NCBI GenBank assembly: GCA_963787255.1
Contig: CAWBCJ010000029.1
Coordinates: 928,001 to 992,000 of the forward strand
Length of the DNA: 64,000 nt
Source: Methanobacteriota archaeon
GTDB lineage: Archaea > Methanobacteriota > Methanobacteria > Methanobacteriales > Methanobacteriaceae
Direction: 5' to 3'
The position numbers and the translations under genes were made by a program. The notes under the pieces were generated by a model. That model worked only from the letters and a program-made list of their open reading frames with translations. It had not been told where the DNA came from and did not search any database. Of this stretch, positions 1 to 64,000 are shown in pieces. Positions within the stretch are counted from its first letter, which is position 1. Each line of letters begins with the position of its first letter.

Positions 1-2
1 AG

Positions 3-896
3 AAGGTTCATGGTAAATTAGACGGGACTTTTCCAATGATTTTTGAATACAGCCCGGATATAATCTTGGAAGGTCTAAATGAAATCATGAAGATTGAAAA
101 GGACGAAAAAGTTATTAATCAGCCAGATATTCCACTACCCATCCGTCCCCCAACTTTATGTCCTGGATGCCCGCACAGGGCTGCTTATTATGCTGTGAAA
201 AAGGCAGGTAAGGATCTTGATCTTGACGTGATTTATCCCACTGACATTGGTTGTTACACACTGGGAATTGAATCACCTTATGAAATGGCTGATTACTTGC
301 TTTCCATGGGCTCAAGCATAGGTACAAGCTGCGGGTTTTCAAAATCAGTCCATCAAAATATTGTAAGCTTTATAGGGGATTCTACATTTTTCCATGCAGG
401 TATCCCTCCACTTATAAATGCAGTACATAATAAAGATAAATTTGTGCTTGTTATTTTAGATAATCGGACTACTGCAATGACTGGAGGGCAGCCACATCCT
501 GGATTGCCTTTTGATGGGATGGGGGATTTGGCACCTGAACTTTCAATTGAAAAGATTGTCGATGCAGTTGGTGTGAAGTTTTTAGAAGTAATAAATCCAC
601 TTAATATCAAAAAATCACAGGTAATATTTGAAAAAGCGCTGCAATATGATGGTGTGGCTGTTGTTATTTCAAAATACCCTTGCGTGCTTATTAAAACTGG
701 AAAAAGTAAAAAGCAGACAGTAATGGATGTTGATTCAGATAAATGTGATAAATGTTTGGAATGCCTTAAAAATCTCACGTGTCCTGCAATTTATTTGGAA
801 GATAGTGGGGATGTTCAAATCGACCATGCATACTGTAAAGGATGCACAGTTTGTATACAGATGTGTCCAGAGAAGGCTATTGGAGTTAAAAAGTAA
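3..896 (+). CDS. iorA: Indolepyruvate ferredoxin oxidoreductase alpha subunit (5' part lies outside the window)
   Basis: Frame open from the window start; RPPTLCPGCPH, DIGCY, TPP-binding GDSTFFH..N, MTGGQP and C-terminal 2x[4Fe-4S] motifs. Confidence 0.95.
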   Translation, partial: KVHGKLDGTFPMIFEYSPDIILEGLNEIMKIEKDEKVINQPDIPLPIRPPTLCPGCPHRAAYYAVKKAGKDLDLDVIYPTDIGCYTLGIESPYEMADYLLSMGSSIGTSCGFSKSVHQNIVSFIGDSTFFHAGIPPLINAVHNKDKFVLVILDNRTTAMTGGQPHPGLPFDGMGDLAPELSIEKIVDAVGVKFLEVINPLNIKKSQVIFEKALQYDGVAVVISKYPCVLIKTGKSKKQTVMDVDSDKCDKCLECLKNLTCPAIYLEDSGDVQIDHAYCKGCTVCIQMCPEKAIGVKK

Positions 897-913
897 TTTA
901 GGGAGATTACAAA

Positions 914-1510
914 ATGAAATCATATAACATTTACATCTGTGGAGTTGGAGGACAGGGAATCATTAAAACCTCTATTGTAATTGGTGAAGCAGCTATGAAA
1001 AGCAATTTAGGAGTTGTAATGAGTGAAATACATGGAATGTCTCAGCGTGGGGGAGTTGTATCCACAGAGCTTAAAATCGGCGATTCTAGAAGCTCTATAA
1101 TTGAAGCAGGCAGTGCAGACATTTTAATTGCATTTGAACCAATGGAAGCATTAAGGGCGGTGCCCAAGGCAAGTAAAGATACATATGTTATAATGAATAC
1201 CTCGCCAATCATGCCTTTTAACATACAAGGCAGTGAAATCCCTTATCCTGAAGTTTCATCTATTATAGAAGAACTTCAATCAAAAGTAAAGCGAGTATTT
1301 GCAATGGATGCCGAAAAAATAGCTAAGAACGCTGGACACGTACTTTCACTTAATATGGTGATGCTTGGAGGTGCAGCAGCTGTTTCTGGATTTCCAATAA
1401 AAAAAGAAGTGATCATAGAATCAATGAAGAAAAATTTACCCGAAAAAAGTATTCATGTTAATATGAAATCATTTGAGGATGGGTTTGAATTTGTTTGCTC
1501 AGATAATTAA
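914..1510 (+). CDS. iorB: Indolepyruvate oxidoreductase beta subunit
   Basis: [19 protein letters not shown] and NMVMLG motifs; directly follows iorA. Confidence 0.95.
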
Positions 1511-1815
1511 CTTTAAAATAAAAATTATTTTATTTTTTAAGATTTTTTAGTTAATTCTATGATCAAAACTAATTTTAGACTCTTTGGTTTATTAAAAATG
1601 TTTCAATGGACATATACTATCACGAAAGGACCCATTATGAATTAATATATGTGTATATACTACTTGAATATAATAGAATTACACAAATCCCTTAGAAATA
1701 GTATTGATCAATTTTGAGGGGGGATCATTTCATATCCATTTTTTTTAGGACGTGACCATTATGTTAGTTCAATTTTTTCAACTAAATCAATTAAAGGCAA
1801 AAGGAGGTGAAAAAA

Positions 1816-2229
1816 ATGGATAATAAAATTGTTGCAGTTATAATTGTTGTTTTATTGATTGTTATTGGGGGCGCATATGTTTTAGGAACTCAAAATTCCA
1901 ATATTCCTGTTGTTGTAAATAATACTACTAATGCTACAAAAGATATCAGTAAAGTAACTCACGATCATTCAACTCATAAAAATAATACCAATCAAACTAA
2001 TACAACTGTAAAAATATCTGCCACACAAGCTCAAAAAATTGCTGTTAGTGCTGCTGAAGAATTAGGAGGAGAAAAAGTCAAAGCAGGTGCTCCTGTACTC
2101 TTCAAATGGACTCAAAATAAGCTTCATACATGGGCATGGGATGTACCATTGTTTTATGTGGCTAATGGGACAGATGCAGGCGGATTATATGTAGATGCAA
2201 TGACTGGGGAAGTTATAATGAATGAATAA
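1816..2229 (+). CDS. Membrane-anchored or secreted PepSY-like protein with Asn/Thr-rich linker
   Basis: GGAGGTGA SD before ATG 1816; N-terminal hydrophobic segment; many NxT sequons; ISATQAQKIA and YVDAMTGEVI PepSY-like ends. Confidence 0.7.
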   Translation: MDNKIVAVIIVVLLIVIGGAYVLGTQNSNIPVVVNNTTNATKDISKVTHDHSTHKNNTNQTNTTVKISATQAQKIAVSAAEELGGEKVKAGAPVLFKWTQNKLHTWAWDVPLFYVANGTDAGGLYVDAMTGEVIMNE

Positions 2230-2283
2230 AAAAAATAACTTTCTTCTTCATTTTTTTATTCATAAAAAAAATGAAATAAAAAT

Positions 2284-2716
2284 TTACAAACTGTAAATCT
2301 CATCTGCCGAAATAAGCTCGGCCCCGCCATCCTGCAAGGCCTTAATTCCGTCATCGATATTTTCAGGATGTAAAAGGACGATAGCCATCTCTTTTTTTGC
2401 TTCTACAAAAGCATAAAGATATGAAAGGTTTATATCATTATCATCCAGAACTCCAAGGATTTTACCCAAGACTTCCAGGTTCATCTTCCATTCTAACAGC
2501 GATTACTTCTCCTATTTTAACGATGAAATTATTATCTTCAAGTAATTTTTTAGTCTTTTCTGGTTCAGGGACAATTAATCTTAAGATCCCGAAATCTGAT
2601 GTATCTGCAATGGAAAGAGCTCTTATACTAACTCCGCATTTCTCCAGAACATCCAATGCTTTCTTCATTCTACCTTTACGATTTTCCAAAAAAATGGACA
2701 GTTGCTTTATTTTCAA
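2284..2716 (-). CDS. Double-ACT-domain protein (paaK-associated), split by a +1 frameshift near 2465-2469
   Basis: [35 protein letters not shown] continue as [19 protein letters not shown] in a second frame; removing one base restores a single ORF. Confidence 0.85.
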
Positions 2717-2727
2717 TTTAATTCCCC

Positions 2728-4035
2728 CTAATTATCATCAAATTTCCTTTTATCAATAACCCTTACTGCTTTTCCTTCGCTTCTTGGAAGTGTTTTGGGC
2801 TCAACGAGGTTTACTTTAACCCTTAAACCAATCTCGTTGTGTATGTAATCCTCTATATTTCTTTTTATGCCCACTAATTCTTTTACCTCATCAGAGAAAA
2901 GTTCTGGAGAAGCTTCAACTTGAACTTCCATCACGTCAAGGTGCTGAGGTCGGGTTACAATAATTTGGTAGTGTGGTTCAAGACCTTCAATCTTTAAAAG
3001 AGCTTTTTCAATCTGTGATGGGAAAACAGCGACTCCTCTAATTTTTAACATATCATCTGTTCGCCCAGTGATACGATCCATCTTAATTAAGGTTCTTCCA
3101 CAATTACATTTTTCTTTTCTTAAGGCAGTAATATCTTTGGTACGGAATCGAATAATAGGCATACCGTGTCTGGTTAAAGTGGTTAAAACAAGCTCTCCTT
3201 TTTCACCTTCAGGCTTTGTTTCCAATGTTTTGGAATCAATTATTTCAGGATAGAAATGATCTTCCATAACGTGCAATCCTTCCTGTTCCCTACATTCAAG
3301 CGCAACTCCCGGGCCCATTATCTCGGTTAAGCCATAAATATTATAAGCGGGTGCGTTAAACCTTTTTTCAATTTCCTGGCGCATTTCTTTAGTCCACATT
3401 TCTGCTCCAAAACCAACAGCTTTTAGGTTTAACTCTGCTGTGTCCAAACCTTCTTCTTCTGCAACTTCAGCTAAATAAAGCCCGTAAGATGGCGTAACAA
3501 TAACGATACTTGTATCAAAATCCTTCATTATCTCGATTTGTCGTTTTGTCTGGCCAGTGGAAATTGGAATTACTGTTGCCCCTATATTTTGAGCACCGTA
3601 ATGAACTCCAAAACCGCCTGTAAAAAGACCATAACCGTGTGTATTTTGAATAACATCGTCTTCAGTGGCTCCAAACATGGTTAAACCTCTTGCCATGACC
3701 TCACTCCAGATTTCAATGTCTTTTTTAGTGTATCCTGATACAGTAGGTTTTCCTGTAGTTCCAGAAGAAGTGTGGAGTTCTACAATCTCTTTACGGGGAA
3801 CTGCAAACATTCCAAAAGGATAAGCTTCTCTTAAATCATCCTTCGTGGTTAAAGGGAGCTTTTCTATATCGTTTAGGGTATTAATGTCATCTGGTTTGAT
3901 ATTGTTGTCGTCTAACCGTCTTCTGTAAAATGGAACATTTTCATATGCTCTTTTTACAACTTCCTGTAATCTTTTAAGCTGTAATTCTTCTTTTTTATCT
4001 TCTTCCATGCATTCTGCTTCTTTATTCCAGATCAT
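2728..4035 (-). CDS. paaK: Phenylacetate (aryl acid)-CoA ligase
   Basis: [25 protein letters not shown] and [12 protein letters not shown] motifs; SD supports the MIWN start. Confidence 0.92.
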
Positions 4036-4371
4036 GTTATCCCCTGAATCCATATATGGAATTATTTAAAATAATGATACTTTGTGTTTAATTATAGAAT
4101 ATATTTCATATTTAATTTAAGAAAAAGGAATTTATAAAATTTGCCATATGATTTTTGCACAAAAAATCTTCTTTCTAGGTATTAATATAGCTAAAGTGAT
4201 GAATATTAATTCGAATTTTCTAAAATGAATGTGGAAATTAAACATAATGGATTAGAAGTTAAATGGTTTGTGCTTAATTTTAACCTATTAATTCATACCA
4301 AATACTGATAATGATTAATAGAATGATTTTTATATAAAATTCAGTTAATAACAATTAATAATGACAGGAAG

Positions 4372-4439
4372 GTCCCTTTGATTAATACTAATCTTTATAT
4401 TTAATATTCCTAAGAGGCATATTAATTTTTTAAAGGGAC
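4372..4439 (+). promoter_or_regulatory. Extended hairpin in the probable 5' leader of the symporter gene
   Basis: GTCCCTTTG (4372-4380) pairs with TAAAGGGAC (4431-4439) and ATTAATA (4381-4387) with TATTAAT (4420-4426); TATA-like TTTATATAAA near 4329-4338 upstream. Confidence 0.4.
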
Positions 4440-4504
4440 TAATGGGATTAAAAAGTTATCTAAGACTTTAAAATTAAGTTAAAAATAATTAGGAGGTAAT
4501 ATTA

Positions 4505-6103
4505 ATGGATTTATTAGCATTAACCATTGTTGTATTAGTTTATCTTATTATGATAGGTTACGTGGGCTACATAGCATGGAAACGTACCAAAAGCGCTGAT
4601 GATTACATGGTAGCAGGGCGTGAAACTCACCCTTACATCATGGCTCTTAGTTATGGTGCCACATTCATCAGTACCGCAGCAATCGTTGGATTTGGAGGAG
4701 TTGCGGCCAATTATGGGATGGGAATTTTATGGCTTGTATTTTTAAACATAATAGTAGGGATATTTATAGCGTTTGTCTTATTTGGAAAACGTACCCGGAA
4801 AATGGGGCATAACCTCAAGGCTCTCACTTTCCCTGAGTTCCTTTCCAGACGTTTTAACAGCAGATTCATCCAGTACTTCTCAGGGGCAGTAATATTTATA
4901 GGTATGCCTTTATACGCTTCAGCAGTGTTAATTGGAATGGCCAGGTTTGTGGAAACCACGCTTCAAATTGATTATAACATTGCACTTATAGTTATGGCCA
5001 TAATAGTGGCAGTTTACGTTATTTTTGGAGGTATAAGGGGTGTAATGTATACTGATGCCCTTCAAGGTACAATCATGTTCTTTGGAATGTTGTTCTTGCT
5101 TATAGCTACTTACTGGCTACTTGGCGGTGTTACAGATGCTAATCAGGCTCTTACAAACCTTGTAAATATCGTTCCTCAAAGTGCAACAGCTAAAGCTACA
5201 GCTACAGGGTTTACGGGCTGGACTTCCATACCCGCATTGGGCAGTCCATTCTGGTGGACACTGGTTTCAAGCCTAATTTTAGGTGTTGGTATTGGTGTTC
5301 TTTCACAGCCACAGCTTGTAGTAAGATTCATGACAGTTAAATCAAACCGTGAGTTAAATAGGGCGGTTATAATTGGTGGAATATTTATATTCATGACTAC
5401 ATTCACAGCTTACGTGGTAGGATCTCTTTCAAATGTATATTTCTTCGATCAAATTGGACAAACAGCAGTTCAAGCAGCAGGAGGAAATCTTGACAAAGTT
5501 ATACCTAATTTCATAGCTGTTGCGATGCCTCTCTGGTTCGCGTACCTATTCATGATTACCTTGCTTTCAGCGGCAATGTCAACCCTTTCAGCACAATTCC
5601 ACGTTCAAGGAACAGCACTTGGACATGATATATACGAAACTTTAACCAAAAGAGTAGGATTATCTTCAGTAATGGTTGCAAGAATAGGTATCGTTGTAGC
5701 AGTTATAATAGCGGTAATACTTGGATTTATCCTGCCCGGAAGTATTGTTGCAGTTGGAACTTCAATGTGGTTTGGTATAACCGCGGCAGCGTTCCTTTCA
5801 ATGTACACGGCTGCGCTCTTTTGGAAAAGAGCAACAAAAGAAGGTGCAATCGCAGGACTTGTATCTGGATCTGTACTTAGCTTATTCTGGCTTGTTTTCG
5901 GTTTTAAGAAATCAGCAGAGGCGCTCGGTATTTGTCAAGCGCTTACAGGTAAAGTAGTTATTATTACAGCAAACCCATGGCCTATTGTAGACCCAATAAT
6001 TATCGCATTGCCTTTAGCAATTATAATGACCATTGTGGTGAGCATAATAACCAAACCCCCAGCTAAGGAACATGTAGATAAGTGCTTTAAAGGAATAAGT
6101 TAA
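4505..6103 (+). CDS. Sodium:solute symporter (SSS/SLC5 family)
   Basis: DYMVAGR, ALSYGATFISTAAIVG, YTDALQG, QPQLVVRF and LSAAMST motifs; many TM helices; AGGAGGT SD. Confidence 0.92.
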   Translation: MDLLALTIVVLVYLIMIGYVGYIAWKRTKSADDYMVAGRETHPYIMALSYGATFISTAAIVGFGGVAANYGMGILWLVFLNIIVGIFIAFVLFGKRTRKMGHNLKALTFPEFLSRRFNSRFIQYFSGAVIFIGMPLYASAVLIGMARFVETTLQIDYNIALIVMAIIVAVYVIFGGIRGVMYTDALQGTIMFFGMLFLLIATYWLLGGVTDANQALTNLVNIVPQSATAKATATGFTGWTSIPALGSPFWWTLVSSLILGVGIGVLSQPQLVVRFMTVKSNRELNRAVIIGGIFIFMTTFTAYVVGSLSNVYFFDQIGQTAVQAAGGNLDKVIPNFIAVAMPLWFAYLFMITLLSAAMSTLSAQFHVQGTALGHDIYETLTKRVGLSSVMVARIGIVVAVIIAVILGFILPGSIVAVGTSMWFGITAAAFLSMYTAALFWKRATKEGAIAGLVSGSVLSLFWLVFGFKKSAEALGICQALTGKVVIITANPWPIVDPIIIALPLAIIMTIVVSIITKPPAKEHVDKCFKGIS

Positions 6104-6190
6104 GTGAATTCCTTTTCTATTTTTATTTTTTAAAATTTAATAAAGAAGAATTATATAACTAATTTAAATTACTAAATTCTGGTTTTAGTC

Positions 6191-7057
6191 ATGAGAAGAG
6201 AACTATTTAAGGTTAAAAAAAGCCATTACAATGATTGGAAAGAAGTATTTAAAAATCCAAAACCAATTACTGTTAGGAGCTTTATTACAGGATATGTAAT
6301 GATAAATAAGCGCGGCGCTTTAAATCCAGACCATCTTGAAGCTAGAAATATTGAAGAAGAACTTTTAAAAGTCCCTGTACTTTCTCACTGGATTCATCAT
6401 GATGAATTTGGAGATTATCTTGTAGATGCCGGTTTAGACAGTTCATATACTGAAGATCCTCATGGAAAAATGAAGGGGTTATTTGCAGGATTATTTAAAA
6501 GGTTCAAAATAGCTACAGACGAATATTTTCAGGAGAAAAATCAAAATATTGCATTTCACATTAAAAAGAATTCTATTAAGCTAAATGGACTTTTTCTTTC
6601 ACATTTACATTCAGATCATGTTGCAGGAGTCCGTGAATTACCTAAAGACATTCCTTACGTTGTTGGAAAAGGCGAAAGATATATTGAACATAAACCTTTC
6701 ATTTATGGTGATTATCTAAAAGGAATTGAAGTTCTTTATGAAATAGACTTTTCTAAAGGATCAAATATGCCTATTTTAGGTCCATGTGTAGATATCTTTG
6801 ATGATGGATCATTTTGGGCTATACCCACTCCGGGACATACTAAAGGACACATTTCATTTTTAATTAATTCTAAAAATGGCCCAGTTTTACTTGCAACTGA
6901 TGCATGTTTTATTAATTTAGGATTTGAAAGAGGAATAGGTTCCAGCGACTACACTGAGGATGTTTTAATGACACAGGCATCTTTAAATAATTTAGTTGAG
7001 TTTAAAAGAGTTTATTCCCAGATTAAAGTGATTTGCGGACATGAAATCTCAAATTAA
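6191..7057 (+). CDS. Metallo-beta-lactamase-fold hydrolase, AHL-lactonase (AiiA)-like
   Basis: YLVDAG, HLHSDH, TPGHTKGH, ATDA and C-terminal CGH metal-ligand motifs. Confidence 0.8.
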   Translation: MRRELFKVKKSHYNDWKEVFKNPKPITVRSFITGYVMINKRGALNPDHLEARNIEEELLKVPVLSHWIHHDEFGDYLVDAGLDSSYTEDPHGKMKGLFAGLFKRFKIATDEYFQEKNQNIAFHIKKNSIKLNGLFLSHLHSDHVAGVRELPKDIPYVVGKGERYIEHKPFIYGDYLKGIEVLYEIDFSKGSNMPILGPCVDIFDDGSFWAIPTPGHTKGHISFLINSKNGPVLLATDACFINLGFERGIGSSDYTEDVLMTQASLNNLVEFKRVYSQIKVICGHEISN

Positions 7058-7307
7058 AGGTTTGCTTGAGTATTTCCGCGTTGAAACCAAAGAAAAATAA
7101 TGAACTTTTGGATACTAATTATTTTTTAATGCAAACCATTAATTTTTTGCACTTTTGAATAATATTATTATTTTTTGCAGCTTTTCACTAAATTTTCATA
7201 TAATAATAAAAATACATATTAAGGATAATAGCAAATTAGTAACTAGATGTTCGTTTAATCCATCATTATTTAATGAATCAATGTAAATAATCAGAGGTAA
7301 GTATAAA

Positions 7308-9341
7308 ATGGAATCAAACAGCATATTTTCACTTAAAGAGTCAGAATATCTCCAAATATTTGAAAATATGGAAGAAGAAATCCATGTTCACGATTTAGAA
7401 CGTGATAAAAAGGGTGAAATTGTAGATCTTATTTTTAAATATATAAATCCGGCATCAACGTTAAATTCGATTATTTCAAGGGATAAAATCATTGGTAAAA
7501 AAGCTTCAGAAATATATAAATCTCCTAATTTGATTGAAAGCGATTTAAAGATAGCTAACGAAGTTGTTTCTAATAATGAAAATAGAAAATTTGAAACTTA
7601 CTTCCCGCATATGGATAAATATTATTTAATCTCAGCATTTTCAATAAATGGACTTTATGTAACTCTTGGAATGGATATTACAAATCAAAAAGAAGCAGAA
7701 GAGAAGATTAAGATACATGCAGACATTTTATCTCAGGTTAAAGATGCAGTAATTGCAGTGGATAATGAAAACCGTATAACATACTGGAATAAAGGTGCGG
7801 AAGACCTCTTTGGTTATAAATTAGATGAAATAAAAGATAAAAAATTTGTAAATACTGTAAATTACCGCTGGCTTACTCCAGAAGATAGGAAAAATGCTTA
7901 TAATCAACTTAAAACCATTGGAAAATGGCATGGGGAGAATTTAAGCACTAGAAAGGATAATAAGGAGATATATATAGAATCTTCAATCAATGCTTTTAAA
8001 GATGACAAGGGAAATTACATGGGAACGGTTTCAATAATACATGACGTCACTGAACCTACTAAAATTAAAAAAGCACTTGAAGAAAATTATAGAAGACTTC
8101 AGGAAGCGCAGCGAATAGGAAAAATTGGAAACTGGGAATGGAACATTAAATCTAATATAATAACATTATCAGATGGTTTATACAGAATTTACGGCATTGA
8201 TCCAGGTGAATTTGTAAAATATGAAACCATACTTGACATGGTAATTCCAGAAGACCAGCAGATAGTAAATGATACTCTTGAAAAAGCTCTTAGAGAACAT
8301 AAACCATTTAAATACGATGTTACAATACGCCGTAAGGATGGAAACTTCAGTGAAATTTCATGTAGTGGTGAAGTGGTCACAGACTTTGCTGGACATCCTC
8401 TTAAAATCGTTTGCGTGGAACAGGACATTACGGAACGTAAAGAAATTGAATACGCACTATGGGAAGCGAAAAATAAACTTGAATCAACTGTTGCAAGACG
8501 TACAAGGGAACTAAATCAGACCAACATTCTTCTTGAAAATGAACTTGAGGAAAGAACAATCGCTGAAGATAAGCTTAAAGAAAGTGAAATAGAGCTTAAA
8601 ACAATGGTTGGAGAATTAAAACGTTCCAATGAGGAACTGCAGCAATTTGCCTACATTACAAGCCATGACCTACAGGAACCGCTTAGAACAATTTCGAGCT
8701 TCACACAACTTCTTGAACGTCGTTATAAAGATCAAATGGATTCTAACGCCGATGAATTTATTGAATATATTGTTGATGCAACTCAAAGGATGCAAGATCT
8801 AATTAAAGACCTTCTTGAATATTCAAGGGTTACTACACGGGGAAAGGAATTTAAATTAGTTAACACCGAAGAAATTCTTCAAAATACCATTTCCAATTTA
8901 CATGCTGCTATTGAAGAAAGCGAGGCTGAAGTTTCCTACGAAAAGCTTCCTAAAATAATGGCCGATGAGGGGCAAATGGGCCAATTATTCCAGAATTTAA
9001 TTTCAAACGCTATTAAATTCAAAAAGCCCGATATTTCGCCTAAAATACACATTTCTGCACGTAAGGATGAAGAAAATAACGAATATATTTTCAATGTTTC
9101 TGATAATGGAATTGGAATAGAAAAGCAGTATTTTGACCGGATTTTTACCATATTCCAAAGATTGCACACACGGGAAGAATATGCAGGTACGGGAATAGGA
9201 CTTTCAATTAGTAAAAAAATAGTTGAACGCCACGGAGGGCGAATTTGGGTGGAATCAGAGCCAGGGATTGGTTCTACATTTTACTTTACGATAAATATCT
9301 TACCAAAAATGAGTAAAATTTCTAAAGAAAGTAAAGATTGA
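7308..9341 (+). CDS. Cytoplasmic multi-PAS/PAC sensor histidine kinase (orphan)
   Basis: PAS/PAC signatures (ITYWNKGAE, GNWEWNI, DITERK), H-box SHDLQEPLR, NLISNAIKF, DNGIGI, GTGIGL; no TM segments. Confidence 0.92.
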   Translation: MESNSIFSLKESEYLQIFENMEEEIHVHDLERDKKGEIVDLIFKYINPASTLNSIISRDKIIGKKASEIYKSPNLIESDLKIANEVVSNNENRKFETYFPHMDKYYLISAFSINGLYVTLGMDITNQKEAEEKIKIHADILSQVKDAVIAVDNENRITYWNKGAEDLFGYKLDEIKDKKFVNTVNYRWLTPEDRKNAYNQLKTIGKWHGENLSTRKDNKEIYIESSINAFKDDKGNYMGTVSIIHDVTEPTKIKKALEENYRRLQEAQRIGKIGNWEWNIKSNIITLSDGLYRIYGIDPGEFVKYETILDMVIPEDQQIVNDTLEKALREHKPFKYDVTIRRKDGNFSEISCSGEVVTDFAGHPLKIVCVEQDITERKEIEYALWEAKNKLESTVARRTRELNQTNILLENELEERTIAEDKLKESEIELKTMVGELKRSNEELQQFAYITSHDLQEPLRTISSFTQLLERRYKDQMDSNADEFIEYIVDATQRMQDLIKDLLEYSRVTTRGKEFKLVNTEEILQNTISNLHAAIEESEAEVSYEKLPKIMADEGQMGQLFQNLISNAIKFKKPDISPKIHISARKDEENNEYIFNVSDNGIGIEKQYFDRIFTIFQRLHTREEYAGTGIGLSISKKIVERHGGRIWVESEPGIGSTFYFTINILPKMSKISKESKD

Positions 9342-9457
9342 GTAAGGTCGTTTTCTTAGATTTGATTAGTATATTATTAAAAATGATTGTTATTAGGTTT
9401 TATTTATAAAAAAAAGAAAAAATTGAATAATTTAATGAATATAAATTTAAAATAAGC

Positions 9458-9550
9458 TTATTCTGCATCCATCATTTCGCCGTGCTCGATTTCTATTTGA
9501 CAGCCTTTAGGGCCGCAGCAGAAGTGCTGTAAGTCTAATTGTACTTGCAT
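9458..9550 (-). CDS. Small Cys-rich peptide, 30 aa: MQVQLDLQHFCCGPKGCQIEIEHGEMMDAE
   Basis: Read manually (below the ORF-track cutoff): GAGGTGA SD just upstream of the ATG, TAA stop, locally higher GC than flanks, oligo-T tract downstream on the minus strand. Confidence 0.75.
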   Translation of the reverse strand: MQVQLDLQHFCCGPKGCQIEIEHGEMMDAE

Positions 9551-9566
9551 TTTTTCACCTCATCAT

Positions 9567-9619
9567 ACTATTGTATAACTAGTAATATATACTTAATGGT
9601 TAGTGAAATATACAATACT
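9567..9619. promoter_or_regulatory. Divergent promoter region with three related 11-mers (putative operator)
   Basis: ACTATTGTATA (9567-9577), AGTAATATATA (9581-9591) and inverted AGTATTGTATA (9609-9619); first and third share a perfect 9-bp inverted repeat TATTGTATA/TATACAATA. Confidence 0.5.
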
Positions 9620-9689
9620 TCTATATAATAATAACTTTTGAGGTCTTGATGGAAACCTTTATTATGAAAAATCACAATAAATTAACACA

Positions 9690-10445
9690 ATGTTAAATGA
9701 GGCTGAAATTTACAGTAAAGAGATGGATGAAATTAAAACAAAACTTGCAACCATCCACAGGGATATAAAAAATCTCATGGAAAACACCAATCAACAATAT
9801 CTTGATTTAATACTTTCAAACTCAAAAAAAGACTTTATCAACGCATTAAATGGCTATATTAGTCAGGACATCCAAAATGGTCTTGAAAAAGGAATGATAG
9901 ACAAGTGCGAAACGAAAGAAGAATGTAAACAAGTATTTTCATCATTCTTACTCAAAAATGCAGGCCTTATAAACCATGATAAAATCCCTGAAGAAACATT
10001 AATGGAAAATAAGGCAGAATTTAACAAAATTAAAGATGAAGCGCCGTACCAAAAGTGTGAAATTTGCTTTGAAGAAGCAAATAACCTTTTTGAAAAACAG
10101 CTAAGTTTAATGCGTTCTATGTGTATTTATAGCACTTCTGAAGAGAAAAAGCAGGATATATGCTCAATTTGCGAAGAAACCATGGTTAAGGACGTGCTTG
10201 AACCATTATCCAACAAACAAAGGCTTCAAATTTTAAAGGCCATGTCCAGTGAAACAAGAACTTTCTCTGCCCTATCTGAAATAACTAGCCTAAAAGGCGG
10301 TAATCTACTTTTTCATCTTCAAAAACTGCTTGATAGAGATATAATTATCCAACGCCACGAAAGAGGCGATTATATGCTAACTGACAAAGGATACAAACTA
10401 CTGGTAGTTTTAAGCGAAGTTTATGTACTTCTAGATGGAAAATAA
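9690..10445 (+). CDS. ArsR-like regulator with C-terminal winged HTH and Cys-rich N-terminal domain
   Basis: LEPLSNKQRLQIL, GGNLLFHLQKL, YMLTDKG wHTH; CETKEEC, CEIC and CSIC clusters; TTTATTA box about 25 nt upstream suggests a leaderless transcript. Confidence 0.85.
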   Translation: MLNEAEIYSKEMDEIKTKLATIHRDIKNLMENTNQQYLDLILSNSKKDFINALNGYISQDIQNGLEKGMIDKCETKEECKQVFSSFLLKNAGLINHDKIPEETLMENKAEFNKIKDEAPYQKCEICFEEANNLFEKQLSLMRSMCIYSTSEEKKQDICSICEETMVKDVLEPLSNKQRLQILKAMSSETRTFSALSEITSLKGGNLLFHLQKLLDRDIIIQRHERGDYMLTDKGYKLLVVLSEVYVLLDGK

Positions 10446-10467
10446 CTTTTTTTATGATATTTTAATA

Positions 10468-11139
10468 TTAAAGGCCATTATTTGCAGTAAAAAGGGCAGA
10501 TTTATACAAATTTTCCCTAACATCTGGTACAATTCCTTCTAAAAATGTTAAAAAATCCTCAGGAGTCTCATAATTTTGATTCAATTCCTCATGAGGTTTA
10601 TTTTCAATCCATGAGCATATCCATGCCTTTGGAATGTTTATCAGTGGATAAATCATTTTTTTGTCATCAAAAAGCTCAATAGAGCTTAATAACTCGATTT
10701 TTTCTCCACTCATCATTGAATTAATAATATTCCCCGTCTCATGGTCAAGTGTAAGTGCTAATGCAATTGAATCGATATTTAAACCCATTGATTCGCTAAT
10801 AGCGTTACCAAAAACAAGTTTAATCCCATACTTTCGTTGATATGGTTCTAAAATTACATGAAGCGCAAAATTAAGGGGATCATCATTTTTAACCAAAAAA
10901 ATTTTCTCTTTAGGGCGAATGCTGTGTGCTAGATTTCTTGAAGCCCTTGTGCAGATTTTCTGAAATATCTTCGACCGCACCACTTCCATTTCAGGATAAA
11001 CATTCAAAAATACCCATTCCTTTTTCCTTGAAAATCTGGAAAACTTTAAATTATTTATAAATATCTTATTTTCCATTATGCTTACAAATCTTGTGTCTAC
11101 ACCCGTTTTTTGTAAAAATTTGACCAGATCTCTGTCCAT
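10468..11139 (-). CDS. Conserved hypothetical protein, degenerate TtcA/PP-loop-like
   Basis: IALALTLDHE and IYPLINIP resemble TtcA/Ctu motifs; no SGGxDS or CxxC. Confidence 0.5.
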   Translation of the reverse strand: MDRDLVKFLQKTGVDTRFVSIMENKIFINNLKFSRFSRKKEWVFLNVYPEMEVVRSKIFQKICTRASRNLAHSIRPKEKIFLVKNDDPLNFALHVILEPYQRKYGIKLVFGNAISESMGLNIDSIALALTLDHETGNIINSMMSGEKIELLSSIELFDDKKMIYPLINIPKAWICSWIENKPHEELNQNYETPEDFLTFLEGIVPDVRENLYKSALFTANNGL

Positions 11140-11506
11140 TATATCACATTTAATATAATAATCTATTTTTAAATTTAATAGTTCTGTAAGCTACCAATTA
11201 TTTCTTTTTTTAAGTTTATAGAATATTATCTTTTTATTTTTTCATATTTATTTACTGTTTAATTTATTTATTTTACTTACAATCTTTGGAACTAGAAATA
11301 AAACTTATTTTGTTATTTATTTGGTTCTACTGATAATTCAAGGATTAATATTGATTTACACTTTCCTATTATGTATCTATTATTCACAAGTTAAAAAAAT
11401 ACAATCAGTTAGACGGCGAAATTTTAGAAACTAATGGCGATAATCCCCTAATTAAAATAAAAAATTTTTTATATATTTAAAAAGAAATCATATAAATGGG
11501 ATTATA

Positions 11507-12436
11507 ATGCTTAAATTGTTCGGTAAGAAATCAAAAGAAAAAGAGAGGGATATTCTGGAGTTAGATATTTCAGAACCGGTTGATTGTCTTTGTGATTTTA
11601 CATATAATTTTTACTGGCAGCATAAAGGGGAAAAACTCCAGCCAGAATGGAAAATTTCAGGAAATGAAATTACTTTTAAGGATCTAGTGGAACATCTTAA
11701 AAAAGGCGGTTCAGTAAAAATAAAGGGCAATATAGGGCACCGCTTATGCTCCAGCATGGGTGTAGATATAAAATATTTCGGCGGAAGCGGTAAAGAAACC
11801 GACGTTGGAGATGTAATTGTTGATGGTGACGTAGATACTCGAATGGGAATAAGCATGGTCAAAGGGAGTATCTATGTTAAAGGAAAGGTTAAAGAGCCTT
11901 TTGGAAATTTAGTTGAAGTTAAATCAGATATGAAAAACTATAAAAAGTTTAAGTCTATAACTGACCTTGTAATGAATGGTCTTAATGGAGAAAAACTGAA
12001 AGGAAGTCAAATAACAGTTAATGGCATTTTCATAAACGATGGGGTTGTTAGAGATACTGTAGGCTCCAGGCTGGATAAAGAAGCGGAAATAATTGTAAAT
12101 GGAAATGTTGATTTAAGTACAGGGATTTTAATGCGAAAGGGTACTGTAAGGGTCAATGGTAACGCTGGTAAAAACACAGGAGCTTTATTAAACGGTGGAA
12201 CAGTTGTTATAAATGGTAAATGTGATGATTTTACAGGTATAGATATGATTAAAGGCACAATAATTGTAAACGGAAATGCAGGGAAGTTCCTAGTCGCTAA
12301 TAAAAAGAGTGGAGTTGTTTTTTCTAGAAATGGAAGTCCAATACCTCCGGCAAGTGAAAAAGATCTCTTAAGTGAAGATAGTGCAATGCTTGTTAAATTT
12401 GGATTCAATCCAAGGGAATTTAAAAAATTTGAGTAA
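11507..12436 (+). CDS. GXGXG beta-helix protein (FwdC / glutamate synthase C-terminal-like)
   Basis: Repeated V/IxGxAG and GxxMxxGxI turns in two modules. Confidence 0.8.
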
Positions 12437-12559
12437 TGATTTTTTTTTACATATTCAATAACTTTTAATTATACGAATAACTATTCAATTTAGGAATGAT
12501 TTTTGAAATAAAATTTATGATATACATTTAATCTAATGAATATTTTTAGGAGTAATTTC

Positions 12560-13168
12560 ATGATAAGCATTATTGATTACGTAAGTCAAGTTGCAATTAA
12601 TCTTATAGAGTATTTGGGATACTGGGGAGTATTTTTAGGAATGACTTTAGAAAGTGCATGTATTCCGCTTCCAAGTGAAGTAATAATGCCATTTGCCGGA
12701 TTTGTTGTTTGGGAAGGAAAAATGACCCTTTTGGGAATAACAATTGCCGGAGTTCTTGGAAATTTACTTGGCTCATGGATAGCATATTTTGTCGGATTAA
12801 AAGGTGGAAGACCATTTTTAGAAAAATATGGCAAATATTTCCTTATAAGCCACAAAAAGCTTGATATGGCCCACGATTGGTTTGAAAGATATGGCCACGA
12901 GGCAGTTTTTATAAGCAGAATGCTGCCGATTATACGAACTTTCATTTCCCTTCCTGCAGGTATAGCTGAAATGAACTTTAAAAAATTCAGTATTTACACA
13001 TTATTAGGTTGTATCCCATGGGTTCTTTTTTTAGGTTACGTAGGAGTATTTCTAGGGCCGCACTGGGAGACCATAAGGAGTTACTTCCATATTTTGGATA
13101 TAGTTGTTGGAATAGGAATTGTGGTGGCTATTATTTACATTATATACCACTACCGGGTTAAGGATTAA
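12560..13168 (+). CDS. DedA family membrane protein
   Basis: LESACIPLPSEVIMPFAG and SRMLPIIRTFISLPAG; AGGAGT SD before ATG 12560. Confidence 0.92.
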   Translation: MISIIDYVSQVAINLIEYLGYWGVFLGMTLESACIPLPSEVIMPFAGFVVWEGKMTLLGITIAGVLGNLLGSWIAYFVGLKGGRPFLEKYGKYFLISHKKLDMAHDWFERYGHEAVFISRMLPIIRTFISLPAGIAEMNFKKFSIYTLLGCIPWVLFLGYVGVFLGPHWETIRSYFHILDIVVGIGIVVAIIYIIYHYRVKD

Positions 13169-13194
13169 AATAAATAAATTAAGTTCTTTTTCTA

Positions 13195-13545
13195 TCAGTA
13201 TCTTAAAACAAGAATTGATGCAATTATCATATATACAACAACTCCGGCAGCCAGCGAAATTCCAAAATTATATTTAGGAATTAAATACAGGACTATAATT
13301 AAATATAGAATCCAGGCGGGTGTAAGTATAAGTAAACCTTTGACATAATATGCCACAGCTTCTGAGCCAGCTGCAGAATATATTGTAAATATAGTAAAAG
13401 CCGTTACAAATGGAAACATCGCAAAAAACGCTGCAATTAACCCTTTTTTCTCACTTCCAAAGTAGGTGGCTAAAGTTACTATTAATCCACCTAAAATAAA
13501 ATATATTAAATATTTTAAAGCTTCTCCCATCATAAAAATAACCAT
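13195..13545 (-). CDS. Small 4-TM membrane protein (DUF3147/GlpM-like)
   Basis: Four hydrophobic segments; YFILGGLIV and AAFFAMFP pattern. Confidence 0.65.
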   Translation of the reverse strand: MVIFMMGEALKYLIYFILGGLIVTLATYFGSEKKGLIAAFFAMFPFVTAFTIFTIYSAAGSEAVAYYVKGLLILTPAWILYLIIVLYLIPKYNFGISLAAGVVVYMIIASILVLRY

Positions 13546-13708
13546 AACAATTTAGAGCTCTGATTATAATATGATCTAAGTAATAATTATATTTTATTTG
13601 TTAGTAAATTTAATAATCCTAAAAATAGTTCTGCTATTAGTTACAATAATATTTAATAAGGCATCTTTAAACATTAAGATAATATATTTAAAAAAATTTG
13701 GTGTTAAA

Positions 13709-14671
13709 ATGAAAATTTCAAGTACATGGAAGTTGAATCTCAGATTATTGCTTGCAGGAGCACTGCTTTTTGTTCTGATTTATGTTATAATAGCTGCAGT
13801 TGGCTATTACTTTGGATTTGGAGGACCACTAATCTATGGAATTTTTTTAGGAGTCTGGGTTTTAGCTCAGTATTTGCTAGGTCCGAAGATGGTTGAGGCC
13901 ACAATGAAGGTGAGATATGTTTCAGAAGCAGAAGCTCCAAAACTGCATCAAATGGTGGAAGATTTAGCAGTTAAAGCAGGTATTCCAAAACCAAAAATTG
14001 GAATTTCTGAAACCAGTGTACCAAACGCTTTTGCATTTGGAAAAAGTAAAGGAGACGGCCGTATATGTATTACAAGGGGAATTTTAAATTTATTAAACGA
14101 AAATGAACTTAAAGCAGTTTTAGGTCATGAAATGTCCCATATTAACCACAGCGACATGATAGTTATGACTTTAATAAGTGTTGTACCTCTTATTTGTTAC
14201 TTCATCTTCATCAGCACCCTCTTTTCAGATGGAGACCGGGAAGGGGGAACTGCAATAATTGGTATCGGAGCTTTAGTTGCTTATTTCATTAGTAATTTGC
14301 TCGTGCTCTTTGTATCTCGTGTTAGAGAATACTATGCGGATGAGGGAAGTGTTGAATTGGGAAATCAGCCAAATCATCTTGCAAGTGCACTTTATAAATT
14401 GGTTTACGGCTCTGCAAGGGCTAATAAAGATGAATTGAAGGAAGTGGAGGGCTTAAAAGCATTTTTTGTAAATGACATTTCAGATGCAAAAAATGAAATA
14501 GAAAGTCTTAAATCAATGGATTTAGATATGGATGGTTCTATAAGTGAAAGTGAACTTGCACAGATTAAATATACTGAAACAAGAGTTGGTTCAGGCGCTA
14601 AAATCATGGAATTATTTTCAACTCATCCTAATATGGTGAAAAGAGTTAAAAGACTCGCAGAAATGAGCTAA
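13709..14671 (+). CDS. htpX: Zinc metalloprotease HtpX (M48) with EF-hand-like insert
   Basis: PNAFAFG, HEMSH, SRVREYYAD, FSTHP; start reassigned to ATG 13709. Confidence 0.92.
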   Translation: MKISSTWKLNLRLLLAGALLFVLIYVIIAAVGYYFGFGGPLIYGIFLGVWVLAQYLLGPKMVEATMKVRYVSEAEAPKLHQMVEDLAVKAGIPKPKIGISETSVPNAFAFGKSKGDGRICITRGILNLLNENELKAVLGHEMSHINHSDMIVMTLISVVPLICYFIFISTLFSDGDREGGTAIIGIGALVAYFISNLLVLFVSRVREYYADEGSVELGNQPNHLASALYKLVYGSARANKDELKEVEGLKAFFVNDISDAKNEIESLKSMDLDMDGSISESELAQIKYTETRVGSGAKIMELFSTHPNMVKRVKRLAEMS

Positions 14672-14762
14672 TTAACTTCATTTTTTTTTAAAAGAACACT
14701 ATTAAGATCTATTTTTGGAAATGTTGAAAAGACTGTTAATTAAAGATTCAGATTATTATATC

Positions 14763-14960
14763 CTATTTTTTAATTATTTCCTGCACTCGACCTATCTGTC
14801 CGTCTTGCAGTCTTACTTTTATTCCATGGGGATGGAATGAAGAATTAGTCAGTATGTCCTTAACAAAACCTCGAGTTTTTCTTCCAGTACGCTGGTCTTT
14901 TTTTAAAACGATGTAAACCTCGATTCCCGGAGATATATTTTTTCTATTTTTTCCATCCAT
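14763..14960 (-). CDS. YwbE family protein (DUF2196)
   Basis: IVLKKDQRTG and ILTNSSFHPHGIKVRLQDGQIGRV signature. Confidence 0.9.
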   Translation of the reverse strand: MDGKNRKNISPGIEVYIVLKKDQRTGRKTRGFVKDILTNSSFHPHGIKVRLQDGQIGRVQEIIKK

Positions 14961-15019
14961 TTAATACACCTTTAACTCATATTAAAATAAAAAATATTGT
15001 GGATTCTTTTAAATCCACA

Positions 15020-15655
15020 TCAATAAATCTTTACCACTCCAACGATGTTTTCACGAGGGAGCCAAGTATCTAGAGGGGTCTTTTTAAAGGTATCAATTTC
15101 CACGAGACCGTTACCAAGATTCTTTTCCGTGGTAAAATATTCCACATTTCGGTTATCGCTCATTAAATAGACCCTATTATCTTCTATTTTCTTTAATCGT
15201 TTTACAATCAACCCATAATCTGGATGTATGGCCACTACGATGTCATCTACCTTATAATCCTTGGTTTTAAGTACAATTATGCTCTGACCATCTTTTAGTG
15301 TTGGAACCATTGATGTACCGCTTACTGTGGCCGGCATGGGGAGTTGGTTAGTTCCAAACTGGGAATTAATAGTAACTGTTGCCGTGTAATTATACTTTTT
15401 AGCAATGGCATTCATATCATTTCCAATGCTTTCCACTGTACTATTTGATTCAATTATTTGTTCTGCGGCCTTTTGCTGCATTTCATCCTTCATTCCCACA
15501 GGAGTGATGAAAATGGATGATATTTTTACGGTGGTTTCAGAACCATTAGTATCGATGGTTACTCCAACGCTGTTGGTGCTCTGCATTACAAATGCAGAAG
15601 CAGCTATAATTCCTATAATAATTATTCCTATAATTATCCATGTACGTGATTTCAA
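15020..15655 (-). CDS. Membrane-anchored S24/S26 family peptidase
   Basis: N-terminal TM helix; SGTSMVPTL, IVKR and SDN motifs (Ser/Lys dyad). Confidence 0.8.
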   Translation of the reverse strand: MKSRTWIIIGIIIIGIIAASAFVMQSTNSVGVTIDTNGSETTVKISSIFITPVGMKDEMQQKAAEQIIESNSTVESIGNDMNAIAKKYNYTATVTINSQFGTNQLPMPATVSGTSMVPTLKDGQSIIVLKTKDYKVDDIVVAIHPDYGLIVKRLKKIEDNRVYLMSDNRNVEYFTTEKNLGNGLVEIDTFKKTPLDTWLPRENIVGVVKIY

Positions 15656-16323
15656 TCAATCACCGCCAATTTTTGTAAGATATCTTTAGTAGTTTGAATA
15701 TCCAACTGTCCTGGTGCGGATTCCTTGCCAATTGATGCAAATGTAATGGGTGATCCGAAAATTGGAGCTACTAATCTTGTGTATTTTCCAATTTCTCCCA
15801 TTGCAATTCCAATGGTGTTATGTACCTCGGATAACACATTTAAAACAGTTAAAGTATCTTTATTGTTATTGGGCATTACTGCAAACTTTGCAATGTCTCC
15901 AATTTCTTTTTCTTTCTTTACCACGTCCAAAAGTTCTGCAAAAGAAGGAGTTTTTTTGAAATCATGATATGATATTATTGATGATTTTGAAGCTTTTATA
16001 ACTTTTTCTTGCAGCTTATTCTCTGTATGGAGCTCTATATCTACAATATCTGCATTTTTAGCTGCTTTTATTAAAATTGAAATCCTTTCTTCTTCTGAAC
16101 CATTGAAAAAACCGCCTTCACTTTTCATGCGGTTAGTGGCAATTAAGGGGTAGTTAATTTCTTCAATGAGGTTTTGAACGTCGTTAGCATCAGGATTTTC
16201 CAGTGCATCGATTCTAAATTCAAGAATATCTGCGCCTAAGTCAATTGCTTTTTTTGCAGATTGAAGTACTGATTCAGATTTTTTTTCAAGAATTGGAGCA
16301 CAAATCATTGGTTTTTTAAACAT
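15652..16323 (-). CDS. aroD: Type I 3-dehydroquinate dehydratase
   Basis: EFRID, TNR..EGG, SYHDF..TP, DIAKFAVMP, APGQ. Confidence 0.95.
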   Translation of the reverse strand: MFKKPMICAPILEKKSESVLQSAKKAIDLGADILEFRIDALENPDANDVQNLIEEINYPLIATNRMKSEGGFFNGSEEERISILIKAAKNADIVDIELHTENKLQEKVIKASKSSIISYHDFKKTPSFAELLDVVKKEKEIGDIAKFAVMPNNNKDTLTVLNVLSEVHNTIGIAMGEIGKYTRLVAPIFGSPITFASIGKESAPGQLDIQTTKDILQKLAVID

Positions 16324-16698
16324 CAGTAATACCTTTTTAATTTTTTATTTAATGTTGGTCTAATTAAATTTACGTATCAATCAATAAATTAATAGATAGT
16401 TTATCTAAATTTTCGCCATATTAATTTATTTAAATCTTGTGAATAACATTAATAAATTCGCAAATCTATAAAAAGAAGTTCATTGAAATATAGCTTATAT
16501 AATATTAAGGTACGTTCATGACTTTAAGATAGTGCAAAAAACATTTCATGCATTGATATTTAGTGTAAGTTTAATTAAACACATGATTTATTTGAATTAC
16601 TTGATAAATCTTTCAGGGAATCAAATAAAAGTTCATTAAATGTTATACTTGAAAATTGAAGGCGAGTGTTATTAAGTTTAATTATTAAGGGTGATTAT

Positions 16699-17436
16699 TT
16701 GAAATTAACTGCAATTGGTGCAGATGTCTCAATAAATGATGTTTCATGCAGTAAATCTCTTATCTGTAGTATAGAAAAGGATATTTCAACTCTAATAGAT
16801 GTGGGGGCATATAAAGCAGCTTTAACTAATGTTACAGGAGATGACCTGGTTATAAGTGCTTTTGTTGAAAATGATATGCTTGAATCCGTTAATTCGGGAA
16901 TAATTGAAATATTAAAGAAAAACGCTGAAAATCTTGGTGATGTGGCAGGAATATCAGATTCTCCTTTGGAAGCTGGGGAAGGTATTTCTTACGCTGAAGC
17001 AAAAATAAGGCAAGATAGATATCCTGATGCTGTAATAGTTGCATTTGATACATACGGTGGAGAGGAAATTGTTGGAAAAGTTGCAGATTCAGTGATGAAA
17101 GCAGCAAAAGGTATGGATGATGTAAATGATATTGGAGGCGGCGCTGTGGAAGGAACACTAAAAATACCGGGCGTAGGTTATGTTTCAAACCAGACTGATG
17201 ATCCAGTAGTAATTGCAACAATAGACAATATAGAAAGTGTAGGCATCGTAGCGGGTGCAATGATTGGCGCTGCTCTTGGAAATCAACATGTACGCCTTGT
17301 TCGGAGCAGAACACCATCTTATTTAATACCAAGAGGCGTTATAATGTCAGTTACAGCATTTATGAATGGGAATGTTATGGATTTAGCTCTTCCTTTATCA
17401 GAAAGGATGAGAGTTTTTGGAGATGTGAATAAATGA
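16699..17436 (+). CDS. Conserved hypothetical protein overlapping the sucD start
   Basis: Long ORF with GGTGA SD before TTG 16699; stop overlaps the sucD ATG; no recognised motif. Confidence 0.75.
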
Positions 17437-18293
17437 TAATTCTTGACGGGAATACAAGATGCATTGTGCAGGGAATTACCGGAAAGCAGGGATCTTTCCA
17501 TACAGAGCAGATGCTGAACTACAACACAAAAATTGTGGCAGGAACATCCCCTGGAAAGGGAGGCCAGAAATTTAGTTCTGTGAATGTCTATAACTCCATA
17601 GAAGAAGCAAAAGAAGAATTAGACATTAATACGTCAATTATTTTTATTCCAGCGCCATTTGCAAAGGATGCTGCATTTGAAGCAATTTCACAACTTGATA
17701 CTGTAATTATAATTACAGAACACATTCCAGTTCATGATACCATGGAAATTGTTGAATACGCTAAAAGGAAAGATACAACCTTGATAGGACCTAATACTCC
17801 CGGAATAATTTCTCCAGGAGTTGGAAAGCTTGGAATAATGCCAACTCACATTTTTGATCCTGGAAACATTGGAATAGTCTCCAGAAGCGGTACACTCACC
17901 TATGAAGTGGCATATCAGGTTACAAATGCCGGAATGGGTCAAAGCACATGTTTAGGTATCGGAGGCGATCCTGTTGTTGGAATGGACTTTTCAGACGTTC
18001 TGCAGAGGTTTGAAGAAGATAATGAAACCGATGCAATGGTGATGATAGGTGAAATTGGTGGCAATGCTGAGGAAAAAGCTGCTGAGTATATAGACAAAAA
18101 TATATCAAAACCGGTTATAGCTTACATTGCAGGAGTCACTGCTCCCCCTGGGAAAAGGATGGGACATGCTGGCGCTATAATTGAAGGAGAAAGCGGGACT
18201 GCAGAAAGTAAAATGAACGCACTCAAAGCAGCAGGTGTAGAAGTTGCAAGCAGGCCTTCTGAAATCGTTAATATTATTAAAGGTATTTTATAA
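17433..18293 (+). CDS. sucD: Succinyl-CoA synthetase alpha subunit
   Basis: [28 protein letters not shown] and phospho-His motif RMGHAGA. Confidence 0.95.
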
Positions 18294-18478
18294 CGATATT
18301 TCAGCCTTTGTTGAAGTGGAAATATAATAGCAATAATATAATATTTATACCAATATTTCTAAAAGTTAATACTAAATATAAATTCATGCAACCAGGCAAA
18401 TAATATAAAAATCCACTAATTATATAAATTATAACTAAATTTTCAATTTAAACTTTTAAAAAACATATCGTGAGAATT

Positions 18479-19690
18479 ATGGTAAATGAAAGAGAAATAA
18501 TAGATAAATTAGTAAAAGGCGATATTAAACTTCATGAAATAGAAAAACATACTGAAAACGCTGACCAGGCAGTTGCAATCCGGAGAAAGTTTGCAGAAGA
18601 AATCAGCGGTGCAGAACTTAAAAATATTTCTAATTACTCAATTAACATGGAACTAGCATCCAAAAAGAACATTGAAAATTCGATAGGTGTTATTCAAATA
18701 CCTTTAGGTATTGCAGGTCCTTTAAAAGTTAAAGGAGACCATGCAGACGGAGAATTTTATGTGCCTCTTGCGACATCAGAAGGAGCACTTGTAGCATCTG
18801 TAAATAGAGGTTTTTCAGTTATATCCGAATCTGGTGGGGCTATTACAAAAATACTTGACGATAAGATGACAAGAGCACCTGTTTTAAAAGCCAAATCTGT
18901 AACAGACGCGCTTGAGATAAAAGCATGGATTAATGAAAACTTTAAAGAACTTAAAAAAGCTGCAGAAGTAACCACAAGGCATGGAAGACTTATAAAAATT
19001 GATCCTATACTTGTCATTGGAAAATATATTTATCCAAGGTTTGTATATACCACTGGAGACAGTATGGGGATGAACATGGTTACAATAGCCACTGAAGCGG
19101 CTTTAAACCTGTTGACATATAAAACAGGGGCACATTTAATTGCTTTAAGTGGAAACGCATGCGTTGATAAAAAACCATCATCATTAAACCTCATTGAAGG
19201 AAGAGGAAAAAGTGTAACAGCTGAAATAGTTGTTCCAAGGGCCATAGTTAAAAATAAGCTTAAAACAACCCCTGAAGCAATAGTTGAAGTTAATATAGCT
19301 AAAAATCTAATAGGATCTGCAGTTTCAGGCAGCATGGGTTTCAACGCTCACTACGCTAATATGATCGGAGCTATATTTTTAGCAACAGGACAGGACGAAG
19401 CGCATATAGTTGAAGGGAGCATAGGAATAACCACTGCAATGGTAGAAGATAATGGAGATCTTTATTTTGCAGTTACACTTCCTGACGTGCCTGTAGCAAC
19501 TGTTGGGGGAGGAACTAGCATTGAAACCGCAAGAGAATCCCTTGAAATAATGGGTGCTTATGGAAACGAAAAGGTTCATAAGTTTGCAGAAATCGTTGCT
19601 GGAACTGTTCTTGCTGGAGAACTTTCATTGATGGGCGCACTGGCAGCAGGGCATCTTGCAAGGGCCCATAAAGATTTGGGAAGGGCTTAA
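18479..19690 (+). CDS. hmgA: HMG-CoA reductase (NADPH, class I)
   Basis: ENSIG, PLATSEGALVAS, TGDSMGMNM, TGQD, ATVGGGT motifs. Confidence 0.95.
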   Translation: MVNEREIIDKLVKGDIKLHEIEKHTENADQAVAIRRKFAEEISGAELKNISNYSINMELASKKNIENSIGVIQIPLGIAGPLKVKGDHADGEFYVPLATSEGALVASVNRGFSVISESGGAITKILDDKMTRAPVLKAKSVTDALEIKAWINENFKELKKAAEVTTRHGRLIKIDPILVIGKYIYPRFVYTTGDSMGMNMVTIATEAALNLLTYKTGAHLIALSGNACVDKKPSSLNLIEGRGKSVTAEIVVPRAIVKNKLKTTPEAIVEVNIAKNLIGSAVSGSMGFNAHYANMIGAIFLATGQDEAHIVEGSIGITTAMVEDNGDLYFAVTLPDVPVATVGGGTSIETARESLEIMGAYGNEKVHKFAEIVAGTVLAGELSLMGALAAGHLARAHKDLGRA

Positions 19691-19719
19691 AAAAAACTTT
19701 AATTTATTATATATTTTAA

Positions 19720-20033
19720 TTGAATCATATTTTAGAGTCAATTAGACTTATTGAAGATTATAATAATTTAATAAAAGAAGATTTCTTAAACGATGATTTC
19801 ATTCAAGATGCTGTAACCTAAAGAATTAAGGTCATTTCAGAATTTGTAAACTACCTTTCAGAAGACTTTAAGATTTCATATCCTTCCATTCCTCGAATAA
19901 CAATTCAAGTGTAAAAGAAACTCTTGAAAATGAAGAAATTCACCGGGAAATGATATGGGTCATAATAGAAAATGAAATATCTCTTTTAAAGAAAGAAATT
20001 TTAAAAATAAATGAAGTTAAATTAAGCTATTAA
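19720..20033 (+). pseudogene. Eroded DUF86/HepT-like HEPN gene remnant
   Basis: Manual translation: NHILESIRLIEDY..EDFLNDDFIQDAVT*RIKVISE..LSEDFKISYPSIP, then in another frame MIWVIIENEISLLKKEI; in-frame TAA at 19819-19821; RxxxxH region absent. Confidence 0.75.
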
Positions 20034-20085
20034 ATTTAATATTAACACTATTTAATCTAGATTCTAAATAGGAGAAAAATAAGAA

Positions 20086-20664
20086 ATGAACATAAGAGAA
20101 TTCATTGAAGAATACTTTAAAATGAGTAGATATGTTGCTTTAGGTACATTGGACGGAATACTGGCTGTTATGGGTGTTACTCTTGCTGCAAGTGGTATTG
20201 CTGCAGCTGGCGGAGTTGAAATTTCAAATTTTGTTATAGGACTCACTGGACTTAGTGGGGGGATTGCTCTTGCAATGTCCAATGCATTCGGTTCATTTAT
20301 AGGTGAACGTGCAGAAGAAGCACGAACTCTCCGAGAACTTGAGGATAAAATGATGCTTAGCGAAGGGGAGCTTGATGACACAATTATTCACAAGCAGGCC
20401 AAAAGAAGGATTTACATGAGTATGTTTACTCATGGATTTTCGAGTTTTGTAGGTTCATTTGTGCCTGTAGTCCCTTTTTTGTTAATTGCAGATAGAATGA
20501 GTGCTTTAGTAACTACTTTAGCAGCATGTTTCATTGCATTAGCTGTACTTGGTATATATTTGGGTAAAGTTTCCAGGGAAAGCCTTCTTAAAACAAGTGT
20601 GGAGATTGTGATAATAGGCGTAGTTATCAGTGCAATATCATTATTAATAGGCGGCAGTCACTAA
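20086..20664 (+). CDS. TIGR00267 / VIT1-CCC1-like membrane protein
   Basis: RYVALGTLDG, SNAFGSFIGERAE, PVVPF pattern. Confidence 0.8.
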   Translation: MNIREFIEEYFKMSRYVALGTLDGILAVMGVTLAASGIAAAGGVEISNFVIGLTGLSGGIALAMSNAFGSFIGERAEEARTLRELEDKMMLSEGELDDTIIHKQAKRRIYMSMFTHGFSSFVGSFVPVVPFLLIADRMSALVTTLAACFIALAVLGIYLGKVSRESLLKTSVEIVIIGVVISAISLLIGGSH

Positions 20665-20708
20665 AAATAAGTAATTAAAATAAATATGGATTTATAATAA
20701 ACTTTTTT

Positions 20709-21555
20709 TTATTCTAAATCAATTCCATACACCTTTTTTATATTTTCAACATGAATAATATGAGCATCTTTTCCTGTTAAAGTACCGTTTCTCAAAAGTT
20801 CTTTTGTCCTTCGGGGAACTGTTTTTGGGCCTAAAACAGCTCCAGGACGGCTTTTCATATCCAGATAATCCGTTTCCATCAGAAAGTTATTCCCTTTTTT
20901 CAATCCTTCAACTCACAACAGTTTTAGTCGCAATCAAAGATGGTGTTAAACCGTGATTTTCATTTTTACTAACTAATGGTCCTGAAAAATGTTTTATTAC
21001 CTTATGCCTTTCTAAACCCGCTTCATCGGCCATTTCAGCAAATTCTAAAAATTGTTTTTCTTCAGCACTTTCTGTATGGAGCTGCACAGCGCAATCAGCA
21101 TCTGCAGCAAGCTCCATTGCATATAAAATAAGTTTATTGTGAACTTCAAGCTCTTCTGGAGAAACTTCATAGTGGGGCCTTCCAATTTCTCCAATTGCAA
21201 TGGCTTTACCTTCAATAACAAGTTTCTGGGCAGATTCTAAAGTTCCTTTCATCATTTTTTCAGCCATCTGAAGTTTCATGCCGTTTTCAACGCGCCTTGA
21301 AAGTTCTGCTGGATGTGCACCTACTACTGCAAAAGCTTTTACATCGGTACATTCATTTATTTCGTTTACATATTTTATAACAAGCTCCATGGCTTCTTCA
21401 AAGTTACATGATTTTCCTACAGTCCATGTGGGCTTGTTGGGAATGATCATTACGTTTCCACCAGCTCTCTGGAATTTTTTAGCAACTTCAATTGGACCTT
21501 CACCGTTTATAGGGTCAACATGTATATGATTATCTGTAATAATTAAATCTTCCAT
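20709..21555 (-). CDS. TatD-like amidohydrolase-fold protein, split by a +1 frameshift near 20910
   Basis: DNHIH, GEIGRPH, QLHTE, KHFS in one frame; FLMETDY and RPGAVLGPKTVP in the next. Confidence 0.85.
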
Positions 21556-21559
21556 AAAA

Positions 21560-22418
21560 TTACCTCTTCTTTTTTCTATGCTCCTTTAAAGCATTTTCAA
21601 AGATTTCAAGGGGAGGATAAATACCAGTCCATATTTTAAAGGATTCCATCCCCTGATAAATCAACATTTTAATTCCAGATACGGCTTCAGCGTTTGCTTT
21701 TTCACATTCTTTGAGTAAACATGTTTTTAGGGGATTGTAAACAAGAATCATTAACAACTAGATTTTTATGCATCATTCCAGCTTTAACCAGCGGCTCTTG
21801 GTCTATATCAGGATACATTCCAATGGGAGTGGTATTAATTAAGATATCTGCATCTAAAAGCTCATTTTCAAGTTTTTCCCCGAAATCTACAGTTTTGACA
21901 TCTGCATTTAACTTATCTCTCAAGTCTTTTTGAAGATTAAGTGCATTTTTGGAGGTTCTATTTGCAATAATCAGTGACCCAGCGCCTTCAATTAGTATTT
22001 GAAATGCAACTGCTCTTGCCGCTCCGCCTGCACCTAAAATAATAACTTTTTTATTTTTCACACTGCTAACTTCTTCAATGGATTTAACAGCGCCAATTCC
22101 ATCTGTATTAAACCCTATAATGCCATTTTCATCAAATTTCACAGTGTTTACTGCCCCAATTAGTTCTGCAGCTTTATCAAGAGAATCAAGGTGCTTAATA
22201 ATCTCTGTTTTATGCGGAATGGTCACGTTAAGTCCTTTTATGTTCAACGAATTTGCTCCGTTTATTGCATTTTTAAGAGCGTTTTCAGCCACTAAAAATG
22301 GTACATAGATATAATCTAGGTCTAGTTGCTTAAAAGCAGCATTATGCATTAATGGAGATAGGCTGTGCTCTATGGGATTGCCAATTATTCCAACAACGTT
22401 AGTTTTACCGGTTATCAT
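21560..22418 (-). CDS. aroE: Shikimate dehydrogenase, split by a +1 frameshift at 21746-21747
   Basis: HSLSP, NVTIPHK, GAVNT, NTDG, GAGGAARA; removing one base restores VVNDLVYNP and MLIYQG. Confidence 0.92.
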
Positions 22419-22517
22419 TCTATCATTTTACCAATTAAATAGAATATTTTATATTCCTTCGATTAAATAAAGATTGATATATTTAAATTATAGATATTTT
22501 GAAATTATAGGGGAAAT

Positions 22518-23183
22518 TTGATGCCTGCAAAGCAAAGATTTGTTCTGGACACAACTGCATTTACAGATACACAGCTTAGAGAAGAATTTGGAGATGGAAA
22601 TCTTTCTAAAACAGTAAGTTTATTAACGGATTTAATTGCAGAGTCACGAATAAAGCTTAATATGAGCTGTCATATGCCCCCAATTACATATAAAGAGCTT
22701 ATAGAATATTTAACCCGATATGAATGTCCTGAAGATGTACTGGTAAAAACTGAGACATGGATTGTCAAAAAAACTCCTGATAGATACGAAACCAAGATCC
22801 CCTCTGAAATATTCTACGAATATGTACATGACATGAGGGAACGGATGAATAAAGGAATGAGGATATCCGAAAACGCATTGTGGGAAGCTGCAGTTGAATC
22901 AATGGTAATGTTATCAAAAGGAAATAAAAAAGCGGATATTGAATTAGAGGTAATTGGAACGGCCATAAAAGACTTTAGAAAAAAATATAGGGCAGCTTTA
23001 AGAAAAGGAACCCTTGACAGCGCACCCGATCTTGACGTGCTTCTACTGGCGAAAGAATTAGGCGCAGGTGTTGTAGCTGCAGATGAAGGAATTAAGGTTT
23101 GGGCAGAACGGCTAGGATTGAGGTTTTTAAGTGCAAAATCTTTTCCTAAAATGGTAGGAGAATATTTGAAACATTATGAGTAA
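22518..23183 (+). CDS. Protein-only RNase P (HARP, PIN_5 family)
   Basis: RFVLDTTAFT, RERMNKGMR, YRAALRKGTLDSAPDLDVLLLA, AADEGI. Confidence 0.88.
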   Translation: MMPAKQRFVLDTTAFTDTQLREEFGDGNLSKTVSLLTDLIAESRIKLNMSCHMPPITYKELIEYLTRYECPEDVLVKTETWIVKKTPDRYETKIPSEIFYEYVHDMRERMNKGMRISENALWEAAVESMVMLSKGNKKADIELEVIGTAIKDFRKKYRAALRKGTLDSAPDLDVLLLAKELGAGVVAADEGIKVWAERLGLRFLSAKSFPKMVGEYLKHYE

Positions 23184-23379
23184 TTCTGGACTTTAATCAT
23201 TAATCAATAAAGATGCTAAAAGGTGACTTAAACATTTTAAGGAACTTTTAGAAATTATTAATTTAATTTTTTAAAGAAAATTATTTTAAATGAATTTTAT
23301 AGATACTATAAGAGCATAAAAAATATCATTTTTCTAATTTAACACATTAATATTAATTTATTTTGAGGGATGGTTAAAA

Positions 23380-24666
<1,287 letters not shown>

Positions 24667-24678
24667 TGGAACGATCAT

Positions 24679-25074
24679 ATGAATACAGAATATAATTTGA
24701 ACTTTAGACACAAAGTAGGCGATCAAGAACTAGTTATAGCGATAGCACAGGATTATAAAACTTCTGAAGTTCTAATGGTAGCATATATGAACAGGGAAGC
24801 CTTTCAGAAGACAGTGGAAACAAAAAAAGCGCATTACTGGAGTACTTCACGTCAGAAAATCTGGCTTAAAGGTGAAAGTTCGGGAAACTTCCAGGAAGTT
24901 CACGAGATACTGGTTGACTGCGATGAAGATGCTGTTCTTATGAAAATAAGTCAAAAGGGTGGCGCTTGCCATGAAGGATATGAATCATGCTTTTTCAGGA
25001 AATTAGAGGATGATAAATTAGAAGTTTTTGGAAATAGAGTATTTAATCCGGATGAAGTTTATAATAAGAGTTAG
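24679..25074 (+). CDS. hisI: Phosphoribosyl-AMP cyclohydrolase
   Basis: [29 protein letters not shown]. Confidence 0.95.
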
Positions 25075-25101
25075 AATTACTTAAACTTAGTTTAAAAAGT
25101 T

Positions 25102-26940
<1,839 letters not shown>

Positions 26941-26986
26941 AATTCAATTCTTTAATTCATTTTTTATAAACTAATAAGGTGATATA

Positions 26987-27739
26987 TTGAAAATAGGAGT
27001 ATCAACATTAGCATTATTCCCCATGTCCCTTGAAAAGATACTTGATTATCTAAAAAGCATCAAATTAGAATATGTCGAGATAATAAAGGAATATCCTTAT
27101 CATTCAATCGATCCAGAAGTGGTTAATTCATATAATTTCAAAACAAGTGTTCATTCACCTCTCTCAGACATAAATATTGCCTCTTTAAATGAATCTATAA
27201 GAAAAGCGTCGATTAAAGAAATTAAGGATTCCATTAATCTGGCGTCTAAAATTGATGCTTCTGTGGTTGTTGTTCATCCAGGACACATGGCCTTTTTAGC
27301 TAGGGAATTTCCGGATGAAATAATGAAAAATAGCCTTAAATCCCTTAAAGAATGTTCAAAATATGCTGAAGAGCATGGAATTTCATTATGTGTCGAAAAC
27401 ATGCCGGACATGGAAGGGCTGATCTGTAAAAACCTCGATGAGCTGTATGAGCTAACTCAGCAATTAGAGGTTTTAATGACTCTTGACGTGGGTCATGCGC
27501 ACAACATGGGCTTATCTGTTGATGAAATGCTTAAATATGATAATATTGGGCACATACACTTAAGCGACAACGACGGCTCATTTGATAACCACGATGCAAT
27601 CGGTAGTAAGAATATAGACTTTGAATTATTATTTAAAAGACTTAATAAGGAAAAATTTGAAGGCGTATGTGTAATAGAGGTTAAACAGCAGGATGAAATT
27701 TTAAATAGCCTCCATTATATCAATAAAATGGTATATTAG
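26987..27739 (+). CDS. Sugar phosphate isomerase / AP endonuclease 2 family TIM barrel
   Basis: VHSP, VVHPG, VENMP, LDVGHA, HIHLSDN..DNH, IE. Confidence 0.85.
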   Translation: MKIGVSTLALFPMSLEKILDYLKSIKLEYVEIIKEYPYHSIDPEVVNSYNFKTSVHSPLSDINIASLNESIRKASIKEIKDSINLASKIDASVVVVHPGHMAFLAREFPDEIMKNSLKSLKECSKYAEEHGISLCVENMPDMEGLICKNLDELYELTQQLEVLMTLDVGHAHNMGLSVDEMLKYDNIGHIHLSDNDGSFDNHDAIGSKNIDFELLFKRLNKEKFEGVCVIEVKQQDEILNSLHYINKMVY

Positions 27740-27973
27740 CTGATAAATATAACATCTAAGGAAAATTGGAATAAATTAGGATTATAAACTAAATAAACAG
27801 TATTTCTCGATTTAAATTATATGAAAAACCACTATTTACCTAATTTTTATTATTAAATCCAGCATAATTCATTATTGCTCCTAAAGAAATAATAGGAATA
27901 TTTATTTATGCTGAAATAGTTAATTTTAAACAGAGATTTTTTAGATGTAATATAATTAATTGGAGATTTTTCT

Positions 27974-28645
27974 ATGAAAATTGCAATAATAGGTGGAACC
28001 GGAGATCAGGGCATTGGATTGGCATTAAGATTTGTAAAAGCTGGTGAAAATATAGTTGTAGGCTCAAGAGATATTAAGAAGGCTGAAAATACCATTAATA
28101 TAATAAAAAACATGCTGGATGGCCCTGAATTAAATAACGTAAAGGGCATGACTAACGAAGATGCTGCAGCATGGTGTGATATAGCCGTCTTAACTGTACC
28201 TCTCCAAGCTCAAATGGCAACTCTTCGAAGCATAAAGGATAATTTAGAAGGAAAAATACTCATAGATGCCACAGTTCCTTTAGACGGATGTCTTGGAGGA
28301 AAACCAACCCGCTACATCGACGTCTGGCAGGGTTCAGCCGCAGAAAGATCTGCAGAATTCCTTAAAGACAAAAACGTAAAATTAGTATCTGCATTTAACA
28401 ACATAAGCGCTGCAAGCTTACTTAATGCCGATGAAGATGTTCAATGTGACTGTTTAATCTCAGGAGATGATATGGACTCTAAAAAGATAGCAATGGAACT
28501 TTCAGAGAAAATTCCCGGAGTAAAAGCTATAGACTGTGGTCCACTGGAAAATGCAAGAATCGTAGAAAAAATTACGCCGTTACTTATAAATCTAAATATT
28601 CGAAATAGAATTAAACTTGCGGGTATTAGAATAACCGGCCTTTAA
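27974..28645 (+). CDS. npdG: F420H2:NADP+ oxidoreductase
   Basis: IIGGTGDQG, GSR, SAAE, SAFNNISA, VEKITPLLINLN. Confidence 0.93.
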   Translation: MKIAIIGGTGDQGIGLALRFVKAGENIVVGSRDIKKAENTINIIKNMLDGPELNNVKGMTNEDAAAWCDIAVLTVPLQAQMATLRSIKDNLEGKILIDATVPLDGCLGGKPTRYIDVWQGSAAERSAEFLKDKNVKLVSAFNNISAASLLNADEDVQCDCLISGDDMDSKKIAMELSEKIPGVKAIDCGPLENARIVEKITPLLINLNIRNRIKLAGIRITGL

Positions 28646-28811
28646 ACTTAACATTTAATTATTTAGATTTAGTGGCATTTGAATATTGTTGATTTGAGTT
28701 AAATTATAATAATCAATAAATCCAAATTAATTTCACCACAATTTAATTCAATACAATTGTGCTACTTAAGTTAGTTTTAATCAAATTTATTAAATTTTAA
28801 AGTGAATAAAA

Positions 28812-29399
28812 ATGGAATACGTAAAAAAAACAGCAAAAGAAATAACAACACACGCTCTTGAAGTTATAGAGAAAATAAATGAAGATCAAGTCTCTAAAAT
28901 GATTGATACAATTGTTAATTCAGACTGTGTCTTCATTGTAGGTACTGGAAGGTCCGAACTCGTTGGAAAAATGTTTGCAATGAGGCTAATGCACCTTGGA
29001 TTCACCGTCCACGTGGTAGGAGATGTCACCACACCTGCAATTAAAGGAACAGACAGTCTAATCGCAATATCTGGGTCTGGAGAAACAAAAACAGTTACAC
29101 TTGCCGCAGAAACTGCTAAGGAAGTCACAGCTAAGGTTATTGGAATAACTGCAAATTTGAAATCTACCCTCAGCAAAAATCTGGACATAATGATAAATAT
29201 CGAAAGTAAAACCAAGGAACCGTGGAAATATTACACATCCAACGTTTTAAAGGGACATTACGATGATTTAACCCCAATGGGAACACTTTTTGAAGATACC
29301 GCCCATTTATTCCTTGATGGACTTATAGCAGAGTTCATGTCACGTCTTGGTAAAAAAGAAATAGATCTTAAAAGAAGACATGCCATTATAGAGAAATAA
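28812..29399 (+). CDS. hxlB: 6-phospho-3-hexuloisomerase
   Basis: GTGRS, FAMRLMHLG, ISGSGET, PMGTLFE. Confidence 0.92.
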   Translation: MEYVKKTAKEITTHALEVIEKINEDQVSKMIDTIVNSDCVFIVGTGRSELVGKMFAMRLMHLGFTVHVVGDVTTPAIKGTDSLIAISGSGETKTVTLAAETAKEVTAKVIGITANLKSTLSKNLDIMINIESKTKEPWKYYTSNVLKGHYDDLTPMGTLFEDTAHLFLDGLIAEFMSRLGKKEIDLKRRHAIIEK

Positions 29400-29428
29400 A
29401 TCTATAAATTTTACTGCCCGGTGAAATA

Positions 29429-29932
29429 ATGAATTCAGAGTTATCTGGAAATTTAGTAATTGTCAAGGATAAAAAAGCAGCTAAGCTTCACGAGAAAAGT
29501 CACTATGGAAATATGGTACCTGAAGGACTTCAACTTTCATTAATAGAAGCGCTATACTTAGTAGAAAAAGAAAAAATAAGAATTTTAAAGAAAGGAAAGA
29601 AAGTTTCCATTGACGAAATGTTTCAAATAATTCGAAAAGAGAATTTATTAACAAAATATCTTGTTTTCAGCGACCTTAGGAATAGGGGTTATATTGTAAA
29701 GACCGGATTCAAATACGGCTCCGAATTTAGGCTTTATGAACGTGGAAAATCTCCTGGAAACGGCCATTCTGATTATCTGGTTAAAGTGATTTCTGAAGAT
29801 TATGAAATAAAATCATCTGATTTTTCAAGCTACGTAAGAGTAGCCCACGGAGTTAATAAAAAACTCCTTTTTGCTGTAGTTGACGAGGAAAATGATATAA
29901 CTTACTATAATGTTGAATGGACCCGACCATAA
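29429..29932 (+). CDS. endA: tRNA-intron endonuclease
   Basis: LSLIEALYL, TGFKYGSEFRLY, HS, RVAHGVNK. Confidence 0.95.
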   Translation: MNSELSGNLVIVKDKKAAKLHEKSHYGNMVPEGLQLSLIEALYLVEKEKIRILKKGKKVSIDEMFQIIRKENLLTKYLVFSDLRNRGYIVKTGFKYGSEFRLYERGKSPGNGHSDYLVKVISEDYEIKSSDFSSYVRVAHGVNKKLLFAVVDEENDITYYNVEWTRP

Positions 29933-30147
29933 ATCATTTCAAGATGTTTTTAAAATGAAAAAATTAATACCCAACAATTTATAGAGAATTTCTGAAATTT
30001 CAAATTAATTGAAGTAGTAATACAGCAATATTTATTATAAGAGTAAGTATGTTTTATTAACACGATATTTTAAAAACCTAATTCCAATGAATTGAAGAAA
30101 CTAAAGATAATATTAATAGAAATCCTCATTACTCAAAAGGTGATCAA

Positions 30148-31254
30148 TTGATAGATCCATGGAGTTCAGCAATAATTGATTATGAAAAACTAACACAGCA
30201 ATTTGGTATTAAATCCTTTGAAGAATTTAAAAAAGAGATAGAAAACCCTCATATTTTGATTAAAAGAGGCATAGTATTTGGACATAGGGATTATGGAAGA
30301 ATAGCGAAAGCCATGATGGAAGGAAAGGAATTTGCTGTTGTAAGTGGGATGATGCCAAGTGGTAAAATGCATATCGGCCATAAAATGATTGTAGACCAGC
30401 TTATATGGTATCAAAAAAAAGGAGCAGACATTTACATACCAATAGCAGATATGGAGGCATATTCTGCAAGAGGAATTGATTTTAAAGAATCAAGAAAGCT
30501 TGCAATTGACGAATATATAACCAATTACCTTGCACTTGGCCTTGACTTTGAAAATGAAAACATAAGTATCTACCTTCAATCTGAAAATCGAATCGTGGGG
30601 GATCTGGCATACATATTAGCTAAAAGGGTTAATTTCAATGAAATGAAAGCAATTTACGGCTTTTCTGGAAGTACCAATCTTGCTCACATGTATGTGCCAT
30701 TAATTCAAGTTGCTGACATTCTACATCCTCAAATCAAGGAATGTGGTGGCCCAAAGCCAACAGTAGTTCCTGTAGGGCCTGATCAGGATCCTCACATAAG
30801 ACTCACCAGGGACATTGCAGAACGTTTTAAAAATAAATATAAGTTTATAGCACCTTCTTCAACCTACCACCGATTTATTACAGGACTTACAGGTGGTAAA
30901 ATGTCAAGCAGCAAGCCAAAAACAGCTATATTTTTAAGCGACTCTCCTAAAACAGCAGAAAAGAAAGTTAAATCCGCTAAATCTGGTGGAATGGAAAGTC
31001 TGGAAGAGCAACGAAAACTAGGAGGAGTTCCCGAAGAATGTACAGTTTATGAACTACTGCTTTATCACCTTGTAGAATCAGATAAAGAGATGGAAGAACT
31101 GTATCACGATTGTAAAAACGGAAATATCATGTGTGGGGAGTGTAAAATGAAAGCTGCAGCCATGATGAGAAAATTCTTTGATAGCTTTTCTAAAAAGAGA
31201 GAAAAAGCAAAGGAAGAAGCTAAAAAAATATTGGATAGGGAATCTAAATGTTGA
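30148..31254 (+). CDS. trpS: Tryptophanyl-tRNA synthetase
   Basis: [23 protein letters not shown]. Confidence 0.96.
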
Positions 31255-31907
31255 AAAGAAGTTCTAGAAGATATGCAGACAATGAAGAATTTCACGGATT
31301 TTTCGGGGGTCTGTACAAGCGCAATGAATTTTTATTAATGATTTCTGCAGTTGTATTTTTTGGTTCGCTGTTTATAGGTTATTTTTTAGCAGGATTTTTA
31401 GATCAAATATTAATAGGCACCCTCCGATCATTTAAAGATAGCATTAGCAAGGGCCAGATTCAACTCACTACCCTCTCAATATTTGCTAACAACATAAAAA
31501 TTGCACTCCTTCTTTACGGTTGCGGAATAACTTTGGGAATATTCACATTGGGGATACTGGCGTACAACGGTATTTTTATTGGATATGTGGCATCTAAATT
31601 CCCTGTAGGGGATTTTATAATCTACACTATACCTCATGGGATATTCGAACTTACAGGTATTGTAGTTGCAGGTACCGCTGGTTTAAGGCTTGCAAGCACT
31701 ATAATACATATAATAAGAGATATTTTAGATATTCGGAGATACATGCCTATAGGAACGCAATTAAAACATGTATTAGATGTGAATTACATGGAATTTAAAG
31801 AATCTCTGATATTAGTCATAATTGCAGCAGCCTTAATTCTTATTGGAGCTTTCATTGAGGCTAATTTTACGATAGCATGGGGTAATTACATTAAAGGCGT
31901 TTTATAG
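31248..31907 (+). CDS. SpoIIM (DUF95) family membrane protein
   Basis: IFANN, NG, IPHGIFE, AFIE motifs. Confidence 0.85.
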
Positions 31908-32028
31908 TAGATAAAATATCTTTAAATATCCAAAATAATTAGTAAATCGAATAAGAATTCTAAATTAATTAAAAATTTAAAATAAATTTTAACTAACAAA
32001 AGAAAGAAATTCATAAATGGTGAAAATG

Positions 32029-33225
32029 ATGATTAAATGTATAACCTGTGGCGCAGAGTACGATATAAATGAGATAATATACACCTGTAACGAATGTGAA
32101 TCGATATTAGAAGTCACATGCAAACCTGAAGTTTCAAAAGACATTTTTAACTGTAGAAAATCTACAATGTGGAAATATAAAGAATTCATGCCTGTTGATC
32201 CATCTAAAATAGTAAGTCTTGAGGAAGGGGGAACTCCTTTTGTTAAGTGTGATAAACTTGGAGAAAAGCTTGGAGTAGATCTTTATGTTAAAGTAGAGGG
32301 TTCAAACCCAACAGGAAGCTTTAAAGATAGGGGAATGAGTGTTGGAATAACCAAAGCCTTAGAATTAGGGGTAGATACTGTTGGATGCGCTTCTACAGGA
32401 AATACATCAGCATCACTTGCAGCTTATGCTGCTAGAGCTGGATTAAGGTGTATAGTACTCCTTCCAGCAGGAAAAGTAGCTCTTGGAAAACTTGCTCAGG
32501 CGATGTTCCATGGTGCTGAAGTATTGTCAGTTAGGGGGAACTTTGACGAGGCATTGGAAACTATAACTGCTCTGGCACTTCAAGGTAAACTCTATCTTTT
32601 AAACTCTGTAAATCCATTTAGACTGGAAGGCCAAAAATCGATTGGGTTTGAAATAGTCGATGATTTAGGCTGGAAATCTCCGGATAGGATTATTTTACCT
32701 GTTGGAAATGCGGGAAACATATCTGCTATATGGAAGGGAGTAAAAGAATTCTATCAAGCAGGATTTATGGAAGATCTACCAATGATGACAGGAATTCAGG
32801 CAGAGGGTGCAGCACCAATTGTAAGGGCGATACGGGAAAATAAAAATGATATAATCCCATTTGAAAATCCTGAAACAATTGCAACAGCAATAAGGATCGG
32901 TGCGCCAGTCAGCGCTAAAAAAGCTTTAGCAGCAATTTATGAATCTGATGGATGTGCTGAAACTGTTACTGATGAGGAAATTTTAAGTGCTCAGAAATTC
33001 CTGGCAAGAACTGAAGGGATTGGAGTAGAACCTGCCTCTGCAGCATCAATTGCAGGGCTGATGAAGCTTGTAGAAAGCGGTGAAATAGATAAAAATGAAC
33101 AAGTAGTATGTATTGTAACTGGCCATTTATTAAAGGATCCTAATACTGCTATAAATGCATGTATAGAGCCTGTTGAAGTAGATGCTGATATAAATGAGCT
33201 TTCCAGGATTTTAAACCAGAGATAA
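32029..33225 (+). CDS. thrC: Threonine synthase
   Basis: N-terminal zinc ribbon, NPTGSFKDRG, ASTGNT, PVGNAGN, TGHLLKD. Confidence 0.95.
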   Translation: MIKCITCGAEYDINEIIYTCNECESILEVTCKPEVSKDIFNCRKSTMWKYKEFMPVDPSKIVSLEEGGTPFVKCDKLGEKLGVDLYVKVEGSNPTGSFKDRGMSVGITKALELGVDTVGCASTGNTSASLAAYAARAGLRCIVLLPAGKVALGKLAQAMFHGAEVLSVRGNFDEALETITALALQGKLYLLNSVNPFRLEGQKSIGFEIVDDLGWKSPDRIILPVGNAGNISAIWKGVKEFYQAGFMEDLPMMTGIQAEGAAPIVRAIRENKNDIIPFENPETIATAIRIGAPVSAKKALAAIYESDGCAETVTDEEILSAQKFLARTEGIGVEPASAASIAGLMKLVESGEIDKNEQVVCIVTGHLLKDPNTAINACIEPVEVDADINELSRILNQR

Positions 33226-33387
33226 TTGATTTCATTTTAAACTTATTTTAAATGAAATCTAACTTTTCTACTTATTCTATTCATTTTTGCATGAGTGAAT
33301 ACAACATGATTTTAAATGTGATGTCAAAAAATCATTGTGATTGTCTTCACGTGTCTAAATATCATATAATTTTTCAAATAATCACCC

Positions 33388-33408
33388 AAAAAAACGATAA
33401 ATATATAT
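33388..33408 (+). promoter_or_regulatory. BRE/TATA promoter of the histone gene
   Basis: AAAAAAACGATAAATATATAT upstream of a GAGGTGA SD; similar CGACAAATTTAAATA precedes the second histone. Confidence 0.55.
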
Positions 33409-33462
33409 AGGAGTAATTCAACAGAGTTATATCAATCAATATAAAAAATGAGGTGATTAAAT

Positions 33463-33666
33463 ATGGAATTACCAATTGCTCCAATTGGAAGAATAATAAA
33501 AAACGCCGGTGCTGAAAGAGTCAGCGACGACGCAAGAGAAGCTTTAGCAAAAGCTTTAGAAGAACAAGGTGAAATGATAGCTACAGAAGCTGTTAAACTC
33601 GCTAAACACGCTGGAAGAAAAACTGTTAAAGCATCCGACGTAGAATTAGCTGTTAAAAGGTTATAA
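33463..33666 (+). CDS. Archaeal histone, HMfB/HFoB type
   Basis: [21 protein letters not shown] and HAGRKTVK histone fold. Confidence 0.97.
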
Positions 33667-34142
33667 GCCTTTTATTTTCTTTTATTTTTATTTTTATTTC
33701 TTAAATATGCCCTTATTTTAACTAGAAATATATTTAATTGTCTTAAAAGTTTTCATTATAAATAGTTTCTTAAATCCTTTTAAATTTATGTTAATTCTAA
33801 GAAAAGTATATTTAATTTTAAAATAACTTTAATCATCTGTTTTTAATATGTTTAAAAGAAATAACCCCTGGAAACTTAGAATATCAATTATCTGAATCTT
33901 TTCAAAAGCTTAGATAAAGTTTATAAGCAATGATCATATACGTATATATTACTAATTCTTTTAGTGTTTTAAAAAAAACTGTTTTAGAATTGGAATTCCA
34001 CACTCTAAAGACTATAATTTTCAATATTCTAATTAAATTATAGGATGTATAGTGTTTTAAAATTGAAATTTACATTTTTGGTGTTTTTAAATCCTATTTG
34101 GCAACAACTTTTATATAGGCAAAAGTTGATATTATGATCATG

Positions 34143-34175
34143 CCGATGGATGGTATAAAAACCAGATGAAAAAGG
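34143..34175 (+). promoter_or_regulatory. Kink-turn in the rpl7ae 5' UTR overlapping the SD
   Basis: GGA-TGGT-ataaaa-ACCA-GAT-GAA: C-stem, 3-nt bulge, tandem G.A/A.G pairs; CC 34143-34144 pairs with GG of the GGAGG SD. Confidence 0.75.
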
Positions 34176-34186
34176 AGGTAAATCAC

Positions 34187-34558
34187 ATGGCAAAAGCAAT
34201 ATATGTAAAATTTGAAGTACCACAAGAAATAGCTGATAAAGCTGCTGAGGCTTTAGAAATAGCAAGAGATACAGGAAAAGTAGGAAAAGGAACAAACGAA
34301 GTAACCAAGGCCATAGAAAGAGGCAACGCGTTATTAGTACTCATAGCAGAGGACATCGATCCTCCAGAAATAGCAGCTCACTTACCTGTTCTAGCTGAAG
34401 AAAAAGATACTCCATATGTTTATATCCCAACAAAGGATGAATTAGGAGAAGCAGCAGGTTTAAATGTTGGTACAGCATCTGCAGTCATAACAGACGCAGG
34501 TGAAGCGGAAGATTTAGTCAACGAAGTAGTTGAAAAAGTCGAAGAACTTAAAAAATAA
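34187..34558 (+). CDS. rpl7ae: 50S ribosomal protein L7Ae
   Basis: [30 protein letters not shown]. Confidence 0.97.
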
Positions 34559-34572
34559 TATAACTTTTTTTA

Positions 34573-34592
34573 AGAAAGGCAAGTGCCTTTCT
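34573..34592 (+). other. Intergenic hairpin between rpl7ae and rps28e
   Basis: AGAAAGGC-aagt-GCCTTTCT perfect 8-bp stem after a T run. Confidence 0.5.
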
Positions 34593-34617
34593 CACTTTAA
34601 TAATTCAGGGTGATTAT

Positions 34618-34824
34618 ATGGCTGAAGCAACTCCTGCTGAAGTAATTGAAGTTCTTAAAAGGACTGGAATGACTGGAGAAGTCATGCAGGTAAAATGTAG
34701 AATACTTGAAGGAAGAGATAAGGGTAGAATATTAACAAGAAACATTATGGGCCCTATAAGGGAAGGCGACATCTTAATGTTACTCGATACAATAAGAGAA
34801 GCTAAAGAAATCCGTACTCCATAA
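34618..34824 (+). CDS. rps28e: 30S ribosomal protein S28e
   Basis: [27 protein letters not shown]. Confidence 0.97.
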
Positions 34825-34840
34825 TTAGAAGGTGTTTAAT

Positions 34841-35002
34841 ATGAGAACATGTTCATTCTGCGGAGAAGAAATGCAGGAAGGTACAGGAAAGATGTACGTC
34901 AGAAAAGACGGAACTGTATTCTTCTTTTGCAGCAGTAAATGCGAAAAAAATAGAATAAAGCTCGGAAGAGTTCCAAGAAAGGTCAAGTGGGTTAAACAAT
35001 GA
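34841..35002 (+). CDS. rpl24e: 50S ribosomal protein L24e (53 aa, absent from ORF track)
   Basis: Manual translation [31 protein letters not shown]. Confidence 0.95.
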
Positions 35003-35454
35003 GTGAAAGGAGTTTTGTGATGCTTAAACCAGATGCCGTACTTAGAAGGCTTATGGGGAAAGTATTAACCAGATTTGAAGAGCGCGGTCTTAAAATAGTC
35101 GCTGCAAAGATGATGGAAATCTCTGAAGATCTTGCAAAAGAACACTACGGAGAACACAAAGAAAAACCTTTCTTTGATGACCTTGTAGGCTACATTACAT
35201 CAGCACCGGTCATTGCAATGGTAATTGAAGGCGACGAATGTATAAGTCTTATAAGGAAAATGGTAGGAGCTACAAACCCTAAAGATGCAGCTCTTGGAAC
35301 CATTAGGGGAGATTATGCACTTGACACAGGTAGGAATATAATTCACGCTTCAGATTCTCCACAATCAGCAAAAAGAGAAATTGCATTGTTTTTTGAGGAC
35401 TCTGAAGTTTGTAAATACACCTTACCCGATGAAAGCTTGATATACGAACAATAA
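34999..35454 (+). CDS. ndk: Nucleoside diphosphate kinase
   Basis: [24 protein letters not shown]. Confidence 0.97.
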
Positions 35455-35488
35455 TTTCTTTTATCTTTACTTTTTAGGGGTTTAAAAA

Positions 35489-37267
35489 TTGAAAATCAGA
35501 TCACCAATAGTTTCTGTTCTGGGACACGTCGATCATGGGAAAACAACCCTCTTAGACTTTATAAGAGGTAGTGTTATCGCTCAAAAAGAAGCTGGCGGAA
35601 TTACACAACACATTGGAGCAACTGAAATTCCAATGGAAGTTGTAGAGAACATTGGTGGCGAATTTCTTAAAAAACTGGATATCAAAGAAACTCTTCCCGG
35701 ACTTTTCTTTATAGATACTCCTGGTCACGAAGCATTTACAACCCTCCGTAAAAGAGGAGGAGCACTTGCTGATCTGGCAATATTAATTGTGGATATTAAC
35801 GAAGGATTCAAGCCACAAACTTACGAGGCTTTGAACATCCTTAAAATGTATAAAACTCCTTTTATAGTTGCAGCAAATAAAATTGACAAGATATTTGGAT
35901 GGCAGCCAACTGAAGGCTCACCATTTCTTCAATCTTTTTCTAAACAACCTCAAAACGTTCAGGAAAAAGTAGATACTGGTCTTTACGAAATTGTTGGAAT
36001 CCTGCATGATGAAGGCTTTGAATCTGAAAGATTTGATAGAATAAGTGACTTTTCAAAACAAATAAGTATAATTCCTATAAGCGCAAAAACAGGCGAAGGC
36101 GTACCTGAACTCTTAGCAATGCTCATGGGACTTGCTAAACAATACTTGAAAGAGCAGCTTAAAATCGAAGAAGATGCTCCAGCAAAAGGAACCATTCTTG
36201 AAGTAAAAGAAGAAGTTGGACTAGGAGTAACCATAGATGCAGTAATTTACGATGGAATACTGAAAAAAGACGATACAATTGCCCTTATGACTATGGACAA
36301 CGTCATAACCACCAGTATAAGGTCACTTTTAAAGCCAAGACCTCTTGAAGAAATCAGGGAATCAAAAAAAAGGTTCCAGAAGGTGGATGAGGTTGTTGCA
36401 GCTGCAGGAATTAAGATAGTAGCTCCAAATATTGAAAATGCTGTTTCAGGATCACCTCTACGTGTTGCACGTGGAAATCTTGAAGATGTAAAAGAAGAAA
36501 TTTTAAAAGAAATTGAAGACATAAAAATAGATACTGACGAACTTGGAATTGTAGTCAAAGCGGATACACTAGGCTCACTAGAAGCACTAGTTAATTTGCT
36601 TAGAGGTATGGAAGTTCCAATAAGGGCAGCAAACATTGGAGATGTCTCCAGAAGAGACGTGGTGGATGCAGCAATCGTTAAAAAAGAAAATCCTCTTTAT
36701 GGGGTTATAGTTGCATTTAATGTAAAAATTCTTCCTTCCGCTGTTCCCGAAATTAAAGCATCAGAACTTAAGCTTTTCTCTGCAAACGTGATATACCAAT
36801 TAACTGAAGACTATCAGGAATGGATAGACGCTGCAAAGGAAGAAAAGAAAAAAGCATATCTTAATGCCATCATAAAACCTGCAAAAATAAGAATAATACC
36901 TAAATTAATCTTTAGAAACAGTAAACCCGCAATAGTTGGTATTGAAGTGCTAAGTGGAACAGTAAAACAGGACTACGGCCTGATAAGAGGAGACGGGTCC
37001 AAAGTTGGAAAGGTTGAAGGAATGCAGGATAAGGGAGAAAACTTAAAATCCGTACCCCGCGGCAAAAAAGTGGCCATGAGCATAAAAGATGCTATATTCG
37101 GCAAGAATTTTGAGGAAGGAGATGTTCTCTACGTGGATATACCTGAAAACCACTATAAAATCCTTGAATCAGAGCTTAAAAACAAGCTCAGCGAGGATGA
37201 GTACGAAACACTCCATGAAATAGTGGACATTAAAAGAAAGGAAAATCCTAATTGGGGAATGTATTAA
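35489..37267 (+). CDS. infB: Translation initiation factor aIF5B (IF-2)
   Basis: [30 protein letters not shown]. Confidence 0.97.
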
Positions 37268-37341
37268 TATATTGAAGTATAATCCAAATTAAACTAATAA
37301 CAACTGGATACACAGTACAAAGATGAGATGGAGGAGATAGA

Positions 37342-37725
37342 TTGGCATTTAAATTAGTTATTTCAGAAGGAGAAAAAAGTCATCAGATAGAAGTGGAACA
37401 GACACAATCAAAAAAATTAGTCGGTTTAAAAATAGGAGACGAAATAGAAGCTTCTATAGTTGGTCTAAATGGATACAAACTTAAAATAACCGGTGGAAGC
37501 GATAAAAATGGTTTCCCCATGAAAAGAGATGTCGACGGGCCAAGAAGAATAAAAAGTCTTCTCTCAGGCGGTCTTGGATTTGAACCAAAAAGAGACGGGC
37601 AGAGAAGAAGAAAAACAGTTCGTGGAAACACCGTATCTGATGATATAGTTCAAATCAATACAATTGTTACAGAAAAAGGCGCTAAAAGTATAGACGAACT
37701 TTTAGGTGCAACTGCAGAAGAATAA
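37342..37725 (+). CDS. rps6e: 30S ribosomal protein S6e
   Basis: [20 protein letters not shown]. Confidence 0.97.
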
Positions 37726-37778
37726 TTAAATCATTAAATCTTATTTAAATATCTTAAAATAATGATTTAGGTGTAATT

Positions 37779-39005
37779 GTGAAAATACAATCTGAAATAA
37801 ATATAGGGCTAGTAGGGCACGTGGATCACGGAAAAACTACGCTAACAAAGGCTCTATCTGGCATATGGACTGATACACACAGCGAAGAAACTAAAAGAGG
37901 AATATCAATAAGGCTGGGTTATGCAGATATAACCTTTAGACAATGTACAGAATGCCCTGCTCCTCAATGCTACACCACCGCCCTTGTGTGCGAACAATGC
38001 GGCAAAGAAACTGAAACATTAAGAAGAGTATCCTTTGTAGATTCTCCCGGGCACGAAACGCTCATGGCTACCATGCTTTCGGGCGCGGCCATAATGGATG
38101 GAGCTGTACTGGTAATTGCGGCCAATGAACCATGTCCCCAGCCCCAGACAAAAGAACATCTTATGGCACTTGATGTTATAGGAGTTAAGGATGTCATAGT
38201 AGTTCAAAATAAAATAGATATAGTATCAAAAGAAAGAGCTATAGAAAGCTACAATGAAATAAAAGAATTTGTACAGGGTACATGCGCAGAAGAAGCCCCT
38301 ATAATACCAATATCGGCACAACAAGGCGCTAATATTGATATTTTAATTGAAGTAATTCAGGAAATGATTAAAACTCCTGAACGTTTACTGGATAAACCTG
38401 CAAGGATGTACGTTGCAAGATCCTTTGATATTAACAAGCCAGGATGCAAACCTGAAAATATTGCCGGTGGAGTAATAGGTGGCTCTCTCATTCAAGGAAA
38501 GCTGAAAATCGGCGATGAACTGGAAATAAAACCAGGTATTCAGATCAAAAATAAGGGAAAAATGGAATGGATGAGTTTGCGTTCTGAGATTGTAGGTTTA
38601 AACACTGCCAACGAGCACGTTGAAGAAGTAAGTTCTGGAGGACTTATTGGTGTTGGAACAACACTGGACCCTGCACTTACTAAAGCAGATTCACTTTCTG
38701 GATCCGTTGCTGGAGAGCCGGGAACTTTACCACCAATCTTACATAAATTCCTCATGGAAACCAAGCTCTTAGAAAGAGTTGTGGGAACCAAGGAAGAGAA
38801 AGCAGTTGATCCAATTAAATCATCAGAACTTCTAATGATAAACATAGGAACTGCAACTACCATTGGTGTTGTTTCAAGCGCTAGGGGAAAAACAGCAGAT
38901 GTAACACTTAAATTACCAGTATGTGCTGAATCCGGCCAAAGAGTAGCTTTAAGCAGGCGTGTCGGTGCAAGATGGAGGTTAATTGGATATGGTATCATCA
39001 AATAA
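37779..39005 (+). CDS. eif2g: Translation initiation factor aIF2 gamma subunit
   Basis: [35 protein letters not shown]. Confidence 0.97.
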
Positions 39006-39393
39006 AGAAGCGGTGTTAGATGCAAATTTTTTATGATACCTGCTCAATTTCACGTTGATATATTAACTGAACTTGAGCAAATTATACCCCACTACAAACT
39101 TGTGGTTCCATCATTTGTTATCAAAGAGCTTGAAGAAATAAAAAAAAGAATCAAGGGGTAAAGATAAAATTGCAGCATCAATTGCACTTAAAATAACTGA
39201 ATCCCCTGAAATTAACGTGATGAATGTTAATTTAAAAAGAAATGAGCGGGTTGATGATGCACTTCTCCGCATTTCCAGTGTTTTATGTACTAACGATATT
39301 GGACTTAAAAGAAGGGCAAGAAATAAAGGAATCACCGTCATACATTTACGCCAGAAGAAATATTTGGGTGTTGACGGATATTTAGGTTTATAA
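38989..39393 (+). CDS. Fcf1/Utp24-like PIN-domain protein, interrupted by two frameshifts (absent from ORF track)
   Basis: Manual reconstruction: AVLDANF / [20 protein letters not shown] / ..VDDALL..LCTND..LKRRAR..LRQKKYL; -1 at T run 39027-39032 and +1 within 39140-39150; usual position after eif2g. Confidence 0.85.
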
Positions 39394-39457
39394 ATAAAAT
39401 AATGGATATTCATAATAATTTATAGATTATAACTTGGATAAAATTTGGAGTGATTAT

Positions 39458-39976
39458 ATGAATCTTTGGAAGGATTTAGCGCCAGGACCATCAGTTCCAG
39501 AAGTAGTATACGCAGTAATTGAAATACCAAAAGGATCAAGAAACAAATACGAATACGATAAGGATATGGAAGCATTTGCACTTGATAGGGTACTTTACTC
39601 ACCGTTTTGTTACCCTGCTGAATATGGAATAATTCCACAAACACTATGGGATGATGGAGATCCAATGGACATAATGGTTTTGATGGAGCAACCAACTTTT
39701 CCAGGATGTGTAATTGAAACAAGACCCATTGGAATCATGAGAATGATTGATGGTGAGGATAGCGATGATAAAATATTAAGCGTACCTATTAATGATCCAA
39801 GATTCAAAGATGTTAATGACATTAATGATGTTCCTGAACACTTGTTAAAAGAAATTGCACATTTCTTTAAGGAATACAAGCATCTTGAAGGAAAAACTAC
39901 AGAAGTTCTAGGATGGGAAAACGCTCAAAAAGCATTTGAAGCAATAAAACATTCAATAGAGCTATATAAAAAATAA
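39458..39976 (+). CDS. ppa: Inorganic pyrophosphatase
   Basis: [27 protein letters not shown]. Confidence 0.96.
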
Positions 39977-40006
39977 TTTTAATAAATAAACCAAGAGGGT
40001 TTTAAT

Positions 40007-40564
40007 TTGTACTTAATATCAAAAATTAAAGATACTGTAAGAGTCCCACCGACTTTGTTCGAGGAACCAATAGAGGATGTAGCTTTCGAGCTTCTAAACG
40101 AAAACTACGTGGGAACAATCGATAAAAAGATGGGCTTGATGGTTACAGTGAGAGAAGTGGAAGATATAGGCATAGGTAGAGTTATAATGGGTGATGGTGC
40201 AGCATATCATGATGTAACATTCACTGCTCTATTTTTCAAGCCTGATCTTCAAGAAATTGTAGAAGGAGAAGTCATTGAAATTACAGAATTTGGAGCATTT
40301 GTTCGAATGGGGCCTATGGACGGTCTTGTTCACGTTTCCCAGGTTACAGATGATTACATAAATTACGATGCAAAAAGAGGAGCTTTACTTGGTAAAGAGT
40401 CTAAAAAGACACTTGAAGAAGGAAATAAAGTCCGTGCAAGAATCGTAGCATTGAGCCTTAAAGGGAAATCCTCCAAAGAAACCAAAATTGGCCTCACCAT
40501 GAGACAACCGGGTCTTGGAAGAGACGAATGGATTGAAAAAGAGAAAAAGAGGAAGAAGAAATAA
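40007..40564 (+). CDS. rpoE1: RNA polymerase subunit E' (Rpo7)
   Basis: GDGAAY, S1 domain [24 protein letters not shown]. Confidence 0.96.
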
Positions 40565-40746
40565 TGGTTACTAAAGCATGTACAAGATGTCAAAGAATAA
40601 TGGAAGAAGATAGATGTGGTATATGTAATGTGCCAACTTCCAAGAACTGGAGCGGTTTTTTAATCATAATCGACCCGGAAAATTCAGGTATTGCAAAAGA
40701 ACTTAATATCAGTCTTCCTGGTGAATATGCTTTAAGAGTAAGATAG
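40564..40746 (+). CDS. spt4: Transcription elongation factor Spt4 (RpoE'')
   Basis: ACTRC..CGIC, WSG..IIDPE, PGEYALRV. Confidence 0.95.
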   Translation: MVTKACTRCQRIMEEDRCGICNVPTSKNWSGFLIIIDPENSGIAKELNISLPGEYALRVR

Positions 40747-40771
40747 TTTTATAAGATTTTTAGGTTATAGA

Positions 40772-41269
40772 GTGTTATTATTAAAAAAAGAACGTAGGAA
40801 AATATTTAAAAAACCTTTTGGTAAAATTTATCCTACTTTAAATGATATAAATAGATCAATACTTAAAAATCATTTTACAATCTCTATTGGAGATGAAACA
40901 ACAAATAATCTTTTAAATGCTGATCTAATACCTAAAATCGGCATTATAGATAACATAATTGAAAGAAAAACATCAAAACACAGTATAGAATACAACGCTG
41001 TTACCTTGAATACGGTTAATCCTCCGGGAACAATTACTGACGAACTATGGGCAACAATTCAGAAATCTTTTGATATTGCTCCCAAATCTAATGTTCTAAT
41101 TGTTGTTGAAGGTGAAGAGGATCTGGCAGTTATTCCATGTGTTTTAATGGCTCCTGAAGGTTCCTTAATATTATATGGGCAGCCTGGAGAGGGAGTTGTA
41201 CTTGTTGAAACTGATAAAGTAAAAGAAACAGCAGAAGAAATGCTGGATAACTTTGAGGAGGTCAAATAA
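40772..41269 (+). CDS. GTP-dependent dephospho-CoA kinase (DUF359)
   Basis: IGD, NPPGTIT, VEGEEDL, YGQPGEG. Confidence 0.88.
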   Translation: MLLLKKERRKIFKKPFGKIYPTLNDINRSILKNHFTISIGDETTNNLLNADLIPKIGIIDNIIERKTSKHSIEYNAVTLNTVNPPGTITDELWATIQKSFDIAPKSNVLIVVEGEEDLAVIPCVLMAPEGSLILYGQPGEGVVLVETDKVKETAEEMLDNFEEVK

Positions 41270-41583
41270 TGGAAATTGAAATTAAAGATAAAATTGAAAA
41301 TCCACTTTTAAACAGAACTGAAGTACACTTTGACTGCATATACCAAGGAGAATCTACTCCAAAAGTCATGGATGTTAAAAATAAACTTGTTGCACTATTA
41401 GATGCAGACAAAAATCTTCTTGTAGTTGACAAGGTTTTACCTAAATTTGGAGAAGGTAAGGCTGAAGGATATGCAAAAGTTTACGATTCAGAAGAAAACT
41501 TAAAGAAAATAGAACAAAAACACGTTCTAGACAAAAATCAAGAACCTCAAGAGGGTGAAGAACCTGCGGAGGAAGAACAATGA
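41269..41583 (+). CDS. rps24e: 30S ribosomal protein S24e
   Basis: NPLLNR, FG..GYAKVY. Confidence 0.96.
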
Positions 41584-41735
41584 AGAAATGTGAACTTTAC
41601 GAAGTTAAAGATAACAAAATCGTAAGAAAAAACCCTGAATGTGTTAGATGTTCCCATGGTGTCTTCATGGCTGACCATGGGGATAGATATGCCTGTGGAA
41701 AGTGCGGATACACACAATGGAAAGGTAAAGAATAA
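41580..41735 (+). CDS. rps27ae: 30S ribosomal protein S27ae (51 aa, absent from ORF track)
   Basis: Manual translation [26 protein letters not shown]. Confidence 0.95.
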
Positions 41736-41772
41736 TTTTTTTTATTTAGTTTTTATTAAAAGGTGAAAAACC

Positions 41773-43176
41773 TTGAATTTAAGATCTGGACGGCTTAAAG
41801 GAAAGATGAGCAGCGAAGCTGCATCTTTTACCTCTTCTTTGGAATTTGACAAACGTATCTTTGATGCAGATGTTGAACTTAACACTGCACATACAACAAT
41901 GCTTTCAAAACAGGGAATAATCCCTGAAAAAACAGCACAAGATATTTTAAATGCTCTTAAAGACCTTAAAGAAGAAGGTATTGAAGCTCTTGACCTTGAT
42001 CCTTCGGTTGAAGATATCCACATGGCTGTTGAAAACTACGTGACTTCTAAAATAGGTGAAAAGGCAGGATACATGCACACTGCCAAATCACGAAATGATC
42101 AGGTGGCTACAGATCTTAGACTTATTTTAAAAAAGGAAATAGAAGGAATAAGTCAATCTATACTTAATTTTATTGAAGAAATCATTAAAATGGCAGATGG
42201 ACATAAAAAAACTATTTTTGTAGGTTATACTCACCTTCAACACGCTCAACCAACTACTTTCGCTCATCATCTGCTTGCTTACGCTAATGCGTTAAGAAGA
42301 GATTATGAAAGGATGAGGGATGCATATAAAAGAGTAGATATGAACCCTTTAGGTTCTGCAGCTATGACCACTACCAGTTTTCCCATTGACCGGGAATTGA
42401 CGACTGAATTACTTGGTTTCAGCAGAATAATGGAGAATTCTATTGATGGTGTAAGTTCAAGGGATTTTATTGCTGAAACGGTGTTTGCGCTTTCAATGCT
42501 TTCCTCAACGCTTAGTAAGATTTGTGAAGAACTTATCATTTGGAGTACATATGAATTTGGAGTTGTTGAAATTGCCTATGAATATTCCTCAACATCTTCA
42601 ATTATGCCTCAAAAGAAGAATCCTGATGTTGCAGAAATTGCAAGGGCAAAAAGTGCAATTCTTACGGGAGAGTTGGTGACTATTATGACCATTTTGAAGG
42701 CGTTACCTTACAGTTATAATCGTGATTTGCAGGAATTAACTCCTCATCTATGGAATTCAGTAGATAATGCTAAATCAATGTTGAGTATAATGAATGGAAT
42801 GTTATCTACAATTACTGTAAATAAAGAACGTGCTGCAGAACTTGCAAAATCCAATTTTGCCACTGCCACCGAGCTAGCAGATATACTAGTTCGTGAAAAA
42901 AGCATGCCTTTTAGGACTGCCCATAAGATAGTTGGAAGAATGGTTACGGAAGCATTGGAGAATAAGATTTCTCTTGATGATATTGATTCAAAGTTTTTAG
43001 ATAATGTTGCTAATGAAGTGATAGGAAAATCGCTTAATCTGGATGATGAATTAATAAGGAAAGCACTGGACCCTTATGAAAATATTAAGGCTCGAACTGT
43101 AATTGGAGGGTCTTCTCCTAAAGCAGTTGAAGGTGCAATTAATAATTTAAGGGAATTTCTGGATGAAGAAAGATAA
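41773..43176 (+). CDS. argH: Argininosuccinate lyase
   Basis: [32 protein letters not shown]. Confidence 0.97.
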
Positions 43177-43561
43177 ATAAGCATTATTTAATGTTTAGAA
43201 CTTTAATTAACTATTTTCATATTTTTTTAGCATATTTGAGATTTTTTTAGTTTTCTTTTTTTGTGATATATCTCTTTTTGTAATTTTTTTAAAAGAATTA
43301 TTTTTACATTATAAATTTTTCTGAACTTTTAAAATGAGAGTATGCAGGGTCATCTGAATCAAAACTCATTGACGGGGAGGGAAAAATTCACATAGTTAAA
43401 AATTACATTTCTATGAAAAATAATCCCGGTTTAAAACTCTTGAAAAAATTAGATAATCCTAAAACAGCATTAAATTATTTTTTAATTTCATAATACCCTG
43501 TGGATATTATTTGACAATCTTCATAAAATTTATATATGATCTATTACAAAAAGTATTATAC

Positions 43562-43702
43562 ATGAAAAGTGATTCAACACCTCAGTTAATAGGAATAATT
43601 GCAATATTAATTGGTATTTTGATGATAATATATCCGCAGCTTGTGGGATATCTTGTAGGGATTTTCCTAATAGCATATGGAATATTGGAAGTCATTAAAT
43701 AG
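43562..43702 (+). CDS. Small 2-TM protein (DUF3096-like)
   Basis: IIAILIGILMIIYPQLVGYLVGIFLIAYGIL; TTTATATA box about 25 nt upstream of ATG 43562. Confidence 0.75.
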   Translation: MKSDSTPQLIGIIAILIGILMIIYPQLVGYLVGIFLIAYGILEVIK

Positions 43703-43752
43703 ACTAAAATCAGCAGAAACCATTAACTGATTTGTTTTTTATTTTTTAAAAC

Positions 43753-44773
43753 TTAGATAGTTTTCATTATCATTTCCAGAGCTTCGCCTGGTTCTAATAT
43801 ACCTGCACGTGTCTCTCTTAAAACACGCTGTATGGAAAATTTTCGCATATGGGGATATTTTTTATGTACTTCATTAATTAAGGGGCAACCATATCCTCCT
43901 TTTTTCAAAACACCGTATTTTGAGGCAATGTTTTTAATTTCGCCTTTGTTTACTGAAAGCATAGCCGGCAAATTTATTTTAACAATCCCTTCTTCTTGAA
44001 CAATTGATCCCGATCCAGTAGTTAGAAGATCCCCATAAATTAAAAAAGGAACATCAACTTCTTTTGCATAGTCTAAAACAGCTTCTTTAATTACTTTAGA
44101 GCATCTACCGCAGGGATGAAATCTTCCTGCAAGTGAATCTTTTATTATATCATCCATTTCCACTTCTATGTAATGGTGCTTTACGTTGAGTTTACTGGAA
44201 AGTTTTTCCACATTGATCTGGAAATATTTAGGAAGAATTATATTCCCCGGATTAACAGTAACCGCTATAGGGTTAAATCCCATGGCTTTAGCTACTATCA
44301 ATGAAAAACTGCTGTCTACACCACCAGATAATGCTACGACTGCTAAGTTATTATCTTCTTCTTCTTCTTCTAACATCTCCAAAAGAAGCTTCAAAATCAT
44401 AAATATTTTCAATTCTATGGCTTAAAAGTTTAGATAAATTGGTTAGAGGTTTGGAATTACTTAAATCAGAGAATTTTAATAGCTCATTTAATTTATTTGC
44501 AGCTAATTTTATCTTATATTCTTTAAGTAAAATGTCGGGATATGCTTCTACATGAATAGAGTTTATATTTAGTTCTTCTTTAAGTTTTCCAACAACCCAG
44601 CCTCCTTTCCCGATAACGGTTGATTTTTCGGGCCGATCTGAAGTTACAATAAGCATGACTCCACTTTTTTCGTCAAATTTTATGTCTTTAATGGCTGGCT
44701 TAACCTTCTGGTGGCCAATTTCTTCCCTTATTCTGCATATCCTTCTAATTATTTCATCTTTTTCGAATTTCAA
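43753..44773 (-). CDS. KH-domain plus PP-loop ATPase (QueC/ExsB-like), split by a +1 frameshift near 44386
   Basis: [14 protein letters not shown] motif in the 5' ORF; [15 protein letters not shown] and GCPL in the 3' ORF; one-base deletion joins them. Confidence 0.82.
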
Positions 44774-45060
44774 GGTGATTCTCCTTTATAAATAATTATT
44801 TGATAACATTATTTTAAAGTTACTTTAATCATTATTGAATTAAAATTCAATTTATTTATAGTATTTTTATTGTAAACATTTATTGAACTTCAATGGTTCA
44901 TAAAAATAACATGAATAATTGCACTTACTTAATTGGAATTTTATAAATCATTTGCTTTAAAAAGTTTAAAATCTTCATTTATAGGATATTCTTTGGTATT
45001 TTAATATTTTTTTTATTAAATTTAAAATAAATAAAAGAATTAAAAAAAATGCTTTGTTAA

Positions 45061-45516
45061 TTAACGACTATATTTTGCCATTAACTGTCCTTCATCCAGG
45101 ATATTTTCGTTTAAAGCTTTTAAAAAGTCATTTCTTTTAACAGGAGGGTTTAAGTTTAGTGTTTTGTCCAATGCATAAATTCTAAAAAAATATCTGTGAG
45201 CAGGGCCTTCTGGAGGACATGGACCAGTATAACCTGCATATCCATTACTATTTATTCCCTGAATTGCCCCGTTTTCTAGTTTTTCTTTCTTTTCTACATC
45301 AGTTGGAAGTTCCATAACATTTGTAGGAATGTTAAAAATAATCCAGTGAGTAAAAGTTCCTCGAGCGTCTGGATCTTCACATAATATCGCGAAACTTATT
45401 GTATGTTCTGGAAGGGTATCCCAGCGAAGTGGTGGTGAAATATTCATTCCATCGCAGGTATATTTTTCGGGTATTTTTTCTCCATCTTCAAAAGCATCAC
45501 TTCTAATATTTATCAT
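45061..45516 (-). CDS. YbhB/YbcL (PEBP) family protein
   Basis: YTCDG..SPPL, EDPDA..FTHW, YTGPCPP..HRYFF. Confidence 0.92.
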   Translation of the reverse strand: MINIRSDAFEDGEKIPEKYTCDGMNISPPLRWDTLPEHTISFAILCEDPDARGTFTHWIIFNIPTNVMELPTDVEKKEKLENGAIQGINSNGYAGYTGPCPPEGPAHRYFFRIYALDKTLNLNPPVKRNDFLKALNENILDEGQLMAKYSR

Positions 45517-45975
45517 TATATTCATCCTCCTTGTGGTTTATAAATTTAAAAATTATACTGACAATTATTAATATTAATTTATTAATATTTATTATTTTAT
45601 AGTGTGATTATATACACTAAAAGTGTACTAATTGCCATATTATTGTCTCTATTTAGATAATAGTCAATTTTCACTCCCTAAATCATTAATAGGAAATATC
45701 TTTAATAAATTATTACTTTAAAAACGTTATGTGCACTTTTTTTTGAAGGCAATAACTTGGATTTGAAGCTCATTTTGATTTTGAAATTGCACTTGATTTT
45801 AAAACATGATAAAAAATTATAATTACAATCAGTAATGAGAACTAATAGTGGCTTATGACAAATATCAAAATATGAATTAAAATTAAGTCACAATCAAGAT
45901 AAGGATTATCAAAACTCAATATAATCGACAAATTTAAATACTATGGAGTACTAATAATGTATTGAGGTGATATAT

Positions 45976-46191
<216 letters not shown>

Positions 46192-46549
46192 TGTTTTCTT
46201 TTTTTATTTAATTTTTTTTATTTTCAATAAATATACATAGAAAAGTTGAATTATTTTTAGGGTAATACTTTTTAACTGACTCATTAAATTACAAAAAATG
46301 CATTTTAGACTTCAAATTATCCTTTAAAAAAATAATTGTCAAAGGACATTTTTAAATTAATATTCTTATCACTATAAAATAAAAGGATACTAAAACGAAA
46401 TTTATTCACATTAAGCAAACATAAGCAAAAGAATGATTAAACTAGACTTGATAATAAATTATTAATCAGTCAATAAAACTTTTCAAGAAGTAAATAAATG
46501 GAAAAAAAATAATCATTAAACTGCAATATTCAAACGAAAGTCAATTAGA

Positions 46550-46793
46550 AATTATGATTTATCTCCACTTGATGAAAATACACTTAAAGAGATTTATGAT
46601 ATTTAAATAATTTAAAGCCAATTTACAATGACATTAAAACTGAGCTGAAGATTTTATCAACCAATGACGTTAATAAGATGGTAATGAAAAAAGGACCACA
46701 TTATAGTTGCAGAACATTTTAGGATTGGAATCTGAAAATATTAATGAAAAACTAATCTGGAAAGACATGAATATACAGCTTCTTAAAAATTAA
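46550..46793 (+). pseudogene. Possible eroded coding remnant of unknown family
   Basis: Protein-like fragments in shifting frames (YDLSPLDENTLKEIYD; LKPIYNDIKTELKILS; LGLESENINEKLIWKDMNIQLLKN) in an 850-bp gap. Confidence 0.3.
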
Positions 46794-47038
46794 ATAAAAT
46801 TTACTTTTTAGTGAGTTTTAAAGTTCAATGATTTGTTTCTATGCTTTTATATCATAATTTTCTTTTATATGAAATTAGAATCTTTAAAGTAAAAATATAA
46901 ACTATTGATCAAATTTATATAATAATTTGATAAAAATAATAAATAGAAAAATCTATTTTCCCCAAAAAGAGGGAAATAAGCTTATTCATGATTTTAACTG
47001 AATTAATTAAACACTATTAAACTGATTCTGGTGATAAA

Positions 47039-48814
47039 TTGACAAGAATTGCTATATTAGATCACGACCGATGCATGCCCAAAAAATGCAACTATGTTTG
47101 CATTGAATACTGCCCCGGCGTTAGAATGGAAGAGGACACCATAACAATAGATCCTAAGACTAAAAAAGCAGTGTTTTCAGAGGAACTATGCTCTGGATGC
47201 GGTATATGTACCAAAAGATGTTATTTAAATGCTGTGACAATTATAAATCTCCCTGAAGCACTTGAAGAGCCAATTCACAGGTATGGTCAAAACCAGTTCG
47301 AATTATTCGGACTTCCCAACATAAAGGAAGGTTCTGTTGTGGGTATTTTAGGTCCAAACGGAATAGGAAAATCAACTATAATACAAATACTATCTGGAGA
47401 GCTTAAACCTAACCTGGGGAATTACGACGAAGAAGTTGAATGGGAAACCATAATAAACCACTTTAAAGGTTCTCAGCTCCAATCATACTTTAAAAAACTT
47501 TCAGAAGGAAATTTAAAGGTTTCTCACAAGCCTCAAATGGTGGACATGCTATCCAAGGTTGCAAAAGGTGAAGTTGGAGAACTATTGAAGCGTGTTGATG
47601 AAAGAGGAAAAATAGATGAAGTATCTGAGGTTCTAGAAATTAAATCTGTATTGAATAGGGATATTTCTAAACTCAGTGGTGGAGAACTCCAACGTGTTGC
47701 AATTGCTGCAGCAACCTTAAAAGATGCTGATTTTTATTATTTTGACGAGCCAACATCATGGTTGGACGTCAAGCAGAGATTAAACGCCGTTAAGGTTATA
47801 AGAAGCCTTGCAGATGAAGGAAAATCAGTAATGGTTATAGAACATGATTTAGCTGCTCTGGATGCAATATCTGACTACGTACACATACTCTACGGCCATC
47901 CTGGCGCTTACGGTGTTGTATCACAGATGAGGGGTGTTAGGGTTGGAATAAACACATATATAGGCGGATTTTTAAAGGAAGAGAATGTAAGGTTTAGAAG
48001 ACAGCCCATAGTCTTTGATGTAAGGCCTCCTTCAGAAGTAATTGAAGGAGAGGTCCTTGCAGAGTATACAGTACTTAAAAAGTCATATAATGGGTTCTCA
48101 ATTGAAGTAGAAGAAGGGGAAGTTCAATACAATGAAATAGTAACTGCATTTGGACCTAACGGTATTGGAAAAACCACCTTTGCCAGAATGCTTGCTGCTG
48201 ACATAAAACCAGACCAGGGAAAGATAAAGAAAAAGGTTTCAATTGCTTACAAGCCCCAATATTTATCATCTAACTTTGATGGAACTGTGATGGAATTTTT
48301 AATGACTAATGCACCCACTTACGGCACACCATTATTTAAAACCGAGATTGTAAAACCATTTACACTTGATGAGATCATGGAAAAAAATGTAAAAGATTTA
48401 AGTGGTGGAGAGCTTCAAAGACTTGCAATTGCAGCAGCACTTTCAAAAGATGCTGACATTTACCTTTTTGACGAGCCAACAGCATTTTTAGATGTTGAAC
48501 AGAGACTACGTGCTGCAAGGGCAATAAGGAAGATAATAGAAAGTAGACATGTTGCTTCAATCATAATTGACCATGATATTGTGTTTATTGACTATATATC
48601 AGATAGGGCAATGGTATTTTACGGCGAACCGGGAGTTGAAGGTTACGCCACCAGTCCAATGGACCTCCGTTCCGCAATGAACAGGTTCCTTTCTGATGTT
48701 GGAATAACATTTAGAAGGGATAAGGAAACTAAAAGGCCGCGTGTTAATAAATTTGAGAGCTATCTGGACCGTGAACAGAAAGAAAAAGGAGAATATTATT
48801 ATCTGGAAAGCTAA
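47039..48814 (+). CDS. Ribosome recycling ATPase ABCE1/Rli1
   Basis: N-terminal Fe-S cysteines, two GPNGIGK Walker A and LSGGELQR signatures. Confidence 0.96.
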
Positions 48815-48864
48815 AATTTTTTATTAATTTTTATTTTATAAATTAAAATATAAAAAAAAGAAAG

Positions 48865-50025
48865 TTATTTAGTTTGCAGTGCGTCCATTGCATCCTGGAA
48901 ATCAACTGCAAACTTTTCAACGCCAGCTTTAGGTATAGAGAAGCTTACTCTCAGGTATCTGTCCCCGAATAATTTACTGGTGTAATTTCCTTCCCTTGTA
49001 AAGATTTTTCTCTCAAGAAGGAACTCTGCTACATCGACAGGTTCTATTCCAGTTTCTTCAAGGTCAATTACGAGCATGTTTCCATCTGATGGATAAACTG
49101 GTATGAATGCACCTTTCACATTATCAACAGCTTTTTTAATGATTTTTTGGTTGGATCTTGTGGTATCTCTTATTCTGTCAATCCATTCGTGCTTTGATTT
49201 GAGTGCTGCAATTGCACCTTTTTGAGCAACAACGTTTGTTCCAAGGTCATTTATAACAATGGTTCTAACTGAATTTAAAATATTAGGAGTGCTTATCATT
49301 GCCCCAATACGCAGTCCTGCCATTCCATAAATTTTAGAGAAACTATAAACTGTTACTGTATGATCTGGGGCGTATTTGGCAGCAAGATGATGTTCTCTAG
49401 CAAAATCCCTGTAAGTTATGTCATGGAGCAGATAAATGTCATTATCTATAGCTATATCTGCGAATTCCTTGATTTCTTCTTTAGTATAACATGATCCTAG
49501 TGGATTTAGAGGATCCACAAGCGATATTATCTTGGTGTTTTCATCCATGTTCTGTTTAACCAGCTCTGGAGTTAGTTTGTATTCATTCTCTTTACTGTAT
49601 ATTGGAACAGATTTAACATGGTCTGCAAACCTGCTTGCAAAGTTATCAATGATAAGATATCCTGGATCGCAAGTTATGACATTATCTTTAGGGTCCAGTA
49701 TGTCGTTCATACATAGAAATAGAGATTCTGTACCTCCGGCAGTAATTAGAATATCATTGTTTCCATCATTAAGCCCTAAATCTTCAAGAATAAGGTTTTT
49801 AAGCTCAGGAAATCCTTCTGGCGGCGGGTACTTACAGTAATCCTTGTTTTTAACGCTGTCCAGCATGGAGTACATGATGTCGTTTTCTTCATGTAAATGA
49901 TTGGTGTTTTGACCCATCCAGATCATTTCTTCATCATTATAAACGTATTCAAAGAACTCATTTATAGTTTTAAAGCCTTTTGGCAGTCTCTTAGCTGTTT
50001 TTGCATATTTTTTTGGTGAAATCAT
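48865..50025 (-). CDS. Class I/II PLP-dependent aminotransferase
   Basis: [32 protein letters not shown]. Confidence 0.9.
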
Positions 50026-50329
50026 TATCTCACAACACATAAAATAATATTTTTATTATATTGAATAATCTCAAAATAACCTTAAATTACTATTTATCGT
50101 TTTAAAAAACTATTATTTATAGTTACTTATCTAATGCTTTAAACTTCTAATCTCTTTAATGTATTAAAAGTTAATTTATGCCAATCTAATTTATTGCATT
50201 AAATCAGATATAAGTTTAAAATAGTTTACTCACGTAATCATTGGTTAATTTATGAAATATTTATTTCATTAAAATGGAAAAAGGTATCCTTTTAGAAGCA
50301 TTATACTATATTTTTCGTTTTTTAACCCT

Positions 50330-51022
50330 TTATTTTAAGCCTCTATCGATGATTTCGAATTTAACCCTGGCGCCTTCCGGCTTGCTTTTATGTCTTTTCA
50401 GCACGGCATACCTGTCGCCATTATCATTTTTTTCAAGTTCCACAATAATTTTACTCCAGTACTTTAAGATTGTACCGCCAACGGGCTCTATTGCATCTTC
50501 TTCGTCAAAAATGGAGTATATATGATTTGTAATTATCACAGCTATGCCATATTTTCTTGCAAGTCTTGAAAGGAGTCCCATTTGTTTCCCAAGCTCTCTG
50601 TTTATTTCGGTCTGACCGCCGTCTTTTAACCGGTATAGTGCAACTGCAGAATCCAGTACAATAAGATCTATATTTGCTTCGCTTTTTAAACTGGTTTCGA
50701 TTTTTTGTAGAGCTTCATTTTGTTCCTTAAAGGTTGTAGGTTCCATTACTATGATATTTCCTGCCAGTTTTTCAAAATCATCTCCCGAAATTTGTTTAAC
50801 CCTTTCAATGGATAATCCGCCTTCAGTATCTATTAAAACCGCTTTATTTCCGTTTTTTGCGCATTGAACCAGCATTTTTAATGCAATATTAGTTTTTCCA
50901 GATCCTGGAGGCCCATAAAACTGAGTGATGCATCCTTTTTCTATTCCTCCTCCAAGTACCATGTCAATGGAGCATCCTACTGGTAATTTACTTTCTTTTT
51001 TGATGTTAGATAATGTTTTCAA
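50330..51022 (-). CDS. radB: DNA repair protein RadB
   Basis: [23 protein letters not shown]-terminal KRH patch; no N-terminal HhH domain. Confidence 0.93.
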
Positions 51023-51362
51023 TAGTAATACCTCTTAAGTCTTTAAAATGTAGTTAAACAGATAAATTTAATAATTTTTCAGCTTAATTTTTTAGTTAAA
51101 ATTAGCTCTTTTATAATTCATCTTTGATTATTCTAATAAAAATAATTTTGGTGGGATCAATCTATTTTAATTTAATAGCTCATTTTCTAATTTAAATCTT
51201 TATTATTTTTTATTTAACTGAATAGAATGATTTAATTTCCGGGATATTTTAGCAATATGTTTATATTTTAATAACTAATAATAATTTAATAATACATTCT
51301 GATATTCTAAAAAATAGTAGTTTTATTTAATTTGGGAAAAATGTTTGGAGATTAAAAATAAT

Positions 51363-52799
51363 ATGAGTAGTGCCCAGGTTTTATTGATTAATCCATTAGA
51401 TGATGGTCATCTTAAAGTGGGATTAGGGATTAAAATACCTCCAATTAATCTTATGTATCTTGCAGCTGCACTCGAAGAAGCTTCAATCAAGGTTAAAATT
51501 GTCGACGATGATTTATACAACATGGGATATGAAAAAGTAGCAGATCTAGCTTCAAAAATTAAACCATTACTTTTGGGGATAACCTCTACCACAGCTACTA
51601 TTAAAGATTCTTTAAAATATATTAAAGTGGCTAAAGAACTCTTACCTAATACTTTGACAGTAATAGGTGGTTCTCATGTTACATTTTTACCTGTAGAAAC
51701 CTTAAAAAGCGAGGAATTATTAGATGTGGTAGTAGTAGGGGAAGGTGAAGAAACAATAGTTGATCTTTTCGAGGAATATGAAAGAAATGGTATGAACCAG
51801 CTTTCAGAAGTTCCAGGGATAGTTTACAGGTATAATGATAAAATTAAGCAAAATAAGCCAAGACCATTAATAAAAAACCTGGATGATTTACCATTTCCAG
51901 CTAGACACTTGGTACCGTTTAATTCTTATAAAACATCTAGAAACCAGGCAGGGGGAATTATAACAAGTAGAGGATGCGTATTTTCATGTAAATATTGCTC
52001 ATCTTCATTGATTATGGGGAAAAAATTTAGAACCCGCAGTCCAGAAAACGTTGTTGATGAAATCCAACTTCTCGCTGAAAATTATGGAATAGGGGAATTG
52101 GCATTTCTAGATGATATATTCATGCTGAATAAAAAAAGGGCAATAGAAGTAGCTGATGAAATTAAAAATAGGGGACTTGATTTAAGTTTTGTTGCTTCAT
52201 CAAGAGTTGATATGGTAAATAGGCAGTTTTTGGAGCATATGAAAAATGCAGGAATGAGCACGCTGTATTGTGGTGTTGAATCAGGTTCACAACGTGTTTT
52301 AGATCTAATGGGAAAGGGAATAACTTTAAAACAGGCTGAAGATGCTGTTAAAGCTGCAAAAGATGTTGGGCTCGACGTTATGGGGTCATTTGTTATTGGT
52401 TATCCTGGTGAGAAACCTGCTGAAATTGACCAGACTATTGACTTTGCAATAAAACTTGACCCTGATTATTCTCAGTTTTCAATAATAACTCCATTTCCAG
52501 GAACGCCGTTATATTATGAGCTTAAAGAAAAAGGATTACTTGGTTCTACAGATTGGAGTAAATATACAGTCCTTGAATCTGTAATTAATTATGATAAGTT
52601 TGGATTAAGCGATAAATTGGTTGAAAGAAAAATGGCTAAAGCATACCTTAAATTTTATGTTAGGCCCCGTTATTTGATTAAACACAGGAATATGATTAAT
52701 CTTTTAATGGGGACTTTACTTAGAAGTTATATTATACCTAAACTGAGGGGTGGAACGCCTGATGTATGGTATAATTCTTTAAAAGAAGAATATTCTTGA
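51363..52799 (+). CDS. Cobalamin-binding radical SAM enzyme
   Basis: [10 protein letters not shown] and IGGSHVT B12 domain, [26 protein letters not shown]. Confidence 0.9.
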
Positions 52800-52852
52800 A
52801 TTTTTTTGACATAAATTTAAAAGACTCAATGATTTTGGGGTTAAATTATTAG

Positions 52853-53461
52853 CTATAATTTGAAAGAGGGCTTATTTACTCCTCTTCTTACTATTTTGGG
52901 CGGAGAAACTGTTAAATCAATAACCGTTGAATGAATTCCATGCTTGCAGATTCCTGCATCAAGAATTAAATCAATTTCATCTCCTAATTGTTTTAAAACA
53001 CCTTCAATAGACTCTGGAATATTTTCTCCTGACAAATTAGCACTCGTGGTTGTTATTGGAAATTCCTTTGAAAGCTCCATGCAAATTTTATTATCTGGAA
53101 TCCTTATTCCAATTTTTCGACCCTCTGATGTTAAAATTGAAGGAACGTGCTCTTTTTTATTTAAAATAACAGTAAATGGGCCTGGAAAAAGAGAAGAAAT
53201 TGCTTTCTCTGATTTTTCATTTAAATAGGCAATTTTTTCTATATCTGCTATTTTAGAGACACAAACAGATAATGGTTTAGTCATAGGCCGTTTTTTAATT
53301 GAATAAACTTTTCCAACTGCTTCTAAATCAAATATATTTGCACCAATTCCGTAAACTGTATCTGTGGGGTAAATTATTATTTTTCCTTCATTTAAAGCCT
53401 TAATTGCAACTTTCAGCTTTTTGTTTTCTGGATTATCTGGACTGATTTTAATTATTTTCAT
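52853..53461 (-). CDS. tsaC: L-threonylcarbamoyladenylate synthase (YrdC domain only)
   Basis: PTDTVYG, KKRP..KPL, PGPFT, TTSANLSG, STVID. Confidence 0.93.
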   Translation of the reverse strand: MKIIKISPDNPENKKLKVAIKALNEGKIIIYPTDTVYGIGANIFDLEAVGKVYSIKKRPMTKPLSVCVSKIADIEKIAYLNEKSEKAISSLFPGPFTVILNKKEHVPSILTSEGRKIGIRIPDNKICMELSKEFPITTTSANLSGENIPESIEGVLKQLGDEIDLILDAGICKHGIHSTVIDLTVSPPKIVRRGVNKPSFKL

Positions 53462-53674
53462 TTAATCATCTGTGTTTTTAATAAGTCTATGCTTAAATTA
53501 TAAAGCGCTTCTTTAATTTAATTTAAGTGAATGGAAATTATTTTCAATATTTATTTTCAATATTTTCATCATTAAACCGAGATTTGTTTAAAATACTTTG
53601 TTTACTTCTTGATGTAATACAGAGCATTGTATTTCCACAATATATATCTTGATGAAAATTCCATAGGAATAAAT

Positions 53675-54247
53675 ATGCTTAATAAACTACGGCCGCGCTT
53701 TAAAATTTATATTGATCCGGTTGCAAAGAAAATTCACGTTAACCCTAATATTTTAACAATTATTGGACTTTTTATAGGTATTTTATCAGCTTACTTATTT
53801 GCAACAGGAAATTTGTTAGGTGGAGCTCTTTTAATTGCTTTAAGCGGTTTTTTTGATATTATTGATGGTGCGGTTGCACGAAATCATGGTTCTAATTCCC
53901 AATTTGGTTCAATACTTGATTCAACAACAGATCGACTTACAGACGCCTTCATTATTATGGGAATTATATTAGGTGGATTTGTAACACCAGTTATAGGGAT
54001 TTTAGCTATTATTGCATCATTTAGCGTAAGTTATGTCAGAGCAAGAATGGAATCAGAAGGCGTTAAGGGCGATGTTGGAATAGCTGAAAGAGCTGAAAGA
54101 TTAGTTATTATAATGATAGGTGCTTTTTTGAGTTATGCTTTGGGATTGAACATTATAATGGAGTATACAATTATTTTAATAGTTATTTTGGGTTTTTTCA
54201 CAGTTCTGCAAAGAATCTACCACGCATGGAAGCAATTAAATAATTAA
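53675..54247 (+). CDS. pgsA: CDP-alcohol phosphatidyltransferase (archaetidylinositol phosphate synthase)
   Basis: [37 protein letters not shown]. Confidence 0.88.
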
Positions 54248-54262
54248 TTTTTCTATTCAGGA

Positions 54263-54517
54263 ATGGATATTATGAGCAGTGATGAAGATACGATAGGGCG
54301 TATTAATAAAGATATTGAATTATTTACGAAAAATATAAAAGAAATAGAATCAATAGAAATGGACAGTAATGAAAATGAGGTTATCGAGAGGGCTAAGAGT
54401 TATTTTGAAGATACCAAATATTATCTAGAAAAGGGAGATCTTATAACTTCATTTGGATGTATAACATATGCACATGGATTACTGGATGCAGTAAGAATTA
54501 TTCACAACCTGATTTGA
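54263..54517 (+). CDS. DUF357 protein
   Basis: [22 protein letters not shown]. Confidence 0.85.
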
Positions 54518-54555
54518 TAAAATTTTAAAAATAACTTAAATCAAAAGGGATTAAT

Positions 54556-55215
54556 ATGAATAGATTTTTTGGCAAAGAAACTGAAGTAGAAAAATATTCA
54601 AAACTCCACGTCAGGCTGGTTTACGAATGTGCTCACAAGCTTAAGGATGTAATGTTCCACTTTTATGGTGGCAATTTTGAAGCAATGGAGACTGAAGTTG
54701 AGGAAATAACCAGATACGAGCACGAAGCAGATGATATACGAAGAAAAATGGAAGTTCAATTCTATAGTGGTGCATTTTTACCTTTTGATCGAGAAGATAG
54801 AATAGTTCTTGCAGAACTTGTAGACTCTGTTGCTGACGCTACACAATCTGCAGCGTATGCAGCTTTTCTTGGTAAAATTACTTTTCCAGCAGCTGAATTT
54901 GAAGAAGACTTTATCGAACTTGTCGAAAAATCATGTGAAGCTGTTTCAGTTTTGAAAGAATGTATAGAACTGCTGGAAAAAGATTTAAGCGCTTCTCTTG
55001 ATAAAGCTCACAAAGTAGAAGAAGTTGAAGAAGAAGGAGATAAAATAGAAAGGAAAATAATCCGTAAACTCTACACCGCCTACAGAAGCGACAAAATAGA
55101 TATTTTAACATTTGTAGAACTTAAGAATATTACGGAAAAGATTGGTAACATCGCAGATCGTTCAGAAGATGCTTCTGACCGTGTTCCTATTATTGTAGCA
55201 AAAAGAAAGGGCTAA
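54556..55215 (+). CDS. DUF47 / TIGR00153 PhoU-like protein
   Basis: EHEADDIRR, FLPFDRED, EEEGDKIER, IADRSED. Confidence 0.9.
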   Translation: MNRFFGKETEVEKYSKLHVRLVYECAHKLKDVMFHFYGGNFEAMETEVEEITRYEHEADDIRRKMEVQFYSGAFLPFDREDRIVLAELVDSVADATQSAAYAAFLGKITFPAAEFEEDFIELVEKSCEAVSVLKECIELLEKDLSASLDKAHKVEEVEEEGDKIERKIIRKLYTAYRSDKIDILTFVELKNITEKIGNIADRSEDASDRVPIIVAKRKG

Positions 55216-55251
55216 ACTAAGCTTTTTAATTCCAAATTATATATTATTTTC

Positions 55252-55926
55252 ATGCAAATTAGAAAAGAGATTCTTAAAGATGCCTCATATGACTTAAGAT
55301 TTCTTCTTAACAGGGGTTACAGAAAAAAGAATGCATTAGCTTTTGTGGCAAATAAATACCTTCTGTACCTTAACGAAAGAAATTATCTGACAAGATCTGT
55401 TTTTTCAAGCTCAAAATCAGCATTCAGAATGGATAAAATTATTGATCTATCCAAAATTCAAGGGCAGTTTCTTTTAGTGGACGGTTATAATGTCTTAATT
55501 ACCGTGGAAAGCATTTTCAGGGAAGACGATGATTCCATTATTTTATGTGATGATGGGATAATAAGAGATTTAAACGCTGTTTTTGGGAAATATAAGTTTA
55601 ATGAAATTACAGAAAAGGCTTTAAATAATATTTTAAATTCAATTAAAAAATACAGCCCTTTCAAAATCAAATTTTTCTTTGACAGGCAAGTTAGTTTCAG
55701 CGGTAAACTCGCAAATCTTACCGAGGAGATTATCCATTGCCAGGGGCTTAACGGAGAGGTCATTCTTTCAAAAAACGTTGATTATGAAATTATTAAACTG
55801 GCGGGTGCCAAAAAGGAAATTGTAGCTACAAGTGATAGTGTTATAATGGATAAAGTGGATAGAATTGTGGACATACCATTCCATCTTTTAGAAAACTCAA
55901 AAATTAACCTTAAAAGAAGCCTTTAA
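55252..55926 (+). CDS. DUF434 domain protein (PIN-like C-terminus)
   Basis: FLLNRGY, VDGYNVLITVE, DDGIIRDL, ATSDSVI. Confidence 0.85.
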   Translation: MQIRKEILKDASYDLRFLLNRGYRKKNALAFVANKYLLYLNERNYLTRSVFSSSKSAFRMDKIIDLSKIQGQFLLVDGYNVLITVESIFREDDDSIILCDDGIIRDLNAVFGKYKFNEITEKALNNILNSIKKYSPFKIKFFFDRQVSFSGKLANLTEEIIHCQGLNGEVILSKNVDYEIIKLAGAKKEIVATSDSVIMDKVDRIVDIPFHLLENSKINLKRSL

Positions 55927-56167
55927 CTAGAAAAATATTATAAGCACCAAAATGTAATATAGGTTGGTGTTTTAGACTAATTGATTTTAAATAAATAAAC
56001 ACATATAATAAAAAATGAAATATAATTATTATACGATCTTGACTTTAATTTAGTGCAAAATAATGCAATTTTATGTCAAATAGTATAGTGCATGGTTAAT
56101 TAAATGTAAAATTTAAGATATGTTAACGGTGCTAGATCGTGGAAATGAACATATTAACGGTGATATT

Positions 56168-56512
56168 ATGGAACCAGAAAATGAATTATATACCGAAAAA
56201 GTAGGTGAAGAACTTAAATCAAGAATGAAATGGTTTAAAGAAGCTCTTCAAGATGATACTAAAAAAGATGAATTGCATGAAAGTATACAGGGTTCTGAGA
56301 TACTTATAAGACTTGAAATATTCTTACCATCCGATAATCCTGAAGAATTTGTTGATGGACTTTATTTATATATAGATAACAGTGGAGAAATTGTAGACGC
56401 TGATTATTATTTCAGAAACAGCTGTGATGGGGCTGTAACTCGATTAGAGGATGATGATCTCCAAGTTATAAAGGACCTATTTCAGGATGCATTTTCATTG
56501 GAAATAGAATAA
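56168..56512 (+). CDS. Acidic hypothetical protein
   Basis: GGTGA SD before ATG 56168; Asp/Glu-rich 114-aa ORF, no recognised motif. Confidence 0.65.
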   Translation: MEPENELYTEKVGEELKSRMKWFKEALQDDTKKDELHESIQGSEILIRLEIFLPSDNPEEFVDGLYLYIDNSGEIVDADYYFRNSCDGAVTRLEDDDLQVIKDLFQDAFSLEIE

Positions 56513-56783
56513 AATCCATTACAATTTAAAATTGAACATTTTCAACTTATTTTTTCATAAAAAAAAATAATATTGATTTTGATGTTAAAATTCAAAAACA
56601 TAACTTATATATTAAAAATACAAATAAAATGCTTGTAATTGTTCTCAAAACCAATTATTAATATAATTTTCAAAATGCTCATGATCCAGTTTTTTATAGT
56701 TCTAATTAAATTGGAAGAGCTTTAATTATGGTGAACAAAGTAATTTATTATATTAATATTTTCCTAAATTACATAAATATACT

Positions 56784-56808
56784 TAATAATCCGATTACCG
56801 GATTATTA
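56784..56808. repeat. Perfect 10-bp inverted repeat with 5-nt spacer
   Basis: TAATAATCCG-attac-CGGATTATTA. Confidence 0.6.
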
Positions 56809-57142
56809 CATGATAAAAAGTCTAATAAGTTAGTTAATTAATTATAATTAATTCACATTCACTTAAAGAATTTCATTGATTCATTTAAAGTTCAACATTA
56901 AAATTTAAGTTATACCATTGTACATAATGTCCATTTCATGAGCGTTAAAAAAATGTATAAAGTAATATAGAAAAAAGGACAAAAATATATGTTGTATTTG
57001 GGATTTTTGGATAAATAATTGTAAAATAAATAATAACAGGGAAAAAAAATCATGCAACATATAAATCACAGAAAATCAACTAATTTTGATTACATATAAT
57101 AAATCCCTTGAATTAATGATTAAACCAATACGGAGGATTAGA

Positions 57143-57652
57143 ATGCGTAGTTTTGAAAGACTTACTTCTCTTAAAGATTATATTCCTTTAAAAAGAAGAG
57201 AAGTGGCAGGAAAAAACATAGGACTTCTTGTAGATGGTCCCAATATGTTAAGAAAAGAATTCAGCCTTAATCTCGACATTGTAAGAGAGATTATTTCGGA
57301 ATATGGTGATATGAGAGTTGGTAAAGTTTTGTTAAACCAATATGCTTCAGATAAACTTATAGAAGCAATTGTAAATCAAGGATTCACTCCTGTAGTTGTT
57401 GCTGGTGATACAGATGTTTACATGGCTGTAGAGGCTATGGAATTAATTTATAATCCTAATATTGATGTTGTTGCTCTCATGACCCGTGACGCTGATTTTT
57501 TACCAATAATAAACAAAGCCAAAGAAAACGGGAAAGAAACCATAGCAATTGGAGCAGAACCGGGGTTCAGCGCTGCATTACAAAACTCTGCTGACCATGC
57601 TATCATACTAAAGCCAGAAAACGGTAAAAGAAATCCAAAAATAAGGACTTAA
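57143..57652 (+). CDS. NYN-domain protein (TIGR00288 family)
   Basis: [19 protein letters not shown]; GGAGG SD before ATG 57143. Confidence 0.9.
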
Positions 57653-57662
57653 GGAAAAAAAA

Positions 57663-58832
57663 ATGCTTATTAAGTCTACAGTTGACGAGGTAAAAAAAAG
57701 AGAAAATTCCCTGAGGATAATAAACTCTATTTTAAAGAAGTACGGTAGAGAAGATTTTTATGATTTAACAGGCCTTGCTGGAGGATTTAAACTAGGCGAG
57801 GAAGATATGGATCTACTTGAAACTTATGCAGGCCCTGCAATATTTGAAAATCAGCTTCAGAATGCTGGTAAACTGCATCTGGGAGGAGAAAAAATACTGG
57901 CCTTTAACCGAACCACAGCAGGAATACTTGCAGCCATTTTAGCGCTTGTAAAAGAGGGTGACGAGGTCATACATTACTTGCCGGAATTACCTTCTCATCC
58001 TTCAATACCCCGCAGTAGCGAGCTGGTAGGCGCTTCTTATGTCGAATACGATAATATAAATGATTTTGAGGTTCACGATAACACATCTTTGGTTATAATA
58101 ACAGGTTCTACAATGGATCATCAAATAATCAAAGAAGAAGAGTTTTCCAGAATAATAACAATTTCAAAGTCAAAAGCAATCAAGGTATTTGTAGATGACG
58201 CATCAGGGGCAAGATTAAGAACCGTACTCTTTAAACAGCCACGTGCCATGGATATGGGTGCTGATATTGTAATAACCAGTACTGATAAACTGATGGATGG
58301 TCCAAGGGCAGGACTAATGTCTGGAAAAGAGGAAATAATAGATTTAATTAAATCAAAAGCTCAACAGTTTGGTCTTGAAGCTCAAGCATCCACCATCGTT
58401 GGAATAATCAGAGCAATAGAAAATTTCAGTCAGGATCGTATGCTTGAATCATTTCAAAAAAAACATGAAGTGTTTGAGGCATTGAAGAAAAACATTGAAA
58501 ACATAAGGGAAACTCCAACTGGAGTCATGCTTTCTGCTGAAGATTTAGTAGATGAATTAAATAAAAAGGGTATAAAAACAGAATTTACATCTGCAGATGT
58601 TGCATGTGTTTTTTCAGTCCTTCTCCTTAGAAATTACCATATTTTAACAATTCCTGCTGTTGGAATGCCTGGAGCATCTGCAACACTTCGAATAGACATG
58701 GCATCAAAGGACGCTGAACGTGTAGGGGCTGATTACATTATTAAAGCCATGATTGAAACTTTTTCTCATCTAGGAGAAATTGTTAATTATAAAATGGCAT
58801 GTAACACGCTTTTATTTGAAAATGGTTTATAA
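57663..58832 (+). CDS. SelA-like PLP-dependent enzyme (TIGR03576/MJ0158 family)
   Basis: YDLTGLAGG, NRTTA, VDDASGAR, STDKLMDGPRAG. Confidence 0.85.
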   Translation: MLIKSTVDEVKKRENSLRIINSILKKYGREDFYDLTGLAGGFKLGEEDMDLLETYAGPAIFENQLQNAGKLHLGGEKILAFNRTTAGILAAILALVKEGDEVIHYLPELPSHPSIPRSSELVGASYVEYDNINDFEVHDNTSLVIITGSTMDHQIIKEEEFSRIITISKSKAIKVFVDDASGARLRTVLFKQPRAMDMGADIVITSTDKLMDGPRAGLMSGKEEIIDLIKSKAQQFGLEAQASTIVGIIRAIENFSQDRMLESFQKKHEVFEALKKNIENIRETPTGVMLSAEDLVDELNKKGIKTEFTSADVACVFSVLLLRNYHILTIPAVGMPGASATLRIDMASKDAERVGADYIIKAMIETFSHLGEIVNYKMACNTLLFENGL

Positions 58833-58893
58833 TCACGCTGTTTTCTGAAATTTATTTAATCATTTCTTTTTTTTAACAAAAATCGGTGGTTTC

Positions 58894-59910
58894 ATGATTG
58901 AAATAGATGGATCATATGGAGAAGGTGGAGGGGCCATTGTACGAAATGCAGTAGCACTTTCTGCTTTAACATCAAAGCCGATAAATATAAAAAATATACG
59001 TGCAAACAGACCAAAATCAGGTTTAATGCCTCAGCATTTCAATGCTGTAAAGGCAGTTGCACAATTATCGGGAGCTAAATGCGACAAATTAAATGTAGGA
59101 TCCAGTGAAATTACCTTTAAGCCAGAGAGTATTGAAGGGGGCAAATTTGAAATTGACATCAAAACTGCCGGTAGCATTACTATGGTTCTCCAGGCATTCA
59201 TGATACCGGCGGCATTTGCAGATTCTTCGGTTGAAATTACTATTAAAGGTGGAACCGATGTTAGATGGTCCCCTTCTGTGGACTATTTGCAAAATGTAAC
59301 ACTGAAAATCTTGGAAAAAATGGGATATACTGCAAAGATGGATATAATACGTAGAGGCCATTATCCACGTGGTGGGGGTATCGTAAAGGTTAAAATAAGC
59401 CCTGTTAAGAAATTAAAGCCTTTAAAACTAATTGATCTTGAAGTTGACAAAATAAAAGGATTATCACATGCTGTAAAACTGCCCAAACATGTTGCAGTAA
59501 GGCAAGCAGAAAGTGCAGAAAATTTATTCAAAAAAAATGGATTTGACGCTGAAATTGAAGTTCAGCACTCTGATGATGCTTTAGGGCCGGGATCTGGTAT
59601 TTTTATTTGGAGTGAAGGAAATTCAAGAGTCGGTGGAAGTGCAATTGGTGAACGTGGCTTAAGGGCAGAAAAAGTTGGGGAAAAAGCTGCAAAAGAACTT
59701 CTTTATCATATATCAAAGGGTGCAGCACTTGATAAATATATGGGTGATCAGATTGTTCCATATATGGCAATTGCTGGAAATTCAGAGGTTAAGACTGCAG
59801 AGTTAACTCTTCATGCTGCTACGAATATTTATATTGCAGAAATATTGCTTGGAAAAAAGTTTGATATAAAAGGTAATATGGGAGAAAATGCAATAATTAG
59901 CGTTGATTAG
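58894..59910 (+). CDS. rtcA: RNA 3'-terminal phosphate cyclase
   Basis: IDGSYGEGGG, IRANR, GGTDV, YPRGGG, DQ, LTLH. Confidence 0.95.
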   Translation: MIEIDGSYGEGGGAIVRNAVALSALTSKPINIKNIRANRPKSGLMPQHFNAVKAVAQLSGAKCDKLNVGSSEITFKPESIEGGKFEIDIKTAGSITMVLQAFMIPAAFADSSVEITIKGGTDVRWSPSVDYLQNVTLKILEKMGYTAKMDIIRRGHYPRGGGIVKVKISPVKKLKPLKLIDLEVDKIKGLSHAVKLPKHVAVRQAESAENLFKKNGFDAEIEVQHSDDALGPGSGIFIWSEGNSRVGGSAIGERGLRAEKVGEKAAKELLYHISKGAALDKYMGDQIVPYMAIAGNSEVKTAELTLHAATNIYIAEILLGKKFDIKGNMGENAIISVD

Positions 59911-60577
59911 TTTTTTAATAAATTTATGTGGTTATAAAGTGGCAGCCGAAATTACAATTCTGGGAATTACAATTAATGGTTCTATTGGGATTTTTATTGG
60001 AACTTTTCTAGAAGAAATAATTGCTCCAATTCCATCGGCTCTTGTAATTATGGGAGCAAGTTTTCTTTTAATGCAAAATGTTCCTTTGTCTCTAGCAAGT
60101 GTTCAGTACTTATTTGTGTATATAGTAATTCCTGCAACTATTGGGCTTACTTTAGGCTCTCTTTTTGTCTATTTATTAACCTATTTTATAGGAAAACCAG
60201 TAATTGACCGTTGGGGGAAATATTTAGGTATTTCCTGGGAAGATATTAAAAAAGCGGACAGATTAAGAAAAAATTACGCGGATATACTGGTCCTTTTTAT
60301 TTTAAGGGCGATACCAATAATTCCAAGTGTTGCAATTAATGCATTTTGTGGTTTAATTAAATTTGACTTTAAAAGATATATTATAGCAACATTTTCAGGG
60401 ACGCTTGTACGCGCATTTTTTCTTGGGTTTGTGGGGTGGCAATTTGGGAATGTTTATCAAAGAATAGCTAAAGATATTTCCAATTTAGAACAAATAGTCG
60501 TAATTATTATTATTGTTGCTATTATTGGATTTATTATCTATAAAAAATGGAGAAGTAAAAGAGGTTCATCAATATAA
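59903..60577 (+). CDS. DedA/VTT-domain membrane protein
   Basis: LEEIIAPIPS, LRAIPIIPS, hydrophobic segments. Confidence 0.85.
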   Translation: MISFLINLCGYKVAAEITILGITINGSIGIFIGTFLEEIIAPIPSALVIMGASFLLMQNVPLSLASVQYLFVYIVIPATIGLTLGSLFVYLLTYFIGKPVIDRWGKYLGISWEDIKKADRLRKNYADILVLFILRAIPIIPSVAINAFCGLIKFDFKRYIIATFSGTLVRAFFLGFVGWQFGNVYQRIAKDISNLEQIVVIIIIVAIIGFIIYKKWRSKRGSSI

Positions 60578-60592
60578 ATAAAAAAGATTTAA

Positions 60593-61589
60593 TTATTTTC
60601 CATAATGTTGTTTTTTTAATTCGGGAATGTGTCTGCATTCTCCAGATATAATCTTTCTAAGAGAACCATCTCTAAGTTCTAAAATCAATGCACCTTCTCT
60701 GTTTACGCCTACAGCTTCACCTTTAACAATTTCAGTTCCTTTATTAATTTCTACATTACTTCCAATTGTTTTTGAGTATTTACGCCATTTCTTCAGTATT
60801 TTCTGGAAATTTCCCTGGTTAAATTCGTTGTACATTGCTTCGAAGTTTTCAAGGAATTTTCTAACCAGCATCATGCGAGATATTTCCATATCAAGCTCTG
60901 ATTTAAGAGATGTTGTATGTTCTCTTAATTCTGGAGGTAACTGATCAAGAATCAACATTTGCATCAATTCCAATTCCTGCAATAATATAATCAATTGAAT
61001 CTTTTTCAGTGATTATCTCAGTTAATATCCCACAAACTTTCTTATTTTCTATTAGAATGTCGTTAGGCCATTTGATACCTACTTCAAGTCCATATTCTTC
61101 TTTAATGGTCTTTGCAGCTGCAACACCTGCTGTAAACGTTAATTGTGGGGCATTAATGGGTAAAGTATCTGGTCTAAGGATTATAGACATCCATGCACCA
61201 CCTATAGGTGAAATCCATGGTTTTCCACGTCTTCCTCTTCCCTTCTTTTGTCTTTCTGCTATTACAACCACACCTTCCTGCGCACCTTCCTGGGCCAATC
61301 TCTTTGCAACTTCATTAGTTGAATCCACTTCCCTGAAATAATGAATTTCTTTTCCAATATAACTTGTATTTAAAGCATCCTTGAGTTTATGGGGTAATAT
61401 CAAAGTTAATTCTTCTTTAAGCCGAACTCCACCATCTGGCGAACATTCAATTATATATCCCTCATTTAAAAGTGATTTAACGTGTTTAAATACGCTAGAT
61501 ATGGGAATTTCGAGCTCTAAAGAGATTTGATCAATGAGGATATATTCTCCCTTTTTCTCATAAAGAGTTTCTAGTACTTTATTTTTCAT
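60593..61589 (-). CDS. birA: Biotin-protein ligase with N-terminal HTH, split by a +1 frameshift at 60950-60951
   Basis: DSTN, QKKGRGRRG, KWPND, KVCGIL, GIGI; removing one base gives NVDLDQLP and the C-terminal GALIL domain; next to pycA. Confidence 0.92.
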
Positions 61590-61634
61590 CTTACCACCTC
61601 ATTTACTCAATAATAATTTGAAATGACAATAATA

Positions 61635-63119
61635 TTAGGATTTTTTCGATGCTGCATTTGCCAGGTAACTATTAACAGCTGCAGATACTGCCGCAATCTT
61701 TGGAGAAGGTAAAAATGTTGATTTAAGTCTTGCAGCTCTTTCCTCATCTGTTTTAATCACTTCTGCCATGTGTCCCATAATTTCGTCACGGTACTGATCA
61801 ACAAAGTGGGTGTGAAGCTTTCCCTCTCTGAAATGTTCGCTCAACATCATTGATTTGTGGAAAGGTATTGTTGTCTTAACTCCAAGAATAATATACTCGT
61901 CTAAAGCCCGTTTCATACGTGCTATAGCTTCATTTCTGGTCATTCCATACACTATAAGCTTGGATATCATTGAATCATAATATGGTGGGATAACATAGTT
62001 CATGTAGACTCCGCTGTCAACTCTAACACCTATTCCTCCAGGAGACCGATAACCTGTTATTTTACCTGGATTCGGAGCGAAATCAGCAAGAGGATCTTCA
62101 GCATTTATCCTGCATTCTATGGCATGGCCTTTCACTATAATATCTTCCTGTGAGCAGCAGAGTTCTTTGCCAGCAGCTATATTTAACTGCTGTTTAACTA
62201 GATCTATCCCTGTCACGATCTCTGTAATCGGATGCTCTACTTGTATACGAGTATTCATCTCGAGAAAATAATATTCGCCGTTTGAGTATAAAAATTCTAC
62301 AGTTCCTGCATTTGTATAACCTATTGAAGATGCAGCTCTAACAGCAGTACCACCCATTTCTTCACGCAGTTCTTCAGTCATAATGGGTGATGGAGATTCT
62401 TCTATCAGTTTTTGATGTCTTCTTTGGATTGAACATTCCCTGTCAGCAACATGGATTACATTTCCGTGCTCATCTGCAAGAATCTGGAATTCAATGTGCC
62501 TTGGCTCTTCCACATATTTTTCGATATAAATGGTTGAATCTCCAAATGCCGAGGCTGCTACTGATTGTGTGGATTCAATAGCGCGTACAAGCTCATCTTC
62601 CTCGTAAACTGTACGCATTCCTATTCCGCCGCCTCCAGCAGAAGCTTTAACAATAACCGGATATCCTATGGATTCTGCGATATCAATTGCTTCATCAAGT
62701 TCACTTACTCCTTTAGCAGTACCGGGTACTACAGGAACTCCTGCAGACCGCATTAATTTTTTGGACTCAATCTTGCTCCCCATAGCTTTTATAACGGATC
62801 CTTTAGGTCCAATCAATTTGATGCCATGGGTTTCACATTCTTCTCCAAGTCTGGCATTTTCGGCCAGGAATCCATATCCTGGATGAATTGCTTCAGCACC
62901 ACACTTTTCTGCAACATCGATTATTTTTTCAATATTCAAATAACTTTGTGAAGGGCTGGGGTTTCCTATATTATATGCTTCATCTGCATATTTGGCAAAA
63001 AGTGAGTTGCTATCCGCATCTGAATATACTGCAACACTTTTCACGCCTAATTCTTTACACGCTCTCATAACTCTTATCGCGATTTCACCACGGTTGGCTA
63101 CTAAAACTTTATTAAACAT
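61635..63119 (-). CDS. pycA: Pyruvate carboxylase subunit A (biotin carboxylase)
   Basis: [51 protein letters not shown]. Confidence 0.92.
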
Positions 63120-63365
63120 GATATCGCCTCATATTATATACTGCAATACTTTTTAAATCAAGTTTATTAGATTTCATTATAATTTTCTCTGTTTGGCTAA
63201 TATGACTTTAAATAGGATATTGCATCTATTCAATTTATTGAAATCTAATCAATTATCAATAAAATTATCGGATTATAACAATATTGTATATCTATTTTAA
63301 TCTATTTATTTGTATAAATTATATCTTATTAATTGAAAAATAAAAAATAAAAAAATGGATTTGAA

Positions 63366-64000
63366 ATGACGATTGAAAAACCCAAAATAGCTAAAAAAAG
63401 GCATCTTGAGATGATACTTCAAAGTATTCCTTATTATAAATCTCCAAAAGTCCATTTAGAGCAGTATATCACACCCGCTCACATTGCTGCGGATGTTTTG
63501 TGGAACGCTTATTCTTTAGGTGATATTGAAGGTAAAAAAGTTATTGATCTTGGATGTGGTACTGGAGTATTTACAATAGGTGTAGCTTTACTTGATGCTC
63601 GAGAAGTTATAGGTTTAGATATCGATCCAGATGCAATAGAGATTGCAGAAAATCATGCAATAAAGAATGGGGTTATGGATATAATAAAATTTTTTAGAGA
63701 AGATGTTGAAGATTTTGATGATAAAGGAAACACAGTAATTCAAAACCCGCCTTTTGGAGCTCAAAAAGCAGGGACGAAAAATGCAGATAGGATTTTCATG
63801 AAAAAAGCGCTTGAATCCGCCCCGGTAGTATATTCATTCCATATTAAAGAGACTGAGGAATTTGTAGAGAAATATTTTTGTTCTTTAGGGGGTTCTGTTA
63901 CTCATAAGTTTTATTATAGTTTTAGTATACCTAAAATTTATGATTTTCATGAAAAAGAAAGAATAAACGTTGATGTGGTCGTTTTTAGGATAGAAAAGAA
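63366..64000 (+). CDS. METTL5-family SAM-dependent methyltransferase (runs off the window end)
   Basis: Manual translation: LEQYITP, VIDLGCGTG, QNPPFG; frame open to 64000. Confidence 0.88.
   Translation, partial: MTIEKPKIAKKRHLEMILQSIPYYKSPKVHLEQYITPAHIAADVLWNAYSLGDIEGKKVIDLGCGTGVFTIGVALLDAREVIGLDIDPDAIEIAENHAIKNGVMDIIKFFREDVEDFDDKGNTVIQNPPFGAQKAGTKNADRIFMKKALESAPVVYSFHIKETEEFVEKYFCSLGGSVTHKFYYSFSIPKIYDFHEKERINVDVVVFRIEK

Follow-up and report, generated by a model that had tools for sequence, protein, structure and literature searches.

A conserved 30-residue cysteine-rich protein encoded opposite a four-cysteine regulator in Methanobacteriaceae: a putative small redox-stress protein

In the 64-kb stretch of Methanobacteriaceae DNA analysed here (the window), a short open reading frame lies on the minus strand at positions 9458-9550, with its ATG at 9548-9550 and a TAA stop at 9458-9460. 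It encodes 30 residues, MQVQLDLQHFCCGPKGCQIEIEHGEMMDAE, and its start is fixed by an in-frame stop three codons upstream. A Shine-Dalgarno-like GAGGTGA (9555-9561, minus strand) stands four bases 5′ of the ATG, and GGTGA is found within 14 nt of the start in 16 of the 20 copies of the gene. A TATA-like box, TTAAGTATATA, is read on the minus strand as the reverse complement of 9587-9597. Thirty-six nucleotides past the stop lies an archaeal terminator-like oligo-T tract (T6-C-T8; 9408-9422, minus strand). The ORF converges with a PAS/HisKA/HATPase histidine kinase gene (7308-9341, plus strand) and faces away from the gene of a 251-residue regulator (9690-10445, plus strand). The initial annotation had described a minus-strand ORF with a GAGGTGA, a promoter-like box, an oligo-T tract and convergence with the kinase, and all of these are in place. 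It had also taken the ORF for a stand-alone gene and not a leader peptide, which agrees with the arrangement found: the next gene in the window is convergent, so that no co-directional gene follows on the same transcript, and a run of at least five Ts occurs within 50 nt past the stop in 15/20 copies. The five copies that have no such tract belong to operon-type loci with an MTH865 gene next; MTH865 follows the ORF at about 50 nt in five loci. A tblastn search of the whole 64 kb finds neither a paralogue of the regulator nor any gene for MTH865, PNPOx, FMN reductase, CMD or nitroreductase.

Conservation was followed through the regulator, by which 80 related loci were collected, with the window counted as source 81. 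Besides the window, the peptide frame is intact at 30-31 residues in 19 of the 80 loci, in synteny with the regulator as the initial annotation had anticipated. In a set of 19 sequences, from which L021 was left out for its Ns, the variable columns at codon positions 1, 2 and 3 number 14, 8 and 26 (of 30 each) and the pooled pN/pS is 0.150, a bias towards synonymous change. The coding frame has no stop in 19/19; among the other five frames a single one is stop-free, in 11/19. Identity within the CDS is 0.82 (0.86, 0.94 and 0.66 by codon position) versus 0.31 and 0.39 in the flanks. One further locus, L022, has a decayed copy. The latter gives a picture of relaxed constraint. With a conserved frame, synonymous-biased change and a ribosome site, the ORF is, as its pattern of substitution indicates, a real conserved protein-coding gene and not a chance reading frame. 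That the region goes untranslated, as a non-coding RNA, regulatory DNA or the relic of some larger gene (thiC, for instance), is scarcely credible given the third-position-biased change, the low pN/pS, the fixed ORF length and the conserved Shine-Dalgarno sequence. A non-coding RNA was rejected because the region has no Rfam match and its RNA fold is no better than that of shuffled sequences (z = +0.69). A local likeness to the cluster loop of ThiC would suit a relic, but this match has an E-value of 2, and the motif occurs in no larger protein among 1.84 billion representatives searched by profile.

The same profile search returned 15 matches, 14 of them the same peptide at lengths of 29-75 residues that include spurious extensions. 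Database relatives, reached through this search and through a 47-residue database protein containing the peptide, form 42 clusters at 90% identity, all with no name beyond "hypothetical" or "putative"; one comes from Methanothermobacter wolfeii. The family is one of Methanobacterium-type genomes and Methanothermobacter, the latter a laboratory model. Annotation often overlooks genes of this size, about 30 codons, or leaves them unnamed, and the present case is another instance. Across 61 distinct full-length sequences, L7 is found in all 61, H9, C11, C12, G13, P14, G16 and E20 in 60 each, Y23 in 58 and C17 in 55. The candidate ligand set comprises three Cys and one His. The third Cys is missing in six of the 61. 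A sub-family has Ala at that position and Glu or Gly replacing Lys15, and the window copy has His where the family has Tyr23. The peptide has no match at E ≤ 0.1 in Pfam or NCBIfam, and these searches link it to no family of metal or redox proteins; no family model of desulforedoxin/rubredoxin-like proteins, ArsD or metallothionein recognizes it. In a profile search of the PDB the sole resemblance is the non-significant one to the Fe-S loop of ThiC. Compared with the Atlas, the M. wolfeii homologue scored at most 0.77, which is under lead level, and the motif CCGPKGC was not found in the literature. The residue pattern suggests an amphipathic β-hairpin with strands at residues 2-10 and 18-24, in which hydrophobic residues alternate. 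The working part would then be the tip loop, H9-x-C11-C12-G-P-K-G-C17, which may chelate a metal or an Fe-S cluster or may undergo thiol/disulfide cycling.

Beside the regulator gene lies a divergent control region of about 100 nt that is conserved across 80 loci and can be aligned from Methanobacterium to Methanoperedens. Its target-side element, Box A (ATATACTTAATGGTTAGTGAAATATAC; 9587-9613, plus strand), has at its left end, read on the minus strand, the TATA-like box of the peptide gene. An nhmmer profile built on 14 rows, mostly of Methanoperedens, does not detect Box A in the window, but a degenerate pattern matches there once, and not at all in 100 shuffles. It occupies the same place in 70 of 80 loci, a count that is circular in that the pattern was built from these loci, so that the independent evidence consists of its uniqueness in the window and of the extra copies. 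These lie 36-63 nt upstream of genes for MTH865, flavodoxin-like, FMN-reductase-like and small Cys proteins. The regulator is the presumed ligand of Box A. In the centre of the control region the alignment shows an AT-rich, TATA-like block, Box B (9620-9633, plus strand). Box C (9634-9665, plus strand) is an imperfect inverted repeat (ACTTTTGAGGTC...) followed by GAAACCTTTATTAT, which is likely to be the BRE/TATA element of the regulator gene; AAACCTTT is present in 63 of 81 upstream regions. By visual count in five loci, the distance from TATA to ATG of the regulator gene is 31-33 nt with no Shine-Dalgarno sequence, which suggests that the regulator mRNA is leaderless.

The regulator consists of an N-terminal domain of about 165 residues followed by a winged helix-turn-helix (HTH) at residues 168-237. 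Its divergent orientation, its cysteines and its C-terminal winged HTH are as first described. Three Cys clusters had been reported and all three exist in the window protein (C73x5C79, C123x2C126 and C158x2C161), but the third is not a family trait: C73, C79, C123 and C126 are conserved in 81/81 regulators, C158 in 6/81 and C161 in 14/81. The family has 509 relatives. Above cut-offs, Pfam assigns DUF7347, HTH_20 and HTH_5, the last two both at residues 173-220 with 27.1 bits (cut-off 27) and 24.7 bits (cut-off 22), respectively. The best PDB match is NolR (regulator residues 162-244, E = 0.0064), and a PDB search with residues 1-165 found no sequence relative, with nothing better than E = 1.6. 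No description of the regulator was found in the literature under DUF7347. The label ArsR-like therefore holds for the HTH, through HTH_5, HTH_20 and NolR, but not for the whole protein, which scores 24.9 against a cut-off of 55 with the NCBIfam model NF033788. In its sequence the regulator is only loosely ArsR-like, the likeness being confined to the HTH. A proposed likeness to the Msr regulators of Methanosarcina was not borne out, as those proteins combine an HTH with DUF1724 (bioRxiv 10.1101/2021.03.04.434021) and the present regulator has no DUF1724 match at E ≤ 0.1 in Pfam. HdrR has its HTH at the N-terminus and is unrelated.

The position opposite the regulator is a slot that holds different genes in different loci. 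Its occupants, assigned to families by Pfam so that the redox theme of the regulon depends on the Pfam names of the neighbours, are MTH865-like, PNPOx-like, FMN-reductase and AhpD-like genes, the peptide, or, in Methanoperedens, the gene of an unrelated 52-residue Cys3His protein. Homology between this protein and the peptide was considered and rejected (hhalign probability 0.4%, E = 0.17). The closed two-gene module of the initial annotation is contradicted by this distribution: the regulator family extends far beyond the peptide, which is absent from 60 of 80 loci where other cargo fills the slot, and in the locus of the closest regulator (L001, 82% identity) the peptide side of the region has been lost. 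On the regulator tree the peptide label requires 7 changes, versus a mean of 18 after shuffling (0/500 as low). The peptide is dispensable in many lineages. The proposed response to metal, redox or sulfur signals survives in its redox part, which fits the other slot genes, while metal-resistance genes are missing from the regulon cargo.

In the 20 peptide loci the neighbours include a histidine kinase, RFC, an ABC-class ATPase, PNPOx, MTH865 and a 54-residue protein. The same loci contain no ars, cop, mer or efflux gene, which bears on a further reading, that the peptide chaperones or buffers soft metals or metalloids (As(III), Cu(I), Cd or Hg, for example) much as the ArsD metallochaperone site does. 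The vicinal Cys pair and third Cys of the peptide would form the site, with an ArsR-type repressor above it; the Cys-Cys-x4-Cys spacing equals that of Cys12/13/18 in ArsD, and the HTH of the regulator fits ArsR-type models. This is very unlikely, however, considering also that the cargo consists of flavoproteins and peroxidase-like proteins, that neither ArsD nor any other metallochaperone is among the profile-search matches, that 6 of 61 sequences lack the third Cys and that the regulator stays below the NCBIfam metalloregulator cut-off. The 20 loci likewise contain no radical-SAM, YcaO, protease or exporter gene, so no maturase is at hand for a RiPP or a peptide-derived cofactor. The ORF could still be pictured as such a precursor, given its small size, its richness in Cys and a Glu-x-x-Tyr that hardly varies, or as a Cys-codon-rich uORF attenuating the genes behind it; it is intra-operonic and 5′ of MTH865 in 5 loci, and polycysteine leaderless short ORFs of mycobacteria are reported to act as Cys-responsive attenuators (bioRxiv 10.1101/834739). 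Either role is highly improbable, as the window copy replaces the Tyr with His, conservation covers the whole peptide beyond the Cys codons and a T-tract follows the ORF in most copies (15/20). In the window, the next gene being convergent, there is nothing to attenuate.

The MTH865 family is recognizable by its match to PDB 1iio (E = 9.6e-31) and has one invariant Cys in 30/30 MTH865-like proteins; in the literature it figures in expression notes only, on Methanoperedens plasmids. Of the 21 sources that have the peptide, intact or as a remnant, 10 have an MTH865-like gene next on the same strand, six with the order PNPOx > peptide > MTH865 (decayed L022 included) and four with peptide > MTH865, and the Methanoperedens Cys3His protein is encoded directly upstream of MTH865 in 13/17 loci. 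On these grounds the peptide could serve the MTH865-like protein as an obligate small subunit or adaptor and share a metal or redox centre with it, its His and Cys ligands complementing the single invariant Cys, and the window copy would serve an MTH865 protein encoded elsewhere. An obligate partnership is nevertheless unlikely: half of the intact copies (10/20) have no MTH865 gene within 1.5 kb and the 64-kb window has none, MTH865 has its own Box A promoter where a T-tract ends the peptide gene, and MTH865 stands alone beside the regulator in 18 loci.

The regulator is the one neighbour that accompanies the peptide throughout. In the Methanoperedens clade a second small Cys3His protein is encoded in the slot, again 36-40 nt from Box A, and a small Cys protein beside the regulator is therefore a recurring theme. 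Both facts would suit an anti-regulator, one of the roles first suggested for the peptide, or a co-sensor; the peptide would then dock on the regulator's N-terminal Cys4 domain in a feedback loop. The probability of such a role is low. Neither small protein is found within the examined stretch in 44 of 81 sources, so that the regulator needs none in cis, and the hhalign comparison detects no homology between the two.

The peptide is instead probably a small stress protein, since the regulator's other neighbouring genes encode redox-defence enzymes. On balance, the reading preferred here, and judged somewhat more likely than not, is that of a small cytoplasmic redox-stress protein, one of several cargoes in a regulon governed by the Cys4 regulator. 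Its gene would be transcribed from its own promoter inside the divergent control region, at Box A, into an mRNA with a short leader carrying the Shine-Dalgarno sequence and a 3′ end at the T-tract. The divergent regulator, with its four invariant Cys and C-terminal winged helix, would govern interchangeable cargo genes; the others encode MTH865-like proteins, a PNPOx/F420-type flavoprotein, an FMN reductase/iron-sulfur-flavoprotein-like protein, an AhpD-like CMD protein, a flavodoxin-like protein and a nitroreductase. With this repertoire, the putative signal is oxidant stress or another redox-active stress. The Cys4 sensor domain might switch by thiol oxidation or by loss of a bound metal or cluster, and the switch would change transcription from Box A. 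The peptide itself probably works with a larger partner, for example the MTH865-like protein that is often next in line.

A more specific and decidedly speculative possibility, to which only a small probability is attached, is that two unrelated micro-proteins have come to serve in the promoter-proximal slot of one ancient regulon, common to methanogens and methane-oxidising archaea, as interchangeable Cys3His adaptors that build an intermolecular metal or Fe-S centre. The 30-residue hairpin protein of Methanobacteriaceae carries His-x-Cys-Cys-x4-Cys, and the 52-residue protein of Methanoperedens and Methanosarcinales carries Cys-x2-Cys-x2-His-x3-Cys; both are typically encoded immediately 5′ of MTH865. 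Either the one invariant Cys in MTH865 or the regulator's Cys4 domain would be the partner. If true, this would amount to a split redox sensor or repair factor of a kind not known before and would provide the first functional context for the structurally solved, function-less MTH865 family.

Oxidant sensing and survival in methanogens and anaerobic methane oxidisers are poorly understood, and the locus offers three handles on them. One is a micro-protein family, conserved and unnamed, whose His/vicinal-Cys loop is unusual; another is the regulator, which is widespread and joins four invariant Cys to a C-terminal winged helix; the third is a common promoter/operator module that defines a regulon of flavoprotein, AhpD-like and MTH865 genes from Methanobacterium to Methanoperedens.

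Among known systems, the [4Fe-4S] loop of ThiC (PDB 4s25/4n7q) shows a local likeness, HFC..CGPKGCeiEi in the peptide versus HFCsmCGPKFCSMKI, at E = 2. The ThiC motif is CX2CX4C, whereas the peptide has CCX4C, and ThiC proteins are absent from the matches of the peptide profile search. MtrI of Methanosarcina mazei is a small protein tied to oxygen stress that works by binding a larger protein (PMC12774963). Both MtrI and the peptide are well below 100 residues and come from methanogens, with a tie to oxygen stress that is putative for the peptide; they show no sequence relation, and the lineages differ, that of the peptide being Methanobacteriaceae. The site of ArsD (Cys12, Cys13, Cys18) shares with the peptide a vicinal Cys pair after an N-terminal β-strand, predicted in the peptide, and a third Cys four residues on. 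ArsD, about 120 residues long, has a thioredoxin fold and is encoded in ars operons; neither Pfam nor the profile search detects homology between the two, and the peptide has no ars genes nearby. Desulforedoxin/rubredoxin-type proteins are likewise very small, at about 36 residues; they are β-hairpin proteins from anaerobes that are tied to oxygen defence, a fold and a setting that are putative for the peptide, and the metal ligands of desulforedoxin include a vicinal Cys pair. They have four Cys ligands, while the peptide offers His and three Cys, or His and two Cys in its sub-family.

ArsR/SmtB metalloregulators are compact, at about 100-120 residues, and bind their metals within the HTH domain. 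The present regulator resembles them in its winged HTH, which exceeds the HTH_5 and HTH_20 cut-offs and has NolR as its best PDB match. It differs in its length of 251 residues, in its large N-terminal sensor domain with invariant Cys between 73 and 126, outside the HTH, in its low score with NF033788 (HTH_metalloreg) and in a regulon cargo free of metal-resistance genes. MsvR has an N-terminal winged HTH and a C-terminal V4R domain. Unlike MsvR, the present regulator has its winged HTH at the C-terminus, after the 165-residue Cys4 domain for which no Pfam or PDB relative was found, and it has no V4R match at E ≤ 0.1 in Pfam. The cargo also differs from that of MsvR and comprises MTH865, PNPOx, FMN reductase, AhpD-like and small Cys proteins. 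MsvR is the only methanogen redox regulator returned by the literature searches. In Methanothermobacter and Methanosarcina its DNA binding is Cys-dependent and it lies divergent from an oxidative-stress operon (PMC3729527); in the present regulator, Cys-dependent DNA binding is a putative likeness. The two systems agree in having a methanogen-specific regulator that is divergent from oxidant-defence genes and shares an intergenic control region with them.

The minus-strand ORF at 9458–9550 encodes exactly the 30-aa peptide reported in the initial annotation, MQVQLDLQHFCCGPKGCQIEIEHGEMMDAE, and its start is fixed by an in-frame stop three codons upstream. The signals described around it are also in place: the Shine-Dalgarno (SD) sequence GAGGTGA lies at 9555–9561, four bases ahead of the ATG, the promoter-like string TTAAGTATATA is the reverse complement of 9587–9597, and the oligo-T signal is a T6-C-T8 tract at 9408–9422, 36 nt past the stop codon. 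The next gene on the 3′ side is indeed the convergent PAS/HisKA/HATPase histidine kinase (7308–9341). No longer ORF overlapping the peptide was found in the window. A 14-nt string, GAAATGATGGATGC, is common to the 3′ end of the peptide gene (9461–9480, minus strand; ...G-E-M-M-D-A-E) and the 5′ end of a PNPOx-like gene in the related locus L004 (about 3810–3839, minus strand; M-V-M-T-E-E-M-M-D-A...). Chance, a frequent short motif or the trace of a rearrangement could each account for it.

Searches with the regulator returned 509 relatives at E ≤ 1e-3, of which 21 were aligned (A1), and 80 genomic loci (L001–L080) were fetched. By tblastn and motif scan the peptide frame is open, at 30–31 aa, in 19 of the 80 loci, always upstream of the regulator on the opposite strand, so that the proposed conservation and synteny were both borne out. 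A decayed copy lies between PNPOx and MTH865 in L022 (3330–3395, minus strand); its codon 3 is an in-frame TAA, and past CCG it is degenerate or lost. Across 19 peptide sequences (L021 was excluded for Ns) the variable columns at codon positions 1, 2 and 3 number 14, 8 and 26 of 30, and the expected synonymous bias is seen, with a pooled pS of 0.629 and pN of 0.094 (ratio 0.150). The coding frame contains no stop in any of the 19; of the other five frames just one is stop-free in some copies (11/19). Pairwise identity averages 0.82 in the CDS (0.86, 0.94 and 0.66 by codon position) versus 0.31 and 0.39 in the 60-nt flanks, and 16 of 20 copies have GGTGA no more than 14 nt from the start. The peptide region has no Rfam match, and its predicted mRNA fold is no better than that of shuffled sequences (z = +0.69). 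Substitution bias, CDS versus flank identity, the SD sequence and the lack of an RNA signal together place the constraint on the protein. That the ORF is a non-coding element, the least credible of the five alternatives considered here, is contradicted by the substitution pattern.

Neither Pfam nor NCBIfam holds a model for the peptide family. A 19-peptide profile searched against 1.84 billion representative proteins, whatever their length, gave 15 matches at E ≤ 1e-3, of which 14 are the same peptide at 29–75 aa with spurious N- or C-terminal extensions; no larger protein carrying the motif was found among them. The fifteenth, a 209-aa repeat protein (E = 6.7e-4), was regarded as a chance match. 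A word-index search with the 47-aa database form yielded 42 clusters, named only "hypothetical protein" or, from Methanothermobacter wolfeii, "putative protein". The peptide also occurs in Methanothermobacter, as the 31-aa database entries P0148 and P0152 (one source name being M. wolfeii), found on 27 and 37 contigs of up to 1.69 Mb. Among 61 distinct sequences of 29–33 aa, L7 is invariant, H9, C11, C12, G13, P14, G16 and E20 are each present in 60, Y23 in 58, D28 in 57 and C17 in 55. A small sub-family (P0170, P0171, P0172, P0130) combines Ala17 with Glu or Gly at position 15 (CCGP[EG]GA), a possible ligand replacement; P0129 and P0169 have Glu15 and keep the third Cys. Two residues of the window copy, L5 and H23, are unusual. 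Alternating hydrophobic residues (positions 3, 5, 7 and 10, then 19, 21 and 23) flank C-C-G-P-K-G-C, a pattern that we read as an amphipathic beta-hairpin with a His/Cys cluster at its putative tip. The Cys spacing is the same as in ArsD, which would fit a metalloid binder of that kind; the gene lacks an ars context, and this reading ranks third among the alternatives.

The intergenic space between the regulator and its neighbour is conserved family-wide, whichever the neighbour, and contains three recurring blocks: Box A on the target side (9587–9613 in the window; ATATACTTAATGGTTAGTGAAATATAC), a central AT-rich Box B, and Box C on the regulator side, an imperfect inverted repeat followed by GAAACCTTTATTA. 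Scanned as a degenerate pattern with up to two mismatches, Box A matches once in the 64-kb window and never in 100 shuffles; its presence in 70 of 80 loci is a circular count, as the pattern was derived from those loci. More telling are the extra copies that lie apart from the regulator, 36–63 nt upstream of other genes: MTH865-like genes (L007, L037, L040, L029), a 54–57-aa Cys-rich ORF (L027, L039), flavodoxin-like genes (L062, L063, L065, L069) and an FMN-reductase-like gene (L072). A TATA-like box closes Box A on the target strand; in the window it precedes the peptide ATG by about 39 nt, a spacing that would fit a short leader beginning just upstream of the SD sequence. On the other side, inspection by eye of five loci (window 9652–9692 and the corresponding positions in L004, L016, L017 and L060) found the conserved GAAACC-TTTATTA ahead of the regulator, with 31–33 nt from TTTATTA to the ATG and no SD-like sequence, which suggests a leaderless regulator mRNA. 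The target side is gone from L001, whose regulator is the closest to that of the window (82% identity); at 1180–1300 the regulator-side box of this locus is intact and unrelated sequence stands in place of Box A and the peptide gene.

In 81 sources, the 80 loci and the window, the genes that come after Box A were classified by Pfam family. MTH865-like alone fills the slot in 18, PNPOx-like alone in 10, and a 52-aa protein followed by MTH865, a CMD/AhpD-like protein and FMN reductase in 10. The peptide stands alone in eight, between PNPOx and MTH865 in six (one with the decayed copy), and before MTH865 in four; PNPOx then MTH865 and FMN reductase alone account for four each, and seven have other combinations. 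Box A was not found in eight, two of which (L014 and L039) carry the peptide, and two reach a contig end. A nitroreductase follows FMN reductase in three loci. MTH865 comes after the peptide in 10 of the 21 sources that contain the peptide or its remnant, and 30 of 30 MTH865 sequences share one invariant Cys and no other, which would suit the foremost alternative, that the peptide is an obligate MTH865 partner. The MTH865-like protein matches PDB 1iio (E = 9.6e-31); the accessible text of PMC9674854 reports high expression on Methanoperedens plasmids and calls its function unknown. Past the peptide, the neighbouring gene differs between loci (histidine kinase, RFC large subunit or ABC-class ATPase), and the only conserved linkage is to the regulator; the second-ranked alternative is that the peptide modulates the regulator itself. 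A run of at least five Ts lies within 50 nt of the stop in 15 of 20 copies, and the five that lack one are those where MTH865 starts about 50 nt downstream. A RiPP precursor or an attenuator uORF, fourth in our ranking, would call for a maturase, which is absent, or for a gene downstream, and nothing follows the peptide in the window. On the regulator tree the peptide is confined to Methanobacteriaceae, and its label changes seven times versus a shuffle mean of 18 (0/500 as low). Downstream of the regulator the window encodes a 223-aa protein (10468–11139, minus strand), for which no Pfam or NCBIfam family was found, and then a 309-aa GXGXG-motif protein (11507–12436, plus strand). Whether or not the peptide is present, relatives of the first adjoin the regulator in 17 loci and relatives of the second in 12.

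A second micro-protein of 51–57 aa follows a Box A copy in 16 Methanoperedens/Methanosarcinales loci (L063, at 3701–3853 on the minus strand, and L060, L062, L065, L066, L067, L069–L072, L074, L075, L077, L078, L080 and L030) and, in Methanobacterium versions, in L027 (3082–3255) and L039 (3188–3352). C27, C30 and H33 are invariant (Cys-x2-Cys-x2-His), and C37 is a near-invariant fourth ligand. The distance from Box A, 36–40 nt, matches that of the window peptide everywhere except in L027, where it was counted from the regulator-proximal Box A and not from the gene's own copy. The protein has no Pfam or NCBIfam family, is named only "hypothetical" in databases and is not detectably homologous to the 30-aa peptide (hhalign probability 0.4%). 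It usually precedes MTH865, and two unrelated Cys3His micro-proteins in one slot, usually just before MTH865, form the most intriguing pattern here.

The divergent regulator gene (9690–10445) specifies a protein of 251 aa, whose family reaches beyond Methanobacteriaceae into Methanoperedens, ANME-2 and Methanosarcinaceae, at about 50% identity. One contig titled as an Exilispira (Spirochaetota) MAG (L012, JAAYUW010000106.1) has a regulator/PNPOx locus nearly identical to that of the Methanobacteriota locus L010 (branch lengths about 0.01) and is probably mis-binned. Two of the three Cys clusters first described, C73/C79 and C123/C126, are present in 81 of 81 regulators; the third pair is not conserved (C158 in 6/81, C161 in 14/81). 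No Pfam or PDB sequence relative was found for the 165-aa N-terminal domain. Residues 168–237 match DUF7347, HTH_20 and HTH_5 above Pfam cut-offs, and the best PDB match of the HTH is NolR (E = 0.0064). The searchable literature, beyond which most subscription journals lie, yielded no paper on DUF7347 or on the peptide motif CCGPKGC. The ArsR-like label holds for the HTH but not for the metalloregulator model (NCBIfam score 24.9 versus a cut-off of 55). Msr regulators, in the accessible text of bioRxiv 10.1101/2021.03.04.434021, combine an HTH with DUF1724; no DUF1724 match was found in the regulator, so the suggested comparison with Msr fails. With its four invariant Cys the regulator is plausibly a thiol- or cluster-based sensor. 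We interpret the peptide gene as autonomous cargo of a putative regulon that otherwise comprises flavin-dependent reductases, an AhpD-like protein, flavodoxin and MTH865, a protein of no assigned function. Given this repertoire and the four-Cys regulator, the best explanation, which we hold with modest confidence, is a redox-stress micro-protein working through its His/vicinal-Cys/Cys loop; both signal and chemistry are what we infer. The loop would either bind a metal or Fe-S centre or undergo thiol-disulfide exchange, and the gene repertoire of the regulon is one that typically serves to defend against oxidants or redox-active compounds.
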